Positions 1 through 64,000 of a stretch of DNA of 64,000 bases are shown piece by piece; the first letter of the stretch is position 1; each line of letters begins with the position of its first letter. This DNA is from Bacteroidota bacterium (GTDB taxonomy: Bacteria; Bacteroidota; Bacteroidia; UKL13-3). The stretch spans positions 51,801 to 115,800 of the forward strand of contig JBPXJS010000052.1 of assembly GCA_051715425.1 (NCBI GenBank), in the 5' to 3' direction. The translations under genes and the position numbers were made by a program. The notes below the pieces were generated by a model. It was not told where the DNA came from and ran no database searches. It saw only the letters and a program-made list of their open reading frames with translations.

Positions 1-1
1 C

Positions 2-355
2 CGTTTTCATTTTTACGGTAAAAGTTGGCAATACAGTTGTATAGGGATTTTTTCCGCCAAAATCGTGCTTTAAAAAAACGCCTGCCTGTATTTTTACGTG
101 TTGGTTGGGTTGAACATACACTGCCGGTGTAAGCTGATATCCGAATAAGGTACGGCCGAGTTCAATATCATTAAAATACTCGGTATTGCGCATATAACTG
201 AATGCACCTAAGGAAAGGCCAACAGTATTGCTGTCTGATTTCTCCAGCACTATCTGGTCGCTTATCATGGTATTGTTTAACTGGGAAAAGGCCTTACCGG
301 AATAACCCAAAAATATCAGGAGAAAAATACGTGATAATATAATCTGGCGATACAT
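2..355 (-). CDS. Exported, probably outer-membrane, hypothetical protein (5' part; runs off the window start)
   Basis: Hand translation from ATG at 355: MYRQIILSRIFLLIFLGYSGKAFSQ...NTEYFNDIELGRTLFGYQLTP...AGVFLKHDFGG, open to position 2; signal-peptide-like N-terminus. Confidence 0.7.
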   Translation of the reverse strand, partial: MYRQIILSRIFLLIFLGYSGKAFSQLNNTMISDQIVLEKSDSNTVGLSLGAFSYMRNTEYFNDIELGRTLFGYQLTPAVYVQPNQHVKIQAGVFLKHDFGGKNPYTTVLPTFTVKMKT

Positions 356-357
356 GG

Positions 358-1146
358 TTAAAGCTCCATTGCTCCTGCCACCAGTTCTGCAATATCTTTT
401 ACTTCTATTTCCTGTTCCTTGTTGTGGTGTTTCACTCCATCGCGCAACATGGTCATACAAAACGGGCATGCAGCGGCTACAATATTTGGCTGCGTTTCCA
501 GCATATCATCAGCTCTTTCAATATTCACTTCTTTTTTCCCGTTTTCAGCATCCTTAAACATTTGCGCACCACCAGCACCACAGCATAAACCGTTTGTTTT
601 GCTGCGTTTCATCTCCACCAATGCGGCATCCAGTTTTTCTATTACCTCACGCGGGGCTTCATAAATATTATTGGCACGACCCAGGTAGCAGCTATCATGG
701 TAAGTAATGCGCTGGCCTTTAAAAGCTCCTCCGTTAATGGCAATTTTGCCATCCCTGAGCAATTGATTAATTAAAGTGGTATGGTGCAATACTTCATAAT
801 TGCCGCCAAGTTCAGGGTATTCGTTTTTAAGGGTATTAAAACAATGCGGGCAACCGGTAACAATTTTCTGTACCCCATACATATTGAGGGTAGTGATATT
901 TTGCATAGCCATCATCTGAAACAAGAACTCGTTTCCGGCACGTTTGGCCGGATCTCCGGTGCATGCCTCTTCTGTGCCCAGTATGGCAAATTTAATACCT
1001 GATGCATGCAGAATTTTTGCCACCGCCTTGGTTATTTTTTGGGCACGCTCATCAAAACTTCCTGCACATCCTACCCAAAACAATATTTCTGGCGTTTCTC
1101 CCGAAGCCGCCATATCTGCCATTGTACGCACTTTAAATTCGCTCAT
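358..1146 (-). CDS. (Fe-S)-binding CCG-domain protein (FadF C-half / HdrD / GlpC-like)
   Basis: FWVGC, CTGD, GCPHC, YHDSCYLGR, CCGAGG and CPFC motifs. Confidence 0.9.
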   Translation of the reverse strand: MSEFKVRTMADMAASGETPEILFWVGCAGSFDERAQKITKAVAKILHASGIKFAILGTEEACTGDPAKRAGNEFLFQMMAMQNITTLNMYGVQKIVTGCPHCFNTLKNEYPELGGNYEVLHHTTLINQLLRDGKIAINGGAFKGQRITYHDSCYLGRANNIYEAPREVIEKLDAALVEMKRSKTNGLCCGAGGAQMFKDAENGKKEVNIERADDMLETQPNIVAAACPFCMTMLRDGVKHHNKEQEIEVKDIAELVAGAMEL

Positions 1147-1245
1147 GTGAAAATAATTGTGTGAGGCAATTTAGCAAAAACCATTGAAAACAAAAGAGGC
1201 CACCTGAAAACAGATGACCCTTTTGCCTACATGAAAAGAAACCTA

Positions 1246-2892
1246 CTACTGTTTTATTATTTTTTGTGTGCTTACCACCCTGTTTATATTTACCTGCACC
1301 ACATACAATCCGGGCGTCAGGTGATCAATGTTTATGGATTCGGTTGCAGATACTACCTGCTCAGCAATTACTTCAGTACCTTGAATATTGAATACTTTTA
1401 CCGCTGCCTTCTCTGTTTCTTCTTTCAGGTTTACAGAAAAATGATTGGTTGCAGGATTGGGGTAAATTTGGGCACCCGCCTGCCCCACTTTTTCAACACC
1501 GGTTGATCCGCCAGAACCCAGCTTCAATATCACGTAACCTGTATGATAAGCTCCGTTTGTGCCCGGAGTAGGTAATACAATGGTTCCGAATTTTTCGCCC
1601 TGAATAAATGTTCCGCCAATACAAAGGTTGTTGTTATCGGGTGTGGTTTCAATAATACCGGCATTGCTGGTAATAATGGCATCTGCACCCTGACCATTCC
1701 ACTCTAAGGTTCCGTCACTTGTATAAACCCCGGCTATTACTCCTTTATCCGATTTGGAAACACTATCTGTGGCATTGGTTTGCACATACATAGATGCTAC
1801 CGGATTGATAATAACATACAATTTACCATTTACAACCTTTCCGTATTGCACCCCGTTTGTTTTTAATGTAGCTGTATGGGTACGCAACCAGGCCAATGCT
1901 CCTGTATTGTCCAATTTAACCACGTAACCCACGTTAGGTCTAACAGTAATACCGTTTATAACAGATTCCCAGCCATCATTAAAACCCGTGAAATACATAT
2001 TTCCGCCCGCATCTACACTTACCGATTTAAGATCAGAACCTGAGCGGCCAACCACTGCGGTTTTTACCATTTGAGCAGCACCGCTTGCATTAAATTTTAC
2101 GGCAAAATGGAAATTATCATATACGGCCAATGTAACACTGTTTCCAAATTCTACTGTTCCGTTTCCTGCAGAGGTTGCCCCAACATATACATTGTCTGAT
2201 CCATCTATATCTATTGATTTTGCATAAATGGAACCGTTTTTTGTTAAAGCTGCCCACTGTACCACACCGCTGGTATTAAGCGATGCCACAAACATCTTAT
2301 ACATGGTATTGTTTTGCGTTCTGGGGAAAGAGAATGTTCCAATAGATAGGGAACGCCCTTTGGCATTTCCGGTAATAAATAATTTATCACCTTTAAGCAC
2401 ACCACGGATTGCTTCATCATCTCCTGCAAAACTTGCATCATCATGGGTGGAATTCCATTGCCAGTCTATTGTTCCGGTAGAAGAAATTTTAGCCACATAA
2501 ATATTTGCTGATGCATTAAATGTAGATTTAAGGCTATCCGTTAGGTAATAAACAGTGCCTTTTACAGAGCCCAGCAGATAATTGTTTCCTGCTCCATCAG
2601 TTATTACCTGATTTACTTTAATGCCTGAGATAATGTCTTTTCCTTTAAAAAGAATGGACCAATCTATTGCTCCTGCAGCGCTTATTTTACGAACCACTTT
2701 TGCGATGGTCATTACCGGTGTGGTAAACAAAGAGTCTTTTATCACCACCCTCGATCCGTCATTGCCGAAACCTATAACCTGCATATGGGCATCGCTTGCC
2801 ACATATTGATGCCATGTTGGCGTTTGTGCCTGTAAATCCAAACAAGCCAAAAGAACAGCCACTACAGATGATATATATTTAGTTTTTTTCAT
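1246..2892 (-). CDS. T9SS-secreted beta-propeller-repeat protein
   Basis: Signal peptide; repeated D-G-x-x-N-x-Y and K-x-x-x-x-G-x-x-x-W blades; C-terminal IYPNPAT...GLYVV...KIIKQ sorting domain. Confidence 0.8.
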   Translation of the reverse strand: MKKTKYISSVVAVLLACLDLQAQTPTWHQYVASDAHMQVIGFGNDGSRVVIKDSLFTTPVMTIAKVVRKISAAGAIDWSILFKGKDIISGIKVNQVITDGAGNNYLLGSVKGTVYYLTDSLKSTFNASANIYVAKISSTGTIDWQWNSTHDDASFAGDDEAIRGVLKGDKLFITGNAKGRSLSIGTFSFPRTQNNTMYKMFVASLNTSGVVQWAALTKNGSIYAKSIDIDGSDNVYVGATSAGNGTVEFGNSVTLAVYDNFHFAVKFNASGAAQMVKTAVVGRSGSDLKSVSVDAGGNMYFTGFNDGWESVINGITVRPNVGYVVKLDNTGALAWLRTHTATLKTNGVQYGKVVNGKLYVIINPVASMYVQTNATDSVSKSDKGVIAGVYTSDGTLEWNGQGADAIITSNAGIIETTPDNNNLCIGGTFIQGEKFGTIVLPTPGTNGAYHTGYVILKLGSGGSTGVEKVGQAGAQIYPNPATNHFSVNLKEETEKAAVKVFNIQGTEVIAEQVVSATESINIDHLTPGLYVVQVNINRVVSTQKIIKQ

Positions 2893-2909
2893 GTCTCAAT
2901 CAGTTATGC

Positions 2910-3833
2910 TTAGTGTTTTATAAATTTTTTGGTTACCACTGCATCACCGGCCTGTATCTGAATCCAGTACATCCCCTGGCTTAAGTGGCCAATATCAATG
3001 CTGTTGTTTTTGTTTACTTCTTTTGTTGTAATCACTGTTTTCCCGCTCACATCAACAACCCTTACACTGATCAAATCAATCTGTTCAGGAATTTCCACAT
3101 AAATTGATTCTGATGCCGGGTTTGGATATACTGACACATTGCTAAGCGTGTTATCCTCCAGCCCTGTTGGTGTGCTTGCAATAGGCTCATAATAGTAGGC
3201 CGCAGCTATGGTATCACTCAACACATTGTATCCAAACAATTTCTGATAATGTGGTTTAAACTGATAGAACCAAACAACGGTATCGGTATTTGTGCTTTTG
3301 GTATACACCAGCATGGCCACGCTATCATACGTTTTGGTTTTTACTTTTAGGGTACCATATCCGGCATAGTTTACAAACATGCCTCTGTAATTAAGAGTGG
3401 AACCATACGACTGGTTAAACACAATGAGGGTATCGCCTTTTCTTTCAGCGTTGGAACCGGAACCTTTCTGACCAATTAAATGCAGGTGATCTCCTTTGTC
3501 TTCATAAAAATCCATTGGGTTGAGGTTAATATCCGGAGCGCCTATATTCAGCATTTCCACATAAGATGTAGAAGGAAAACTGTCACGCAGGGATTGTTTT
3601 ACCCCTGAAAGCGCAAGGATTTTATAACCTGCCAATGGAGTGGTGGTAATGCTGCTAAAATCCCACACCTTATCAGCACCGGTCTGCGCCTTGCTTAAGC
3701 CGGATAAAGATGTTACCCTTAACATTTGGTATTCGGTGCCCACTGGTGGCAATGTTTTGCTCATGGTTACCTGAGCACTTAGTGGAGCATAAGCGATGCA
3801 TAAAGCTCCGAGAAGCAGTAATTGTTTTTTCAT
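2910..3833 (-). CDS. T9SS-secreted protein
   Basis: Signal peptide; VWDFS and GYGTL motifs; C-terminal VYPNPAS...GMYWI...KFIKH sorting domain. Confidence 0.85.
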   Translation of the reverse strand: MKKQLLLLGALCIAYAPLSAQVTMSKTLPPVGTEYQMLRVTSLSGLSKAQTGADKVWDFSSITTTPLAGYKILALSGVKQSLRDSFPSTSYVEMLNIGAPDINLNPMDFYEDKGDHLHLIGQKGSGSNAERKGDTLIVFNQSYGSTLNYRGMFVNYAGYGTLKVKTKTYDSVAMLVYTKSTNTDTVVWFYQFKPHYQKLFGYNVLSDTIAAAYYYEPIASTPTGLEDNTLSNVSVYPNPASESIYVEIPEQIDLISVRVVDVSGKTVITTKEVNKNNSIDIGHLSQGMYWIQIQAGDAVVTKKFIKH

Positions 3834-3855
3834 GGTTTTGTTTATTTGTTAGGTT

Positions 3856-4887
3856 CTATTTTTGGTACTTTTTTATGCCTTCTGTAAGATAGGTGCAAAG
3901 CGGATCGGCAAGACCCAGCACCACATTGTCAAATCCATTGGCATTTAATTTTTGTGTTTCCGGATCTTTTTTGCGGCTGTTGTAAATAATAATATCCGGT
4001 TGAAAACGGGTGGCACAATAAAACTGACCTCTTCTGTAGAACAGGGGCTTTTTACCTCCTTCTTCCACCTGCAAAGGGTTGGGCCCCATTAAAATCATAT
4101 TGGCATTTTGCAATACAATACGTGTATCTTTTGGCTGATAAATGGTGAAATAAACAATCAGTACCGCATCAACACCCAGTTTCGAGGCCAGATCATATCC
4201 TATAGAGTTTTGCATGTTCTCATCATCCAGCATGAGCATGGTTTGTTTGTCGGTAATTTTTTTGTTGTAATCCATGGTAGATAACATGCCCGATTTGGAA
4301 TAATTATCAAAAGGTTCATATATAATATCCAACGGTTTGGTTCCTTCAGGCCATGCGTAAACAGTGGTGTGGTCGGCACTGCCCAGGTTTTTAATAAAGT
4401 TGTTAAACTTATCGTGTTTCACAGAAAAACTTTCGAGGTATTGTTTCTTTTCTTCGGTATCCAGAAACTGTTCGGGCAATAACAGGTCCATACCATTTGC
4501 CTTAAATTTTTCAATCAGCTTATCAATGCTGGAGTAAAAAAATCCGTCAACAATGGCAGATGCCGACCCTTTAGACAATCCCCTCGTTTTAGTTACCGTG
4601 GTAGTGGAAACATAAGTCATTCCTTCGCTGGAGTAGCTGTACTTTTTGGTAAGTCCCGGATCGAAAGTAAAAAAGGAAACCAGGGCTACTCTCTTGGGTG
4701 TAGCCTTCATCAGTTTTAAACTGGCACTGTAACCGCCACCATTTTTCGCCTTGCGGCCTTCTGTTGGGAAATTAAAAACTGTTTTTTTTGCTACTTTTTC
4801 TACTGAAGGATAATCTTCAGGCAATTCATTTTGGGCATAAACAAACAGGCTTAAACATATGCCTGCTGTAAGAAATAAAGTTTTCAT
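3856..4887 (-). CDS. Exported hypothetical protein
   Basis: 343-aa ORF, signal peptide ending VYA-Q; co-oriented with two T9SS cargo genes at 17-22 bp spacing. Confidence 0.7.
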   Translation of the reverse strand: MKTLFLTAGICLSLFVYAQNELPEDYPSVEKVAKKTVFNFPTEGRKAKNGGGYSASLKLMKATPKRVALVSFFTFDPGLTKKYSYSSEGMTYVSTTTVTKTRGLSKGSASAIVDGFFYSSIDKLIEKFKANGMDLLLPEQFLDTEEKKQYLESFSVKHDKFNNFIKNLGSADHTTVYAWPEGTKPLDIIYEPFDNYSKSGMLSTMDYNKKITDKQTMLMLDDENMQNSIGYDLASKLGVDAVLIVYFTIYQPKDTRIVLQNANMILMGPNPLQVEEGGKKPLFYRRGQFYCATRFQPDIIIYNSRKKDPETQKLNANGFDNVVLGLADPLCTYLTEGIKKYQK

Positions 4888-4974
4888 AGTTGGTTGTTGT
4901 TAGGTTTATCAAACCACCGGCTTGCGCTCTTTGATTTGATGCTACAAAACAACAACAGATTACCTACCTGATTC

Positions 4975-4994
4975 AATACGCTAACTTGCGTATT
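4975..4994 (-). promoter_or_regulatory. Palindromic operator AATACGC-N6-GCGTATT abutting a probable -33 element
   Basis: 7-bp inverted arms; on the minus strand the palindrome ends in TTG, and TTGTTTTG (4952-4945, one mismatch to TAnnTTTG) follows 21 nt later. Confidence 0.55.
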
Positions 4995-5058
4995 ATCACA
5001 ACCAGCCCATTTTTACATGGCCCGATTATTAAAAAACAAACGAAATAAATAAATGAAA

Positions 5059-6366
5059 TTAGTCTTCCTGGGTCCAGTTGGCGCGGTCCATGGGGCTAAA
5101 CTGCCATGGTGCCTGGTTGTTTTCGAGGTTGCTAAACATATTATTAAGAGAACCCGGAGCTGATGATTGTTCCATTACTTTATACCTGCGCATCTCTACA
5201 ATAATTTCCATCGGATTAATATTTACCGGACAAGCTTCCACACATGCGTTGCAGGTATTACACGCCCACAATTCTTCTTCGCTTATATAACTGTGCAGGT
5301 TTTTTCCATCATCAACAAAAGTTCCATTGTTGGCATCAATATTTTTTCCAACTTCTTCCAAACGGTCGCGTGTATCCATCATCACTTTTCTTGGTGATAA
5401 TAATTTGCCTGTAATATTTTGAGGGCAACTGCTGGTGCATCGTCCGCACTCTGTGCAGGTGTACGCATCCATCAGGTTTTTCCAGTTAAGGTCCTGCACA
5501 TCTTTAACTCCAAAACTGGTGGGCGGCTGATAACCCTCCGGAGTAGCAGCTGCAGGATCGAGCATCAGTTTTACTTCCTGAGTAACGCTGGCCATATTAT
5601 TAAGGTTTCCTTTGGCTTTGAGGTTGGAGTAAAACGTATTAGGAAAAGCCATAATAATATGAAAGTGCTTGCTAAACGGCAGGTAATTCATAAAAGCAAA
5701 AATGCCCAGAATATGGAACCACCATGCCGCTCTTTCTATTAAAATAAGGGTAGCATCGGAAAAGCCGCTAAACAGGGGAGCCAATAACCATCCGCTCACC
5801 GGAAAAGCACCTGCCTGCGTATAATGCGCAACACCTCGTGATTGCAAAATCTGATCGGCTGCATTCATTTTAAGCAAAGCACCCATTAAAACAATTTCTA
5901 TAAACAATATGGTGGTGGCATCTTTATTTGGAAACCCTTTGAGTTCGGGGCTTTGAAAGCGGGCCAGTTTTACCATATGCCTTCTTAAAAGGAAAATAAT
6001 ACAAGCCAGCAGCACCCCAAATGCAAGCAGCTCAAAAAAACCAATGGCTATATTGTACACAGGACCTAAGAAGGAAAGTACCCGGTGTGTGCCAAAAATA
6101 CCGTCAATAAGAATTTCCAGCACCTCGATATTAATCAGTACAAAACCAATATAAACGATTAAATGCAGGATAAAAGGCACCGGCCTTGCAGCCATTTTGG
6201 TTTGTCCGAAAGCCACTTTAAGCATGGTTTTCCAGCGCTCGGGTTTGTTGTCACTAAGGTCTATATCCTTGCCTAAGAGGATGTTTCTGCGGATTTTACC
6301 CAGGTTTTTGGCAAACAGATAGATGGCCACCCCCGAAACAAGAACAAATATTAGCTGTGCAATCAT
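5059..6366 (-). CDS. Membrane Fe-S oxidoreductase (FadF N-half: NarI-like TM domain plus 2x[4Fe-4S])
   Basis: Several TM helices; PFSKHFH; CTECGRCTSSCP and CNTCNACVEACP. Confidence 0.9.
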   Translation of the reverse strand: MIAQLIFVLVSGVAIYLFAKNLGKIRRNILLGKDIDLSDNKPERWKTMLKVAFGQTKMAARPVPFILHLIVYIGFVLINIEVLEILIDGIFGTHRVLSFLGPVYNIAIGFFELLAFGVLLACIIFLLRRHMVKLARFQSPELKGFPNKDATTILFIEIVLMGALLKMNAADQILQSRGVAHYTQAGAFPVSGWLLAPLFSGFSDATLILIERAAWWFHILGIFAFMNYLPFSKHFHIIMAFPNTFYSNLKAKGNLNNMASVTQEVKLMLDPAAATPEGYQPPTSFGVKDVQDLNWKNLMDAYTCTECGRCTSSCPQNITGKLLSPRKVMMDTRDRLEEVGKNIDANNGTFVDDGKNLHSYISEEELWACNTCNACVEACPVNINPMEIIVEMRRYKVMEQSSAPGSLNNMFSNLENNQAPWQFSPMDRANWTQED

Positions 6367-6449
6367 AATGGTAAATGCTGTGCTACAATTATAAAAAAAA
6401 GAACCGACACCCCGTGTGCTTTATAAAACAGGCTTTTTTTTACATTTTT

Positions 6450-6480
6450 TTTGGACAAAATAATAAAAGCAATAGATTTG
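6450..6480 (+). promoter_or_regulatory. Bacteroidota housekeeping promoter for tRNA-Phe
   Basis: TTTG (6450-6453), 19-nt spacer, TAGATTTG (6473-6480) matching TAnnTTTG. Confidence 0.65.
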
Positions 6481-6495
6481 CAGCCCCAACAATAT

Positions 6496-6568
6496 GGTGC
6501 GGTAGCTCAGTTGGTAGAGCAAAAGACTGAAAATCTTTGTGTCGGGGGTTCGATTCCCTCCCACACCA
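6496..6568 (+). tRNA. tRNA-Phe(GAA)
   Basis: Cloverleaf: D arm GCTCAGTTGGTAGAGC, anticodon arm AAAGA-CTGAAAA-TCTTT, T loop TTCGATT; CCA not encoded. Confidence 0.95.
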
Positions 6569-6578
6569 CAAACAAAAA

Positions 6579-6603
6579 AAGGCTGACCCTCATGGTCGGC
6601 CTT
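6579..6603 (+). terminator. Hairpin downstream of the tRNA (terminator or processing site)
   Basis: AAGGCTGACC-CTCAT-GGTCGGCCTT. Confidence 0.5.
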
Positions 6604-6609
6604 AATTTT

Positions 6610-7029
6610 ATGGGTCGAATACTGGCTGTAGACTATGGAACCAAACGATGCGGGATAGCCGTTACAGACCCTTTACAGCTTATTGCCAACACCCTCTGCA
6701 CGGTAGAAACAAAAAAACTTCAGCCCTTTTTAAAAGAGTATATGGCCAGGGAACCTGTTGATACCATCGTAGTGGGTAAGCCACTGCAACTGGATGGGAG
6801 CGAAACACACTCCTCTCAACATATAGAAAAATTTGTACTTTCGCTGCGCCAGCTTTATCCCACAATAACTATTGAGCAGGTGGATGAGCGTTTTACTTCG
6901 GCCATTGCCCAGCGGGCTTTGCTGGAAATGGGGTTAAAGAAAAAAGACAGGCAAAAAAAAGAACATATAGATCAGGTAAGTGCCACCATTATCCTGCAAA
7001 CCTATATGGAAATGAAAAACGGACTTTAA
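6610..7029 (+). CDS. ruvX: Holliday junction resolvase-like / pre-16S rRNA nuclease YqgF
   Basis: ILAVDYGTKRCGIA, VVGKP, DERFTS, IDQVSA; start moved to ATG 6610 because the longer ORF overlaps the tRNA. Confidence 0.92.
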   Translation: MGRILAVDYGTKRCGIAVTDPLQLIANTLCTVETKKLQPFLKEYMAREPVDTIVVGKPLQLDGSETHSSQHIEKFVLSLRQLYPTITIEQVDERFTSAIAQRALLEMGLKKKDRQKKEHIDQVSATIILQTYMEMKNGL

Positions 7030-7045
7030 ATAATAATACGGATAC

Positions 7046-7600
7046 ATGATTTTACCCATTGTAGCCTTTGGCGACCCGGTTTTAAGAAAAAAAGGAATAA
7101 ACATTACCCCCGGTTATGACGGGCTTGATTTGCTTATTGACAGTATGTTTGAAACCATGTATGCTTCACACGGTGTAGGGTTGGCAGCCCCGCAGATTGG
7201 CAAATCCATTAACCTGTTTATTATGGATACTTCTCCTTTTGAAGACGAGAAATACCCGGCCTTAAAAAAAGTTTTTATCAATACCGAAATACTGGACGAA
7301 ACAGGAGAGAAATGGGAATATGAGGAAGGTTGCCTGAGTATACCACATATCAGAGAAAATGTAAAAAGGCATCCCAACCTGCGGGTAAGGTATCAGGATG
7401 AGCACTTTAATACTGTTGAAGAAACCTATGATGGCATTGCAGCCAGGGTAATACAACATGAGTACGACCATTGCCAGGGCAAACTGTTTGTTGACCATTT
7501 ATCGGAGTTAAAAAAACGCTTACTCAAAAACAAACTCATTAATATTTCAAAAGGAGCCGTAAAGGTGGATTACAAAATGAGGTTTCCGGCTACACGTTAA
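7046..7600 (+). CDS. def: Peptide deformylase
   Basis: GVGLAAPQIG, EGCLS, QHEYDH. Confidence 0.97.
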   Translation: MILPIVAFGDPVLRKKGINITPGYDGLDLLIDSMFETMYASHGVGLAAPQIGKSINLFIMDTSPFEDEKYPALKKVFINTEILDETGEKWEYEEGCLSIPHIRENVKRHPNLRVRYQDEHFNTVEETYDGIAARVIQHEYDHCQGKLFVDHLSELKKRLLKNKLINISKGAVKVDYKMRFPATR

Positions 7601-7734
7601 GGGTGTTTTTTTACCTTGGGTTGCAAACAACCTGCACAGCAGTAGTATATTTTGCAAAACAGTTATTTAAAAATCGCATTTTGCTGTTTTAAGTAAATTT
7701 CGCATTTTGCTTACTTGCCACAAAATTCAACGCC

Positions 7735-9615
7735 ATGTCACAAACATTTAATTCGCTTCATTACTATTTCAGAAATGCAGCTCACCACATTAAAGGCTTA
7801 GACAGTATTTATCTTCTTGAAAAAAAGAAGGACCATTGGGAAGAGCTTAGTTACAGAGAGGTGTTGAGGCAGGTAAATGCCATCTCGGCTTTTTTAATGG
7901 AGAAGGGATTTAAGAAGCAGGACAATATTGCACTGATTATAGAAAACTGCCCTGAATATATTTGTTTTGATCAGGCATTGATGCAACTGGGACTGGTAAA
8001 TGTATCCATCTATCCCACCCTCTCTGAAGCCGAAGTGGAGTATATTATCAATAATGCGGAAGCAAAAGCGATTTTAATTGGTACCCCTTTTTTATGGAGG
8101 AAAATAAATAAGATAAAAGCCAATTGCCCTACACTGGAATTGCTGATTACCGCATTCGACTCTGATAAAAAAGCAGAAGGAGGCATTACCTATAAAGATA
8201 TGGTGAACCAGGGAGAAGCCCTGTATGCGGGCCATAAAGAAGCTATTGAAACCCGATTGGCCTCCATTACACGCGATGATCTTTCCTGCCTGCTTTACAC
8301 CTCAGGAACCACAGGAAAACCCAAAGGAGCCATGCTTACCCATAATAATTTTATCACCAACGTGGAAATGGCCATAGACCTGATGCCTATTGTAAATAAA
8401 GATTTCAGGTTTCTTTCCTTTTTACCGATGTGCCATGTGTATGAACGCACGGCAACTTATTACCTGAGCACTATTGTAGGATCTCAGATTGCTTTTGCAC
8501 AAAGCCTGGAAGCGCTTTCCGGAAATATTATAGAAACCAAACCAACGGCCATACTTACGGTACCACGCCTGCTGGAAAGAATTGAAGAGCGGGTTAGAAA
8601 AAATGTAACCCAAAAAGGAGGCTTTAGTTTACAAATTTTTAACTGGGCATTTAAAGCGGGTGAAGAAAGACGTATTAACAAAGAAGAAGGGCGAAGCAAT
8701 GGTTTGTTGCTAAATGTAAAGCTTGCCATTGCAGAAAAACTGGTATTCTCGAAAATAAAGGCACGCCTTGGAGGAAACATGAGAATAATGATTTCCGGTG
8801 GTGGTGCCATGCCAAAACATGTGGGCGAATTTTTTGGCAATATGGGAGTTACCGTTTGCGAAGGTTATGGCCTTACAGAAACATCGCCCCTGGTATGCGT
8901 AAACGAGTCTGACCGTCAGGTTTTCGGAGCCGTTGGCCGTATCGGAAAAGGTTGTGAGGTAGCTATACAGAATCCGGACACCAAAGAAATTATAACCATA
9001 CAAACCAATACATCCTTTAACCCAACTTTTGAAAGTGCGGAAGGAGAAATTCTGGTAAGGGGAAACAATGTGATGAAAGGATACTGGCGCATGCCTGAAG
9101 CAACAGCCGAAGCTATTGATAAGGATGCATGGTTGCATACAGGTGATGTTGGGAAATTTTATAAGGGTTACCTCAAAATTACTGATCGTATTAAAAATAT
9201 TCTGGTAAACTCTTTTGGGAAAAACGTGTATCCAACACCCATTGAAAATACCTACCTTAAATCGCCAAAAATTGAACAGATTTTTCTGATTGGCGATAAA
9301 CAGGAATACCTTACTGCCATTGTTATCCCATCTAAAGAAGAGATGAAGGATACCTTTAAGTTTAACGATGCCTATTTTGAGCAGCCTGATGATTTTATTA
9401 CCGATGAGGAAATAGTAAAATGGATTGAGGCTGATATGAGGGAGTACGAGAAAGACCTTGGAAAATTTGAACGGGTAAAACACTTTATCATAAAAAGGCG
9501 TCCGTTTAGTTTGGAAGCAGGTGAAATGACTCCAACACAAAAAGCCAAGCGCAAAGTAATTGAACAAAAATACGCAGAGCAGATTGAAGCCATGTATGCA
9601 CTAACGGTGATATAG
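7735..9615 (+). CDS. Long-chain fatty acid-CoA ligase
   Basis: YTSGTTGKPKG, GYGLTETSP, WLHTGDVG, TDRIKN. Confidence 0.92.
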   Translation: MSQTFNSLHYYFRNAAHHIKGLDSIYLLEKKKDHWEELSYREVLRQVNAISAFLMEKGFKKQDNIALIIENCPEYICFDQALMQLGLVNVSIYPTLSEAEVEYIINNAEAKAILIGTPFLWRKINKIKANCPTLELLITAFDSDKKAEGGITYKDMVNQGEALYAGHKEAIETRLASITRDDLSCLLYTSGTTGKPKGAMLTHNNFITNVEMAIDLMPIVNKDFRFLSFLPMCHVYERTATYYLSTIVGSQIAFAQSLEALSGNIIETKPTAILTVPRLLERIEERVRKNVTQKGGFSLQIFNWAFKAGEERRINKEEGRSNGLLLNVKLAIAEKLVFSKIKARLGGNMRIMISGGGAMPKHVGEFFGNMGVTVCEGYGLTETSPLVCVNESDRQVFGAVGRIGKGCEVAIQNPDTKEIITIQTNTSFNPTFESAEGEILVRGNNVMKGYWRMPEATAEAIDKDAWLHTGDVGKFYKGYLKITDRIKNILVNSFGKNVYPTPIENTYLKSPKIEQIFLIGDKQEYLTAIVIPSKEEMKDTFKFNDAYFEQPDDFITDEEIVKWIEADMREYEKDLGKFERVKHFIIKRRPFSLEAGEMTPTQKAKRKVIEQKYAEQIEAMYALTVI

Positions 9616-10373
9616 TGACCCGTGCACAAATAATATGGATTACCCTGTTGCTGATATCGGGTAAAAGCTGGTGCCAGCAACGTTTTTTGCCTGATTCCTT
9701 ATTTCTTAAAAGCGGTAATATTTTTGCCGAAGGAGGTATTTCCTTTGCGGTATCGGATTATGGTGCTGCCGAGCTTACCAGGGCTGCCGGGTTTGCCACA
9801 ACGGGTTTTTGCTTTAAAACCGGCCTGAGTTACGAAGCACTGCCTTATATGGGATTTGGTTTACAGTATATGTATAACAACAATCCTTTTGATGCTTCAA
9901 CTTACCTGAGTAAGACAGCACAGGCAGCATCGGCACAAACAAACGGAAACCTGATTTATACCGCCTATACATCCGACCCATGGATACTGCATGGGGTGCT
10001 GTTTGGGGTGTGTTTTCCCGTGAGAAGTTATAACACAACAGTTACACTTGGTATTTATGCCGGTTTTTTAAATGCCACCTTACCCACCAGCACACTTGAG
10101 TATACGGTGCGCTCCACCGGTGCCAAGGGGAAAGATTATTTTTATGAAGCCACCGCTGCTGATGCCGGTTATTCTTTTCAACTGGGTATTAGACGCAGGT
10201 TATGGCGCGACTTTTTGATTTGCGGGAAGGCCGAATTTTTGTATACAGAGCAGGAATTTAACTACCTTATTGTTACAGATTTAATAAACGGCTATTCTTA
10301 CCGCCTTCCCGACTATACCCAATATTATCACATCATTAACCTTCATGCAGGAATTGCCTGGCAGTTCAGATAA
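9615..10373 (+). CDS. Outer-membrane beta-barrel protein
   Basis: GTG start overlapping the upstream stop; signal peptide; amphipathic strands; C-terminal GIAWQFR. Confidence 0.7.
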   Translation: MTRAQIIWITLLLISGKSWCQQRFLPDSLFLKSGNIFAEGGISFAVSDYGAAELTRAAGFATTGFCFKTGLSYEALPYMGFGLQYMYNNNPFDASTYLSKTAQAASAQTNGNLIYTAYTSDPWILHGVLFGVCFPVRSYNTTVTLGIYAGFLNATLPTSTLEYTVRSTGAKGKDYFYEATAADAGYSFQLGIRRRLWRDFLICGKAEFLYTEQEFNYLIVTDLINGYSYRLPDYTQYYHIINLHAGIAWQFR

Positions 10374-10375
10374 AA

Positions 10376-10410
10376 AAAGAGGCTGTTTCATCACCTGAAA
10401 CAGCCTCTTT
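10376..10410. terminator. Bidirectional intrinsic terminator
   Basis: AAAGAGGCTGTTTCA-TCACC-TGAAACAGCCTCTTT perfect 15-bp stem between convergent genes. Confidence 0.85.
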
Positions 10411-10428
10411 AAATGCGAGAGAAATATT

Positions 10429-11010
10429 TTAGTCTTCTGTTACTGTTGCCTCTATATTGAAACCTATGGTAGCAGTAAGATAAGTAGTTTTTGTTATTGG
10501 TGCATCGTTGGTAAAATCAAAAGAGAAGTTAAAATATTTCTCGTTGATATATGGCCAGATATCGTAACCATTGGCATCGGTGCTGGTAGTATTCACAGTA
10601 AAAGTGGTTAATCCATCTTTCATATTGTTTATCTGACCAATGAGCACATTGCTTCCTGTCCCGGCAACCGCATAAAAAGATGCTACATCTTTAAGGAAAT
10701 TAAAGTTTGGCATACCACTATCCACCCTAAACGTGATGGTTTTAACCCTGAATGATTGAATCTGATCTTTACTCAGGTTCTTTTGGGTTCCTATAATAGA
10801 ATCCACATTTACATATACATTCTTCAGGTGAATTTTTACGGTTTGTCCTGATACACTGGTGGTATCAATTTTCATCGCAAACGAAGGGCTGTTGTATCCA
10901 ACATTTACAGGTATTTTGGTGATGTTTTCCAGGGCATTCTTATCACATGAGGAAAGAAGCATCATAACCGCAAATGCAGCGGATAAAAATTTAACGGTTT
11001 GGGTTTTCAT
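10429..11010 (-). CDS. Hypothetical lipoprotein
   Basis: Lipobox LLSSC followed by DK. Confidence 0.75.
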   Translation of the reverse strand: MKTQTVKFLSAAFAVMMLLSSCDKNALENITKIPVNVGYNSPSFAMKIDTTSVSGQTVKIHLKNVYVNVDSIIGTQKNLSKDQIQSFRVKTITFRVDSGMPNFNFLKDVASFYAVAGTGSNVLIGQINNMKDGLTTFTVNTTSTDANGYDIWPYINEKYFNFSFDFTNDAPITKTTYLTATIGFNIEATVTED

Positions 11011-11116
11011 AGTTAATGAGTTGGGTTGACAAAACTAACAAATATTTGCAAAGATTAGGTATTTGTCTTTGTTGATAAGCGTGAATATGATTAAAATACC
11101 GGAATCGGGGTACTTG

Positions 11117-14071
11117 TTATCGGCCGCCCAGTTGCTGATAACGTTGCATACAAGCCTGTGCTTCGTTTGTTTTGCCTTGTTTATTAAATACTTCGGCCAG
11201 CAGCAGATAAGCGGCTCCATAATTCTGATTAAGAGAAAGGGCAAGTAAGAGGTTATCCTCCGCCTTTTTGTTATTCCCTGAATTATAATAGCCCAATGCA
11301 ATACTGTAATACAAATCCGGAATAGATCCCCCACCACGTTTTACAGCAAACTCCAGGTACTTTAATCCACCGGCAAAATCCCCTTTCTGATAAAGAGCCA
11401 TCCCCGAGTAATAATAGGCATCGGCATAATTAAACTTAAAGCTGTTGGCCTTTTTAAAAAACTCAAGCGCCTTATCATAGTTTCTGTTAATATTTAACTC
11501 AACCAGACCTAAACCCGACCATGCCATATAATTTTCAGGAAAAAGTTCGATGGCTTTGTTAAAATTTTTGACAGCTTCTGATGCATTTCCTAAAGAAAGG
11601 TATGATTGTCCGAGCATCCTGAAAGTTTCTTCATCTTTGGGATTATATGCGGCTGCCTGATTAAAAAACAAGGCTGCCGTATCAAACTTGCGCTGATCAA
11701 AAGCCTGATATCCGGAAGGCATAAAACTGTTCTCTCTTTTTACAACAGCGGCAAGAGGTACCCCATCTGCCTCGATGGTATGAATAGTTCCCTTTGGAGG
11801 AAACGAGCCATTATCCAGCTCTTTAGATGAATACGTGCGCGAAGTAATAATGGCATAATCCCAGGGTGTGCGTTGCTCTTCGTACTCCCTGAGCCACCGA
11901 AACTCCATATTGGGATTTGTTTTACCTGTATAATAAGAGGCCGTTAATGGCTCATTATTAATTCCCACCACCACTTTTGCAGAAGGCTCTTTATTTACAA
12001 GCCATTCGGCAGCAGCCCGGCATGAGTTGGAATAATAATCCATTTCATATTTCCCATAAGCAGCTTTTGTGCCACCGGATATATGGTTAAAATAAACACA
12101 CTCATTCGGGTGATTTTTTATCATCCATGAAAGAGGTAATGCACACAGACCCATCACCGCAAGCAACGGAAGGTATTGTGCCATGCGGTTTTTAAGAAGG
12201 CTGCTTAAGGCATCCCAACCTACTGCTGTAAGCACAATAATAGGCGGATAAACAAACAAATAATGCCGCCAGCCATTGTAGTAATACATACTTTGTACCT
12301 CGGCATAAGCAATTGGAAATACAGCAACAAAAATGACTACCAGTAAGAGGTACCAGCGGCTAAATAATTTTTTCCAGGCAAAAAAAGTAAGAAACAATAA
12401 GGCTATTCCCACCCAAACTGCTTCGGGTGTATTGAGGTAAATAAATTTTGGAAGATAATACCAGGGAACATTGGCCATATACATTCTTACTCCCTCAAAC
12501 AATTCGTGATTATAGGTAAAGTAAGCTCCCTCGGTTGATTGTTTTAAGGCTACGTACCAGTTGGTAAATGGTTTTTGCAAGGCAAATGGCCATAAAGAAA
12601 TACCAATGAGGTAACCTGCAGCAACAATGGTAAGTAATATTTTTGCATAAGGCCAGATGAGTTTAATTGCTGGAGCAAGGCCCTGTTTTTTCATGATGAT
12701 AAGCCAGCTTATTCCAAGAAAAAGACCTGTGTATGCAAACCAGATAATGCCGCCAACACGCGAACCGATAGCCATACCTATTCCGGCACCACACAAAAAC
12801 AAATGAGAGAGAGAAGGCGATGGTAATTTTTTAAGCACTTTGAGGAGGTAATACAAAGCCATGGCCGAACCCGCTGCAAAAGGAATATCTGTTGGGTTGT
12901 TCATGGACTGCCCGAAAAATACGGGGCTGCAAAAAACAAGCAACAATGCAAAAAAACCTGCCCGCCATGAGCCTATTTCTTTTGCGCAGAGGGCGGCAAA
13001 AAGCATAGCCAGTAAACCATACAAAGCATTCAACAGGTGCCTCATTTCAAACTCGCCCAAAACTTTGATATAGGTATTAAAAAATGCGGCTATTACATTA
13101 AAATGTTCTCCGTAGTAACGAAACTCCTGTATGGGTGAGTTGGCTGCCAATGCTGTGGTATCACTGCCCATGGTAGTGAAATAATTCAACATCTGGTAGC
13201 CATATTGGTTGTGCCTTTTGGCATCCCAGGTAATACCAAAATCCTGACTAAAGTAGGGCATGGCAAACAGGGTAAATATAAACAGCGCAAAAAACAGAAG
13301 GCGATAAAGCGGTTGTCGTCCGGCTTCATCTTCGGCAGTAAAGTGCTTGAGCGGATCTTTTACAAACCAGTTTATGCGTGGTGCAATGATGTTTCCTGCA
13401 ATTTTTTTCCAGCTTATCTTACGTTGGGCATGTTCTTTAATGCTAAGTACAAATGTGGTTACCGGAATATTTAAATAAGCAGCCCTGCATAATAATTTAA
13501 TTGCACTATTATTTAACTGAGAGAAATGGCCTTCAATAAAATCACGGGTAAAAAAAACAAAGTCGTGCGTATAGTCTGTAATACCAGCCGGAACAAACAT
13601 ACCGGCCACCATATTGTAGAGGGAAATACCTGTTTTTTGAAAGAAACCCAATGGCAGTTTCCCTGATTGCGGAGTAAATATTCCTGCATAAACCGCTCCT
13701 TCTGCCTGTGCTGATTTTTTGAGTAAGGTAAATGCAGAAACAACCAATTGCGGATTAAATGCCTCAACATCATCAATCATATAAACAAAGGCTCCGCTGT
13801 TTACAGCAGGATCTGTTATATCATCTGCCAGCCAACACCGGCCTCTTTCCGAAAGGGTTAAAACCTCCGGCAATTGTTTTACCTCTTCGGCACCACCCAA
13901 AATAATCAATTTAGCCTCGGTGCGGGTTTTAAGAATTGCTCCTGCAACCTTTTGATTGATCTTCTCCGCAGCGATTCCTTTTGCCGGTAAAAGAAAAGTT
14001 AATTCATTGTCGCTAATGGTAACTTTAGCAGATTCGGCCGCAGGTGTTTTGGATGGTCCTTTCTTGCTCAT
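11117..14071 (-). CDS. GT-C-fold (ArnT/PMT-like) membrane glycosyltransferase with N-terminal soluble domain and C-terminal TPRs
   Basis: FGITWD after the first TM, NNPTDIPFA, PWYYLP, YNGWRHYLF; many TM helices; TPR-like helical repeats at the C-terminus. Confidence 0.8.
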   Translation of the reverse strand: MSKKGPSKTPAAESAKVTISDNELTFLLPAKGIAAEKINQKVAGAILKTRTEAKLIILGGAEEVKQLPEVLTLSERGRCWLADDITDPAVNSGAFVYMIDDVEAFNPQLVVSAFTLLKKSAQAEGAVYAGIFTPQSGKLPLGFFQKTGISLYNMVAGMFVPAGITDYTHDFVFFTRDFIEGHFSQLNNSAIKLLCRAAYLNIPVTTFVLSIKEHAQRKISWKKIAGNIIAPRINWFVKDPLKHFTAEDEAGRQPLYRLLFFALFIFTLFAMPYFSQDFGITWDAKRHNQYGYQMLNYFTTMGSDTTALAANSPIQEFRYYGEHFNVIAAFFNTYIKVLGEFEMRHLLNALYGLLAMLFAALCAKEIGSWRAGFFALLLVFCSPVFFGQSMNNPTDIPFAAGSAMALYYLLKVLKKLPSPSLSHLFLCGAGIGMAIGSRVGGIIWFAYTGLFLGISWLIIMKKQGLAPAIKLIWPYAKILLTIVAAGYLIGISLWPFALQKPFTNWYVALKQSTEGAYFTYNHELFEGVRMYMANVPWYYLPKFIYLNTPEAVWVGIALLFLTFFAWKKLFSRWYLLLVVIFVAVFPIAYAEVQSMYYYNGWRHYLFVYPPIIVLTAVGWDALSSLLKNRMAQYLPLLAVMGLCALPLSWMIKNHPNECVYFNHISGGTKAAYGKYEMDYYSNSCRAAAEWLVNKEPSAKVVVGINNEPLTASYYTGKTNPNMEFRWLREYEEQRTPWDYAIITSRTYSSKELDNGSFPPKGTIHTIEADGVPLAAVVKRENSFMPSGYQAFDQRKFDTAALFFNQAAAYNPKDEETFRMLGQSYLSLGNASEAVKNFNKAIELFPENYMAWSGLGLVELNINRNYDKALEFFKKANSFKFNYADAYYYSGMALYQKGDFAGGLKYLEFAVKRGGGSIPDLYYSIALGYYNSGNNKKAEDNLLLALSLNQNYGAAYLLLAEVFNKQGKTNEAQACMQRYQQLGGR

Positions 14072-15498
14072 TTTTTTACCAATCCGGTTTTAGTAATTAC
14101 TGAACTTTCCTGATAGTTTTCGTAATCGGTATTGATATCCCAAAGGTTATGAGAAGTATGATCCAGAATATTTTCGGCAGCAAGCATTCCCATTAAAATA
14201 GAGTGATCCTGGTTATTGTATTTAAATGCCCCGTAACGACCAATTACGTGAAGGTTTTTAATTCCGGTAAGGTACTCTTCTACCGGATTCAGAATTTCTT
14301 TGTAGCCTTTAGAGTAAACCGGATAACAACGCGGTATGCGGTAAGTAGTGGTATTTAATATTTCGGCATTACCGATTAATCCTGTTTTTCTTATTTCATC
14401 AGAAGCCAGCGCGTTTAGTTTTTCATCGCTGTAACTCCAGAATTCATCCTCATCATAACACCAGTATTCCAGTGCCAGGATACTTGTTTTTTTATCTTTA
14501 TACAACTCAGGAACCCAGTTGCGGAAATTGGTAATTCTTCCGGTTTGTACATCGGTAGAGTGCACATACAACCAGTTATCGGAAAACAGATCGGTGGCAT
14601 TTACTTCCAGAAAAACAATAACGGTATTTCTGAATTTTAGCTGTGCATTTAAATCATGTATACGCTGCGGGGTTTCTTCTATTCTGTTTACCAGTAAGGT
14701 GATGGGCATAGAAGAAATAATATGATCATAATATTTAACCTCTCCATTTTCCAGTTCGAGGCCTTTTGCAACTCCATTTTCTACAATTACCCTGGCTACC
14801 GGAGTTTTTAAAAACACCTGTCCACCATTTTCTTTAATATGCTGCTCCATGCGGTTATACACCATACCTGTTCCTTCCACAGGGTAAGCAAACTCATCAA
14901 CCAGCGTTTTGTGTTTTTTGCCTTTATCACCAAAAATGGCAGCCTTAGCTGCTTCCCATAGTGATAGTTTTTTTATCCGTTGTGCCGCAAAATCTGCGTC
15001 CAGCGCATTACAAGGGATACCCCATAGTTTTTCACTATATGTTTTAAAGAAAATTTCATAGAGCCTTTTTCCAAAACGGCTTCTTACCCAACCTTCAAAA
15101 GTACTTTGGTCTTTGGTGGGCATTATCCGCTCCATGCCAAAACTAAACATGCACCGAGCTGCTTCAAACAAACCCAATTTGCTCAACGCATCAAATGCTT
15201 TTATCGGGTAATAATACAAATCATTTTTATACAGAATGCGGGTAAGCCGGTTTACCATCTCGTAATCCTCTTTCACTACTTCAAGCCATAAGGTATTTAC
15301 ACGCGTATCGCTGCTAAAAAACCTGTGCGGACCAATATCTACTGTTTGCCCCCATAATTCTATAGACTTCGCCAGTCCGCCTACACTGCCACTTGCCTCA
15401 TATAAATCAACCCCTTTTATCTTTTTTGAAAGTTGATATGCAGCCGTTATACCAGCAGGACCCGCACCAATAACTGCTACTTTTATTTCTTTGCTCAT
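14068..15498 (-). CDS. FAD-dependent oxidoreductase (UDP-galactopyranose mutase / HemY-like fold)
   Basis: VIGAGPAG, GGLA, DIGPHRFF, GRYGAFKYNNQDHS. Confidence 0.8.
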   Translation of the reverse strand: MSKEIKVAVIGAGPAGITAAYQLSKKIKGVDLYEASGSVGGLAKSIELWGQTVDIGPHRFFSSDTRVNTLWLEVVKEDYEMVNRLTRILYKNDLYYYPIKAFDALSKLGLFEAARCMFSFGMERIMPTKDQSTFEGWVRSRFGKRLYEIFFKTYSEKLWGIPCNALDADFAAQRIKKLSLWEAAKAAIFGDKGKKHKTLVDEFAYPVEGTGMVYNRMEQHIKENGGQVFLKTPVARVIVENGVAKGLELENGEVKYYDHIISSMPITLLVNRIEETPQRIHDLNAQLKFRNTVIVFLEVNATDLFSDNWLYVHSTDVQTGRITNFRNWVPELYKDKKTSILALEYWCYDEDEFWSYSDEKLNALASDEIRKTGLIGNAEILNTTTYRIPRCYPVYSKGYKEILNPVEEYLTGIKNLHVIGRYGAFKYNNQDHSILMGMLAAENILDHTSHNLWDINTDYENYQESSVITKTGLVKK

Positions 15499-15542
15499 TT
15501 GCTTGATTTGCTTCTTAATATAAAGTTGTAAATAAAAGGCCT

Positions 15543-16091
15543 TTACGATACTTTTTCAAATACAAAAAGATGATTTAGCCCGAATTGGAATTTTTTATGT
15601 TTTACCAACCTGAATAAAGGCGCTGAAAAGATATGTTTTGTATCGCTGGTTTTAAAGCCATAATGCTCTTCCAGCGACATTCCATCTATTAACCTGAAGA
15701 ACCTCAGCACCGCCAAAATATAATCAACTGATGGAGAGGGAACTGTAATAATTGCCAAACCACCCGGGTGTAGAAATTGGTGGCAACTCTTTGCCAAAGC
15801 TTCCTGCTGGCCAGATGGAATATGCTCCAGTACGGCAAGCATGGTGATGCAGTTAAAACGCTCATTGCCAGTAAATGCCTGTGGAAAATACCCTTTTATT
15901 AATTGGTATTGTCCATTAGCCATTTCATTAGCCAGAGGATCAACCCCTGCACCTGTTAATTGAAGGTGGGTTAATTGTTTAAAAAGTGCTCCATCGTAAC
16001 TTCCAATATCGAGAACAGCATCCTGCTTTTTAATAAACCGGGCGGCCTGGTTTATCCTCATTTTTTGCAGGAGGTAGTCTATTGCCTTCAT
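15543..16091 (-). CDS. Class I SAM-dependent methyltransferase
   Basis: VLDIGSYDG, AVLEHI, LHPGG; start at ATG 16091 (ATGA overlap with the GT2 stop). Confidence 0.85.
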   Translation of the reverse strand: MKAIDYLLQKMRINQAARFIKKQDAVLDIGSYDGALFKQLTHLQLTGAGVDPLANEMANGQYQLIKGYFPQAFTGNERFNCITMLAVLEHIPSGQQEALAKSCHQFLHPGGLAIITVPSPSVDYILAVLRFFRLIDGMSLEEHYGFKTSDTKHIFSAPLFRLVKHKKFQFGLNHLFVFEKVS

Positions 16092-17248
16092 CGTTTGCGG
16101 TTTAAGGTGAGCACGCTTAAGAAAAAGCTGGAAAAAATAATTTGTAATCCGAGAATGATACAAATAACCGAAGGGATAACCACCCGGAGGATGGAAGAAT
16201 ACTCCAGGCTTCCAAAATCAACCTGATCCCAAAGGTAAAGGGAGTAAGCAGAGCCGGCAAAACCTGAAAGGGTAAAAAACACTCCGGTAATAATTCCCCT
16301 TTCCAGGGTAAGCCATTTTTCAATGGTAACAAAGGTTCGTCTTTCCGGCATAAGCCCCGATTGAATGGCGTACCTTCTGGTAAATATCCCAAAAACAATA
16401 AGCTGAAAACCAACAATGGCAGCAGCTCCGGCATAAAGCAGGGTATTGGTATCGAAATAAATATTAAAAATCTGAACAGGGCCGCGCATAATAAAAGCTC
16501 CGGAAAGCAAGCCCACCAGCAGCATAATAATACCGGGATATAAAAACAACCACCGTGGGCTGTAAATTAATAAAAACCTCAGGTGGCGCCACCCGTCAGA
16601 CCAGGTGCGTAAATGAGGTGCCCTGGTTCTGCCGGCCACACTCAGCGTGGTGGGTACTTCGCAAATGCGCAGGTTAAACAGGCTTGCTTTCACAATCATC
16701 TCGCTGGCAAACTCCATCCCCGTTGTTCTCAGGTTTAAGAGGCTTACAATATCCTGACGGAAACCACGCAAACCACAATGAAAATCATTTACCGGAGAAC
16801 GGAAAAACAATTTTCCTATAAAAGACAGCACCGGATTGCCCAGGTATTTATGTAAAAAAGGCATTGCTCCTTTTTGGATACCACCTTTAAAGCGATTTCC
16901 TACAACCAGATCATAACCCTCCCTGAGTTTTATAACATATGGATTGAGGTTAGAAAAATCATAACTATCATCTGAATCGCCCATAATCACATACCTGCCT
17001 TTTGCAGATTCAATACCGGTCATTAATGCGCTGCCATATCCTTTTTCAGTGGCATGAATGACGCGGGCTCCCAATTTTGCTGCAATTTGCTGAGAACCAT
17101 CGGTGCTGCCGTTATCAGAAATAACCACTTCACCGCTGATATTGTTTTCTTTCAGATACCGCAATGCTTTTTCTATACAGATGCCCAATGTCTCTGCCTC
17201 GTTTAAACAAGGCATCACAATACTTAATTCCAATGCATATTGGCTCAT
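16088..17248 (-). CDS. GT2 polyprenol-phosphate glycosyltransferase (DPM-synthase-like) with C-terminal TM helices
   Basis: SIVMPCLNE, SDNGSTDGS, MGDSDDSY, DFHCGLRGF. Confidence 0.9.
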   Translation of the reverse strand: MSQYALELSIVMPCLNEAETLGICIEKALRYLKENNISGEVVISDNGSTDGSQQIAAKLGARVIHATEKGYGSALMTGIESAKGRYVIMGDSDDSYDFSNLNPYVIKLREGYDLVVGNRFKGGIQKGAMPFLHKYLGNPVLSFIGKLFFRSPVNDFHCGLRGFRQDIVSLLNLRTTGMEFASEMIVKASLFNLRICEVPTTLSVAGRTRAPHLRTWSDGWRHLRFLLIYSPRWLFLYPGIIMLLVGLLSGAFIMRGPVQIFNIYFDTNTLLYAGAAAIVGFQLIVFGIFTRRYAIQSGLMPERRTFVTIEKWLTLERGIITGVFFTLSGFAGSAYSLYLWDQVDFGSLEYSSILRVVIPSVICIILGLQIIFSSFFLSVLTLNRKR

Positions 17249-17401
17249 GCAGCGAAAATAATAAAATAGGGCATATAAAAGAGGTTAAGGTTTTTTTACC
17301 TTCAAGGGAATACCACCGTTATGCTATGTATTGTCTTATTTGAAGGAATGGTTTTTAATCTCCTCACATTTTATAAATTCGCCACTGCTAATACTTATCC
17401 T

Positions 17402-18619
17402 ATGAAAAAATTCCTACTCACTCCCCTCTTTGTTGTTTTATGCGCTGTGGTTGTTTCGGCCCAGGTGCGTTACCGCGATAGTTTATTTACCACGGTTCAG
17501 GTAGACAGCAATATTTTGTATGGCAACAATATAACTGTGCTTGGGGCATCTCAGGATCTGATGCTTGATTTTTATTACCCGGCCGGAGATACCGTGAGCA
17601 ACAGACCGGTGGTGCTTGTGGCACATGGCGGATCGTTTATAAACGGAGACCGTAAACTGGGTGATGTGGTGGAACTGTGTAACCAATTTGCCAAGCGCGG
17701 GTATGTGGCTGTATCTATGCAATATCGTTTAGGCATTAATCCATTTTCGGGTTTAGGATTTGAAACGGAATTTACCAGAGCCGTTTGGCGCGGACAGCAG
17801 GATGGAAGAGCAGCAGTGAGGTTTTTAAGAAAACATGCTGCCACTTCCAATACTTACCGCATCAATCCTGATCAAATCTTTTTTGCTGGCGTTTCAGCAG
17901 GAGGTGTGCTTGGCTTGCAAATGATTTTTATGGATTTACCTTCAGAGATTGCCGGATTAAGTATAGATACCGTTTCCCTCGGAGGTTTTGAAGGAAACTC
18001 CGGAAATGCCGGTTACTCTTCAAGGGTTAAGGCAATAGCCAATCTGGCAGGTGCTTTAAAAAATGTAACCTGGATGTATAATAATAAACTCATTCCGATA
18101 TGCCATGTGCATGGCGACAGCGACCAAACCGTACCTTATAAAAGCGCAGATTATTATTACCAGGGATTTAAGGTAAGTTTTCTTCAGGGAAGTTTCAGTA
18201 TAGACTCTGCAGCAAAATTAAATAATATGTACAGCGAGCTGCATACCTTTAAAGGGCAGGATCATGTGCCGTTTTCTTTTAACAGCACCTATATGGATTC
18301 CACTGTACGTTTTGTTTCCACCTTTTTTCATGGGGTATTAAACGGAAATATCAATGCCTCTGTGGTTTCAGCAACAGAACAGTTAAAGGCTAATGTTTAC
18401 CCTAATCCGGCAGCTGATCTGGTAAAAATTACCTTCCCGGTAAGTTTGCTTCAGGCATCAGTTAGTATAACCGACCTGAATGGAAAAACCGTATTGGAAA
18501 CAACATGTTCAGGGAATGAGAAAGAGATTGACATACATGGTTTAGCCAACGGGCTGTATATTATAAAAACCAGAACAAGTAATCAGGTATCGATAAACAG
18601 GCTGGTAATAACACGCTAA
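17402..18619 (+). CDS. T9SS-secreted alpha/beta-hydrolase (carboxylesterase)
   Basis: HGGSF oxyanion motif, GVSAG nucleophile elbow, HGDSD, GQDH; YPNP sorting domain; start moved to MKKF. Confidence 0.88.
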   Translation: MKKFLLTPLFVVLCAVVVSAQVRYRDSLFTTVQVDSNILYGNNITVLGASQDLMLDFYYPAGDTVSNRPVVLVAHGGSFINGDRKLGDVVELCNQFAKRGYVAVSMQYRLGINPFSGLGFETEFTRAVWRGQQDGRAAVRFLRKHAATSNTYRINPDQIFFAGVSAGGVLGLQMIFMDLPSEIAGLSIDTVSLGGFEGNSGNAGYSSRVKAIANLAGALKNVTWMYNNKLIPICHVHGDSDQTVPYKSADYYYQGFKVSFLQGSFSIDSAAKLNNMYSELHTFKGQDHVPFSFNSTYMDSTVRFVSTFFHGVLNGNINASVVSATEQLKANVYPNPAADLVKITFPVSLLQASVSITDLNGKTVLETTCSGNEKEIDIHGLANGLYIIKTRTSNQVSINRLVITR

Positions 18620-19704
18620 CCAATTAAATCACGAAGGGAACTCATTTTTTTATCGGTTTCCTCCCATTCTTTTTCTGCTTCGGAGTTTTCTGTAATGCCA
18701 GCGCCTGCATATAACCAGGCTTTTGTTTTGCCAAGTTCCAAACATCTTAAGTTTACATGCAGGTGTATATGTTTACTCTTAACCATACCGGCAAAACCGG
18801 AGTAAAAACGCCTCTCTGTTTTTTCATGGTTGGCAATAAAAAAAGAAGCATCAAACTGTGGAATTCCGCATACTGCAGGTGTGGGATTTAATTCCATGAG
18901 AAGTTTGTGAAATTTTTTATCCAGCCATTCTTCATTTACCTTAGCGGTAATGGTATTGCATAAGTGGCTAATGAGTCCGGCATGGAGTGTAAATGGGGCT
19001 GATTTCTGAAAAACAAGTTGCTGTTTATCAAAAACCTGTTCTATAAAATCAGAAACCATATGCTGCTCATCCGTTTCTTTTTCACCCCACGGTTCCATAT
19101 CACTTGTTGGTTTGGTACCGGCAAGAGCCACTGTTCTCAGTTGTGTTGAGGATGTTTCCAGCAATACTTCCGGTGAAGCACCTGTCCAGCATCCAAGCCC
19201 TTCGGCACTGATATAATAAACCATGGCAGAAGGGAAATGCTGTTGCAGTTTGATATAATAATCTGATGCATTAAAATCAGCAGGTAGTGCCACCGGCTCG
19301 CTTCTTGCGGCAACTACTTTATCCAGTTTATCATCAATAATATTCTTTCTTATTTGTTGCACATAGTTGAGATAAAACGCTTTATCGGCAACAAAATTTA
19401 CAGGGTCCGTTGTTATTACATCTTTTCTTATGGGAGCAGGCATTATTCCTTCCACCAGTGTTTCGTTTTTAAACACTGCTTCTGCATTTAAAAAATAAGC
19501 CTGATTACCTCCTGAATAAGGAGAAAAAACAAAATCGGGTGTACGTTCGGCTACGTAAGAAAGTCTTTTAAGCACCGGTGATTTACCTGAATAAAAAAAC
19601 CAGGTTTCATTGGTATCCGGAAAACGGCAGGCAGCAAAATTTAATCCTTCTGCTTCTTTAAACCTTTGGCGGATTAAATCCTCTGTTGTCATTTTGTATT
19701 TCAA
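18616..19704 (-). CDS. menF: Isochorismate synthase / chorismate-binding protein
   Basis: KVVAAR, GASPE, ALAGT, PTPAVCG, NLRC, AGAGIT; adjacent to a hotdog thioesterase. Confidence 0.85.
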   Translation of the reverse strand: MKYKMTTEDLIRQRFKEAEGLNFAACRFPDTNETWFFYSGKSPVLKRLSYVAERTPDFVFSPYSGGNQAYFLNAEAVFKNETLVEGIMPAPIRKDVITTDPVNFVADKAFYLNYVQQIRKNIIDDKLDKVVAARSEPVALPADFNASDYYIKLQQHFPSAMVYYISAEGLGCWTGASPEVLLETSSTQLRTVALAGTKPTSDMEPWGEKETDEQHMVSDFIEQVFDKQQLVFQKSAPFTLHAGLISHLCNTITAKVNEEWLDKKFHKLLMELNPTPAVCGIPQFDASFFIANHEKTERRFYSGFAGMVKSKHIHLHVNLRCLELGKTKAWLYAGAGITENSEAEKEWEETDKKMSSLRDLIG

Positions 19705-20119
19705 TTACCGACATGGTAAGCCTGCTTATGCAACAAAGTTTATCCTCATCGTCTGTTATTCTTATTTCCCAAACCTGTGTAGTGCGCCCAAGGTGAATAG
19801 CTCTGGCTGTTCCGTGCACGTATCCCTTTGAAGCCGATCTGACATGGTTGGCATTAATATCCAATCCCAATGCCACATATCTATCTCTGTCGAGGCACAG
19901 GTTACCGGCCATGCTGCCAACTGTTTCGGCCAGGGCACAATAAGCACCGCCATTTACCACATGCAGGGGTTGTACCGTTCTGTGGTCTACAGGCATGCGG
20001 GCCCGGAGATAATCGGCTCCCATATCTGTAAACTCAATTCCTATCCACTCGGCCATTGTTTTTTCATTACGCTTATTTATGGCATCGAGTGTAACGCCTT
20101 CTTTCCTGAAAATTGACAT
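19658..20119 (-). CDS. menI: Hotdog-fold thioesterase (DHNA-CoA hydrolase / PaaI-like)
   Basis: QPLHVVNGGA..LAET, GLDINANH, GRTTQVW; start moved to MSIF. Confidence 0.8.
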   Translation of the reverse strand: MSIFRKEGVTLDAINKRNEKTMAEWIGIEFTDMGADYLRARMPVDHRTVQPLHVVNGGAYCALAETVGSMAGNLCLDRDRYVALGLDINANHVRSASKGYVHGTARAIHLGRTTQVWEIRITDDEDKLCCISRLTMSVIEIQNDNRGFNPPKV

Positions 20120-20159
20120 AATTGAAATTTTGTGCAAATTATAAAATGGAAGCAAAAAA

Positions 20160-23100
20160 CTAAGGGCGGGCGTGTTTTATTATTTTAGCATACAACTCAT
20201 CTTTATCGATGGGTTTTGTAATAAAATCGTTCATGCCGGATTCAAATACCTTTAGTTTGGTATCAATAAATGCATCGGCCGTTATTGCAATAATGGGTAC
20301 TGAGGGATTAAGCACACCGCTGTTTTTTGCCCTGATGGCCGAGGTTGCACCATAACCACTCATTTCCGGCATCTGCAAATCCATCATCACCAGGTCGTAA
20401 TATTGTTCCTCCAGTTCCCTGATGGCTTCTATCCCATTCTCCACAATAATAAAAGAAGCATTCCATTTGGATAATATCTGTTTAATTACAAACTGATTCA
20501 TCTGGTTATCTTCTGCCACAAGGATATGAAATCCGGTGAGGTCTTTTTCTTTCTGTTCCAAAACTTTTTCGGTGTTTAATTCTGCTATATCAACATGCTC
20601 ATAAGGCAATTCCACAAAAAAGCTGGAGCCCTTATTCAATTCGCTTTTAAGCATAATGCTGCCTCCCTGCAACTGAACCAGGTTTTTGGTAATTGCCAAT
20701 CCAAGGCCGGTGCCTCCAAATTTTCTGGTTACATCGGTATAAGCCTGGGTAAAACTTTCGAATATGGCTTGTTGCTTGTGCACCGGAATTCCTATTCCTG
20801 TATCTGAAATAGTAATAAGCAGACGGCACAGGTGCGAATCGCTTCTTATTACCTCCACTTTGATATCAACAGAACCCTGATCGGTAAATTTAATGGCGTT
20901 GCTGATCAGGTTCAGTAAAATCTGATTTAACCGGTAAGGGTCGCCCCGCAGGGTTTCTGGCAGCGTGTTGTTAAAGGTAAGTGTGAGGCTGATTCCTTTT
21001 TCAACTGCTTTGTGATTAAACGTATTTTTTACCTCGCCCAACAAAACATGCAGGTTAAAAGGAATTCTTTCAAAACTCAGTTTACCTGAATCAATTTTTG
21101 CAAAGTCGAGAATATCATTAATAATAACCAGGAGGTTATCTGCTGAATGTTTTACTGATTTAAGAAACTGTTTTGCTTCCTTATCCATTTCTTTATCCAG
21201 CATCAGATCGGTAATGCCAATAATGGCATTCATCGGGGTTCTTATTTCATGGCTCATATTGGAGAGGAATTCCGTTTTAGCCCGTGCTGCAGCCTCGGCT
21301 TCATCTTTTGCCTTCAACAAATCGAGCTGGGCCTGTTTTCTTTCTGTAATATCACGCGTATTTACCACAATGCCTTCAATGGCAGGTTCATTTAGCAAGT
21401 TATTTCCAATGGATTCCACATTAAGCCATGAACCATCCGCTTTTAAAAAACGGTGCTCAATAAAATCTGATACTCCTCCCCTTTCCACTCCCTTTTTTAT
21501 CTCTTCGGCCACCATGGCCACATCATCGGGGTGTATATATTCGAAAATACTTTTGCCTACTATATTTTCCTCTGCACCAAAAACACGTGCAAATGATTCA
21601 CTCTGGTACTTTACCAACCCATCAGCAGACAAAACAGTAGTTACATCATAGGAATACTTCAACAGTTTTTTAAACTTATCCTCGCTTGCCACCAGGCTAT
21701 GCTGCAATTCTTTTATAGGAGTGATATCCCTCGCTATAGCCTGCATTCCTGCATACTTTCCGGACCTGTAGAGCAACTGCACGTTTTGTCCCACCCATAA
21801 TTTTTTACCTGAGGAAGAAACAATTTCGATTTCGTAGTATGTTACCGGTTTATTGGAGGTAACCTGGCGCTGATAAAAATACTTTGCCATATCCCTGTAC
21901 TCCGGATTAATTACATCGAGATAATGCATACCCAGCAACTGTTCTGAAGTGTATCCAACCAGACTGCAGCCAAAATCGTTTACATAGGTAAAATGACCAC
22001 GCTGATCTGTGGTGTAAAAAATATCTGAAGCCGACTCGATAAGTACCCTGAATCTTTCTTCGTTTTCTTTAAGCTTTTGTTCTGTGGTTTTTCTTGAGTG
22101 AATATCAACAATGGACCCCACCATTCTAACCGGATTTCCTTTGCTGTCTCTGTATGCTTTACCCGTAGATACTACCCACTTATATCCCTCCGTTTTATGT
22201 TTTATCCTATACTCCACCATAAAGGGTTTGTCCTGCTCAAAATGCAGTTTGGCCATATCCTTTACCTGGTCCAAATCGTCAGGATAAATGAGGTTGGTAA
22301 AAAGCTGGAGGGATGGTTTAACTTCTCCCGGCATATAGCCAATGAGTTCATAAAACTTATCAGACCACCATAGCCTTTCTTCCTTAATATCCAGCCAATC
22401 CCAGATACCCGCAGAAGTACCTTTAATAGCCAGTTCATAGCGCAACTCACTTTCAATCAGTTGTTGCTCGGCCTCTTTGCGTTCAGTAATATCAATAATA
22501 GTTCCCACCATACGCATGGCGGTTTTATTATGGTGATCTAACGCCTGTCCGCTTCCCATTACCCATTTATACTCTCCATTTTTGCACCTTAAACGGTATT
22601 CAATACTGTACGAAGATTTATCCCGGGTATGAATATTAATTGCTTTGGTAACGGCATCTGCATCATCCGGATGAATGAGTTTGGAAAAGCTGGAGAAAGA
22701 TGGTTCTATTTCACCAGGCAAAAAACCCAATAAATGATAATAACTCTCCGACCACCATTGGGTATCCTGATTTATATCTGCCCAATCCCAAATACCTGCA
22801 CTTGAGCCCTGCACGGCCATCTGGTATCTTTCCTCACTTTTTGCAAGGTTATCCTCCATTAATTTATGGTCGGTAATTTCCCGTACAATACCCCAAAGCA
22901 GTTCGCCTCCGTCAGCCGACTTTAAAGGCGAAAGCGTAGCGGTAAACCATTTCAGGCTATCAAGGGATGGGTATTCAAAGGTTACGGCACTGCCGGTTTC
23001 AATAACCTCCCTCATTTTTCCCTCAAAAAAACGACCGTCCTCACCAAACATTTCTGTTGGGGTTTTATGGCGGCCAATATCTATATCTGCAAAAAGCAAT

Positions 23101-23327
23101 TCTTTCCTGAAGGTATAGGCATCAAGAAATTTCAGATGGGTATCAAACTCAATAATCAGATCGGCAATAGATGATTCCAGTAAGAAGGTTGCAAGGGTAT
23201 TTCTTTCTATGGTGTATTCCGATCCGCTAAGCAATTGAATAATTTGCTCTTCTGCCTGCCTGATCTCCGGTTTTTGACGAAGGTTTTCGGGTAATTGTTG
23301 CCAAATATTTCTAAACGTAGTAAACAT
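20160..23327 (-). CDS. Cytoplasmic multi-PAS hybrid sensor histidine kinase / response regulator
   Basis: About 5 PAS domains (IHPDD, DITERK); FLSNMSHEIRTPMNA H-box; GGTGLGL; C-terminal REC (MMDLQMP). Confidence 0.93.
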   Translation of the reverse strand: MFTTFRNIWQQLPENLRQKPEIRQAEEQIIQLLSGSEYTIERNTLATFLLESSIADLIIEFDTHLKFLDAYTFRKELLFADIDIGRHKTPTEMFGEDGRFFEGKMREVIETGSAVTFEYPSLDSLKWFTATLSPLKSADGGELLWGIVREITDHKLMEDNLAKSEERYQMAVQGSSAGIWDWADINQDTQWWSESYYHLLGFLPGEIEPSFSSFSKLIHPDDADAVTKAINIHTRDKSSYSIEYRLRCKNGEYKWVMGSGQALDHHNKTAMRMVGTIIDITERKEAEQQLIESELRYELAIKGTSAGIWDWLDIKEERLWWSDKFYELIGYMPGEVKPSLQLFTNLIYPDDLDQVKDMAKLHFEQDKPFMVEYRIKHKTEGYKWVVSTGKAYRDSKGNPVRMVGSIVDIHSRKTTEQKLKENEERFRVLIESASDIFYTTDQRGHFTYVNDFGCSLVGYTSEQLLGMHYLDVINPEYRDMAKYFYQRQVTSNKPVTYYEIEIVSSSGKKLWVGQNVQLLYRSGKYAGMQAIARDITPIKELQHSLVASEDKFKKLLKYSYDVTTVLSADGLVKYQSESFARVFGAEENIVGKSIFEYIHPDDVAMVAEEIKKGVERGGVSDFIEHRFLKADGSWLNVESIGNNLLNEPAIEGIVVNTRDITERKQAQLDLLKAKDEAEAAARAKTEFLSNMSHEIRTPMNAIIGITDLMLDKEMDKEAKQFLKSVKHSADNLLVIINDILDFAKIDSGKLSFERIPFNLHVLLGEVKNTFNHKAVEKGISLTLTFNNTLPETLRGDPYRLNQILLNLISNAIKFTDQGSVDIKVEVIRSDSHLCRLLITISDTGIGIPVHKQQAIFESFTQAYTDVTRKFGGTGLGLAITKNLVQLQGGSIMLKSELNKGSSFFVELPYEHVDIAELNTEKVLEQKEKDLTGFHILVAEDNQMNQFVIKQILSKWNASFIIVENGIEAIRELEEQYYDLVMMDLQMPEMSGYGATSAIRAKNSGVLNPSVPIIAITADAFIDTKLKVFESGMNDFITKPIDKDELYAKIIKHARP

Positions 23328-23392
23328 GAAAAAGGATCACAGCTGGTATTGATTGGTAATTACGCTATTTTTGGCCACAGCCGCAACTTTTA

Positions 23393-24016
23393 ATGAAAAA
23401 ATTATACATCATCAGACACGGGGAAACCGAATACAACAGGCAGAATATTGTACAGGGAAGCGGGGTAGATACGGACCTTAACCCTTTAGGAATAAGCCAG
23501 GCTGAAGCATTCTTCAGGTATTACAACACACACCCTTTTGAGCGGGTTTTTACTTCTGCCCTTAAAAGGAGTCAGCAAAGTGTTAAACAATTTATAAACG
23601 CTGGTATACCCCATACCATACTGCCTGAGCTAAATGAGATTAGCTGGGGCGATTTTGAAGGGAAACATCAAACCCCTGAACAAAAAGCCATTTATCATGA
23701 AATGATCAACCGATGGAACAGCGGAGATCTGCATGCTAAAATTCCGAATGGCGAGAGTCCTCTGGAAATGCAAAACAGGCAAAAGGTTGCCGCTCATCAA
23801 ATTTTAAATGAAACAGCCGAAAAGGAACTATTAATTTGTATGCACGGCAGAGCCATGAAAAGTTTTTTATGCCTGTTACTAAATGAGCCGCTTACAAAAA
23901 TGGAACAGTTTCAACATACCAACCTGTGTTTGTATGAGGTTCATTACGATGGTGAATATGGCAGGCTTGTAAAGAGCAATGATATTATGCACCTTACAGA
24001 AGTAAAGCCTTATTAA
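23393..24016 (+). CDS. Histidine phosphatase (phosphoglycerate mutase family)
   Basis: RHGET, LNEISWG, GES, HG motifs. Confidence 0.9.
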   Translation: MKKLYIIRHGETEYNRQNIVQGSGVDTDLNPLGISQAEAFFRYYNTHPFERVFTSALKRSQQSVKQFINAGIPHTILPELNEISWGDFEGKHQTPEQKAIYHEMINRWNSGDLHAKIPNGESPLEMQNRQKVAAHQILNETAEKELLICMHGRAMKSFLCLLLNEPLTKMEQFQHTNLCLYEVHYDGEYGRLVKSNDIMHLTEVKPY

Positions 24017-24042
24017 TGAGTATAAAATTTAATCCCGCTTGA

Positions 24043-26169
24043 ATGAAAAAATATATTTATATCGCAACGCTGTTAAGTGTAGCAGCCTGTAGCAAAAAAA
24101 TGGAGCAAAAAAAGATTGTAGCCGGTGCTTATCCTGAAAGCCGGAAAGAAACAGTTTCTGACGACTATTTTGGAACCAAGGTTGCCGACCCTTACCGTTG
24201 GCTGGAAAATGACACCGCTGCTGACGTGGAAGCCTGGGTGGGTGCACAAAATAAAGTTACCACAGATTACCTGGCACAAATTCCTTACCGCGAAAAAATA
24301 AAAAACCGTTTAACGGATATCTGGAATTTCCCCAAATACTCTGCACCATTTAAAGAGGGCAATTATTATTACTTTTTTAAAAATGACGGACTGCAGAACC
24401 AAAGTGTGCTCTACAGACAAAAAGGATTAAAGGGAGAACCAGAAGTATTTATCGATCCGAATAAACTGAGCGCTGATGGTACCGTTTCGCTGGCCAGTTT
24501 TACTTTCAGCAAAGACCATCAATATTGCGCTGTTGGAATTGCCAGCAGCGGAAGTGACTGGAATGAGGTATTTGTAATGGAAGTAGAAAGCAAACAAAAA
24601 ACGGCTGACCTGATAAAATGGGTAAAATTCAGCGGTGCCACCTGGTATAAAAACGGCTTTTTTTACAGCCGTTACGATGAGCCTGGAAAGGGCAAGGAGT
24701 TTAGCAATCAGAATGAGTTTATGAAAATTTACTACCATGAACTTGGCAAACCGCAGCAGGATGATAAGCTGATATATGAAGATAAGGCACATCCGCTGAG
24801 ATACTTTAATGCGGGCATTACCGAAGATGAACGTTTTATGGTTATTAATATCAGTGAAGGCACATCCGGATCAGAAATACTGATAAAAGACCTGAGTAAA
24901 AATGCAAAAGCCTTTACCACCCTGTTTAAAGGATTTGAAAACAACTACAATGTAATAGATAATGTTGGCGACAAGATTTTGGCTATGACCGATAAAAATG
25001 CACCACGTTATCGCCTGGTGGAGGTTGACCCAACAAATCCGGCTCCTGAAAACTGGAAAGATATTATTCCTCAGAGTACGGATCTGCTGGAAAGTGCATC
25101 AACATGCGGAGGAAAACTGTTTGCCACATACCTGAAAGATGCCAGCAGCCGCCTGTATCAGTATGATATTAGCGGAGCCAATAAAAAAGAAATTGCGCTG
25201 CCCGGAATTGGTTCTGCCAGCGGAATAAGCGGAAAAAAAGAGGATACAGAAGCATTTTACACCTATACCTCTTTTACTAATCCTGGCGAAATTTTTCATT
25301 ACGATGTGGCCACCGGAGCAACAACATTGTTCCGTAAAACAGAGGTAAAATTTAATGCCGAAGATTTTGAAACCAAACAGGTGTTTTATACTTCAAAAGA
25401 TGGTACCAAAGTACCCATGTTTATTATGCACAAAAAAGGATTAAAACCAGATGGCAATAATCCCACCCTGTTGTATGGTTATGGTGGATTTAATATCAGC
25501 ATCACTCCTTCTTTCAGTGTTTCACGCATCATGTTCCTCGAGAATGGTGGTATCTATGCCATTGCAAGCTTACGCGGTGGGGGCGAGTACGGAGAAGACT
25601 GGCATAAGGCAGGAATGCTGGAGAAAAAACAAAATGTATTTGATGATTTTATTGCCGCTGCAGAATACCTGGTAAAAGAAAAATACACTTCACCATCTAA
25701 ACTGGCCATAAACGGAGGCAGTAATGGCGGCCTTCTGGTAGGTGCCTGCATGACCCAAAGACCTGACCTGTTTAAAGTAGCTATTCCGGCAGTAGGCGTA
25801 CTTGATATGTTGCGTTACCACAAGTTTACCATCGGATGGGGCTGGGCTGTTGAATATGGAAGCAGTGATAAAAAAGAGCAGTTTGATTATCTGATTAAAT
25901 ACTCGCCCCTGCACAATGTGAAAGAAGGCACAAATTATCCCGCAACTATGATTATGACAGCAGATCACGATGACAGGGTGGTACCTGCACACTCATTTAA
26001 ATTTGCTGCCGAATTACAAAGCAAACAGCAAAAAGATGGCAATCCGGTATTGATCAGGATAGATACCAAGGCCGGACATGGTGCAGGAAAACCCACAGCC
26101 AAACTAATAGAAGACGCGGCCGATATGTGGAGTTTTGTGTTATGGAATTTAGGAGCTGATATAAAATAA
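24043..26169 (+). CDS. Prolyl oligopeptidase (S9A), lipoprotein
   Basis: VAAC lipobox; DPYRWLE; GGSNGG, DDRV and AGHG triad motifs. Confidence 0.95.
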   Translation: MKKYIYIATLLSVAACSKKMEQKKIVAGAYPESRKETVSDDYFGTKVADPYRWLENDTAADVEAWVGAQNKVTTDYLAQIPYREKIKNRLTDIWNFPKYSAPFKEGNYYYFFKNDGLQNQSVLYRQKGLKGEPEVFIDPNKLSADGTVSLASFTFSKDHQYCAVGIASSGSDWNEVFVMEVESKQKTADLIKWVKFSGATWYKNGFFYSRYDEPGKGKEFSNQNEFMKIYYHELGKPQQDDKLIYEDKAHPLRYFNAGITEDERFMVINISEGTSGSEILIKDLSKNAKAFTTLFKGFENNYNVIDNVGDKILAMTDKNAPRYRLVEVDPTNPAPENWKDIIPQSTDLLESASTCGGKLFATYLKDASSRLYQYDISGANKKEIALPGIGSASGISGKKEDTEAFYTYTSFTNPGEIFHYDVATGATTLFRKTEVKFNAEDFETKQVFYTSKDGTKVPMFIMHKKGLKPDGNNPTLLYGYGGFNISITPSFSVSRIMFLENGGIYAIASLRGGGEYGEDWHKAGMLEKKQNVFDDFIAAAEYLVKEKYTSPSKLAINGGSNGGLLVGACMTQRPDLFKVAIPAVGVLDMLRYHKFTIGWGWAVEYGSSDKKEQFDYLIKYSPLHNVKEGTNYPATMIMTADHDDRVVPAHSFKFAAELQSKQQKDGNPVLIRIDTKAGHGAGKPTAKLIEDAADMWSFVLWNLGADIK

Positions 26170-26172
26170 AAT

Positions 26173-27048
26173 TTGGCTCCAGTTAGCCGGATAGCACCTA
26201 CACCAAGTGGTTACCTGCACACAGGTAATATCTTTAATTTTATTTATACGTGGCTATTGGTAAAAAGCCAAAACGGGCTGCTGCACCTCCGGATTGACGA
26301 CCTTGACAATCTGCGGGCTGACCAAAAATTTATTTCGGATATTTTTGATACCCTGTTTTGGCTTGGTTTAACTTGCGATAAAGGACCAATAAATATAGAA
26401 GAACAAAACACCCTGTATTCTCAACAGTTCAGAAAAAACTCATACGATACTCTTTTAAACAAACTTGCAGAAAAGGAACTGATATATGCCTGCACCTGCT
26501 CCAGAAAAGAAATAGAAGTTTCCGGAGCAGATATATATCCCGGAACATGCAGAAATAAACATATTCCATTGGACACACCGGATGTGGCTTGGCGTGTTAA
26601 AACAAATCCTCATGAATTGGTTTCCTTTACAGATCAGTTAAAAGGCCCTATTTCATTTAACCTGTATGAGCAAATGGGTGATTTTGTGGTGAGAAGAAAA
26701 GATGGTATAACCTCATACCAGATAGCTTCGCTGGCAGATGATATCACCTTTGGAATAAACCTTATAGTAAGAGGCGAGGACCTTATTCCAAGTACAGCCG
26801 CACAAATCTGGCTGGCTTCCCAGCTTGAGCTTGCGGCTTTCAAAGCATGTTCTTTTTATCACCACGGGTTGCTTACCGGCTCCAGCGGAAATAAATTATC
26901 CAAATCAGCCGGAAGCGATGCCGTGAGCCGGCTAAGGCTTTCGGGCTTATCTGTATCTGATCTGATTGCTTTGTTTTGTAAATGGAGAAAATTAGAAACA
27001 ACGGCTTCCTCCTTAAACGAACTACTTACAGGTTATAGAACCCACTGA
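26173..27048 (+). CDS. gluQ: Glutamyl-Q tRNA(Asp) synthetase-like protein (GluRS catalytic domain only)
   Basis: TTG start; RIAPTPSGYLHTGN, CTCSR, YPGTCR, VRGEDL, KLSKS; no anticodon-binding domain. Confidence 0.8.
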   Translation: MAPVSRIAPTPSGYLHTGNIFNFIYTWLLVKSQNGLLHLRIDDLDNLRADQKFISDIFDTLFWLGLTCDKGPINIEEQNTLYSQQFRKNSYDTLLNKLAEKELIYACTCSRKEIEVSGADIYPGTCRNKHIPLDTPDVAWRVKTNPHELVSFTDQLKGPISFNLYEQMGDFVVRRKDGITSYQIASLADDITFGINLIVRGEDLIPSTAAQIWLASQLELAAFKACSFYHHGLLTGSSGNKLSKSAGSDAVSRLRLSGLSVSDLIALFCKWRKLETTASSLNELLTGYRTH

Positions 27049-27113
27049 AATGGGAAAGCCCACCTGAAACTTCGGGCGGGCCTATCCAAGCCAACGAAAA
27101 CAACTGTTTACGT

Positions 27114-30100
27114 TTATTCTTTTATTATTTTAATCACCTTGGTCGTTTCGCTTGTAGTAACACTCATCAGGTAAGGTCCGCTTTTCAGCATCTCTATATG
27201 CTCCAGAGAAATAAAACTATTTCCTGCCTTAGCTAAAAAACGATTGCTCCATACTATTTTACCGGTCATATCTGTAATAGAAAACTGCACCAAACCATCA
27301 GCCGGAATAGAAAGAGCAACTGTAAGCTGCTGATTAAACGGATTGGGTTTTACAGATATTGCTGTGTTCAATAAATTATTTAACATTACTTTTATTACGG
27401 GAGAGTAAGTGAATGCTCCATCAGCATCCAACTGCTTTAACCGGTAATACAAGGTGCGGCTTTGTTTAAACGCATCCTTATCTGTGAACAGGTAATTCTC
27501 TCTGTTGTTTGAATTTCCATTTCCCTCCACAAAAGCAATCTTTTCGAAACGGATTCCATCAGCCGACCTTTCTATTACAAAGCCGGCATTATTTGTTTCC
27601 GATGCGGTTGACCAGTTTAACAACACATCTCCGTTAAACTCGCTGGCATGGAAATACATCAGGCGAACAGGAGTAGTGGTGGCGGTGCCTGTTGCTCCGG
27701 GGATAATATATTTTACGTGCATCAACTCTCCATTCATCTCATACACATCAAAAGCATAACTCACTCCAACAGATAATCCGGAAATTTTTACCTGATTGCC
27801 ATTGCCCTTGTATACAACAAAATTGCCCCCCGACATGGTGGTATCCCCTGAAGCAAAAGAGGAGGCCGCTGTATACATTTTCCAATTGGAAGGTGCTGAA
27901 GATACGGTAGAAGAAGTACGTGCCACAACCAATCTGGAGGAACCATTTCCACTGGTCCAGTTCAGGGTAAGGGTATCGTTTCCGATATTTGATGTAAAGA
28001 TTCCGGAGGCCTGAATGGTTGGTGTGCTTACCGTAAATACTTCAATATTATCAAATATCCAGCCCTCATTGCTTCCTGATGCATCAGAACCAAACCTGAA
28101 TCTGATACGCACATTGGCCTGACCGGCAGCTCCTGTTAACCTGGTTTGTGTAGTGAGCCAGCCAGCGGAAACACTGCTATAATTATCACTGCTGTTTGAA
28201 TATTTTGGCGGAAAAATTGGTCCGTTGGCCGAGTTATTATTATACCATGTATAGCTGGCAGCGGTATTAAAATTACTGCCTGTGCCTGTGCTGGCATCCA
28301 ATTTTGCCCAGGCTCCACCATTTATGGATATCTCCACTGATCCTGCATCCCAGTTATTTTCAGTAAGGAATTTATGCCTGAAGCGCAATATAGGATCATC
28401 GGTAAGAGCACTAAAGTTAAATCGGGGAGAAATAACGCCACCATCATGTAAATCATCGTAGTTGCCTGAGAGTTTGGTAACCCAAGCTTTGGTTCCACTG
28501 TATGCTGAATTAAAATGAACTTTGGCTGGGGTTCCAACCACCCAACCGTTTACTCCGCCTGTTGAGGCACTTTTCCAGCCGGTATTGGTATTCACATCAA
28601 ACGTTTGAACATAAGGAAATACGGAAACAATAGGATCGGTAATAAAACTATCCTGTGAACTGTATCCTGTACCTGCCGCGTTGGTAGCATACGAACGTAA
28701 ATAATAAGTGGTGCCTGATGAAAGTCCTTTTAAATTAAAACCGAAAGCTCCGGAAAGTACAAGCGGAGTGGTGGTTGAATCTACTGCTCCAACACCCAAG
28801 GCAGGATTAGGATTGATACCATAAACAATTCCGCTTGCAGTAATGGTGCCTCCTCCGTTTGATATGATACTTCCCGATACAGTTGCAGATGAATCAGTAA
28901 TGTGATTTACATCAACTGCCGAAATACCAAGCGTTGGAACTACCGCAAAAACATTGGTAGTAAAAGAACTGTCGGGACCATAGCTTGTGCCCACAGCATT
29001 AACCGCATATGCCCTGATATAATAAGTTGTTGCTCCGGTAAGGCCGCCTATATTCAACTGAAATGTTCCGGAACTTATAACAGGGTTGTTTGAAGAATCC
29101 ATTAAAGCTGTACCTCTGGTGGCTGCTGGAGTGGTTGAAACAATTATTCCGCTGGCTGTAATGGCGGCACCACCATTGGAGCTTATTGAACCGGAAACCG
29201 TTACGGTGTTTATGGCTATATTGGTAACAGAACCTGTTTGTACAAAAGGAGCAGTTACCTGTATCACTTCAATATCATCAATCATCCAGCCTTCATCTGC
29301 ACCTGAGGCATCAGATCCAAAACGAAACCTGAAACGGATATTGGATTGTCCGGCTGCGCCAGTTAGTACCGTCTGACTTAACAGCCAACCCGAAGTTTGC
29401 GAACTGTATGTATTGCTGTTACCGGAGAATTTTGGTGCGCCAATAGGTCCGCTGCCTACGGTATTGTTATACCATGCGGTGCTTGTGGTGGTATTAAAAT
29501 TTGACCCGGTACCCACTACCCCATCCAGTTTGGTCCAGGCTCCGCCACCAATGGATATTTCCACAATGCCTGCATCCCAACCAGCCTCTGTAATAAATTT
29601 ATGCCTGAACCGAACAACCGGATCAACAGAAATACCGGTCATATCAAATTGAGGAGACACCAGCGCAGCATGATGCGCATGATCATAGGTTCCTGATAAT
29701 TTTGTTACCCAGGCATATGGCGCACTGTAAGCTGCATTAAAGGCGGCTTTAACAGGTGTACCGCGTACCCAGTTATTGGCTCCTCCGTTAATGGCAGCAG
29801 CACTCCATCCGGATGCTGCACTGCTGTCAAAGTTTTGGAAATAAGGCAAAGCACTCACAATAATATCTGTTGTAAAACTATCCTGTGCACTGTAGGCAAT
29901 ACCCACTAAATTTATTGCGTATGCCCTGTAATAATATGTGGTGCCTTGGGAAAGACCTGCGGCCTGAATACTGAAACTACCAGATGTAACAAGCGGATTG
30001 GTGGTGGAATCAATTACCCCCGGAGCACCCAAAACAGGAAAAGGACTCTGGCTGTATACAACCCCGCTTGTAATAACCGGAGATCCTCCGTTGCCGGTAA

Positions 30101-32735
30101 TAGTGCCTCCCATAACAACAGAAGAAGCGGTAATGCTGCTTGCAGATGTCACAGTCACATTTGGAATTGAAGCCACTGCAGCTGTGGTAAATGAACTGTC
30201 AGCACCGTATCCTGTTCCCGTTGCATTGGTAGCGTAAGACCTCACATAATAAGTGGTAGCAGCCGTAAGCCCTGCAATATTTTTGGTAAAAGAACCGGCT
30301 GTAACAACCGGATTTGTGGCCGAATCAATGAGTGCGGAACCTAATACAGGTGATGGTGATGTTCCGATTACGATACCACTTGCGGTGATGGCCGACCCTC
30401 CGTTATAACCAATATTTCCGCCTGTGGTGGCTGTTATGGTGGTTATATTACTTACAGAAGCGGTAGTTAATACCGGTACAGAAATTTGGTAAATCTGCAC
30501 ATCATCAAATATCCAGCCTTCATCCGTGCCTGAACCATCGGAACCAAAACGAAAGCGAATCCGTACATCAGACCTGCCGGCTGCACCTGTAATAATGGTT
30601 TGACTCTGGATCCAGCCGGAAGATTGCGTGGAGTAAGCTGTACTGTTATTGGAAAATTTTGGTGGTGTAACAGGTCCGTTGGTTGATGTATTGTTGTACC
30701 ATGACAGACTTGTTGTGGTATTAAAATTAGCACCACTACCTGAAACCGCATCTATTTTAGTCCATGTGCCACCACTTACAGATACTTCCACAACAGCGGC
30801 ATCCCAATTGTTTTCTGTAATAAATTTATGCCTGAAAAGTAAAACAGGATCAGTTGTTAAAGAGGTAAAATCAAATGGCGGGGAATAAACGGCAGCAAGA
30901 TGTCCGTTGTCATAGTTGCCTGTTAGTTTGGTTACCCAGGCTTTGGTTCCACTATATGCTGCATTAAAGTTAGTTTTGGCAGGCGTACCCCTTTCCCAAT
31001 TGTTTCCTCCTCCTGTGGCGGCAGCCAACCAGCCATTGGCAGAAACGGCATCAAAGTTTTCTGTATACGGAAATGCGCTTACGGGAATGAGAGTGGTAAA
31101 TGAATCAAGTGCACTGTAGGCAGTTCCCGCCTGATTGATAGCATAAGCACGGTAATAATATTTGGTATTTGCTGCCAGCCCTCCAATTAATTTTGTATAC
31201 ACTCCGCTCGATATTAATGGATTGTTTGCAGAATCAACAACACCAGGACCACCAATTGCCGGATTGGTATTTATTCCATATACCACACCACTTGCTGAAA
31301 TGGTTCCGTTTCCATTGCTTGTAATATTTCCGGAAAGAGAAGCGAAATAGGCAGAAGGAACCACTGCGACTGATAAACTCACAGATGGTATATTGAGTGG
31401 CAGCGTGGTAAAACTATCATTGGTACTGTAAGCTGTTCCTGCCATATTGGAGGCATAAGCCCGAAAATAGTACCTGGTATTTGGGGTAAGGGATGCGATG
31501 TTTACATAATACGATCCTGACGTAACAAGGGGATTGGTAGCGGAATCAATTACACCCGGATCCCCTCTTGCCGGATTTGGAGTAGTGCCCAAAACCACTC
31601 CACTATTGGTAACCGGGGAACCTCCGTTTAAGGTAATATTACCTCCAACAGTGGCAGAGTTTATCCCGATACCTGAAGCGGAAGCTCCGGAAACTGTTGG
31701 TGGATTTATGGTAGCAGCAGTGGTAAATAAACTGTCGCCACCAAATCCTGTTCCTGCTACCCCGGTTGCGTAAGCCCTCACATAATAGGTAGTTGCTGGC
31801 GCCAAACCCGAAAGGTTAAAAGAATAACTTCCCAATGATTTGAGAGGAACGGTGGGCGAATCGATTACACCGGGGGTGGCGTGGGTTGGCATTGGGCTGG
31901 TGCTTATTAAAATACCACTTGAGAGAATAACCTGATGCCCGGTAGAAAGAATGCCACCACCTGCAATGGCTGAACTATTGGTTACCCCGGAAACAGTGCC
32001 GGTAACCACATGAGGGTTAAGCGGAGGTGGAGGTATAAAAGTATAACGTTGATTTGTTGCAGGTCTGGTGCCTATATTATTTGTTGGAGTGGTTGTTGAA
32101 ATACCCGGAGACACCCCAGCGTTTAGAAGGGAAACAAAGTTTGTAGGCGTGCCTCCCATTATTCCTATGGAAGCTCCACCGGTAGAACCTGGATTATAAG
32201 CAGCAGATTCCTGCCTGTAATTCAGTTCAATCACATTGGAGCCTTCGTGAAGTTTTATTTGAAAAGAAATAACCGGCCCGGGAGCCTGATAATTCCATTC
32301 CATATTTGCCCACTCAACTGTAAGTATTCTGTTGGGTGCAATACCTGATAAAATATATTTAACTCCGTTCCTGCACTGCAGATCGTCCCACAGGGCTGCA
32401 ATTCCGGGGCGCTGGGTTGATGTTGCTGTAGCCAGGTTGTTGGTAGCCGACCCGGTGCGACCCGTTCCAAACAGCAATACTCCGTTTGAAGTTGCCATTA
32501 CCTGCGTATAGTTAATACCTCCAAAATCAAAAGTAAATCCGATATTAAAAACTGCGGATATTTCATCATCAGCACTGTTGGTAAGAGAGGTGGAAGTGGC
32601 ACCTGTAAGTGGTGTATAAACCGCTGTGCCTGCATTAAAAGCATATCCCGACACATTTTGTGCCCCGGCATTTAGCATAAACAAGCCCGCAAACAAAAGG
32701 ATAAACAACCTTAAGTTTGGCTTTGGGTAATTCAT
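27114..32735 (-). CDS. Large repetitive T9SS surface protein (7 FN3-like repeats and 3 jelly-roll repeats)
   Basis: Seven YYxR[AS]YA...G repeats; three PYxxxFD...GWxxD repeats; C-terminal PNPF...KIIKE sorting domain; start uncertain (32735-32837). Confidence 0.85.
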   Translation of the reverse strand: MNYPKPNLRLFILLFAGLFMLNAGAQNVSGYAFNAGTAVYTPLTGATSTSLTNSADDEISAVFNIGFTFDFGGINYTQVMATSNGVLLFGTGRTGSATNNLATATSTQRPGIAALWDDLQCRNGVKYILSGIAPNRILTVEWANMEWNYQAPGPVISFQIKLHEGSNVIELNYRQESAAYNPGSTGGASIGIMGGTPTNFVSLLNAGVSPGISTTTPTNNIGTRPATNQRYTFIPPPPLNPHVVTGTVSGVTNSSAIAGGGILSTGHQVILSSGILISTSPMPTHATPGVIDSPTVPLKSLGSYSFNLSGLAPATTYYVRAYATGVAGTGFGGDSLFTTAATINPPTVSGASASGIGINSATVGGNITLNGGSPVTNSGVVLGTTPNPARGDPGVIDSATNPLVTSGSYYVNIASLTPNTRYYFRAYASNMAGTAYSTNDSFTTLPLNIPSVSLSVAVVPSAYFASLSGNITSNGNGTISASGVVYGINTNPAIGGPGVVDSANNPLISSGVYTKLIGGLAANTKYYYRAYAINQAGTAYSALDSFTTLIPVSAFPYTENFDAVSANGWLAAATGGGNNWERGTPAKTNFNAAYSGTKAWVTKLTGNYDNGHLAAVYSPPFDFTSLTTDPVLLFRHKFITENNWDAAVVEVSVSGGTWTKIDAVSGSGANFNTTTSLSWYNNTSTNGPVTPPKFSNNSTAYSTQSSGWIQSQTIITGAAGRSDVRIRFRFGSDGSGTDEGWIFDDVQIYQISVPVLTTASVSNITTITATTGGNIGYNGGSAITASGIVIGTSPSPVLGSALIDSATNPVVTAGSFTKNIAGLTAATTYYVRSYATNATGTGYGADSSFTTAAVASIPNVTVTSASSITASSVVMGGTITGNGGSPVITSGVVYSQSPFPVLGAPGVIDSTTNPLVTSGSFSIQAAGLSQGTTYYYRAYAINLVGIAYSAQDSFTTDIIVSALPYFQNFDSSAASGWSAAAINGGANNWVRGTPVKAAFNAAYSAPYAWVTKLSGTYDHAHHAALVSPQFDMTGISVDPVVRFRHKFITEAGWDAGIVEISIGGGAWTKLDGVVGTGSNFNTTTSTAWYNNTVGSGPIGAPKFSGNSNTYSSQTSGWLLSQTVLTGAAGQSNIRFRFRFGSDASGADEGWMIDDIEVIQVTAPFVQTGSVTNIAINTVTVSGSISSNGGAAITASGIIVSTTPAATRGTALMDSSNNPVISSGTFQLNIGGLTGATTYYIRAYAVNAVGTSYGPDSSFTTNVFAVVPTLGISAVDVNHITDSSATVSGSIISNGGGTITASGIVYGINPNPALGVGAVDSTTTPLVLSGAFGFNLKGLSSGTTYYLRSYATNAAGTGYSSQDSFITDPIVSVFPYVQTFDVNTNTGWKSASTGGVNGWVVGTPAKVHFNSAYSGTKAWVTKLSGNYDDLHDGGVISPRFNFSALTDDPILRFRHKFLTENNWDAGSVEISINGGAWAKLDASTGTGSNFNTAASYTWYNNNSANGPIFPPKYSNSSDNYSSVSAGWLTTQTRLTGAAGQANVRIRFRFGSDASGSNEGWIFDNIEVFTVSTPTIQASGIFTSNIGNDTLTLNWTSGNGSSRLVVARTSSTVSSAPSNWKMYTAASSFASGDTTMSGGNFVVYKGNGNQVKISGLSVGVSYAFDVYEMNGELMHVKYIIPGATGTATTTPVRLMYFHASEFNGDVLLNWSTASETNNAGFVIERSADGIRFEKIAFVEGNGNSNNRENYLFTDKDAFKQSRTLYYRLKQLDADGAFTYSPVIKVMLNNLLNTAISVKPNPFNQQLTVALSIPADGLVQFSITDMTGKIVWSNRFLAKAGNSFISLEHIEMLKSGPYLMSVTTSETTKVIKIIKE

Positions 32736-33084
32736 TACTGTATTCAGCCGTTTTAGCATTTGTCTGTTCATGGCGCCAAAGCGCGTAGGGTGCTGTTTCA
32801 GGAATATATGAGGCTGACCTCTGCTAAACATTACCAATTGTTGAATTCCATGGATACCATTTCCATAAAAAAAAATTCTCTTTTAGTAACTGGTTTATAT
32901 GAATATGAATGATTCATAAATTACCTGCAAGATCACAGAAAAGCGCGTCAAATACAAGTTTTAAGCATTATTTAATTGTTAGAAAATGGGTATTAGCATC
33001 ACTTCCATCCTCCATAGAATTACGCGGTATTATTTTATATCTTACACATCAACATATTTACTTTTTGCTACTTTTGCCACCTCA

Positions 33085-33915
33085 ATGGCCTTAGACCAGT
33101 TTCCTGAAGATTACGACAACCCAAAAGAAATGAGCTTTTTCGATCATATCGATGAGTTCAGAAGTCATATTGTGCGCTCGGTAATTGCCGTGCTTGTATT
33201 AAGCATATTGGCGTTTTTTAATAAGTACCTGCTTTTTGATGTGATTATATTTGGGCCCATTCACCTTGATTTCTGGACTTACCGTGTACTGTGCGATCTC
33301 TCTCATTATTTTACCGGAACTGATCAGTATTGTATTAAGGAAATGGGCTTCGAGCTTTCCAATATTACCATGTCGGGGCAGTTTACGGAGCACCTGTTTG
33401 TTTCTTTTGTAAGTGGTTTAATTCTGGCTTTCCCTTTTATTCTGTGGGAACTGTGGCGTTTTATTAAACCGGCACTCAGTTCAAAAGAAGTCGGGTATGC
33501 AAGAGGGTTGGTTTTTTTCAGTTCTGCTTTGTTTTTTATTGGTATTCTGTTTGGCTATTTTTTCCTTTCCCCATTATCCATCAACTTTTTAGGATCATAC
33601 AAGGTAAGCGAACTGGTAAGCAATGAGATTAACCTCGATTCTTATGTGTCGTTTATAGCTACCCTTACATTTGCCACCGGGCTCATTTTTGAAATGCCCA
33701 TTCTGGTTTATTTCCTGTCAAAAATAGGTATACTGAGCAGTGCATGGATGGGTAAAAACAGGAGATATGCCATAGTTATTATCCTTGTGTTGGCCGGTTT
33801 GCTTACCCCATCACCAGATATTGCCAGTATGATTTTAATGTTTATACCGCTGTATGGCTTGTATGAATTAAGTATTCTTGTGGCAAAAGGAGTGGAAAGA
33901 AACAGGATTAAATAG
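33085..33915 (+). CDS. tatC: Twin-arginine translocase subunit TatC
   Basis: EMSFFDHIDEFR, FIKPAL, FEMP, RRYA, LTPSPD; start MALD preceded by TACTTTTG (33069-33076). Confidence 0.93.
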   Translation: MALDQFPEDYDNPKEMSFFDHIDEFRSHIVRSVIAVLVLSILAFFNKYLLFDVIIFGPIHLDFWTYRVLCDLSHYFTGTDQYCIKEMGFELSNITMSGQFTEHLFVSFVSGLILAFPFILWELWRFIKPALSSKEVGYARGLVFFSSALFFIGILFGYFFLSPLSINFLGSYKVSELVSNEINLDSYVSFIATLTFATGLIFEMPILVYFLSKIGILSSAWMGKNRRYAIVIILVLAGLLTPSPDIASMILMFIPLYGLYELSILVAKGVERNRIK

Positions 33916-33977
33916 TGTGGAATGAAAGTGATCAACTTTCGGTTTTTTACTGATTAATTAGCAAAAAAATTCATCTT

Positions 33978-34406
33978 ATGAAAATAGCAATCGGTGGCGA
34001 TCATGCCGGATTTACCTATAAAGAAGAGATTAAAAAAATGCTGGCTGAAAATGGCCACGAGGTAACTGATTTTGGCCCTTACAGCGAGGTATCGGTTGAT
34101 TATCCTGATTTTGCCCATCCCCTGGCCATTTCTGTTGAAAAAGGAGAAAATGAATTGGGGATATTAATTTGCGGAAGCGGAAACGGGGTAGCCATTACAG
34201 CCAATAAACATCAGGGAGTTCGGGCGGCCCTTTGCTGGCTGGATGAGCTGGGAGCACTTGCCAGGCAGCACAACAACGCCAATGTATTATGCCTTCCGGC
34301 ACGTTTTATTTCTCCCGATCTGGCAAAGCAAATTACCAATACTTTTCTTTCTACTCCATTTGAAGGAGGTAGGCATGAAAACCGGGTAAATAAAATTTCA
34401 TGCTAA
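33978..34406 (+). CDS. rpiB: Ribose-5-phosphate isomerase B
   Basis: DHAG, SVDYPD, CGSGNG, HNNAN, FEGGRH. Confidence 0.96.
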   Translation: MKIAIGGDHAGFTYKEEIKKMLAENGHEVTDFGPYSEVSVDYPDFAHPLAISVEKGENELGILICGSGNGVAITANKHQGVRAALCWLDELGALARQHNNANVLCLPARFISPDLAKQITNTFLSTPFEGGRHENRVNKISC

Positions 34407-34432
34407 TTGCTCAACACTGATTCTCTTTACTC

Positions 34433-35341
34433 ATGACATCAACAAACCCTCTGCTTCAGCAACTCAAAGATGGAAACAGGCGTGCGCTTGCGCGGGTGAT
34501 TAGCATGGTTGAAAATGAGCAGGAAGGTTATGAGCCATTTTTAGCATCATTAACTTTTTCATTACAAACCCCCATTATAGGAATAACCGGACCTCCCGGA
34601 GCAGGGAAAAGTTCTCTTATTGCCGCTCTTGCCAAAGAAATTACTTCCCGTGGTAAAAGCCTTGCCATTATTGCTGTAGATCCAAGTTCGCCTTTTAACC
34701 AGGGTGCCATTATGGGCGACAGGCTAAGGATGAGTGAACACTTTATGCATCCCGATGTATTTATCAGGAGTATGGCTACAAGGGGAAGCCTTGGCGGGCT
34801 GGCACCCAAAATAGTTGAAGTGGCAGATGTGATGAGGGCTGCGGGTTTTGATTATATCATTATAGAAACAGTTGGTGTTGGGCAAAGTGAAGTGGAAATA
34901 GCCTCTCTGGCAGATACCACGGTGCTGGTTTTGGTTCCTGAAGCAGGTGATGAGATTCAAACCATTAAAAGCGGGGTAATGGAAATTGCAGATGTATATG
35001 TATTGAATAAAGCAGACCGCGATGGAGCCGATGTGTTTTTTAAAAATCTTTTTGTACTGGCTCATACCAATACCCGCGAAGGCTGGGAAGCTCCTGTTGT
35101 AAAGACCGTAGCCATTAAAAATGAAGGCGTGGGATTGCTGCTGGAAGCCATTGAAAAACATGGGCAACATGGTGGCAGTTTATATAAAAAAGCCCATTTG
35201 ATGACCGAAAAAGCCATTGCATTAATTAAAAACAAACGTACCAGGGATATTTCCTTCACGCAAATAGAAAAAGAACTGCAACAATTAATGATTGATAAAA
35301 ACTTTAACCTCTACCAATATGTTTCTAAGTTTGTTGACTAG
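34433..35341 (+). CDS. meaB: Methylmalonyl-CoA mutase-associated GTPase MeaB/ArgK
   Basis: GITGPPGAGKS, AVDPSS, GDRLRM, ETVGVGQSE, NKAD. Confidence 0.93.
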   Translation: MTSTNPLLQQLKDGNRRALARVISMVENEQEGYEPFLASLTFSLQTPIIGITGPPGAGKSSLIAALAKEITSRGKSLAIIAVDPSSPFNQGAIMGDRLRMSEHFMHPDVFIRSMATRGSLGGLAPKIVEVADVMRAAGFDYIIIETVGVGQSEVEIASLADTTVLVLVPEAGDEIQTIKSGVMEIADVYVLNKADRDGADVFFKNLFVLAHTNTREGWEAPVVKTVAIKNEGVGLLLEAIEKHGQHGGSLYKKAHLMTEKAIALIKNKRTRDISFTQIEKELQQLMIDKNFNLYQYVSKFVD

Positions 35342-35387
35342 TTAAAAGCAGGGTACAACAACCCGCCTTTAAACACAAGAAGTTATC

Positions 35388-35975
35388 ATGAAAATTTGCA
35401 TCATATCAGGATCCGCACGCGAAAACAACAATACCATTAGAGTAGCTTATGCCCTTGAGCGTATGCTGTCAATGGAGCATCAGGTTACATTAATTGATTT
35501 TCAGCAATACGATATTCCGTTTATTAACCAGGCTCAAGTTACTCCGGAAAACTTATCCTTATTCCAGCAGCAGCTGGCAAACGGAATGCGGGAAGCACAG
35601 CTCGTTATTCTTATTTCACCTGAGTATAACTGGAGCACCACACCTGAAATTCTGAACTTCCTCCACCGTTTTGGCGACCGGGAGTTTAAGGACCTGTTTG
35701 ACAATAAAGTATTTTCACTGGTTGGTGTTTCTACAGGCAAAGGAGGAAAAACACCCGCCTTACACCTTACTTCTATTCTCCATAAAATTATCAGCTACCT
35801 CAATCTCGAATCAGTGGTTTGTCCCAAGATATTCGAATCTCACTTTACCAAAGAAGTGCTGGATGCAGGAGGAAACTCTCTTGGCAATCAGTTATATGAT
35901 ATCGGGATGAATACGTTTCTTGACTATACGTTACGCACCACAATGAGGTGGCATCAGGCATCAGGGAAAAACTAA
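35388..35975 (+). CDS. NADPH-dependent FMN reductase
   Basis: ISGSAR, SPEYN, flavodoxin-like pattern. Confidence 0.85.
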   Translation: MKICIISGSARENNNTIRVAYALERMLSMEHQVTLIDFQQYDIPFINQAQVTPENLSLFQQQLANGMREAQLVILISPEYNWSTTPEILNFLHRFGDREFKDLFDNKVFSLVGVSTGKGGKTPALHLTSILHKIISYLNLESVVCPKIFESHFTKEVLDAGGNSLGNQLYDIGMNTFLDYTLRTTMRWHQASGKN

Positions 35976-36015
35976 TCTCCACCCTGTTGCAGGGAAGGAA
36001 TTTCCATTCATTCTT

Positions 36016-36318
36016 TTAATAAGGATAGCGTTCCGGATTCAACTGTCTGAGTTTGTAACATCTGAAAGCTTCAATAGGTTCATCAATCACTGTGCTGGCC
36101 AAATAAATGATTCTGTGCTCTAAGTACTTCGCGTTTAGCAGTGCTGCTTTTACTTTTTCATCCCCATAAAATCGCCTGCAATAACGTATATCCTCTACAT
36201 CTCCGCGGTTAAAAACCCTTTCGATAATAAAACAGGCATGGGCATTCATATCCATTGCAGAGGCATCCACATCCCAGAAAATACGCTTATCAAAGTATGG
36301 TTTATCGGGCTTATCCAT
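36016..36318 (-). CDS. DUF6922-like protein
   Basis: FWDVD...FIIERVFNRGD...YG...FRCY pattern. Confidence 0.7.
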   Translation of the reverse strand: MDKPDKPYFDKRIFWDVDASAMDMNAHACFIIERVFNRGDVEDIRYCRRFYGDEKVKAALLNAKYLEHRIIYLASTVIDEPIEAFRCYKLRQLNPERYPY

Positions 36319-36343
36319 TTATTTGCTCACAATTTACCCTTTT

Positions 36344-36715
36344 CTACCATTTCCTGAATATTACAAATACGGCCAGCACAATCAGGGCAAAACCCAAAAT
36401 ATGGTTCCATTGAAGTTGCCCCTCCTTGAAAACCAGCACATTTACCAGCACAAAAACAATAATAGATACTGCCTCCTGAATGGTTTTGAGTTCAAACAAA
36501 TCAAAAGGCCCTCCATGTCCGCTATGGCCAATGCGGTTGGCCGGAACCTGAAACATATATTCAAATAAGGCTATGAGCCAACTGATTAATATCACCCCAA
36601 TAAGACCTGTGCTCTTGAGCCAGTCGATTTTCTGAAACTGCAGGTGTCCGTACCAGGCAAATGTCATAAACAGGTTAGAAATCACCAGTAAAATAATGGT
36701 ATATGCCGCTTTCAT
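36344..36715 (-). CDS. Small DMT-superfamily membrane protein (DUF486 / DMT_6)
   Basis: SNLFMTFAWYGHL, EYMFQVPANRIG, LKTIQE. Confidence 0.88.
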   Translation of the reverse strand: MKAAYTIILLVISNLFMTFAWYGHLQFQKIDWLKSTGLIGVILISWLIALFEYMFQVPANRIGHSGHGGPFDLFELKTIQEAVSIIVFVLVNVLVFKEGQLQWNHILGFALIVLAVFVIFRKW

Positions 36716-36873
36716 TGGATTAATTTTTTATTAATTTAATTCACATATTAGCCCCCAAAAGCAATGATGGCATGTAAAACAGGCCTTTGCCCGGAGTTGT
36801 TTCCGTGAGGTTTATTTTTTGAATATTCAAAAATGAGTACTTTCGCAGCGGAGACCAACAAAAACATATAAAC

Positions 36874-37227
36874 ATGAAGCAACAAATTGAAGCCATAAAA
36901 AAAACGATTGATACAGAAGGCATCAATGAGAACGTAGTAAAGCAGTTACAGGACTTACGTGAGTGGTTTAAGGCCAACCTGAGCGAACCCGGATACGTAA
37001 GAATGATACGCCTGGCATACGAGAATATTGAAGAAAACGGAGATTATACCTTTTTGTACCTTGAAGATGAGGATGGTAAAGCCAACCTGAAGTATTTCCT
37101 TGAGTTATTGGGTGATTACCTGAACAAATACAATAAAGATGAATTAATTGATGTACGCCATGTAATGGAAGGTACTACAAGAGAAGACGAGGAAGAGGAA
37201 GAAGAAGATATGGAAGCTCAGGCTTAA
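36874..37227 (+). CDS. Hypothetical protein with acidic tail
   Basis: 117-aa ORF with AT-rich upstream region and a downstream terminator. Confidence 0.7.
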   Translation: MKQQIEAIKKTIDTEGINENVVKQLQDLREWFKANLSEPGYVRMIRLAYENIEENGDYTFLYLEDEDGKANLKYFLELLGDYLNKYNKDELIDVRHVMEGTTREDEEEEEEDMEAQA

Positions 37228-37232
37228 TTACT

Positions 37233-37259
37233 AAAAAAAACGGCAATGCCGTTTTTTTT
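37233..37259. terminator. Bidirectional intrinsic terminator
   Basis: A8-CGGC-AAT-GCCG-T8 between convergent genes. Confidence 0.85.
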
Positions 37260-37263
37260 ATGC

Positions 37264-37932
37264 CTATACAATAAAATACCCTTTACGGATGGCATACATG
37301 ACTAATCCGGCAGTGTTTTTTGCTCCTGTTTTTGCGAGCAGTCTGTTGCGATAATTTTCAATGGTTTTTGGGCCAAGGTTTAGCATGGTGGCAATTTCGG
37401 CATTGGTGTATTCAGAGCAAATCAGTTTTAGCAACTCGGCCTCCTGCTCGTTTAACTCTTCACCGGTAACACTTCTGTTTTCTCTGAAAGTATCTTTATC
37501 TACAATACTTTTAAGCAGCCTCAGGGAAATATTATGGTTAAAATAATAATCCTGATCCATCACCGTGCGTATAGCATCCACAATTTCATCGGGTGAAGAA
37601 TCTTTTAGCAAATAGGCGCTGGCACCGGCTTTAAACATGTTTACCACATGAAAATGGTTTTCGTAAACGGAGAGACCAATTACTTTAATGGCAGGATATT
37701 TTTGTTTAATCATATTGGTTGTTTCCACCCCGTCCATTCCTGTCATTTTCATGTCAACCAATATCACTTCAGGTTTTTGTTTTATTGCCTTAAGCCAAAC
37801 CAGCAGGTCTTCCCCGCAGGAAACATCAGTCATTATTTCCAGGTCCTCAAATGGCTGTAAGGAGGCCATCAATCCTCTTCTGAAAATCTGATGGTCGTCT
37901 GCAATAGCTATATGAATTACCGGATTTATCAT
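37264..37932 (-). CDS. NarL/LuxR-family response regulator
   Basis: IADDH, VILVDMKM REC domain; C-terminal TNAEIA...KTIENYR...KNTAGL LuxR HTH. Confidence 0.93.
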   Translation of the reverse strand: MINPVIHIAIADDHQIFRRGLMASLQPFEDLEIMTDVSCGEDLLVWLKAIKQKPEVILVDMKMTGMDGVETTNMIKQKYPAIKVIGLSVYENHFHVVNMFKAGASAYLLKDSSPDEIVDAIRTVMDQDYYFNHNISLRLLKSIVDKDTFRENRSVTGEELNEQEAELLKLICSEYTNAEIATMLNLGPKTIENYRNRLLAKTGAKNTAGLVMYAIRKGYFIV

Positions 37933-37941
37933 TTTATAAAA

Positions 37942-38742
37942 TTAAACAACAGGTATGGTAACATCAACCCGAATACCCTTATTTTTTTCGGACGTAAAAA
38001 CAATGGTACCGTTTAATGCACTTACCCGGCTTTCCATGCTCAACAATCCCAGGCCTTTTCCTTTTTTCTCTTCCACATTCATTCCCACCCCGTCATCGGT
38101 ATAAGTATAAACCAATTTATTCGTTTTGTTTTTAATATCAATAGACGCTTTTCTGGCACCTGCGTACTTTATGGTATTGTTAAGCAACTCCTGGGTTATT
38201 CTGAAAACAGCCTTCTCTATATCTCCAGGCAAACGTTCGGGTTCGCCTTCGTAATAATAGTTAATTTGCAGTTTGCCCGACTCATTTATTTTATAACACA
38301 TATCTGTAATGGCATCAAACAACCCAAAATCGTTGAGCACCACAGGCATTAATTTTCTTGAAATATTTCTGGTTTCGTTAATAGATTGTTTGTTTAACTC
38401 CTGCATGGAGTTTATTTGTTTCAGTATGGAAGGCTTATCTATTTCATTTTCTTTAAGCCTCGATTCCATGGTATTGAGGTTCATCAATAAGGTGGTAAGC
38501 ATCTGGCTCAGGCTATCATGGAGCTCGGCAGCAAACTGTTCCTTTTCGTTTTCCTGTGTGGCAATAATGGCCTCGAGCATTTTTTTCTGGTTGGCCATTT
38601 CCATCTCATGCAATTGCACCTTATGGTTAAGTCTTCTGCGTTCGTAAAGAATCACAAACAAAAATATAAATACAAACACCACGAGCATAATCATGGTTCC
38701 TGCAATAAGGATAAGGTTTATTTCGCTGTTCGTTTGCTGCAT
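37942..38742 (-). CDS. HisKA_3 histidine kinase with one N-terminal TM helix and no sensor domain
   Basis: AAELHDSLSQ H-box, QELLNNTIKY N-box, DDGVG, GLGL. Confidence 0.9.
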   Translation of the reverse strand: MQQTNSEINLILIAGTMIMLVVFVFIFLFVILYERRRLNHKVQLHEMEMANQKKMLEAIIATQENEKEQFAAELHDSLSQMLTTLLMNLNTMESRLKENEIDKPSILKQINSMQELNKQSINETRNISRKLMPVVLNDFGLFDAITDMCYKINESGKLQINYYYEGEPERLPGDIEKAVFRITQELLNNTIKYAGARKASIDIKNKTNKLVYTYTDDGVGMNVEEKKGKGLGLLSMESRVSALNGTIVFTSEKNKGIRVDVTIPVV

Positions 38743-39374
38743 ATAAAACCAACTGTATATAATATATTACTTGCGATATTCAAGCCGGAGTGGATAACCC
38801 ACATATTTTGATTCCATTCGTGTGACTTGCTTAAAATTACATTATATAACATAAACAAGAAACAATTACCCATAAAATAAAGCAACAAACCAGAGTTTAG
38901 CCAAAATGTAGGACGCTTCTCAAGTGGTATGTTGCTATGGCTATTCAACTTGTGATAAAAATAACCTAGCCCGGCAATCGTCAGAATAAAGGATTCTATT
39001 GTTCTAAATAAGGTATTAAACATCCAAATGTTACCTGCAGTGAGCATATAAACAACATCTGAAATAACAAATAAAACAAGGACGACAAGTATGGTTCTTT
39101 TAACAATAGTATTTGTAAAAAGAACATAAAAAAATACCAGTAGAAGTGATGCCTCAATAATAGTAAATAAATGAAGCTCCGGAAGATTATTGATATTATT
39201 CTTTGCCAATATCAGAGATACAAACTCTGATATTGTAGAGAAAAAGATGAGGTATGAAAATATTTTTACTGGAATACTTGAAACCCTGTAGCACGATACT
39301 GCCATGACCAGTGGAGGCAGTATCGATAATACAGAGATATCTGAAATTACATTATAAAAAGAATTGCTGTCCAA
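38718..39374 (-). CDS. Multi-pass (~7 TM) membrane protein, candidate co-sensor
   Basis: TTG start; about 7 hydrophobic segments; NNLPELH and FWLNSGLLLYF; overlaps the kinase start by 25 nt. Confidence 0.75.
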   Translation of the reverse strand: MDSNSFYNVISDISVLSILPPLVMAVSCYRVSSIPVKIFSYLIFFSTISEFVSLILAKNNINNLPELHLFTIIEASLLLVFFYVLFTNTIVKRTILVVLVLFVISDVVYMLTAGNIWMFNTLFRTIESFILTIAGLGYFYHKLNSHSNIPLEKRPTFWLNSGLLLYFMGNCFLFMLYNVILSKSHEWNQNMWVIHSGLNIASNILYTVGFICSKRTAK

Positions 39375-39382
39375 AGCAATAA

Positions 39383-39694
39383 CTAATTATTTAGTGAGTT
39401 TGCCATACCGCATTGGGATGGACAAGGTTTCGAATAATCCGCGACTACCCCATCAACCATATCGTTCTCATTGGCATCTGCCCCAACAAGGATAAGTTGC
39501 TGTGTTCCGTCATCGTCTAATGCATAATAAATCCGGATGCCTTCGCACCCCTCCTGTGCCAGAATTTCATTTAAAATATCTTTCCCAAAAAAGTGGGCCC
39601 TGATTCCTTCTGAATTGGCGTTTCTGTAATTGGCAGTCCAGGATGCTGCCTTGCTGAGCTCAATTGGAGCTCCTTCTGATCCGTTGAATGGCAT
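39383..39694 (-). CDS. Small protein with C-terminal PCPxxC motif
   Basis: 103 aa; GIRIYYA, LILVGAD, DYSKPCPSQC; first gene of the signalling operon; probable -7 TAAATTCG at 39729-39722. Confidence 0.8.
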   Translation of the reverse strand: MPFNGSEGAPIELSKAASWTANYRNANSEGIRAHFFGKDILNEILAQEGCEGIRIYYALDDDGTQQLILVGADANENDMVDGVVADYSKPCPSQCGMANSLNN

Positions 39695-39844
39695 AGTTGG
39701 TATTTGGTTAATGTTACATCACGAATTTATCTATTGTATTACAGAAAAAAACTGCCCGATCTGACGAACAAAAACCTAAAAAATCACAACAATTTGAGGA
39801 CTAAAGCAATAGGTTGATTTCGGGTTGATTTATTTCTAAAAAAA

Positions 39845-39882
39845 AGAGTGTTTTCACTCTATGAAAAGAGTGTTTTCACTCT
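39845..39882. promoter_or_regulatory. Tandem palindromic operator, copy 1
   Basis: AGAGTGTTTTCACTCT at 39845-39860 and 39867-39882 (22-bp period). Confidence 0.85.
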
Positions 39883-40082
39883 TTATAAAAATACCCTCCT
39901 TTTTAGCCTCTAAAATACCCTTCTGCCAATTGAAAAAGATAAAATAGCCTGTGTTAAGCCAACGTTTAACAAAAAATCTCTTTTTAACAGGGTAATTGAG
40001 CCTATTTACCTAAGCATCAAAAGTTAAGGCTCGATTTCGACACCCGCAATATCATTTTTTGAATAAATTATTCGCAAAAAAA

Positions 40083-40151
40083 AGAGTGTTTTCACTACTT
40101 AAAAAGAGTGTTTTCACTCTTGTATTGGGTAGGTATGATCAGGTAGTTTTG
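40083..40151 (+). promoter_or_regulatory. Tandem operator copy 2 plus promoter
   Basis: AGAGTGTTTTCACTAC 40083-40098, AGAGTGTTTTCACTCT 40105-40120; TTG 40120-40122, 21 nt, TAGTTTTG 40144-40151. Confidence 0.85.
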
Positions 40152-40178
40152 AATTTCCTAAACCTAATAACCACCATT

Positions 40179-40808
40179 ATGAACTATTTTATCTTTTGGG
40201 CAACCCTTATTTTGCTTGCCTTTATTATTCTTGTTCTCGATAAAAAATTTGGTATGCTGCGCGATAACAGCACTGCCAGTCCCAGGCCTTACAGTTTTTC
40301 CCGTGTGCAGTTGGCCTGGTGGAGCGTGATCATTCTTTCCTGCATTATCACGGTGATACTTGGAAGGCAATGGCAAATTCCTGACCTGAGCACCTCCACC
40401 CTTTATCTGCTCGGTATAAGCAGTGCCACCACGATTGGTGCTACCCTCATTGACCTGAGTGATCAAAACAATACCAATATCACCACACTGAATCAAAATA
40501 CCCAAAGTGAAAATTTCTTTCTCGATATCATGTCGGATAAAAGCGGGGTGAGTGTTCATCGGTTTCAGACAGTCATTTTCAACCTTGTTTTCGGGGTTTG
40601 GTTTATCAAAAACTTTTTGATGAATATCAACAATACCGCTATAGCTATAAATGATATTATTCCTCTGGTAACAGATAATAACCTGATACTGCTTGGAGTA
40701 AGTTCAGGCATGTACACGGCTATTAAAGCAACTGAAAACAAACAAAACAATACCAATACACCGGCCGCAACTCCTGCTGCCAACACAGAAGAACAACCCA
40801 TAGGCTGA
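40179..40808 (+). CDS. Multi-TM membrane protein (holin-like candidate)
   Basis: Start moved to MNYF (40179); hydrophobic segments with YSFSRVQLAWW, LLGIS, HRFQ, LLGVSSG; directly upstream of an amidase. Confidence 0.7.
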   Translation: MNYFIFWATLILLAFIILVLDKKFGMLRDNSTASPRPYSFSRVQLAWWSVIILSCIITVILGRQWQIPDLSTSTLYLLGISSATTIGATLIDLSDQNNTNITTLNQNTQSENFFLDIMSDKSGVSVHRFQTVIFNLVFGVWFIKNFLMNINNTAIAINDIIPLVTDNNLILLGVSSGMYTAIKATENKQNNTNTPAATPAANTEEQPIG

Positions 40809-40830
40809 TTAACACTATAATCCTAGAAAC

Positions 40831-41631
40831 ATGTCGACAGCAATTGAAACAAAATACAGCATTACCCCCAGGTACCTGCCCAAACCATCTAAGCGCAGGA
40901 GTGGTTTAAAAATAAACAAGGTGCGTTTTCTTGTAGCACACGATACCGGAAACCCCGGAAGTACAGCCGCCCAGAACGTGAGTTATTATACCAACTCTGC
41001 TCAGGTACAAAGTTCGTCTGCTCATTTATTTGTAGACGATAAAGAAATTATTGAATGTGTTCCCGCCCTTACATCAGATCCGGAAAAAGCGTGGCATGTA
41101 TTATACAATGTGCCAACCGACAATCAGCTTTATGGGGTAAATGCGAATGATGCAGCCATTGGCGTGGAGTACTGTTATGGCGGTAAAATAGATGCCGACA
41201 AAGCCTATGATAAATATGTATGGTTGCTTGCCAAATTGTGTTTTCAGTTTGGGCTGGATCCAAGCAAAGATATTGTTGGGCATTTTTTTCTGGACCCGGC
41301 AAGAAAAACAGATCCGCTTACAGGTTTAGCAGCCAGCCGCAGAACCTATGAGCAACTGATACGGGATGTGGTTGCTGATTTTGCCTTATTTAACGGGAAC
41401 CCCAGCGGCACCATACAGTCTCAGCCGTTTCAAACCACCGGAAAAGTGCTGGTAAAACTCAATCTGAGGGAAGCCCCCAATACGCGGGCAGGCGTGGTTC
41501 AGGTACTCACAGCCGGAACTCCGGTAACCATTACTGAACGCACCACCTCAGGGGAATCGGTAAATAATAACAATGTTTGGTTTAAGGATAACAACGGCAG
41601 GTGGTTGTGGAGTGGCGGGGTCACGTTATAA
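40831..41631 (+). CDS. N-acetylmuramoyl-L-alanine amidase (Amidase_2) with C-terminal SH3b, no signal peptide
   Basis: VAHDTGN, SAHLFVDD, AWH, IGVE, VGH, KTDP; LNLREAPNT...W SH3b-like tail. Confidence 0.88.
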   Translation: MSTAIETKYSITPRYLPKPSKRRSGLKINKVRFLVAHDTGNPGSTAAQNVSYYTNSAQVQSSSAHLFVDDKEIIECVPALTSDPEKAWHVLYNVPTDNQLYGVNANDAAIGVEYCYGGKIDADKAYDKYVWLLAKLCFQFGLDPSKDIVGHFFLDPARKTDPLTGLAASRRTYEQLIRDVVADFALFNGNPSGTIQSQPFQTTGKVLVKLNLREAPNTRAGVVQVLTAGTPVTITERTTSGESVNNNNVWFKDNNGRWLWSGGVTL

Positions 41632-41644
41632 ATCATTACCTAAT

Positions 41645-42289
41645 ATGAAAATACTGCTGCTCCAGGTACTCGCCTTTTCCATTTTTTTTCTGATTCTGTT
41701 TGCACTCACTTTTAATTTAGATTTTACTGCATCCATTCTTCTTTTTCTTCAAGACAATACCTTCCTTTCAGCCTGCACCAGCATATTTATTCTTGGTGCA
41801 GATATCCTACTTCCGGTTCCTTCCAGTGTGGTGATGTTGCTAAACGGCAAATTGTTTGGCATTGTTTCCGGAACGGTTATTTCCTGCGCGGGTCTTATGC
41901 TCTCCACATTTGCAGGGTATTTTATCGGCAAAAAAATAACCACCCGCCTGTCTTATTTTATTAACCCCAAACAGCAGGCCGAATCCGAGCGATTGTTTCA
42001 GAACTGGGGATTAATTATTCTCATTGTAAGCAGACCCATTCCATTGTTATCTGAAAGCATCAGCATCGTTGCGGGTATGCAGCGCATGTCATTTTCAACC
42101 TTATTTTTTTCTTCCCTGGCCGGTTCACTTCCGGGCGCATTTATCTATGCATATTATGGCGCTTTTTCCAATACAGAACAAAACCAATACCTGAGTTTTT
42201 TGCTGGTGGTTGCAATAGCATCTCTGGCATTTATCATTTCCCGATTACTAAAAACCCTATTTAATAAAAAACACTATGAGCTACTTTGA
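41645..42289 (+). CDS. DedA/VTT (TVP38) family membrane protein
   Basis: LPVPSS, SRPIPLLSE, AGM..M, GSLPG; start moved to MKIL. Confidence 0.82.
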   Translation: MKILLLQVLAFSIFFLILFALTFNLDFTASILLFLQDNTFLSACTSIFILGADILLPVPSSVVMLLNGKLFGIVSGTVISCAGLMLSTFAGYFIGKKITTRLSYFINPKQQAESERLFQNWGLIILIVSRPIPLLSESISIVAGMQRMSFSTLFFSSLAGSLPGAFIYAYYGAFSNTEQNQYLSFLLVVAIASLAFIISRLLKTLFNKKHYELL

Positions 42290-44387
42290 TTTTCCCAGAA
42301 TGAATTTTACCGGTTCGGTAACCATTAATGTCGGAACCGTAAACAATGATGATTACGGAGCCGGAGGCACTACCATAGCATCAGGACCCGGAACAGGCCA
42401 ATACCTCAGGTTATCCGACTCTGTGAATGTGCAGGCACTTACTTATGGAATGAGCGATTCAGAATTTATCACCTGGTGTAATACTCCACTTGATGTTACC
42501 TATCCGCCTCCACCTCCGCCTGCGGGACCCAGCCCTGTATTGCCCGGAGAATGGAATTATTATGGTGATATGGGTGTGACCTTTAACGGTGTAAATGTAG
42601 TTGGGGTGAATCTGGTAGATGGCACTTTACAAACTTCAGGCAATACTTTAATAGGAACCAACCTCTCTTTTAATAACGATGCCGGACGCAGCACTGCCCT
42701 TATCTGTGATGTAAATCCCGAGGATGTTCCCACCTCACAAATTTTTGCTGATGTAATGGCACTGCGCGATTCACAGGGCAATAGCTTATTTCAGGGGGCA
42801 CCATCAAAAGCCGTAACCCGGTGGATTAACTTTTTCCGTAATGCCAATTTACAGGGATCAGCCGGTGCTTCGGGCGTGTTTCAGCATGTTATTCCTATCA
42901 GCAATTTTCAGGATCCTGGCGTACAGCAAATACTAACCGCACTTGGATACACGGCCACCAATCAACCCGTTAACCCGGCTGGTTTTGTGGTAAGGTATTC
43001 CATTTATCAAACCATACCGCCTATTTCTCCCATGAATTATAGTAATTATAACGATTACAATACAGCATTAATGAACCTCTATAAGGAGCCATACCCTAAT
43101 AACCAAAACCCTGGTATTGGCACCGTGAGCGGAACCATTGGTTTGTACTATAGCGGAGAAATGCAATCCATTACCATGGGGCGTTACCTGATCCCACCTG
43201 CACCAACCGGAAACCCAACACCACCACCGGTTCCACCAAATATTCCTATGACTATGTTTAGCACAGGAACGTACACCACTAATAATGGTCAGGGTAATTT
43301 TCAACTCGGATCAGTAGTGGCGAAAATGTATCCTCCTGCCTCAGCATCAGGTACCGGGCGTATCACACTTGATGTGTGTAATGCATTTCCTGAAAACTAT
43401 GTTCCGGCATCCGGAACTAATCCTGCAACAAATAATAAATTTGTTTTTACAGGGTATAACGACAGTACAGGTATTATACTTGGTTATATTCCAAATGGAG
43501 AAACAGCTATTACCAAAATAGCCGATCTTAATTATGCCGATACTTCTCTTTATATTAATGGTGGGGGTTTGATGGATATTACCGGCATCTCCTCAACCAC
43601 CTTAACAGACATTCAAAACGGATCGCTTGTTATTGCCTTTACCAATAACGGAACTATTGGTGCTCCTTTACTTACCGAATGCGATTATATGATTGCAAGC
43701 GATCAGGTGGCTGTATATGCTGAACAAAATCAGACAAGCATTTTTTATCGCAATGATGCCCCCGTTCCTGTAAATTGCTGCGTAAATGTTTATTATAAAG
43801 GCAGCCCTATCACCAATAATGTTAGTCTAATTGTTCAGGAAGCTCAAACCACTCCAAATGTTCCGGGGCCAACCGGAGACCAGCTTACAGGCAACACTCA
43901 GACCATACTTGTTACACCATTAACAAACAATAATGTTCCACTTACTTTAGGCGTAGCAAACAGAGGTAATTTATTATACCGTGTTGCTATTGCAGATAGC
44001 TCATTGGCAACAGCATCACCAATGCCCTGCAATCAAATATACAGTTACGCATATCTAAATCTGGCTACTGATTTTTATATTAACCTGCGCGTATTGCCAC
44101 AGGATGATTACTCTGCATATATTGATAAAAACGGAAATGCCATACAAACAATCCCATGGACTTACTTATACAGTAATGTACTGCAATACTACAACCTCAT
44201 ATTCCCGGCAATGGGTTTGCATGTTCCTTTTGAAGAAGCTGTTTGGCAGGATCTGGCCGCAACCATCTATCAACGTGTAGATATCTCCAACTGGCCTTCG
44301 GTTATTTCCATGCCTCGTACCCGCGATCTCTCACAAACCCGCAGGCAACTCATTCAGGCATGGTGCAAACAATATATGCCCGCTTAA
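42276..44387 (+). CDS. VioB/RebD/StaD-like protein lacking the C-terminal ferritin-like domain
   Basis: N-terminal MSYFDFPRMNFTG..INVGTVN, WNYYGD, DVNP..SQIFA; C-terminal YYNLIFPAM...MPRTRDLS. Confidence 0.6.
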   Translation: MSYFDFPRMNFTGSVTINVGTVNNDDYGAGGTTIASGPGTGQYLRLSDSVNVQALTYGMSDSEFITWCNTPLDVTYPPPPPPAGPSPVLPGEWNYYGDMGVTFNGVNVVGVNLVDGTLQTSGNTLIGTNLSFNNDAGRSTALICDVNPEDVPTSQIFADVMALRDSQGNSLFQGAPSKAVTRWINFFRNANLQGSAGASGVFQHVIPISNFQDPGVQQILTALGYTATNQPVNPAGFVVRYSIYQTIPPISPMNYSNYNDYNTALMNLYKEPYPNNQNPGIGTVSGTIGLYYSGEMQSITMGRYLIPPAPTGNPTPPPVPPNIPMTMFSTGTYTTNNGQGNFQLGSVVAKMYPPASASGTGRITLDVCNAFPENYVPASGTNPATNNKFVFTGYNDSTGIILGYIPNGETAITKIADLNYADTSLYINGGGLMDITGISSTTLTDIQNGSLVIAFTNNGTIGAPLLTECDYMIASDQVAVYAEQNQTSIFYRNDAPVPVNCCVNVYYKGSPITNNVSLIVQEAQTTPNVPGPTGDQLTGNTQTILVTPLTNNNVPLTLGVANRGNLLYRVAIADSSLATASPMPCNQIYSYAYLNLATDFYINLRVLPQDDYSAYIDKNGNAIQTIPWTYLYSNVLQYYNLIFPAMGLHVPFEEAVWQDLAATIYQRVDISNWPSVISMPRTRDLSQTRRQLIQAWCKQYMPA

Positions 44388-44412
44388 CCAAACAGTACTT
44401 AAACTTAATTAA

Positions 44413-45864
44413 ATGAACACCATGAAAAAAATTCTTATCATAACCCTTTGTACCATGATTGGTGCATCGGTGTGGGCACAAAAACCTGCAAAAAAACAAC
44501 CTGCAAAACCAAAGGGGAATACCCCTATTTCTCTTCCTTTTCAATTTGGTTTCTATAATATCAATGTAACACCTGTTTCCAGCGATACACCCGGGCTGCC
44601 TTATCAATCATTTATAAGTGGGAGCAATGGCAACAATATCCTTATTGTTGGCGGAAGATCAAACGGATTTCACGGAACTGATGGAACAGACTCAGCCATT
44701 AACTTTCCGGCCTATTATTCCAATGCCAATTTTATTGTATATAACCCAACAACAGGTGTCATGCAAACAGCCCCTGTTCCGGCTGCATACCTTGATCAAT
44801 TGAGCTCTACCAATATGTTAAGTTACCAAAGTGGCGACACCTTATATGGTTGCGGTGGGTATGGAAAAAACAGTTCAGGCAATTATGTTACCTATAATGG
44901 TTTTTTTGCCATCAGTGTATCGCAAATGATTAATGCCATACTCAACGGTACTACCGCTAACCTGTCTCAATACATGGTGAGTACCCAAAATAATTACATG
45001 GCTGTTACAGGAGGTGAGTTGCTTAAAATGGGCAATTACTTTTATGTGGTAATGGGACAAAATTTTACCGGATTGTATGCTCCACCACCCCAACAAAACA
45101 GTGTTCAAATTTATACCAACTCCATACGTAAGTTTACTGTTACCAATACAGGAAGTGCCCTGAGTGTTTTGCTGGTTGACTCATTCACCGATGGCAACAG
45201 CCCCGATAGTACTTCCCGCTTTCACCGAAGAGATTTAAATGTGGTTCCCATTATCAATACAGATAAAAAACCGGGTATAGCAGTATATGGTGGTGTATTT
45301 ACCCAAAAAGTAAATGGTGTTTGGGTGAACCCTGTTTATATTACCCAAGGTGCAAACAACAGCACCAATGTAAATATTGATGCAAACTTTACTCAGAAGT
45401 TTAATCAATATGGATGTGCACAGGTATTGTGTTATGAACCCAATACCAATACCATGGTTACCAACCTTCTTGGAGGTATCAGTTATTATGCATATAACAG
45501 CAATGGTGTTTTATTGCCAGATGCGGCTGTTCCATTTAGTAAAACCATCTCCACGATTTTCAGAAACGCTTTTGGTAGTCTGGAAACCTATACTGCCTAT
45601 AATGCAGGATTGCCTGATTATGTTGGAGCCGAATCTAAATTTTTTCCTTTACAAAATTTGCTTTACAGTGGCAGCAATGAGATTATCGATTTGTCCAAGG
45701 TGCCTATTAACGGTAAACCAACCTTTGTAGGATATATGTTTGGGGGAATCCGTGCAACCTCTGCACAAAGCAGTACCATCAACCCTACTATGGCCAATAA
45801 AAAACTTTACCGCGTTTATATTACCAGAAGCATTATTTACCCGGTAAAAAAAACCACTAAATGA
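44413..45864 (+). CDS. Exported Kelch-like beta-propeller protein
   Basis: Signal peptide; repeated hhhGG blades (IVGGR, CGGYG, VTGG, YGGVF, LGGIS, MFGGI); FHRRDLN. Confidence 0.7.
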   Translation: MNTMKKILIITLCTMIGASVWAQKPAKKQPAKPKGNTPISLPFQFGFYNINVTPVSSDTPGLPYQSFISGSNGNNILIVGGRSNGFHGTDGTDSAINFPAYYSNANFIVYNPTTGVMQTAPVPAAYLDQLSSTNMLSYQSGDTLYGCGGYGKNSSGNYVTYNGFFAISVSQMINAILNGTTANLSQYMVSTQNNYMAVTGGELLKMGNYFYVVMGQNFTGLYAPPPQQNSVQIYTNSIRKFTVTNTGSALSVLLVDSFTDGNSPDSTSRFHRRDLNVVPIINTDKKPGIAVYGGVFTQKVNGVWVNPVYITQGANNSTNVNIDANFTQKFNQYGCAQVLCYEPNTNTMVTNLLGGISYYAYNSNGVLLPDAAVPFSKTISTIFRNAFGSLETYTAYNAGLPDYVGAESKFFPLQNLLYSGSNEIIDLSKVPINGKPTFVGYMFGGIRATSAQSSTINPTMANKKLYRVYITRSIIYPVKKTTK

Positions 45865-46952
45865 TCAAACGGTTTCTCTTTGTTATATATACATTGATTA
45901 CACCTGTTTTATATCTGAAAGCGCAGGAAAGCGACAGCAGCACAACTAAAAAAGTGCTGCTGTTGCCCGTTCCTGCTATTGGCAAAAGCCTGGAAACAGG
46001 TTGGTATTTTGGGGCGGTATGTTTGTTTAAATTCAAAAACTATTTTCGTACACCTCAATATTCCACAGCAAAGGCGGAGGTAAACTATACTTTAAACAAG
46101 CAGATTATTCTAAATGCCTCCTGGTTTGTTTACACACATGAGAATAAAAATATCATCATTGGCGATAACTCCTTTCTCTATTTTCCTGAAAACTTTTATG
46201 GCATTGGAAACAATACTACCGCTTCGGGCGAAATTTATTATACCGCCAAAAGAACCGAGCTCTATAACGCAGTATTATGGAAAATAAAACCACCCATATA
46301 CGCAGGTGTATCAACCAGAATTCAGGGCATTACCTCGGTAAATATTACCGGTACAAAAACAGAAATTAACAGGGAACTGGAAACCAATAATGCAGGTTGG
46401 GTTTACGGCATAGGCCCTCACTTGCTTATAGATAAACGCGACAGAATACTAAATCCATCTGCAGGCAGCTACCTGATAGACGCAGAAAATATCAATTTTC
46501 TTAAAGAAAAAAACACACAGGGAACTTCTGCATTCAGCAATATAAAAACAGATATCAGGCTTTACCACAAATTATTCAGCAATACCATTCTTGCCTGGCA
46601 ATATTACGGCCTTTACACGTTTGGAAATCCACCATACAGACTAACCGGACTTATGGGCAGCGATAGCCATATGCGCGGTTATTACCAGGGCCGGTACAGA
46701 GATAATAACTACGCTACGGTGCAGGCTGAGGCGCGTGTAAGTATTAAACCCTGGATAGGTTTTACCATATTCAGCGGAGTAGGCGAAGTGTGGAGAAAGG
46801 CTGCCGATGTTTCCATAGATACCATAAAATACACAACCGGAATCGGGTTTCGTTTAAGGGTAGATAAATCTGATCAGATTAACCTGCGACTTGATTATGC
46901 CATTGGTAAAGAAACATCCGGATTTTATGTGGCATTTGGAGAAGCTTTTTAG
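45861..46952 (+). CDS. Omp85/BamA-TamA superfamily barrel without POTRA domains
   Basis: MRGYYQGRYRD loop-6 motif, GIGFR, RLDYA, C-terminal GEAF. Confidence 0.85.
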   Translation: MIKRFLFVIYTLITPVLYLKAQESDSSTTKKVLLLPVPAIGKSLETGWYFGAVCLFKFKNYFRTPQYSTAKAEVNYTLNKQIILNASWFVYTHENKNIIIGDNSFLYFPENFYGIGNNTTASGEIYYTAKRTELYNAVLWKIKPPIYAGVSTRIQGITSVNITGTKTEINRELETNNAGWVYGIGPHLLIDKRDRILNPSAGSYLIDAENINFLKEKNTQGTSAFSNIKTDIRLYHKLFSNTILAWQYYGLYTFGNPPYRLTGLMGSDSHMRGYYQGRYRDNNYATVQAEARVSIKPWIGFTIFSGVGEVWRKAADVSIDTIKYTTGIGFRLRVDKSDQINLRLDYAIGKETSGFYVAFGEAF

Positions 46953-47022
46953 CAACCAGTTAAACAAAAAGTAAAAACCTATGTTAAATATTAGAATCGC
47001 ATTCATCAGCAACAACAACCCA

Positions 47023-47442
47023 ATGAACATTATTAATGATCTATCCGAAACCGGCAAAGTAATTACAAATGTGGGTGAGCTTATTAAACAAAACCGGTCT
47101 GGGGGACATCCAGAGCTTTATCAGTTTGTATTGTTATTAAAGGAGATAGGGCGTGAGCTTGAGCAGACCTACAGAAAACTTTTAAGATATGAAAACCCGC
47201 TGTCTCATTGTATTATGCTGGAGGAACACGCACGCAACCTGCATCATCATCTCCTGTTATATTCCAATGAGCAACTGGCATTAAACCTCTCAAATAAACT
47301 GCTACAGAAAAAATCTATCGACCATCTGTTCGACAGGGTACAGGCAGGTACGGTTGATCTAACCGATCTGAATAAAATTGATGAAGCAGCAGCCTGTTTT
47401 TACGATACAGCCGAAAAATTGCGCAAATTCTCGCATAATTGA
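47023..47442 (+). CDS. Hypothetical helical protein
   Basis: ORF in operon orientation; start uncertain (46981 or 47023). Confidence 0.6.
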   Translation: MNIINDLSETGKVITNVGELIKQNRSGGHPELYQFVLLLKEIGRELEQTYRKLLRYENPLSHCIMLEEHARNLHHHLLLYSNEQLALNLSNKLLQKKSIDHLFDRVQAGTVDLTDLNKIDEAAACFYDTAEKLRKFSHN

Positions 47443-47513
47443 GCTTTTTGCCTTAAACCTCTTGTCCTGCAAGGTTTTCCAACAATTTCGGCATAATTTA
47501 TACCGTAAAAAAA

Positions 47514-47582
47514 AGAGTGTTTTCACTCTCAAAAAAGAGTGTTTTCACTCTTGATTCCTATATGTTTCATTTACCATCTTTG
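47514..47582 (+). promoter_or_regulatory. Tandem operator copy 3 plus promoter
   Basis: Palindromes 47514-47529 and 47536-47551; TTG 47551-47553, 21 nt, CATCTTTG 47575-47582. Confidence 0.85.
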
Positions 47583-47702
47583 CTGTTCAGTTAATGTTAC
47601 ATAACCATGTCTGGCACGGGAAATATGGTAAGCGATATGGTGAATCACTTATTCACCCGGGTCAGGTTATGGTTTAGCTTCATCACCGCAACAAAAAAAC
47701 AG

Positions 47703-48041
47703 ATGGCACGAAAATTATTTGTAAACAATACGGAATACCTCATTCAGGGAACACTGGCCGTAAGACAAGGCTCCAATACAGGAACAGCGCTTTATACTGT
47801 TTCATTTACCATTAATCCGCGTACACAACAAAATGTGAACTATGGAGACCTTCATAACCCGTATGCTGACGGCCTTGAGGTATCCGCCATAGAAAACGGA
47901 ACAATTGTTCTTACAGAGCAAATAACCATGCAGGAAGGCGGTATCACAGATAAGGAGTTTAATACCAATGATACCATCTACATTAATATGAACGACAACA
48001 ATCATTTTATGATTACCGCAGCCAATACATGGACCATCTGA
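47703..48041 (+). CDS. Small beta-rich hypothetical protein
   Basis: Start MARK preceded by an A-rich leader; 112 aa. Confidence 0.65.
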   Translation: MARKLFVNNTEYLIQGTLAVRQGSNTGTALYTVSFTINPRTQQNVNYGDLHNPYADGLEVSAIENGTIVLTEQITMQEGGITDKEFNTNDTIYINMNDNNHFMITAANTWTI

Positions 48042-48063
48042 CACCTTTTTAAATACTCAATCA

Positions 48064-50262
48064 ATGACCAATATCCGAAACCTGTTTATTGCCGTCCGGT
48101 TGTATATGCCCGGAATTTTTTTCGTAAGCTTTATCTATTTTCTTTTTATAGGAATAAATCAGGGAATTGACGTGGTGGTACAGACAGGGGAATTTTTCTG
48201 GCATGGTGTGTTAGGTTGCACAGGTGTGGTTATCTGGGCGTTTTTAACATGGTATGCCTTAAGGGTGCTCAGTTATGCCCATCAATCTGCTTTTGGAAAT
48301 GAAGAAACACGCATATTACCCACCACTTTTCACCAAACATTTCCAAGGCTTATTTCATACCACTGTATAGTTAGTGTTCAAACCGCCATCTTAAATATTA
48401 TGCTCTTTAAAGCAAATATGCTTGCTATCTTCGGTTTTATTCTGGTTCAAACCCTTTTATTCTTTTTACTTTCGTCATGGTTTAAAGGTAAGGGGAACAA
48501 AATAATTATTGGCGGAGCAATAACCATAGCACTGCTATATATAGCAGGTTTGCTGGCCGGATTATGGATGAACCGGGTATATGCCACACCAGGGAATTTT
48601 CAACGTTATCAGTTTTGGCTGTTTGTAATTGCCATGAGCTTATTTGCTATACAGGTGCTTGCAGTCTGGTTATTTATTAAAAGAAGAAAACTGATAGATG
48701 AACAAATAGAAGACGGGGAGGAAAAGCATGTAACCTTTTCCATGAAAAGGCTTAAGCTAAACGATAAGTTTAAACCCGCAGAAAGTAAATATTTCAATGT
48801 CTTTCACCTGTTGTCTGCCGCCACAACCATTATATACCTTGCCGCCATATTTAGCATGGATATGGCTATCGCAATGGGACCTCTGTCATTTGCGGTAATT
48901 GCAATCGGGGTACTCACCGGATTTTTTTCTATTGTAAAATATGCCTCCATCCGCACACGGTTTAGCATTGGCCTGGCTATTTTACTGCTGGCCATTGTTG
49001 TTGGAAAAGTGGTTGATCCCTATGAAGTGCGCCTTACCCCATCATCGCAGGAAAATCAGTTTGCTCAAAGGCCGGATTTAAAAACGTACCTGCACAACTG
49101 GATACAACTGCGTGAGGAGCAACTGGACAACAGCCCTGATAAGGGGTACAAGGTATTTATTGTTTTAAGCAACGGAGGAGCATCAAGGGCAGGAAACTGG
49201 GTATGCAGTGTTTTATCAAAATTGCAGGATTCTTCTCTTAATATTCCCGGAAAATTTGCTTTTTCAGACCATGTATTATTTATGGCAGGAGCCTCCGGAG
49301 GCACCGTTGGTAACTGCGCCTTTTACGCCCTGCTCAAAGAGGATCTTACCCAACCCCTTTCGTCATTCAGCAGACACGCCCAACAATATTTTGCCGGAGA
49401 TTTTCTTACGTTTACCCTCGGAAGAATGTTGGGTCCCGACTTTTTCCGGCATTTTGTACCATTGCGTTTTATTGATGACAGGGCAGCCTCACTGGCAAAT
49501 GTTTTGGCCAACGGCTCTGCAGATCCGGTAATCAATTACCAGATGAATTGTAATATCAGTGAGGTATTTGATTACAGCGGACACCTTCCTGTTCTTATCA
49601 TTAACACCACCCGTGTTGATGATGGAATGCCTGGTGTAATAAGCACCATTCAATTACCCAAACACAGCCAGCGGATTGATGTATTAAAACTGCTTGACAG
49701 TATGTCGCTTACCAAAAGTCGTTTGGGTGATATGACCCTCAGCACCGCTTCCGTATTAAGCGCCCGTTTCCCTTATGTTTCTCCGGCAGGTTCTATTCTT
49801 AATAACTATTTTGTTGATGGCGGGTATTTTGATAATTCCGGTGCCGGCATTATTCTGGAATATGCGCAGGAACTGGAAACATTGTTAAGTGATACCACAG
49901 ATGCTTACCTGCAGCGTTATGGAAAAAAACTTGCTTTTTATGTATTACACCTCACCAATTCTCCAAAATCACAAACAGAACCGGAGCGCATTTCTCCGTT
50001 GGTAAATGATTTGTTTACCCCATTGCTTACACTTGGAGGTATGCAGGGCTCCAGCACCAAAATTGGCAATGGTATGCTTAAAAATTATTTCGTAAACCTG
50101 AATAAGAATGCAGATAGCAGCCTCTACGAGTTTAGCCTGTATAAGGACGATGAAGAGGAAGAAGCCTATCCCATGAGTTGGGTTATTTCTCAATACCAGT
50201 TACAACGGATGAAAGACCGATGTGCTCAGGAGGTTAATGATAAATTTCATTTGGTTGAATAA
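48064..50262 (+). CDS. Membrane-anchored patatin-like phospholipase
   Basis: Many N-terminal TM helices; SNGGASRAG, AGASGG (GxSxG), SARFPYVSP, VDGGYFDN. Confidence 0.85.
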   Translation: MTNIRNLFIAVRLYMPGIFFVSFIYFLFIGINQGIDVVVQTGEFFWHGVLGCTGVVIWAFLTWYALRVLSYAHQSAFGNEETRILPTTFHQTFPRLISYHCIVSVQTAILNIMLFKANMLAIFGFILVQTLLFFLLSSWFKGKGNKIIIGGAITIALLYIAGLLAGLWMNRVYATPGNFQRYQFWLFVIAMSLFAIQVLAVWLFIKRRKLIDEQIEDGEEKHVTFSMKRLKLNDKFKPAESKYFNVFHLLSAATTIIYLAAIFSMDMAIAMGPLSFAVIAIGVLTGFFSIVKYASIRTRFSIGLAILLLAIVVGKVVDPYEVRLTPSSQENQFAQRPDLKTYLHNWIQLREEQLDNSPDKGYKVFIVLSNGGASRAGNWVCSVLSKLQDSSLNIPGKFAFSDHVLFMAGASGGTVGNCAFYALLKEDLTQPLSSFSRHAQQYFAGDFLTFTLGRMLGPDFFRHFVPLRFIDDRAASLANVLANGSADPVINYQMNCNISEVFDYSGHLPVLIINTTRVDDGMPGVISTIQLPKHSQRIDVLKLLDSMSLTKSRLGDMTLSTASVLSARFPYVSPAGSILNNYFVDGGYFDNSGAGIILEYAQELETLLSDTTDAYLQRYGKKLAFYVLHLTNSPKSQTEPERISPLVNDLFTPLLTLGGMQGSSTKIGNGMLKNYFVNLNKNADSSLYEFSLYKDDEEEEAYPMSWVISQYQLQRMKDRCAQEVNDKFHLVE

Positions 50263-50309
50263 TACATCAGTCAATCAATACCACTGATGGTTTTAATCAG
50301 GCACAAAAA

Positions 50310-50335
50310 AGAGCCTGCAAGATTTTACAGGCTCT
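50310..50335. terminator. Intrinsic terminator between convergent genes
   Basis: AGAGCCTG...CAGGCTCT preceded by an A-run. Confidence 0.7.
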
Positions 50336-50356
50336 CTCCTATTTTTAACATCCGAC

Positions 50357-50803
50357 TTAGCAGCAACCAAGAAAATAAAACACAACGGATGCCAATACAC
50401 AACCTGTGATATGGTATCCGCCATCAATTAAATAACTGGCCATTGGTTTCATCTGATAAATAAAACCCATTGATATTGCTGAGGCCGCGGCTATCCCTAC
50501 TACCAGTCCGGATTTTACACAATGCATCATTCCTCCTCCGCCATCAGCATGACAGCTCATTTCACCACAGGAGGCATTACATACCCAGCATACGATAGCA
50601 CAAATAACCACCGTACATAAAAACGACATGGACATCAGTTTGCCCATATTCACTTTTTTCATCTCTTCCGGATCCATTTTTAATCCGTGACTGTTGGCCC
50701 AAAGGGTTCCCAACACTTTCTGATTATACCATAATGCTCCAAGAGCAAAATAAACAATAGCAGCGACAAGAATTTGCCACCAGAAATGCATCGTTGTTGT
50801 CAT
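50357..50803 (-). CDS. DUF1761-family membrane protein
   Basis: ILVAAIVYFALGALWY...LIDGGY. Confidence 0.8.
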   Translation of the reverse strand: MTTTMHFWWQILVAAIVYFALGALWYNQKVLGTLWANSHGLKMDPEEMKKVNMGKLMSMSFLCTVVICAIVCWVCNASCGEMSCHADGGGGMMHCVKSGLVVGIAAASAISMGFIYQMKPMASYLIDGGYHITGCVLASVVFYFLGCC

Positions 50804-51208
50804 AGGGTTTAAGGTTTAGTATACCCAAATGTAACAAAACCAGTGCATTAACAAAGAAACACTTTTTGCACACGTTAAAGATCATGATAAGAAACGCAGG
50901 CCATATTGTTTATGCCACAGATTAGCACAGATTAAATCATAAGGAAGGCTTCACGTCCGCTACGCTAAAGGCATGAGATTTAATTGATGTGCAGATGTGT
51001 TGAAGTGCCAACTGACTAACAGAGCACTGCGCACTACTCCCCAATGACTCCCACCTTGCGGGACAAGCAATGACGAGCATCCCGACTTAACACTTAAAAT
51101 TTAAAACTAAAATGCTTTCAACTTCGAACCAAAAACACTCATTTTCCTATTTCTCTCTGTTAAACAACAACTTAAGGTCATAAACCAACCCGGATGGCTA
51201 CAAAAAAA

Positions 51209-51277
51209 AGAGTGTTTTCACTCTCAAAAAAGAGTGTTTTCACTCTTGATTTATATAGGTATACCTCTTTAGGTTTG
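51209..51277 (+). promoter_or_regulatory. Tandem operator copy 4 plus promoter
   Basis: Palindromes 51209-51224 and 51231-51246; TTG 51246-51248, 21 nt, TAGGTTTG 51270-51277. Confidence 0.85.
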
Positions 51278-51295
51278 AAAAATTATTCTACGCTA

Positions 51296-51619
51296 ATGAA
51301 AAATATTATTGGATCTTTTGTTTTTAATGATGAGGGTTATGGTTGTTTATCTGGAAAATGGAGTCATAAAGATGATAATGAGGCTTACCCTGAGTGTGCA
51401 AAATTAATAGAGCCTGATGGTACAGAATTGTATTGCGGTTTATACAAAACCGTTTGGATAGAAAGTGCCGGAAAAGCGGTTGACGGAACACTGAATATTG
51501 AAATGAATCCCGGAGATCACACTTATAAACTCAGTTGGAGCGTTGAAGCCCAACTTGCTTTCAGCGGACAGGGAATGATCCATAACGGATTACTTGTAGG
51601 ATCCTACTGGGAAAATTAG
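51296..51619 (+). CDS. Small predicted beta-barrel hypothetical protein
   Basis: Start moved to MKNII; alternating strand pattern ending LLVGSYW. Confidence 0.7.
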   Translation: MKNIIGSFVFNDEGYGCLSGKWSHKDDNEAYPECAKLIEPDGTELYCGLYKTVWIESAGKAVDGTLNIEMNPGDHTYKLSWSVEAQLAFSGQGMIHNGLLVGSYWEN

Positions 51620-51640
51620 CACACCTTAATACCTAACCAT

Positions 51641-53230
51641 ATGAAACCTGCACTTGTTATCTCCATTATTTTAGTAAGCTTTTGTTTCAGTTGTAAAACA
51701 AATACATACAAACAAGCTGTGCGACAGGAAAAAAGGGGTATCAGGCAGGCTTTTAAACGGCAAGGGGAAGACTCTGCCTTTTTCTATCATATTGTGCAGG
51801 TAAACCGCAGGGGATATCCTATAAGTCCTTATACCAAAGTGCCATTTAAGCGGAGTGGTTTTCTTATCCGCCAAATTAACTACCTGGAGAATAGGGATTA
51901 CTTTAAAAGCACCCACCTGAGCAGGCTGGTGGCTGAAATAAAGAAGGAGAATCCGGTACTGGAAACCTCCGGTTCCCTGTATGCAGATACCATTAACCTG
52001 ATGCTTTACTCTCATGGTGGCCTTGCAAGTAAAAACAGCAGTATAGAAGAAGCTTTCGAAAAATATGTAAAAATCAGGCAAAACAATCCTCACACCTTTC
52101 CAATATTTATTAACTGGAGTTCGGGATTGTTTTCCAGTTATTTTCAATATGCCACCGTGGCACGTAACGGGTATTTTGCCAAACCAACTTTTTTTACAGC
52201 GCTAAATGCACCAATCTATACAGGTGTTGATCTGGCAAGTTCTCTTTTATATGTACCCAAATCCCTGAATATGTTTTTGTTTTCAAAGTCAGAAAGTGTA
52301 TGGGCCAACAACTCCATTAAAAACGCCAACAGCATTCTTGCCGACACGATCAAGCCTTGTTGCATCAGCAAAGGTTGTTGTATACATACCAGCACCTACG
52401 ACCCCGCCAACGGTAAATTTATCAGAGGCTTTAATAAAGGTTATGATATTACCGGTGCTTTTACCGGGCTGCCTCTTTCCAATTTAGTGGCATCACTGGG
52501 TAAACCAGCCTGGCAAAACATGACCCGCAGAACCAAAGTGATGTTTCGTAATACCGAACAATTTAGTTACCGTGAAGTTAAAAGCTTAACTACCCAGGAA
52601 ACCAAAGCCCGCAGAAAAATAGCCAACTCATTAGAGGAGTATAGAAATATAGACCATTCCGGTCCTGCTGCTTTATTGGCCGAAGAACTGATAAAACTGG
52701 CACAAACTTACCCCACCAAGGTATTTAAAATTTCTGTTTTTGGCCATAGTATGGGAACCATGGTGATGAATGAACTATTTCGTTTATACGGACGAAGCCT
52801 GCCACCGAATATATATATTGACCATATTGTGTATATGGCAGCAGCCTGCAAAATTGTTGACTGGGAAAACAGCATTGAATCCTATTTGCGCAGCAGCCCT
52901 AAAACTCATTTTTACAATTTAACACTGAATCCTTACCGGGAAAAGCAGGAAAAAGTGGGCATTCCCATTCTGGAACTCATTGTACCTTCCGGTAGTTTGC
53001 TGGTATGGATTGATAAGATGTTTGAAGATCCGCACAGTTTTACCGACCGTACCCTTGGCAAGTATGATAATTTTGTGATGTCTTACTCCATATTCGATCC
53101 GCTGGTGCGTAGCCGAATTCATTTAAAGACATTTCCTTATGCCCCGCGAAAACACAAAGAATTGAAGATACCCATCAGGCATGGAGAAGTGGATGATTAT
53201 CATTTTTGGGAGGAAGGGTATTGGAAATGA
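51641..53230 (+). CDS. Alpha/beta-hydrolase lipoprotein
   Basis: FCFSC lipobox; YSHGGL, FINW, FGHSMG, YMAAA, RHG. Confidence 0.8.
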   Translation: MKPALVISIILVSFCFSCKTNTYKQAVRQEKRGIRQAFKRQGEDSAFFYHIVQVNRRGYPISPYTKVPFKRSGFLIRQINYLENRDYFKSTHLSRLVAEIKKENPVLETSGSLYADTINLMLYSHGGLASKNSSIEEAFEKYVKIRQNNPHTFPIFINWSSGLFSSYFQYATVARNGYFAKPTFFTALNAPIYTGVDLASSLLYVPKSLNMFLFSKSESVWANNSIKNANSILADTIKPCCISKGCCIHTSTYDPANGKFIRGFNKGYDITGAFTGLPLSNLVASLGKPAWQNMTRRTKVMFRNTEQFSYREVKSLTTQETKARRKIANSLEEYRNIDHSGPAALLAEELIKLAQTYPTKVFKISVFGHSMGTMVMNELFRLYGRSLPPNIYIDHIVYMAAACKIVDWENSIESYLRSSPKTHFYNLTLNPYREKQEKVGIPILELIVPSGSLLVWIDKMFEDPHSFTDRTLGKYDNFVMSYSIFDPLVRSRIHLKTFPYAPRKHKELKIPIRHGEVDDYHFWEEGYWK

Positions 53231-53907
53231 AAACAAAAAAAGAACAGAAGCCACAACTCGCCATTTTCGATCTGATTATTCTGATCCTTTCCTTTTATGT
53301 GCTGATTGCACTGGTGATTGACACATTTGTAACCCTTGATCCCGAAGTATCGCGCATGCTCAACCTGATTGACAATTTGGTTTGCCTGATATTTATTATC
53401 GATTTTATCAGAAACTTCAGACAGGCACCAAATAAAATTCAGTTTTTAAAATGGGGCTGGATTGATTTACTGGCCAGTATTCCAAATATAGATTTTTTAA
53501 GGGCCGGGCGTTTATTACGTGTAGTTCGTCTGATCAGGGTTATCCGGGCCTTCCGCTCTACGAAATTGCTGGTTGATTATATCTTCAGAGACAAACCGCG
53601 TGGAGCATTTGCATCTGTTTCTATCATAGCTGTTCTGCTTTTACTTTTTTCTTCTGTAGCCATATTGCTGGTAGAAACGGATCCGGAAGCCAATATCAAA
53701 ACTGCAGAAGATGCCATCTGGTGGGCATTTGTAACCTTAACCACTACCGGCTATGGAGACCGTTATCCGGTAACCACCGAAGGCAGGCTTATTGCAGGCG
53801 TGCTGATGGTAGCCGGTGTTGGCCTTTTCGGAACCTTTACCGGATATGTGGCTTCGTGGTTTGTTGGCGGACAGGGGGAGGGGAAAACAAATGATGAAAT
53901 AACCTGA
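53227..53907 (+). CDS. 6-TM voltage-gated potassium channel (KvAP-like)
   Basis: WIDLLASIP, S4 RAGRLLRVVRLIRVIRAFR, filter TTTGYGD; ATGA overlap with the upstream stop. Confidence 0.92.
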   Translation: MKTKKEQKPQLAIFDLIILILSFYVLIALVIDTFVTLDPEVSRMLNLIDNLVCLIFIIDFIRNFRQAPNKIQFLKWGWIDLLASIPNIDFLRAGRLLRVVRLIRVIRAFRSTKLLVDYIFRDKPRGAFASVSIIAVLLLLFSSVAILLVETDPEANIKTAEDAIWWAFVTLTTTGYGDRYPVTTEGRLIAGVLMVAGVGLFGTFTGYVASWFVGGQGEGKTNDEIT

Positions 53908-53947
53908 TGGAGATATTCTCTATGCACCCCTATTAATTGAAGCTATA

Positions 53948-54412
53948 TTAATTCCAGATAAAGCTTATTTCAATGATGGCATCCAAACCACTAATCGTTT
54001 TTGTTAATGGCCGGTTTGACTTAAACTCTTCAGGGTTAAAACTTAATTTTGAGATAAGATCATTTGTTGATAAATCATCATAATCGTAAAGTGTGATGTG
54101 ATAAACCTGATTTATTGAAGGTAGTCTGTAAGGCACAGCCATTGGAAATACTGCCGGCAACATAAATTGGTTTAAATTCTCCTTCCTGTTCGTTACATTG
54201 TAACTGTACAACACGGTGTTTGCATTTTCTACTGTAAAGAAAACATCCGCTTCAGAATTTAAATCCCATCCGGAACCATTATCTGTTAGTGGCATTGTGA
54301 TAATTTTAATGGAGCTGATTGAAACTTCCGTAGGGTCAGGAGTTTCATCATCATCTTTCTGACAGGAACAAATTACTCCGAAGAGCAATAACATCACGTA
54401 CATTTTTTTCAT
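53948..54412 (-). CDS. Lipoprotein with C2-domain-like acidic loops
   Basis: ICSC-QKDDD lipobox; WDLNSEADVF and LYDYDDLSTNDLI. Confidence 0.65.
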   Translation of the reverse strand: MKKMYVMLLLFGVICSCQKDDDETPDPTEVSISSIKIITMPLTDNGSGWDLNSEADVFFTVENANTVLYSYNVTNRKENLNQFMLPAVFPMAVPYRLPSINQVYHITLYDYDDLSTNDLISKLSFNPEEFKSNRPLTKTISGLDAIIEISFIWN

Positions 54413-54415
54413 ATG

Positions 54416-54799
54416 CTAATTTTTATGTTGGAAACATTTTTTACTTGGATCCGTTGTTGACCGCCTGCATCTCTTCCCTTTTTTTGTAATACCAATACAT
54501 CTAACCTTCCCAGGTAGTTGGGTTATCCCGGAAGTTTTTGTAGTATCGCCAGCTATTGCAGGTCGCCCGGGCAACGGCTGAATATATTCCGGACTACAAT
54601 CTGAACACGGCTTGAAACCTTTTGCTATAGCATCTGAAACAGAAACGGCAATTGAACTTTTTCCAAGATACCGGCAATAACCCTGGTGGTATTTATCACC
54701 GGTACTGGTAATATATACGGTTGGCTGTGGCGTGTTTTTATGCATACAGCAGGATGCGAGTATGATGAAAACATAATAAGTAATCCTATAATTTCTCAT
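54416..54799 (-). CDS. Lipoprotein with Ada-like Zn-binding domain plus DUF5763-like Cys/His domain
   Basis: LASC lipobox; TGDKYH..CRYL..GFKPCSDC; RCIGITKKGKRC...CFQH. Confidence 0.7.
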   Translation of the reverse strand: MRNYRITYYVFIILASCCMHKNTPQPTVYITSTGDKYHQGYCRYLGKSSIAVSVSDAIAKGFKPCSDCSPEYIQPLPGRPAIAGDTTKTSGITQLPGKVRCIGITKKGKRCRRSTTDPSKKCFQHKN

Positions 54800-54881
54800 A
54801 TTTTCAATTGCGTTTTTATCCCTGAAGTTTTGAAGTCTGTCACTCTTTAGAAAATTACCTACTCATTCGAATAGTTTTTCT

Positions 54882-56030
54882 TTAAAATCTACTTAAAGCA
54901 CGATCTTCAGCAAGGCTCATAAACTCCCATCTTCCTTGTTTATTCTCAAACACAAACTCTTCATCTGGATTTGCCCCAATTATCCTTATTGTCTCTTGTT
55001 TCAGAGAAGCTTCCTTGTTATGTATACATTCCACCCAAACACCTCTTATCCAATTAATGTATCTAACTTTAACTCTAAACTCCTTTTCCCCATAAAGCTG
55101 TTTACTCAAAATGATATATTTTACCCGATTCAAATTGGTGAATTTGTAACTGAACACCAACCCCTCCTTCGTCTTTTTATTTTCTAAGAGGCAAGCTGTG
55201 CTTTTCTCCAGAGAATAGTAGTTATATGCCGAAATTGATTCTGGTGTTAAGCCAATTCCTTTAAGGGCTGCTTTAGACTTTAGTTCTTTGTACCCTGTTA
55301 TGTATCGATATGATACATGCGATTTGTCCGATTCTTTTATGTCAAACTCCTGTCGCACTTGCATTATTTTACTGAAGGAGGTATCAGTACATACACCGAT
55401 TTTGTCCAGATAAACCTGATCCAGGTGTAAGATTCTCGCTTTAATTACCTCGTCCAAAAAAGTGTCAGCGGGAAACAGCGACATATAATGCCAAAATGTA
55501 AGCATTGCAATAATCAGAGCGAATAAAAAAGCCAAATAAAAAAAAACTATCTTTTTTCTTTTAACAATATACTGAGTAACTACTGAGGCTAGAGAACATA
55601 AAAAAGGCCTTCGTTCGAGTTGTAAAAGGAGTTTGCTAACAACATTATCAATTCCATCTATTGTAGAAATACCATAAATATCTATCATAACACCGTAGGA
55701 TAGCGTTTTTACTTCATCTGAGGTGATATTATGCCAAACAGGTATAATTTCAATGTTCCTTTTATTTCTATTGGAAATCAGATAAAAGAGTTCAAAAACA
55801 CCCCAGTTACTCTCAATATACTTCCTGCTTAAGACTACAATACCGTACCTTGATTGAGATAATCCCTTTTCCACTGAACTAATAATGCTGGCACCAACTG
55901 CTAATGTATCTGAAGAGTACCAAACAATAAAACCCTTCTTTCTCAAGACTTTTACCAAATGTGAGACGATCTCTTCCTTATCCTCTGCTACGTGAGAAAT
56001 GAAAATGTCATACGGTTTAAAGCAATTCAT
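54882..56030 (-). CDS. TIR domain + TM helix + C-terminal extracytoplasmic domain
   Basis: YDIFISH..EDK, IVVLS..Y..SNWGVFEL, IIPVWHN; hydrophobic IVFFYLAFLFALIIAMLTFW. Confidence 0.85.
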   Translation of the reverse strand: MNCFKPYDIFISHVAEDKEEIVSHLVKVLRKKGFIVWYSSDTLAVGASIISSVEKGLSQSRYGIVVLSRKYIESNWGVFELFYLISNRNKRNIEIIPVWHNITSDEVKTLSYGVMIDIYGISTIDGIDNVVSKLLLQLERRPFLCSLASVVTQYIVKRKKIVFFYLAFLFALIIAMLTFWHYMSLFPADTFLDEVIKARILHLDQVYLDKIGVCTDTSFSKIMQVRQEFDIKESDKSHVSYRYITGYKELKSKAALKGIGLTPESISAYNYYSLEKSTACLLENKKTKEGLVFSYKFTNLNRVKYIILSKQLYGEKEFRVKVRYINWIRGVWVECIHNKEASLKQETIRIIGANPDEEFVFENKQGRWEFMSLAEDRALSRF

Positions 56031-56033
56031 ATA

Positions 56034-58721
56034 TTAAATAATATATTTAAACCATTTTCTCATCCAACCACTTAGTTCATTTGCATTAAGTTCCTCCCTA
56101 TTGTCCAATTTAGAAATTACAAATCGTACATGGTACTCCGAAAATAGGTATCGGTGTTCCATTAGAACCCTTAAATAATTCCAATAAACCTCTCGTCTGG
56201 TTGAGTTTACAAACAGTAACCACCACCAAACCCTTATCCTGTTCATAAGTGTAAGAGAAGGGACATCAAGTGTTACAGGTGAAATGGTGTTTCTCGTCAG
56301 GTGCATAGCTTTAGCTTCTGCTTCAACCTCATGGGATTTATTAATCTGAGAGTAACCAATTCTTTCAGGTGTGGCCTTTTGTTCATTTAAATCAAAACCC
56401 TTAGAGAATTGAATAAGCAGCAGTAAAGCCAACTCGTTAGCAAAATTTACTTCACCATTCAGCCAGTCATACACGCTCCGTTCCATTGCAGTTAATGGCC
56501 TTATTTTATTTATAAAGCTTGGGTACCAGATACCACCAACATTTACGCTGTAATCCGCACCACTTAAAAACTGCCGTTGGTTCTTGTACACTTCAACCAG
56601 ACCATTTAAAACACTTTCCCTTTCACCGAGAGTGGCATATTTAAAAACCTTTTCAAGATTCCTGATCCCCGACTCCATATCATTTGTTATATGAACAACG
56701 ATAGTATCTATTATTGCATGTCTTACCTGTAACCGCAATTCCTTTGTAAACAATTCCAGTAATACCTCCCAAACATCATTCACGGTTATCAGACCTTCCT
56801 TATAAGATATCCGCTGATAAATTTTTAGAACAGTCACCAAAATCTGATCTCTGTCAGCAAGTATTTCCTTATTTTTACCCTCCAGACTTAGATTTATGCA
56901 GTTACTTAACCAATACTCAATATGCACCTTTACTTCATTCTGATTTGACTGGTAAGCCTCAGAAACAGCAGAAGCAATTGTATCCTCCATGGCTTTATTC
57001 ACCATAAACGTATTCTGCAACTCATCTCTGAGCAGTGAATGATGTTTTACAATCAAAGGGTAAAGCGTTTTAGTTAATCTTGTGTGAAGGGTTGTATCGT
57101 TCTCTGAGGCTATTCTGCACAATAATTTGATCAAGTCAGGGTTTAATTTATTTGGAGAGTCATATTCTGCGGCATAATGTAATGTCAGTAGTATTGTAGA
57201 TTTAAGATATGTGCCAGCCTTGTTCTTCCTTGCACCAATATCGGGGGCATTTTCAGCATCGTCAAGTATGTCAACAACTTTGTTAATCGCTGATTTATCC
57301 TCAAGCCACCTTTGCAAAAGATCAAAAAGCAGATGCTCTTTCCCATAAAGACGCCATCTTGCTAATGCTTTAGCTGTAACCCTTTGTAAACTTTCATCAC
57401 TAGATGCGGCAAAATAAATCAACCGCTCCTCTACAAAAGGTAATGAGATCATCCCTAAATCACTTAGTAATTCTGCTATAACTACCCTTAATAATGCTCT
57501 TTTCTCGCGGGTGCTATAAATATCTTTACTCATAAGTTTACGAATACGCGATTTACTTCCGATATCCACAAGAATAGGAAGTGCTGCCAAAATATGACGT
57601 CTGTGAGTATGCCATGCAGCTTTTATAATATCAACTCTTTGATTAGGAAATTTACCCTTAAAAATATTAGCAGAATCGTTGTGCGCTTCGAACTTGAAAA
57701 ATGTCATCATAAAGTCAAGGTCACCATAATCGAGTGCTTTCAGATCAGGATTCCTATAGTGCCAGAACTCCTCTATCACTTTTTGAATAACATCAAAAAA
57801 CTGACCCTCATATAACCCCTCGAATAAAGCCGCACCTAGAGCAAGAATCTTTTCCCTTTCACTCAATCTTTTGTACCACTTTGTTATAATAGACTCTGTT
57901 TGATCCTTAAAAGTACATAAAATTTCATCGACTGCCGTAGGTGACAATTGCTCTTCATTCATGGCGAGCATTTCACAAAATACAACAATCTGTTCCGGGG
58001 TTTTAAAGAGACCAGCAACTTCTTTAACAGTGAGCTTATCTGTAATAAGGTTTTCGGAAGTAAAGTCTTCATTAGCCTTCTTCAACGGTTGCATTGCCTT
58101 GGTTTTATTTAACTCTTCTAGAAAAACACCGAGTAGAACAGCATCCTCATATAAATCGCTACTTGGTATTTCAAACCAATATTTTTTGAGAATATAATCT
58201 GGTTGCCCCCACAAATCAATTGCTAAGTTTGACGTAATAATTATGAAGTGCTGCCTTTGCTCTGCTATTCGTCCAATATTCTCAAGGTCGAAATTAACCT
58301 CCTTCGGACCAATTTGATTAAGAATAAAAAGACATGGGTCACTTTCCTCTCTAATTTCCTTTCCTATATCCTGTCCACTTTCATAAGAACCTCTGAGTTC
58401 CTTTACTTTCAGTTTCAATAAGGAAGCTAGACATGAAGAGAGATGCCTCGCAAATATTTCCTTATCAAATCCGAACAAACCTGTTATTAGTACCAGCCTG
58501 TTCTGTTTTATTCTAGTTAGTAAACTATTTGTAAATTTTGGTGCGAGATAAAATTCATTAGTGTATTGTTCATGATTAACCTCAGTAAAGAGAGAATTAT
58601 TGTAATAATTGTTCTCCTCAATGTAAACATCTCTTCCAGCTAAATTCTGGACATTCATTTCAACAGCTTCTCCATTTACAGTTACTTGTGATTCTATTGC
58701 TGATTTGTTATCATTTTCCAT
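56034..58721 (-). CDS. Degenerate STAND-like NTPase with helical-repeat C-terminus and N-terminal amyloid-like motif
   Basis: LVLITGLFGFDKEIFA (degenerate Walker A), LFILNQ (degenerate Walker B), IIITS; long HEAT/ARM-like helical region. Confidence 0.65.
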   Translation of the reverse strand: MENDNKSAIESQVTVNGEAVEMNVQNLAGRDVYIEENNYYNNSLFTEVNHEQYTNEFYLAPKFTNSLLTRIKQNRLVLITGLFGFDKEIFARHLSSCLASLLKLKVKELRGSYESGQDIGKEIREESDPCLFILNQIGPKEVNFDLENIGRIAEQRQHFIIITSNLAIDLWGQPDYILKKYWFEIPSSDLYEDAVLLGVFLEELNKTKAMQPLKKANEDFTSENLITDKLTVKEVAGLFKTPEQIVVFCEMLAMNEEQLSPTAVDEILCTFKDQTESIITKWYKRLSEREKILALGAALFEGLYEGQFFDVIQKVIEEFWHYRNPDLKALDYGDLDFMMTFFKFEAHNDSANIFKGKFPNQRVDIIKAAWHTHRRHILAALPILVDIGSKSRIRKLMSKDIYSTREKRALLRVVIAELLSDLGMISLPFVEERLIYFAASSDESLQRVTAKALARWRLYGKEHLLFDLLQRWLEDKSAINKVVDILDDAENAPDIGARKNKAGTYLKSTILLTLHYAAEYDSPNKLNPDLIKLLCRIASENDTTLHTRLTKTLYPLIVKHHSLLRDELQNTFMVNKAMEDTIASAVSEAYQSNQNEVKVHIEYWLSNCINLSLEGKNKEILADRDQILVTVLKIYQRISYKEGLITVNDVWEVLLELFTKELRLQVRHAIIDTIVVHITNDMESGIRNLEKVFKYATLGERESVLNGLVEVYKNQRQFLSGADYSVNVGGIWYPSFINKIRPLTAMERSVYDWLNGEVNFANELALLLLIQFSKGFDLNEQKATPERIGYSQINKSHEVEAEAKAMHLTRNTISPVTLDVPSLTLMNRIRVWWWLLFVNSTRREVYWNYLRVLMEHRYLFSEYHVRFVISKLDNREELNANELSGWMRKWFKYII

Positions 58722-59319
58722 TGCGACTCCCTGTTTTTCTTTTATTTATATATTGATTCCCACCTGAAATATTGTCTGCGTTAACAACAACATTCTTACC
58801 GCTAATAGTAATTCCTCCTTTAGTTTTTCCTTCATCCTTTTGAACCACACTTTCAACATCTTCTTGTTTTTTGATACCCTCTACTAACTTTACCAAAACG
58901 TGGGATAAGCCTTTCTTAGAATAAACACCTGCCCTCAATGCTAATTCTGGGAAATCAGATTTTATTTCGGCAGCTGTAATGTTGTGCCAAACAGGGAAGA
59001 TTATCTTTCGATCAGTATATTCCAGAGCTAACAATGCCTGTAATTCGCGGATTCCCCATATACTTTTTATAAAGTTCTCACTTATAATTACAACCGCAAA
59101 TCTACATGTAGGAATAATCTTTTTAATTATATCTTCTAATGGATCACCAACAGCAAGATCACTACCAGAATACCAAACTTTATATCCTGCTTCTTTCAGC
59201 AGAACTGAAATTGGTTCTGCAATGGCATGTTTATCTTCATTTGCATGTGAGATAAATACATCATATTTGAAATAACCAGGGTGTTTCATAGAAGCAGACC
59301 AATTTGCAAACCGGCCCAT
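58711..59319 (-). CDS. TIR-domain protein with C-terminal amyloid-like motif
   Basis: YDVFISHANEDK, VVIISENFIKSIWGIREL, IFPVWHN; start may be MKHP (59289). Confidence 0.88.
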   Translation of the reverse strand: MGRFANWSASMKHPGYFKYDVFISHANEDKHAIAEPISVLLKEAGYKVWYSGSDLAVGDPLEDIIKKIIPTCRFAVVIISENFIKSIWGIRELQALLALEYTDRKIIFPVWHNITAAEIKSDFPELALRAGVYSKKGLSHVLVKLVEGIKKQEDVESVVQKDEGKTKGGITISGKNVVVNADNISGGNQYINKRKTGSRNGK

Positions 59320-59332
59320 TTTAATTATGAAA

Positions 59333-59399
59333 CAAAGATTGACAGCTGATAGAACTCAGCTAATTTATTTTCCGAACTACCCGATATTGTTTCTGAATC
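59333..59399 (-). promoter_or_regulatory. Candidate LytTR direct repeats and -7 element for the TIR operon
   Basis: Minus strand GATTCAGAAA / AGTTCGGAAA / AGTTCTATCA at 21-22-bp period; AATCTTTG at 59340-59333. Confidence 0.4.
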
Positions 59400-59406
59400 G
59401 CTCTTT

Positions 59407-60162
59407 TTAACGTATTAACCTGAAACACTTCAGTACATCATCGTAGAATTTATCTCCTATCTGTAACTCCTTTTTATTAAGCACAAGTATATTGCCCTTA
59501 ATTTCCTCTACCCGCTCTATATTTACTACATGTGAGCGGCTTATTCTGACAAAAGAAGGCAAACCCACTTTATCGTAAATATGATTCATGCTTTTGCTGT
59601 AGGTATGCCTTTCACCGGATGTTGTATAAAAATAAGTATACGAACCATCAGCCTCCATATAAAGCAAGTCCTTTAATCCTATTTTTTTGAAATGTTTGTT
59701 TTCAACCCTGATAAATAATGAATCATTAACCAAATAATGATCTTCCTCATTTTGATCATCAACCTCCGCTAATTTTGCTTTGCCCTTATGTTGTTCATTG
59801 AACAATGCCTGATTTATACTTGCAATAACCTGACGTTCATTAAATGGTTTGATGAGGTACGCGGACGGATTGACTTGCGAAGCCCTTTTAACCACATCCG
59901 GATTATCAATATCTGTAAGAAATATCAACATCACCGGATGCAGCTTCTTTATCCGCAGAGCTGCATCAATTCCATCTGCCTTTCCATTGAGATTAATGTC
60001 CATTATGATAATATCTGCTTTATCCTCCTTAAAGGATTTCACCGCTTCATCTGCTGAATCAACCTCATCAGTAATCTGATATCCTGCCCTTTTTAATTTG
60101 GCAGATATATCAGCAGCAATCAATACCTCATTTTCTACAATCAGAATCTTAATATCAGACAT
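59407..60162 (-). CDS. LytTR-family response regulator
   Basis: REC (IIMDINL, FLT, KPF) plus LytTR (YMEADGSY, FVRISRSHVVN). Confidence 0.92.
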   Translation of the reverse strand: MSDIKILIVENEVLIAADISAKLKRAGYQITDEVDSADEAVKSFKEDKADIIIMDINLNGKADGIDAALRIKKLHPVMLIFLTDIDNPDVVKRASQVNPSAYLIKPFNERQVIASINQALFNEQHKGKAKLAEVDDQNEEDHYLVNDSLFIRVENKHFKKIGLKDLLYMEADGSYTYFYTTSGERHTYSKSMNHIYDKVGLPSFVRISRSHVVNIERVEEIKGNILVLNKKELQIGDKFYDDVLKCFRLIR

Positions 60163-60238
60163 GGTTATTTCTATTATACCATGAAATTAGCAAGATATAT
60201 TTATATTTCCTCCCTGATTTTCCAAAACCGTCATTATT

Positions 60239-62062
60239 ATGTGTAAACATTGGTTTTTCATTTGTGTAACCCTTTTCCCTATTACCATACAGGCACAAAA
60301 AACACTTGACGAAATTCACATCATCGCAGATAGTTTGCTAAATAATGGAAAATGGAATGAGGGAATTATCTGGTGTAAAAAAGGGCTCGAACTTTCCATA
60401 AAAAAGGATGAAGTCTATTATGAGGCAGCCTTTCTTCACGAGCTGGGCGTTGCATTTCAATACAAAGAAGAACGGGATACAGCACGCTCATATTTTGAAA
60501 AGGCCATTGTTATAGCAGAGAAGAACAACGATTATACAGTATTGGGAGCTTCTTTCAGAAGTCTCGCCAGCTTTTGTATTGATAACGGAAATTATATTTC
60601 TGCCATGAACTACCTGCTGAAGGCTTTGCCATGCTTTGAAAATACCAATGATCTTTATGGCGTATTTACTACTTTTAATACTTTAGGGAATCTCCAATTT
60701 CAAAGGGAACAATACGACTCCGCCATATACAACTACAATAAAGCCTTGACGGCCCTTGGTAAAATTCCGTTAACCTTACTGGGATTAAGAGAGCAGAATC
60801 TTGACAAGGGAATTCTGTTTAATAATATGGGTGAGACCTATAGAAAAAAAGCTTCATATGATACCGCCCTCATCTACTTGCGAAGTGCTTTGTTTTTAAA
60901 AGCGAATGCTGAAAACCAAGGTCACCTTGCCAACACCCAACTTGCCCTTGGAAAAGTTTATGATGAATACCGCAATTACGCAGTAAGCGACTCTTTTTAC
61001 CTTCAATCATACTCAATAAGCAAGCAGGTTAAAAACAAATCTCAGACCGCTGAGGCGGCAAATGCCATAGCCTCCCTTTATATCAAATTAAAAAAATATA
61101 TCCTTGCGGAACAATACCTTAATGAGTCAAGAGAGATTGCATCAAAAGACACGCTACGTGAAATACTGCTTGAAAATTATAAAATCAGCAAAAACCTTTA
61201 TGAGCACAAGAAACAATTTAGTCTAGCTTTACATTATGCTGATCTTTATACCAATCTGAAAGATGTGTTACGGGATGAAAAAATGAACCGTGATATTGAG
61301 GAGTTAAAAATGAAATTTAACTTCGAAAACCTTGAAGTCAATTATGATCTCGCTATCAGGAAGAAAGAAAATGAACGTCAGATATATCTCCTTATCGCCA
61401 TCTTCCTGGGACTAACGGTTATCCTGGTAATGGCAGGATATGTTAAAATCAGAGAGGGAAAAAACAAGGTTGAAATATTGATGCGCGAACTAAATCATCG
61501 GGTCAAAAATAACCTTCAGGTTTTATCAGGAATACTCAGTTTACAGCATGATCAACTCAATGATGAAACTGCATTGAAAGTAATAAAAGAAACGGAAAAC
61601 AGGGTATTAGCCATGTCTTTTATCCATCGCAAATTATATAAGGGAAAGGAGTTTACATCCATTCAGTTTAATGAATTCATTACTGAACTAACAACTGAAC
61701 TCATGTTGAGTTATGGGTATAATAAAAACACCCTGAAAATGGAACTGCAACTTGAAAGTGTACTGTTAAATGTAGACAAAGCACTTCCTCTTGGGCTTAT
61801 TATTAATGAGCTTGTTTCCAACACCTTTAAACATGCCTTTTCACATCAACCGTCCCCGGAACTATTTATTAGAATATTTTTAAAAAACAGACAACTTCAT
61901 ATTTATATAAAGGATAATGGATCCGGCTTGGAAGACCCCAACAACATAAAAGATTCATTCGGATATCGTCTTATTCACATGCTGGTAAAGCAACTACATG
62001 CCACTATCATAATCTCAAACAATAATGGAACCGAGGTTCAGCTCACCGTTCCTTATACATAA
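60239..62062 (+). CDS. TPR-sensor histidine kinase (HisKA_2 type)
   Basis: Signal peptide, TPR repeats, TM helix, RELNHRVKNNLQ, NELVSN, DNGSG. Confidence 0.9.
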   Translation: MCKHWFFICVTLFPITIQAQKTLDEIHIIADSLLNNGKWNEGIIWCKKGLELSIKKDEVYYEAAFLHELGVAFQYKEERDTARSYFEKAIVIAEKNNDYTVLGASFRSLASFCIDNGNYISAMNYLLKALPCFENTNDLYGVFTTFNTLGNLQFQREQYDSAIYNYNKALTALGKIPLTLLGLREQNLDKGILFNNMGETYRKKASYDTALIYLRSALFLKANAENQGHLANTQLALGKVYDEYRNYAVSDSFYLQSYSISKQVKNKSQTAEAANAIASLYIKLKKYILAEQYLNESREIASKDTLREILLENYKISKNLYEHKKQFSLALHYADLYTNLKDVLRDEKMNRDIEELKMKFNFENLEVNYDLAIRKKENERQIYLLIAIFLGLTVILVMAGYVKIREGKNKVEILMRELNHRVKNNLQVLSGILSLQHDQLNDETALKVIKETENRVLAMSFIHRKLYKGKEFTSIQFNEFITELTTELMLSYGYNKNTLKMELQLESVLLNVDKALPLGLIINELVSNTFKHAFSHQPSPELFIRIFLKNRQLHIYIKDNGSGLEDPNNIKDSFGYRLIHMLVKQLHATIIISNNNGTEVQLTVPYT

Positions 62063-62064
62063 AA

Positions 62065-62090
62065 AAAGCCCGCACGGATATGCGGGCTTT
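62065..62090. terminator. Bidirectional intrinsic terminator
   Basis: AAAGCCCGCA-CGGATA-TGCGGGCTTT. Confidence 0.85.
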
Positions 62091-62109
62091 AATTTAAACA
62101 CAAGTCTGG

Positions 62110-62535
62110 TTATTCTTCTATCATTGTTACATCTTCCACAATGTACTCACCTTGATCCGGATCATTTACAAAACCGAAAGATTTATAGGTTGTAATAAAT
62201 CCGCTGGCTTCAACGCGGAGATAATAGTTACCTGGTAAGATATCATCAATTTCATAATCACCATTTGAATCAGTAGATGTATTGGTAATATCCGAGCTAT
62301 CAATAGGGGAGCAAAGCACAACAGTTGCACCACTAATCGGATTTGCGTTAACCGATTTTATTTTCCCTTTTATTGTTCTTGGACGATCCTCCACGTCAAC
62401 AGCCACAAGAGGTTTTTGGGGCTTTTGTGCTACCGATTCCTTAGTTTGGGTCATGAAGTCATTGTCTTTTGAACAACTTGTAGTAAAAGTGCTGATCACA
62501 AACAGACCAGAAACTATCATTAATAAATGTTTCAT
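62110..62535 (-). CDS. Lipoprotein with carboxypeptidase-regulatory-like domain
   Basis: TTSC lipobox; IKGKI..PISGATV..TDSNGDY..PGNY..ASGF. Confidence 0.8.
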   Translation of the reverse strand: MKHLLMIVSGLFVISTFTTSCSKDNDFMTQTKESVAQKPQKPLVAVDVEDRPRTIKGKIKSVNANPISGATVVLCSPIDSSDITNTSTDSNGDYEIDDILPGNYYLRVEASGFITTYKSFGFVNDPDQGEYIVEDVTMIEE

Positions 62536-63029
62536 TTTGTTTTTATTTAATGGTTAAAGAATTGAAAATGGGGAAGGCATGGTTTTCCCGTTAATAAGCT
62601 CCCGGAGCTTACCGCAAGGGTCTGCCTTCGATTTTTTTAGAGGTGATGAACCATTACCTTATCCTGCCACCTCTTATAGCAGGCGGAGGCAATGGTCTTT
62701 CTGGTTTGTGAGGACATTTACGCAGGAATAGTAAACGAACAGTGCTTTTCATCAAATGATGCAGGCAAATACCTGTGCTTTTCTGTATTGTTCCGTTTCC
62801 TGTTTGTTGTCCTCGTTCCCTATAGGGGGCAATTGCAATTGCTGTTAATTAACAGGTACAAAGGTGCACCGCCCTTTAAAAAAAGTCCTTACAAAGTCAC
62901 TACGTAATCAGCGAGACTTTTTACATCATAAACATGGTTTCTGCGGGTTGAGAAAGTTTTTCAGAGGGTTCAGAAAATGAATTGGTGACTGATCCATCAC
63001 CAGTTTACATTTGCTTATAAAACTAAAAG

Positions 63030-63800
63030 ATGTCACAAAATCCTGAACATATTATCTCACTAATCAATGATTTAGCAGATAAAACAAACCAGTCTCTTGA
63101 TGGGCATGGCTTTCAAAGAATAAGTGATTATGTGGAAGAATTTACAGGTACACCCATAACTAATCGTTATTTAAAAGAAACGTATATCAATGCCATTAAT
63201 GCACAGCAATCCGGCACCACAAAAACCAAATTCTACCTGGTAAAAATTGACCTTCTTGCCAAGGTTCTTGGTTATAAAAACTTTAACGCTTATGCAGATA
63301 GTAAGTCAGCACCATTAGAGCCTCAACTATTAGGTTGCATTGGTACTTGGTGGAGCATTGTGCGAGCAAACATGGGAAATTATCTGTTGAAGGCACCTGT
63401 GAGAATAACAAAGTCACCTGATCACAATATTATGATAGAGTTAAAAGGTGGCTTAAGGACTTTTAATGGAACAGCTACACATCGTGTTGGAAATATTTTC
63501 TGTGAATTGGATGCCGGAAAAGATAAAAAACTTTACATCGTTCTAAAAATTGGCACCAGCGAAAACCCGCTGCTACTTCAGGGAACCTTTGCCGGTATAT
63601 CATCAGCCGGAGACCCTATTGCAGGAAGAGAGTTGTTTGTACGAGAAGATAAAATGTCGTATGAGGAAATGAAATGGGAAAAAATTCCATGTGATACTAT
63701 GGTTCTGGATAAAAGGATCAATTCTTATTTTGAAACATACGAAGGCAATTGTTTGAAAGTAAACAAGGTAAGCACCTTCTCAATGACTGATTTAGATTAA
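63030..63800 (+). CDS. Hypothetical protein (helical N-domain, beta-rich C-domain)
   Basis: 256-aa ORF; IDLLAKVLGYKNF motif; TACATTTG -7 at 63006-63013. Confidence 0.7.
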   Translation: MSQNPEHIISLINDLADKTNQSLDGHGFQRISDYVEEFTGTPITNRYLKETYINAINAQQSGTTKTKFYLVKIDLLAKVLGYKNFNAYADSKSAPLEPQLLGCIGTWWSIVRANMGNYLLKAPVRITKSPDHNIMIELKGGLRTFNGTATHRVGNIFCELDAGKDKKLYIVLKIGTSENPLLLQGTFAGISSAGDPIAGRELFVREDKMSYEEMKWEKIPCDTMVLDKRINSYFETYEGNCLKVNKVSTFSMTDLD

Positions 63801-63810
63801 TCAAAAAAAA

Positions 63811-64000
63811 ATGGACTTTAAAGACCAAATTAAACTGTTAGGCGAAAGAGTGAAAAAACTCAAAGAACAGGTTCAAACAGAAGAAGCTACCAAGAATGCT
63901 TTTATTATGCCATTTATCAAAGAGCTGGGATATGATGTTTTCAACCCATACGAAGTAACACCTGAACTCACAGCAGATATTGGCATTAAGCAAGGAGAGA
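63811..64000 (+). CDS. Type I restriction HsdR N-terminal-like endonuclease domain protein (partial)
   Basis: Hand translation MDFKDQIKLLGERVKKLKEQVQTEEATKNAFIMPFIKELGYDVFNPYEVTPELTADIGIKQGE; runs off the window end. Confidence 0.8.
   Translation, partial: MDFKDQIKLLGERVKKLKEQVQTEEATKNAFIMPFIKELGYDVFNPYEVTPELTADIGIKQGE

Follow-up and report, generated by a model that had tools for sequence, protein, structure and literature searches.

The window analysed here is a 64,000-nucleotide stretch of Bacteroidota DNA, and at positions 37264-39694 it contains four co-directional open reading frames on the minus strand. Their arrangement is as given in the initial annotation: 8 nucleotides lie between the genes for a small protein and a seven-helix membrane protein, the last 25 nucleotides of the seven-helix gene are also the first of the histidine kinase gene, and 9 nucleotides separate the kinase gene from the response regulator gene. 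Translation of the kinase gene is coupled to that of the membrane gene. The features are:

39695 to 40058, no strand assigned: intergenic region 5' of the small gene and presumed site of the promoter, with two palindromic 16-mer copies and short direct repeats
39383 to 39694, minus strand: small protein gene, 103 amino acids, ATG start, from the open reading frame list
38718 to 39374, minus strand: seven-helix membrane protein gene, 218 amino acids, TTG start, from the open reading frame list
37942 to 38742, minus strand: histidine kinase gene, 266 amino acids, with Pfam domains HisKA_3 and HATPase_c
37264 to 37932, minus strand: NarL/FixJ-type response regulator gene, 222 amino acids, with Pfam domains Response_reg and GerE

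An operator was looked for in the intergenic region and not identified. The palindromic 16-mer pair was rejected as a candidate: with 55 copies genome-wide and not one in 100 loci from other genomes, it is not a cassette-specific operator. Scanning for sigma-70 promoters gave 10 sites against 9.7 expected, which is chance level, and scanning for terminators found 7 where 2.7 were expected, no site past the regulator gene being convincing.

In the kinase, HisKA_3 spans residues 66-135 (E 2.4e-10) and HATPase_c residues 176-265 (E 7.1e-12), and the phospho-acceptor histidine and the N and G boxes of HATPase_c are present. H75, D76, E185, N189, K192, G218, G220 and G232 are invariant in 45 relatives. 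Pfam finds nothing before residue 66, which bears out the earlier description of a kinase with one hydrophobic helix and no sensor domain: about eight residues outside are followed by a single transmembrane helix (approximately residues 9-33), a coiled linker and the two catalytic domains. The transmembrane helix contains a G-T motif (G15-T16), kept in 25 and 27 of 45 cassette kinases, respectively. The regulator combines a receiver (Response_reg, E 8.9e-22) with a GerE/LuxR helix-turn-helix (GerE, E 5.4e-10). By these domains, the two proteins are predicted to be a two-component system of a HisKA_3 kinase and a NarL/FixJ regulator. Among NCBIfam models the kinase scores highest against MctS, LiaS and UhpB, all below their cut-offs (MctS, the best, 123 bits versus 700; LiaS 111 versus 450), as are the regulator matches to MctR, UvrY and NarL (MctR, the best, 128 bits versus 300). 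Neither protein is assigned as an equivalog of MctS/MctR, LiaS, UhpB, NarX/NarL or UvrY.

The open frame of the small gene, 111 codons long, extends merely eight codons upstream of the ATG, and its product has no N-terminal hydrophobic stretch, in line with the earlier statement that it lacks a signal peptide. The same annotation had the protein ending in DYSKPCPSQC, which is not the case, because this motif (residues 86-95) is followed by the eight residues GMANSLNN. The structure model (pLDDT 92.2) places about 90 of the 103 residues in a confident alpha/beta fold, to which a conserved tail is appended, S-x-P-C91-P92-x-x-C95 ... L101-N. The protein has 60 homologues, and in an alignment of 70 relatives C50 is present in 68, C91 in 66, P92 in 69, C95 in 61, L101 in 68 and H34 in 55, so that P92 and L101 outrank C95. 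The tail cysteines are missing in four of the 70 close relatives, in which the tail prolines are kept; the joint loss of both cysteines suggests that they act as a pair. The small protein matches no family in Pfam or NCBIfam. A fold search of the PDB with the model gave no match and a sequence search with its profile a single one at chance level (E 0.45); solved metal or redox proteins in the PDB match it neither in sequence nor in fold. The Protein Atlas returned solely unnamed Bacteroidota clusters, and among proteins of 273-2000 amino acids no fused form of the domain was found.

The membrane protein, described earlier as having about seven transmembrane segments, is modelled as a bundle of seven helices (pLDDT 96). 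It has 2051 representative relatives (clusters), of which the best 150 are all 142-262 amino acids long with not one fused to another domain. Pfam and NCBIfam contain no matching family, DUF7649 of Pfam being the one sub-threshold hit (E 0.085). A PDB sequence search with the family profile found nothing and the Protein Atlas no named match of use. Foldseek relates the model to the beta-adrenergic receptor and proton-pumping rhodopsins with TM-scores of 0.5-0.61 and E-values that are not significant (0.048 or worse); as modelled, the protein resembles GPCRs and rhodopsins in general fold only. Lysines and arginines average 8.7 per sequence in loops 1, 3, 5 and the C-terminal tail and 2.0 on the opposite face (70 sequences), which, by the positive-inside rule only, predicts that the N-terminus is outside and the C-terminus inside. 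As far as prediction goes, this is the helix number and topology of a general seven-helix receptor fold. Since the kinase helix runs from outside to inside, fusing the kinase to the seven-helix protein would put it outside the cell, and the predicted topology would explain why the two are never found fused.

The alignment of 70 seven-helix sequences has no invariant column. Polar positions that are conserved (N62/N63, H68, E74, N120 and N199) are located toward the side predicted to face outward, and helix 7 conserves W192, H195, N199 and N203. It has no conserved lysine; retinal, which microbial rhodopsins bind through a helix 7 lysine, is therefore unlikely to be bound. The HlyIII domain of PAQR and hemolysin-III proteins, which are seven-helix hydrolases, does not match the window protein and is matched weakly by two of 70 relatives (best E 4.6e-4). 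None of the 70 matches AgrB in Pfam, and the window protein matches no enzyme family. As a supporting point, the protein looks receptor-like rather than enzyme-like.

Conservation of the cassette was assessed from both ends. Relatives of the small gene numbered 190 in contigs representing one genome per species; 80 were kept, of which the 77 with at least 700 bp downstream were assessable. In all 77 the membrane-protein gene is next on the same strand, which answers the neighbourhood check proposed in the initial annotation, and the pairing of the two genes is far beyond chance. The full order, from the small gene through the seven-helix and HisKA_3 kinase genes to the regulator gene, is found in 55 of 67 loci. 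No kinase is nearby in 10 of the 67 small-plus-seven-helix loci; these lie beside LuxR-type proteins, some with several transmembrane helices. In 40 further seven-helix loci, chosen irrespective of the small gene, a kinase gene directly follows in every case (38 recognised by phmmer and two by Pfam), and membrane and kinase genes are arranged in this way in more than 100 loci of many genera. The next-largest cluster of neighbouring genes covers just 10 of the 80 small-gene loci, and no conserved exporter or maturase gene was found near them. Of 401 Bacteroidota genomes sampled, 94 encode the seven-helix family, the highest copy number in one genome being seven. Carriers of the cassette include isolates of Pontibacter and Hymenobacter. 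The cassette thus recurs as a conserved unit, which bears out the mention in the initial annotation of similar PCPxxC proteins preceding such genes in other Bacteroidota. It is a widespread four-gene signalling unit of this phylum, so far undescribed; full-text literature searches found no paper on it.

The four gene products differ in conservation: the small protein, with a mean p-distance of 0.50, is conserved best, and the other three have values of 0.63-0.78. Co-variation of the small and seven-helix proteins had been proposed as a further check. The correlation of their distance matrices (r 0.665) is lower than that of the small protein and the kinase (0.754) or of the kinase and the regulator (0.916), which gives no preference for the small/seven-helix pair. 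Partial correlations of the small-protein distances are 0.49 with the kinase and 0.11 with the seven-helix protein.

Several loci depart from the usual layout. The small/seven-helix pair precedes kinases built of a helix, PAS, HisKA, HATPase and REC in three of them (L057, L066 and L108) and a helix-PAS-HisKA_3 kinase in a fourth (L047), and the single helices of all four kinases keep the G-T motif. The pair of small and seven-helix proteins is the invariant core, combined with different transducers. On a viral contig, the two genes overlap by 4 nucleotides and no kinase is encoded within the 10.3-kb stretch; neither protein has a match among GenBank phages, and a search with the phage copy returned itself as the single match. 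Among the 40 paralogous seven-helix-kinase loci, 34 have a same-strand upstream protein. Of these, 20 have a C-terminal Cys-Pro tail, and the tail of the other 14 contains proline but no Cys-Pro. The upstream protein is absent in four of the 40; seven-helix protein and kinase can therefore be paired without it. Tail type (with or without cysteine) showed no clear relation to the His/Glu positions of the seven-helix protein; only N62, N63, N120 and N199 are lost, in the four closely related loci lacking the upstream protein. Lipoprotein forms occur among both close and distant relatives of the small protein (L093, L124 and P0049), and C50 is missing in the exported relatives L093 and L124.

Of the known systems, the best reading is that the cassette would work like SaePQRS or LiaFSR, homology not being claimed. 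SaePQRS of Staphylococcus aureus is likewise a four-gene operon; next to a regulator and a kinase that has no sensor domain, it encodes a polytopic membrane protein and a small accessory one, and some paralogues of our cassette have a lipoprotein in first position. According to a published review (PMC5083920), the auxiliary lipoprotein SaeP and the membrane protein SaeQ form a complex with the intramembrane-sensing kinase SaeS and tune it, SaeQ having four helices and SaeS two helices and a HAMP domain. The comparison is one of layout only, and differences are evident: the membrane protein here has seven helices instead of the four of SaeQ, the Sae gene order is P-Q-R-S, and the small protein in the window has no signal peptide. 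In LiaFSR and VraTSR, a sensor-less HisKA_3 kinase and a NarL-type regulator are governed by a membrane protein encoded just upstream, and the same kinase and regulator classes and an upstream membrane protein are found here. However, the kinase scores 111 bits against a LiaS cut-off of 450 and has one helix where Lia kinases have two, the small protein has no counterpart in Lia, and Pfam finds no LiaF-family domain in the seven-helix protein or 70 relatives. GPCRs, microbial rhodopsins and 7TMR-DISM proteins share with the membrane protein seven helices and the predicted N-out/C-in topology. No sequence-family match links it to GPCRs or rhodopsins, and it is short (218 amino acids), with minimal loops. 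Bacterial 7TMR-DISM proteins are fused to an output domain, whereas the protein here is separate from one.

We propose, at somewhat below an even chance, that the cassette is a split multi-subunit sensor, in which the seven-helix protein supplies the kinase input and the small protein is an accessory subunit. The seven-helix protein would reside in the inner membrane, N-terminus outside and C-terminus inside, and pack against the single N-terminal helix of the kinase; in this way it would stand in for the missing signal-input domain of the kinase. Phosphorylation of the NarL-type regulator would then be under the control of the kinase. The small protein would serve the seven-helix protein as a dedicated accessory, a co-sensor or modulator that may touch it, with the conserved C-terminal Cys-Pro tail as the putative functional contact. 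A split receptor had been suggested in the initial annotation; the tie of the seven-helix protein to a sensor-less, single-helix kinase in 40 of 40 loci fits that suggestion, in which the two proteins would be in physical contact. Some observations sit less easily with a split sensor. Co-variation does not single out the small/seven-helix pair (r 0.665); 10 of the 67 loci with both genes have no kinase nearby; four of the 40 seven-helix-kinase loci have no upstream protein; and one domain occurring on both membrane faces, as a lipoprotein in some relatives and without a signal peptide in the window, is awkward for a single docking model. A bolder version, which we consider doubtful, is that of a portable GPCR-like module of Bacteroidota. 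The Pro/Cys tail of the partner, as a tethered protein ligand, would gate a minimal seven-helix receptor, which in turn would signal sideways in the membrane to the adjacent single-helix transducer, whether a kinase of the HisKA_3 or hybrid type or a membrane-bound LuxR protein; phages would have borrowed the module to rewire their hosts.

Alternatively, the small protein may itself be the sensor, a cytoplasmic thiol, metal or heme switch operating through C50, C91, C95 and perhaps H34 and relayed through the seven-helix protein. Heme-regulatory motifs are built around Cys-Pro, and the copper site of Sco proteins is similar to CPxxC; the high counts of the four residues among the 70 close relatives, the joint loss of the tail cysteines in four members and the lack of C50 in the exported L093 and L124 all suit such a switch. 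We nevertheless hold it to be unlikely: the same four relatives keep the tail prolines with no tail cysteine at all, Cys-Pro is missing from 14 of the 34 analogous upstream proteins, P92 and L101 are better kept than C95, and solved metal or redox proteins are unmatched. The redox or metal-binding modulator of the initial annotation may still apply to the Cys-tailed forms. Both upstream proteins could instead be feedback auxiliaries, as SaeP and SaeQ are for SaeS, that bind the kinase and favour its phosphatase activity or stabilise it, the kinase helix sensing membrane perturbation. The operon logic is that of saePQRS, in that an intramembrane-type kinase is accompanied by a polytopic membrane protein and by an accessory protein, which in some variants is a lipoprotein, and small-protein distances follow the kinase more than the seven-helix protein (partial r 0.49 versus 0.11). 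That said, a seven-helix bundle with outward-facing conserved polar residues exceeds the needs of a scaffold, and the pair is kept with unrelated transducers and on the kinase-less viral contig, leaving this explanation quite unlikely in our view.

The initial annotation also saw a parallel to agr operons, with the small protein as a possible signal precursor. In cell-cell signalling of the agr or Com type, the membrane protein would cleave, modify and export the Cys-Pro tail, and the kinase would detect the product. In AgrBDCA and ComQXPA, genes for a small protein and for a membrane or modifying protein come before those for the kinase and regulator, a gene order that the cassette recalls, and its HisKA_3 and GerE domains are of the ComP/ComA class. 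What unites the upstream proteins, diverse in other respects, is their conserved tail, and a phage with the first two genes alone would also fit signal production. An agr-like peptide signal is unlikely all the same, and we give the whole scheme a slim chance. The small gene is the slowest-evolving of the four, opposite to what is known of pheromone precursors, and encodes a long, compactly folded domain (pLDDT 92, about 90 of 103 residues). Among the polar residues of the membrane protein, none that might serve in catalysis is invariant; the protein matches neither the AgrB peptidase family nor ComQ nor another enzyme family, and an exporter or maturase gene is not conserved nearby. The kinase has one helix as opposed to 6-10 in the polytopic Agr and Com kinases and exposes only about eight residues outside, the regulator is GerE-type where that of Agr is LytTR, and the membrane gene is coupled to the kinase gene and adjacent to one in 40 of 40 loci. 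Those two genes, whose frames overlap by 25 nucleotides, might also be halves of one polytopic kinase gene broken by a frameshift or assembly error. This is refuted for practical purposes by the comparative data, with the same two-gene order in more than 100 loci of many genera and zero fusions among the best 150 of 2051 relatives; the predicted topology, moreover, would forbid a functional fusion.

Kinases without a sensor domain are common, and the source of their signal is mostly unknown. The seven-helix protein and its small partner both fall outside the curated families of Pfam and NCBIfam. Should the split-receptor reading be true, the membrane proteins would form a new class of seven-helix sensors in bacteria; the reading would also offer a testable model of signal passage between separate membrane proteins and account for the pair being carried by a phage. 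The seven-helix family, with its 2051 clusters, provides a large natural series for the study of sensor-less kinases.

In the cassette, accessory membrane proteins accompany a two-component system; both accessory families are uncurated. The four genes are co-directional, with 8 nt between the first two, a 25-nt overlap of the second and third, and 9 nt before the last:

39383-39694, minus strand: small protein, 103 aa, without Pfam or NCBIfam family
38718-39374, minus strand: membrane protein, 218 aa, TTG start, without Pfam or NCBIfam family
37942-38742, minus strand: kinase, 266 aa, Pfam HisKA_3 (residues 66-135) and HATPase_c (residues 176-265)
37264-37932, minus strand: regulator, 222 aa, Pfam Response_reg and GerE

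The ORF listing confirmed the coordinates and gaps proposed in the initial annotation. There, the small protein was said to end in DYSKPCPSQC; the motif in fact spans residues 86-95, with eight further residues after it. Every score of the kinase and regulator falls far below the NCBIfam equivalog cut-offs, which means that these two do not form a named system, and the small and membrane protein families are absent from curated families and from the searchable literature. A genome search found one copy each of the small-protein and membrane-protein genes in the genome of the window.

A large protein collection contains 60 relatives of the small protein, from Pontibacter, Mucilaginibacter and Bacteroidota metagenome bins, all unnamed or "hypothetical". 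Scanning one genome per species for the small gene yielded 190 relatives; the analysis retained 80 loci. In these, ORFs were called mechanically, from the first start codon after a stop (some N-termini are over-extended as a result), and searched with the four window proteins and a membrane-protein profile. The membrane-protein gene comes next on the same strand in all 77 small-gene loci with at least 700 bp downstream, and the complete order of small protein, membrane protein, HisKA_3 kinase and regulator is present in 55 of the 67 with at least 2300 bp downstream; as the sampled genomes are related to one another, these counts are not independent events. The neighbourhood is thus conserved, in line with the similar PCPxxC proteins that the initial annotation mentioned before such genes in other Bacteroidota. 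Two of the other twelve loci (L057 and L066) contain a helix-PAS-HisKA-HATPase-REC kinase, again starting with one helix, and the remaining ten, mostly from Fluviicola or Crocinitomicaceae, have no kinase nearby. Neighbour clustering of the 80 loci recovered the four cassette genes in 75, 71, 61 and 57 loci and no further conserved neighbour, the next cluster covering 10 loci.

Several variants were seen. Close inspection of the flanks covered seven of the ten kinase-less loci (L015, L018, L028, L030, L035, L037 and L082; the ten also include L007, L021 and L029) and revealed an upstream multi-helix or GerE-type protein. It has either four to seven transmembrane helices with GerE at the C-terminus, or a GerE unit repeated two or three times. 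Such proteins may be membrane-bound one-component transducers. In Pontibacter and Hymenobacter cassettes (L020, L022, L023, L027, L033 and others), the regulator is about 138 aa long and consists of a receiver domain alone, the lack of a DNA-binding domain being checked with Pfam on the L020 regulator; there, output must run via another partner. Tandem duplications also occur, with two or three consecutive seven-helix genes or, elsewhere, two consecutive small-protein genes, at the following places in fetched loci (L) and contigs of sampled genomes (G):

L030 6311-7657: tandem duplication
L081 6309-8265: tandem duplication
G393:C3 124641-125441: tandem duplication
G365:C135 4242-4892: tandem duplication

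For the membrane protein, exhaustive HMMER searching gave 2051 representative relatives at E up to 0.001, among them 496 at 1e-10; the top 150 are all 142-262 aa long, so none of the 150 is fused to another domain. The membrane-protein family is present in 94 of 401 sampled Bacteroidota genomes (62 of 180 genera) in up to 7 copies, the small-protein family in 49 of the 401 (34 genera). Forty extra membrane-protein loci were chosen from genomes without a small-protein profile match, or with none beside that copy. In all 40, the next same-strand gene encodes a histidine kinase, identified by similarity to the window kinase in 38 cases and by Pfam in two, both of the HisKA type and one of them carrying PAS and a receiver. 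A regulator follows the kinase in 35; the other five comprise one contig edge, one hybrid kinase and three loci in which no regulator was seen. Four loci (L092, L094, L096 and L098) have the seven-helix protein, kinase and regulator without an upstream accessory gene, plus a second, divergently placed regulator; N62, N63, N120 and N199, predicted to face outward, are replaced in these related sequences.

The AlphaFold model of the membrane protein contains seven helices (pLDDT 96, pTM 0.91). Foldseek matches it to GPCRs and microbial rhodopsins in the PDB (TM-score 0.5-0.61, probability ~0.99); because none of the E-values is significant (0.048 or worse), the likeness is one of general fold and not a family assignment. 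The family has no conserved lysine in helix 7. Over 70 sequences, Lys plus Arg average 2.09, 2.46, 1.84 and 2.30 in loops 1, 3, 5 and the C-terminal tail, versus 0.41, 0.63, 0.37 and 0.63 on the opposite face, which predicts an N-terminus outside and a C-terminus inside; the same topology is predicted in paralogous loci. The better-conserved polar positions (Glu50, Asn62/Asn63, His68, Glu74, Asn120, Trp192, His195 and Asn199) lie toward the predicted outer half. No column of the alignment is invariant, arguing against an enzyme.

Aligning 45 related kinases showed His75, the phospho-acceptor, and the residues of the N and G boxes to be invariant. Ahead of the catalytic core, they have about eight residues and a single hydrophobic helix, plus a basic stop-transfer motif (consensus YQRR). 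Gly15 is found in 25 and Thr16 in 27 of the 45 cassette kinases, and this G-T pair is retained in the single helix of kinases of other build adjoining the seven-helix family (L047, L057, L066 and L108). What stays constant is thus the helix rather than the catalytic part, a pattern that would be expected if the helix contacts the seven-helix protein.

The small protein is modelled by AlphaFold as a compact alpha/beta domain (pLDDT 92.2; helix 13-26, strand 33-35, helix 38-45, strands 50-59, 65-73 and 89-91), and no PDB entry matches its fold (best E 0.12; TM-score at most 0.27 among the matches listed). Gly5, Glu7, Arg24, Gly37, Gly52 and Arg54 are invariant in 70 close relatives, and Cys50, Cys91, Pro92, Cys95 and Leu101 are kept in 68, 66, 69, 61 and 68 of them. 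A same-strand protein of 77-367 aa is encoded directly upstream in 34 of the 40 extra membrane-protein loci; 20 have a Cys-Pro motif in their last residues (e.g., PCPHLC, PCPPVC, TPCPPGT, LCPDVC), and 14 a proline tail without Cys-Pro (e.g., PTPPPS, PSPPKPP). As such tails occur in diverse upstream proteins, what the first-gene products have in common is a C-terminal tail containing proline. The small-protein profile matches six of the 16 upstream proteins of the first batch (1.7e-8 to 3e-3), and jackhmmer, at a conservative database size, takes in that of L093 at 6.9e-16. The latter and its 38%-identical L124 relative, from another genus, start with a classic lipoprotein signal; the N-terminus of P0049, a close relative of the small protein, is lipobox-like. 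Visual inspection assigned a signal or anchor to about 15 of the 34, five of the 20 with Cys-Pro tails versus 10 of the 14 without. On this judgement, cysteine-bearing first-gene proteins mostly lack a signal peptide, and cysteine-free forms are mostly exported.

A scan of viral contigs found one 68.7-kb IMG/VR contig (L125) with a relative of the small protein (33% identity, E 8e-16), its gene overlapped by 4 nt by that of a 203-aa protein, for which hhalign gives a match to the seven-helix profile at a probability of 98.9% (E 1.5e-17):

L125 4992-5914: viral pair of small and seven-helix genes

No kinase is encoded in the 10.3-kb stretch covered (5 kb on each side). One adjoining gene matches a virion structural protein (phrog_22602, 4e-52) and another is multi-HTH repressor-like. 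Neither protein has a match among GenBank phages. This single contig agrees, if thinly, with the pair being a self-contained unit acting on a kinase encoded elsewhere.

We tentatively take the seven-helix protein to be the input partner of the kinase and the small protein to be an accessory subunit: the former would supply transmembrane input to the sensor-less kinase, and the latter would attach to the seven-helix protein, with the C-terminal tail as contact. To our knowledge, there is no earlier description of a kinase partner that is a stand-alone, GPCR-like seven-helix protein. LiaFSR is a similar case in operon logic, without sequence relationship to the cassette; the closest described system in this respect is saePQRS of Staphylococcus aureus, likewise unrelated in sequence. 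There, a lipoprotein joins a membrane protein of four helices and the intramembrane-sensing kinase SaeS in a ternary complex, and the two accessory proteins switch on the phosphatase activity of SaeS (PMC5083920).

Both tail cysteines are lost together in four of the 70 small-protein relatives, where the prolines are kept, and a thiol, metal or heme sensor is an unlikely role for the small protein. It is quite unlikely that the two upstream proteins are feedback auxiliaries and not sensors. The initial annotation drew a parallel with agr and suggested co-variation of the small protein with the seven-helix protein as a check. Matrices of pairwise distances, computed for 58 complete loci, correlate between all four proteins (r 0.67-0.92), as co-inheritance predicts, and this pair is not singled out, its r of 0.665 being no higher than the 0.754 of small protein and kinase. 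The small protein evolves slowest of the four (mean p-distance 0.50) and the membrane protein fastest (0.78); this speaks against a fast-diversifying pheromone, and agr- or Com-like signal production is very unlikely. Finally, the kinase helix is predicted to run from outside to inside, so fusion to a protein with its C-terminus inside would leave the kinase domain on the outer side of the membrane. Such a clash would account for the two always being encoded separately and forbids a functional fusion; we attach almost no probability to their being halves of one broken gene.

The window also contains a palindromic 16-mer with a 6-bp stem and a loop of AAAA, in most cases as two tandem copies 22 nt apart with a T run after them, and a divergent ORF:

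39845-39882: palindromic 16-mer site
40083-40120: palindromic 16-mer site
47514-47551: palindromic 16-mer site
51209-51246: palindromic 16-mer site
40059-40808: divergent membrane-protein ORF, 249 aa, no Pfam or NCBIfam family

The window has eight near-exact copies (0.02 expected by chance) and the genome 55 with at most one mismatch (reversed control, 0); the fetched loci of other genomes lack the 16-mer. It has the appearance of a dispersed, REP-like element that is specific to this genome. One pair falls within the first 62 nt of the divergent ORF, the true start of which is therefore probably further downstream.

Follow-up and report, generated by a model that had tools for sequence, protein, structure and literature searches.

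Gene content of the locus

The window, the whole stretch of 64,000 nucleotides that was analysed, carries a two-component signalling module on the minus strand and three candidate target operons on the plus strand, together with tandem copies of a 16-bp palindrome (the unit). Features are listed below by position in the window.

37264..37932, minus strand: response regulator with a receiver domain and an HTH of GerE/LuxR type, proposed to bind the palindromes
37942..38742, minus strand: histidine kinase with HisKA_3 and HATPase_c domains and one N-terminal membrane segment
38718..39374, minus strand: multi-pass membrane protein, the ORF overlapping the kinase ORF by 25 nt
39383..39694, minus strand: first gene of the module, 103 aa
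39845..39882, plus strand: tandem operator copy 1; both units exact, period 22 bp
40060..40073, no strand assigned: second palindrome (TGAATAAATTATTC), shortly before copy 2
40083..40120, plus strand: tandem operator copy 2, unit 1 ending CACTAC
40120-40122 and 40144-40151: copy 2 promoter, TTG and -7 box TAGTTTTG; predicted start near 40156
40179..47442, plus strand: candidate target operon 1, from ORFs and profile searches
47514..47551, plus strand: tandem operator copy 3
47551-47553 and 47575-47582: copy 3 promoter, TTG and -7 box CATCTTTG; predicted start near 47587
47607..50262, plus strand: candidate target operon 2, encoding a small protein plus a membrane protein of 732 aa
51209..51246, plus strand: tandem operator copy 4
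51246-51248 and 51270-51277: copy 4 promoter, TTG and -7 box TAGGTTTG; predicted start near 51282
51296..53907, plus strand: candidate target operon 3, a 107-aa protein, a 529-aa protein and an Ion_trans channel

The response regulator matched Response_reg (77.8 bits, 8.9e-22; cut-off 30.2) and GerE (39.2 bits, 5.4e-10; cut-off 23.5). By these domains and the adjacent HisKA_3-type kinase it belongs to the NarL/FixJ (LuxR-HTH) response regulators, which agrees with the adjacent NarL-family regulator of the initial annotation. Its scores lay below the NCBIfam equivalog cut-offs for MctR (128 vs 300), UvrY (125 vs 280) and NarL (105.5 vs 250 bits), and it is therefore not a NarL equivalog. The kinase scored 41.3 bits for HisKA_3 and 46.2 bits for HATPase_c. 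The overlap between the membrane-protein and kinase ORFs is kept in orthologous modules. The membrane protein, for which a profile search returned no family match, is probably the sensor partner of the kinase. The 103-aa protein belongs to a family confined to Bacteroidota, with an invariant C-terminal CPxxC; it had no Pfam or NCBIfam match and fell only into unnamed Bacteroidota clusters in the Atlas. Its AlphaFold model, built from an 11-row alignment, had a mean pLDDT of 77 and no PDB fold match at E<=0.001.

Operon 1 encodes a membrane protein, a peptidoglycan amidase (Amidase_2 plus SH3), a VTT/DedA protein, an Omp85-like protein, a 153-aa protein and two uncharacterised proteins of 703 and 483 aa. 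Operon 2 had initially been placed from 47703 to 50262; the end agrees, and the start was moved upstream to 47607, from where the small-protein ORF is open. The 732-aa membrane protein of this operon had no family match. The 529-aa protein of operon 3 gave a weak match to the DUF676 esterases.

Operator unit and promoter geometry

Scanning the window with the 16-bp unit gave nine matches at <=3 mismatches where 0.50 were expected, a number reached in 0/100 shuffles. The exact 16-mer AGAGTGTTTTCACTCT begins at 39845, 39867, 40105, 47514, 47536, 51209 and 51231, and a unit with two mismatches, ending CACTAC, begins at 40083. All four tandem pairs of the initial annotation were thus recovered at the same positions, with a period of 22 bp in each pair (4/4) and an A-tract before every unit. 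The ninth match (63847-63862, minus strand, 2 mismatches) looks like chance. The unit is a near-perfect palindrome, AGAGTG-TTTT-CACTCT, with a 6-4-6 arrangement and a directional TTTT centre, and not the NarL-type 7-2-7 site that had been proposed.

Promoters of Bacteroidota carry a -33 TTTG and a -7 TAnnTTTG. The sigma-A elements of this type (-33 TTG, -7 TAnnTTTG) are present, near consensus, at copies 2-4, where the last T of unit 2 opens the TTG and the -7 box follows 21 nt further on; this arrangement had already been described for the last three pairs and was read again from the sequence. Copy 1 lies 151 bp upstream of the start of the signalling operon (39694, minus strand), and neither side of it shows a TTG or a -7 box at the canonical offset.

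The same geometry was found across the genome, as the initial annotation had claimed for the window. The geometry table holds 36 rows for 35 tandem places, since one place was read on both strands. TG directly follows unit 2 in 29/36 rows; a TTG ending 29-31 nt past unit 2 was counted in 31/36 and a TTTG in 28/36. Spacing to the core promoter varies by no more than 1-2 nt in 31/36 rows, and a co-oriented ORF starts within about 330 nt at 31/35 places.

The flavobacterial -7 box is given as spanning -12 to -5 (PMC9723704). Counted from the start predicted from the -7 box, the proximal unit is centred near -43.5 and the distal unit near -65.5. A class II (polymerase-contacting) site was taken to have its centre between about -41.5 and -43.5 and to adjoin the upstream promoter element, always at one spacing.

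Two other readings of the repeats were rejected. A coding repeat was considered, the units of copies 2 and 4 being in frame with the downstream ORF, and was discarded because most tandem places lie outside ORFs. The 22-bp period raised a direct-repeat site of the LytTR/AraC type; this was discarded because each unit is itself palindromic, with both halves co-varying between lineages. The second palindrome, seen as TGAATAAATTATTC upstream of copy 2, occurs at an equal offset in 9/35 tandem places; as a separate regulon, scanned as CGAATAAATTATGC, it was too weak (77 genome matches at <=2 mismatches vs 52 for the reversed control).

Genome-wide distribution

Scanning the 4.27-Mb genome at <=2 mismatches gave 68 matches vs 4 for the reversed-pattern control. 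Tandem sites were found at 35 places over 10 contigs, well beyond the four sites and three operons first reported. Twenty-five of these places lie outside contig C52, and ten fall within 42 kb (C52:91645-133662), directly beside the two-component genes. The genome-wide scan, which had been proposed initially as a check against REP-like scatter, tied the places to promoters: 31/35 are co-oriented with the downstream gene, and flanks are unique at the sites classed as without the shared leader described below, a pattern that is not REP/MITE-like.

At the 23 sites so classed, flank information content is about zero and the units, TTG and TTTG are conserved. Unrelated flanks around almost invariant units argue for selection on a protein-binding site and not for copying, and this points to the tandem palindromes being maintained as such a site. 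We read the set as a putative genome-wide regulon, unusually large and invariant. Candidate targets across the genome include lipases, an amidase and tail-collar proteins, and nine of the target operons have anti-phage matches.

Cassette-type junctions

Fourteen of the 35 places are cassette-type junctions, situated in front of defence genes and between unrelated defence genes. Common to them are some 120 nt on the upstream side, a downstream leader of about 190 nt, or both. A conserved hairpin lies in the shared leader about 130 nt downstream of the operator; 4/35 of its pairs covary, and its 19-nt core recurs in other genomes of the family. In one family genome this core was seen just downstream of the end of an apparent tyrosine recombinase gene. 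Rfam searches of five cassette-type loci returned a group II intron fragment as the sole match and nothing for the shared leader. An integron attC-type recombination site was taken to be an imperfect hairpin at the cassette boundary; at one cassette site, 150 nt on the upstream side of the operator folded no better than shuffled sequence (z -0.17).

Regulator lineage and palindrome in related genomes

Among 15 ortholog loci fetched from related genera, nine (G021, G019, G105, G108, G106, G109, G017, G110 and G128) carry a palindrome of the same N6-TTTT-N6 skeleton 60-190 bp upstream, measured from the orthologous module or solo regulator gene. At two of these, G017 and G110, the regulator gene stands alone; the motif therefore goes with that gene. 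The proposed tie between regulator and palindrome is thereby supported comparatively, and the position of the palindrome upstream of the regulator's own operon in relatives fits a putative autoregulation. No unit was found at three ortholog loci (G092, G086 and G025), and at G118, G115 and G104 the nearest unit lies 0.9-2.6 kb from the ortholog. Motif-bearing orthologous targets in other genera are a tail-collar operon (G019) and a membrane-protein and amidase operon (G021).

Half-sites are lineage-specific (AGAGTG, AGAGGG, TTAGGG, AGAATG). The recognition helix K-T-[IV]-E-N-Y-R is conserved in 12/15 aligned orthologs and fits the shared A-AG-G skeleton. Because the helix stays unchanged while half-sites differ between lineages at positions 2 and 5, it offers no specificity-switch argument, and these differences remain unexplained.

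The strict tandem pattern occurs in 7/119 genomes of the family (reversed control, 0 matches) and a regulator ortholog (E<=1e-42) in 18/119. Six of the seven motif-bearing genomes hold the ortholog, and 12 of the 18 ortholog-bearing genomes are without the strict tandem pattern; the genomes are related and not independent, so these counts overstate the support. G090, which is 87% complete, has four tandem sites and no ortholog at this threshold. Among genome contigs the only other species matched was Pedobacter chitinilyticus, with one perfect tandem site and the module absent. Exact-pattern scans of metagenome and viral contig collections gave no match. A literature search, largely at abstract level, returned no description of this system.

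From these comparisons we propose that a putative ancestral core of the regulon, comprising the signalling, membrane-protein/amidase and tail-collar operons, was kept in related genera. This genome may have added a large expansion of its own, which includes the 14 cassette-type junctions before anti-phage defence genes.

Proposed mechanism and alternatives

The sites were observed directly, as were their geometry, their spread over the genome, the selection acting on them and their joint occurrence with the regulator lineage; binding, the direction of regulation, the transcription starts and the signal are inferred. Each unit is probably the binding site for a dimer of the adjacent NarL/LuxR-type regulator, which would activate the tandem-site promoters. 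The split sensor (membrane protein plus HisKA_3 kinase) would phosphorylate the regulator on a signal, which we guess to be envelope-associated. Two regulator dimers would then fill the tandem units, and the proximal dimer, abutting the -33 TTG, would bring in sigma-A RNA polymerase at the -33 TTG / -7 TAnnTTTG promoter, much as LuxR does at the lux box. About 31-33 transcription units would be switched on together, and the signalling operon would feed back on itself via copy 1.

A broader reading, which we hold tentatively and with less confidence than the binding itself, is that this one two-component system acts as the master switch of a joint weapons-and-immunity regulon. The 3-6 promoters of relatives would have become 35 here via cassette capture and not by point evolution of promoters. 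Since the tandem operator sits at the defence-cassette junctions, newly captured cassettes (dCTP deaminase, TIR, SoFic, AbiU, SIR2, type I R-M and others) would be wired automatically to the sensor that controls lytic enzymes and tail-collar proteins.

It is rather unlikely, and yet the strongest of the competing explanations, that these are real operators at real promoters bound by another protein, or that the regulator is a repressor. Candidate binders are the NarL-type regulator encoded at C2:356281, 4 kb from the site at C2:360209, a Crp/Fnr-type dimer (downstream of the target at C8:598906 lies a Crp-like gene) or an unrecognised factor; palindromes of 5-4-5 or 6-4-6 form do not single out one family. 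Against another binder, the motif family goes with the C52 regulator lineage from genus to genus, solo regulator genes included, and the loci examined show no further conserved DNA-binding gene next to the motif. A repressor would occlude the -33 element of strong promoters and silence accessory and defence genes. Defence and mobile genes are often repressed, and core elements so near consensus might fire unaided, which would also suit a repressor. However, the nearly constant offset and the fact that neither the -7 box nor the start is ever overlapped are typical of activators that must touch polymerase.

We regard it as very improbable that the palindromes are recombination or mobile-element sequences (integron-like cassette boundaries or REP/MITE-like elements) with no role in transcription. 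The shared sequence at the 14 junctions, the leader hairpin, the recurrence of its core (once by the apparent recombinase gene) and the orphan Pedobacter copy would all be accommodated by such an origin. It is contradicted by the unique flanks at sites classed as without the leader and by the directional sites, all of which face the downstream gene at a fixed -33/-7 offset. The units also lie upstream of the leader hairpin and not inside it, the flank of the cassette site noted above shows no unusual folding, and the palindrome family is kept beside the regulator gene in genomes with just 3-6 sites. A small regulon confined to this island, with three operons and autoregulation, was suggested by the four pairs within 11.4 kb beside the regulator gene and is refuted by the tandem places on ten contigs.

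Significance and comparison with known systems

To our knowledge, very few transcription-factor regulons have been mapped in Bacteroidota outside polysaccharide use. Activation by the adjacent regulator, as preferred here, would yield a complete, testable regulon, in which the regulator, its exact operator and the constant promoter layout are defined along with about 33 target units. If the wiring is as proposed, anti-phage defence and antibacterial-type hydrolases would clearly be under one inducible sensor, and the regulon would have expanded roughly ten-fold within a single lineage. For Bacteroidota genetics, the near-invariant operator would offer a compact promoter part that is both orthogonal and inducible.

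The lux box of LuxR is described as an inverted repeat centred at -42.5 (PMC3376562). The present system resembles LuxR/TraR in its GerE/LuxR-type HTH protein and in a dyad site adjoining or overlapping the upstream promoter element, with a predicted centre of -43.5 vs -42.5. Whereas LuxR is an acyl-homoserine-lactone receptor, the protein here is a response regulator controlled by phosphorylation; the site measures 16 bp (6-4-6) where the lux box has 20 bp, and it always comes as a pair with a 22-bp period; and the promoter, unlike those of LuxR/TraR, is of the Bacteroidota -33/-7 type.

In E. coli, NarL and NarP bind as dimers to a 7-2-7 heptamer inverted repeat of 16 bp overall. The response-regulator superfamily and a proposed dimer on a 16-bp inverted repeat are common to both systems, whereas the sites here are 6-4-6 with an invariant directional TTTT and are near-invariant, not degenerate.

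In LiaFSR and VraTSR, one autoregulated operon encodes a membrane protein, a HisKA_3 kinase of the intramembrane type and a regulator of the NarL family. The module described here matches these envelope-stress systems in its operon of membrane protein, HisKA_3 kinase and NarL-family regulator. It differs in its score for Strep_LiaS (111 bits vs a cut-off of 450), its phylum, its far larger proposed regulon, and a membrane protein and 103-aa first gene without family match.

The 14 cassette-type places, with shared junctions between unrelated defence genes, are like integron-like or rAID-1-like arrays of Bacteroidota. Unlike in such arrays, the operator-promoter part also stands at ordinary chromosomal promoters, and the operator is found beside the regulator gene in genomes that have no arrays.

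Putative operators in the window

A 16-nt palindromic unit, AGAGTGTTTTCACTCT, was found by motif search as four tandem pairs:

39845 and 39867: copy 1, both units exact
40083 and 40105: copy 2, first unit with 2 mismatches, second exact
47514 and 47536: copy 3, both units exact
51209 and 51231: copy 4, both units exact

At up to three mismatches the window held 9 matches to AGAGTGTTTTCACTCT against 0.50 expected, and 9 was reached in 0 of 100 shuffles. In all four pairs the two units start 22 bp apart, and each is preceded by an A-tract. In copies 2-4 a TTG starts on the last T of unit 2, and a -7 box (TAGTTTTG, CATCTTTG or TAGGTTTG) lies 21 nt further on; copy 1 has neither and is off the canonical offset on both strands. 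The initial annotation had described the four pairs at these coordinates, with their period and A-tracts, and the TTG and 21-nt spacing of the last three; both descriptions were reproduced.

Genome-wide distribution

The genome under study (G000; 4.27 Mb, 40% GC, 54 contigs) contained 68 unit matches at up to two mismatches versus 4 for the reversed control. Requiring two units with a 22-bp period gave 36 rows, representing 35 tandem places (one inverted pair was read on both strands). Ten of these lie within C52:91645-133662, on the contig of the window (C52:51801-115800), beside the two-component genes; the remaining 25 are spread over nine further contigs. The regulon of three window operons proposed initially was therefore too narrow. 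By our count a co-oriented ORF begins within about 330 nt of 31 of the 35 places, the exceptions being C8:488398, C9:228118, C41:44199 and window copy 1.

Head-to-head (inverted) unit pairs at C9:233889-233926 and C9:278342-278378 lie between divergent genes, lack the TTG/-7 geometry and may be bidirectional control sites. The second of them is accompanied by one lone exact unit at C9:277-278 kb.

Promoter architecture

The consensus over places was A7 - unit - nAAAAA - unit - TG - about 21 nt - (T/G)AnnTTTG. TG follows unit 2 directly in 29 of 36 rows; by our count a TTG ends 29-31 nt past unit 2 in 31 of 36 and TTTG is present there in 28 of 36. If the -7 box spans -12 to -5, as given for flavobacteria in an excerpt of PMC9723704, the units of the window copies would be centred at -43.5 and -65.5 (one base nearer the start at places where TTTG ends at +30), with predicted transcription starts near 40156, 47587 and 51282.

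A second palindrome, (C/T)GAATAAATTAT(T/G)C, stands just upstream of unit 1 at a fixed offset in 9 of 35 tandem places (window 40060-40073; C52:119176, C52:123092, C2:360186, C7:25241, C9:291681 and others). Genome-wide it is weakly over background (77 matches versus 52 for the reversed control). It could represent either a third, degenerate unit or a binding site for another factor.

Regulator and signalling module

The gene adjoining the operators encodes a receiver plus GerE/LuxR-HTH regulator next to a HisKA_3 kinase, and scores under every NCBIfam equivalog cut-off. The four-gene module encodes a 103-aa protein, a multi-pass membrane protein, the kinase and the regulator:

37264-37932, minus strand: regulator gene
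38718-38742: 25-nt overlap of the membrane-protein and kinase ORFs
39383-39694, minus strand: first module gene, 103 aa

The ORF overlap is retained in three other genomes of the family set (G021, G019 and G025) at 19-31 nt; this points to a split sensor whose parts are produced by translational coupling. Relatives of the 103-aa protein are confined to Bacteroidota, and the C-terminal CPxxC is invariant among them; searches returned no family match and no fold match for the protein. Of 119 family genomes, 38 encode homologues; G021 has as many as 5.

Fifteen loci carrying the best regulator homologues from related genomes (42-66% identity) were compared. In 9 of these, units with the same N6-TTTT-N6 skeleton precede the module or regulator gene by 60-190 bp.

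Units at regulator loci of related genomes
G021: AGAGTGTTTTCCCTAC, two units, period 22
G019, G105, G108: TTAGGGTTTTCCCTAA/T, two to three units, period 22
G106, G109: AGAGGGTTTTCCCTCT, two units, period 23
G017: AGAGGGTTTTCCCTCT, beside a solo regulator gene
G110: AGAATGTTTTCATTCT, beside a solo regulator gene
G128: tandem pair on the same contig as the regulator

In several lineages the two half-sites show matching differences from those of G000, which preserves the palindrome. The closest unit was 0.9-2.6 kb off in G118, G115 and G104, and none was found in the G092, G086 and G025 loci. In G118 (regulator 61% identical) the unit is exactly that of G000, in four exact copies, and 5 of the 9 unit matches there are on the regulator's contig.

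The strict pattern GTTTTCMCT-N13-GTTTTCMCT occurred in 7 of 119 family genomes (34 in G000, 1-6 in the others), its reversed control 0 times in all 119. A regulator ortholog (E<=1e-42) was present in 18 of 119, including 6 of the 7 strict-pattern genomes; these genomes are related and non-independent, hence no probability was attached to the co-occurrence. The same motif precedes orthologous targets, a 175-aa plus tail-collar operon in G019 and a membrane-protein plus amidase operon in G021. The recognition helix K-T-[IV]-E-N-Y-R is kept in 12 of 15 aligned orthologs, which fits the common A-AG-G skeleton and leaves lineage half-site differences unaccounted for. On these comparative grounds the adjacent regulator, at the core of the initial proposal, is a well-supported candidate binder of the units.

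Selection and copying of sites

Twenty-three of 35 sites were classed as without shared leader by a simple text rule that flagged 12 of 14 cassette-type places, so that the 23 include two such places. Their flanks carry no information while units, TG and TTTG are kept, and invariant units in unrelated flanks are the signature of a selected protein-binding site, as these are predicted to be.

Alignments of the 14 cassette-type places, whose downstream genes are unrelated, showed common sequence: an upstream stretch of about 120 nt, a leader of about 190 nt, or both. The leader was seen at three fetched loci (L043:573-740, L047:5768-5929, L059:5745-5929) and four more cassette-type places, where the downstream defence genes are unrelated. 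A conserved hairpin, about 60 nt long, lies in this leader, downstream of the operators. Other family genomes also contain the hairpin's 19-nt core, which in G042 (L079) closely follows the apparent end of a tyrosine recombinase gene. The 150 nt upstream of one cassette site folded no better than shuffles.

Pedobacter chitinilyticus (NZ_QMHN01000002.1; L031 1462-1499) carries a single perfect tandem site, which shares the -7 geometry. That genome is without the module and its 103-aa gene, and its regulators are only 38-40% identical. This orphan site possibly represents a transferred cassette junction.

Predicted targets

Window targets comprise a peptidoglycan amidase, a VTT/DedA protein, an Omp85-like protein, a DUF676-like esterase, an ion channel and unknowns. 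A 732-aa target (48064-50262) had no family match; by eye it carries G-x-S-x-G and D-G-G, as in patatin-like lipases. Elsewhere on C52 the targets are DUF900 and class-3 lipases, a carbamoyltransferase, a dioxygenase and three tail-collar proteins, and on other contigs two histidine kinases, a T9SS multicopper oxidase, a methyltransferase and others. T9SS sorting domains are present on targets and, together with the promoter type, identify the genome as that of a member of the Bacteroidota.

Among 20 proteins, chosen by us with a bias to likely defence genes, 10 had PADLOC matches; these fall into 9 transcription units: dCTPase (2e-119), ThsB-like TIR, SoFic, PDC-S11, PDC-S31 (5e-55), a trypsin/EAD1 protein with a SIR2 neighbour, AbiU (9e-101), a type I methyltransferase and a mad8/HerA-like ATPase. 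Eight of the 9 units are cassette-type places. Downstream of the dCTP deaminase gene on C2, L043 2905-3010 matched Rfam group II intron D1-D4-2 (62.5 bits, E 1.9e-10). By eye, two tandem arrays were seen close to one end of C46 (C46:~100-1300), downstream of a predicted target gene; their repeat units measure about 60 and about 100 nt, and each array has several copies.

Four same-genus genomes measure 1.5-2.5 Mb (rounded; one only 60% complete) versus 4.27 Mb for G000, and have 0-1 exact units each. Regulon expansion accompanies the much larger accessory genome of G000.

Proposed mode of regulation

The system is best read as a genome-wide NarL/LuxR-family two-component regulon, in which binding and activation are predicted from sequence. 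Its interest lies in the unusually invariant operator, a roughly ten-fold regulon expansion specific to the G000 lineage and the many anti-phage systems within the predicted regulon. Autoregulation through copy 1 had also been suggested; conserved units upstream of the module in relatives support feedback control, without giving its sign; copy 1 itself is off the canonical offset.

Two regulator dimers would bind 22 bp apart, on roughly one helical face. A repressor acting at the same sites would be in keeping with core promoter elements that are near consensus. Activation through polymerase contact is nevertheless favoured, because the units lie at a fixed offset from the core promoter and just upstream of -33, resembling LuxR, whose dyad is centred at -42.5 according to an excerpt of PMC3376562.
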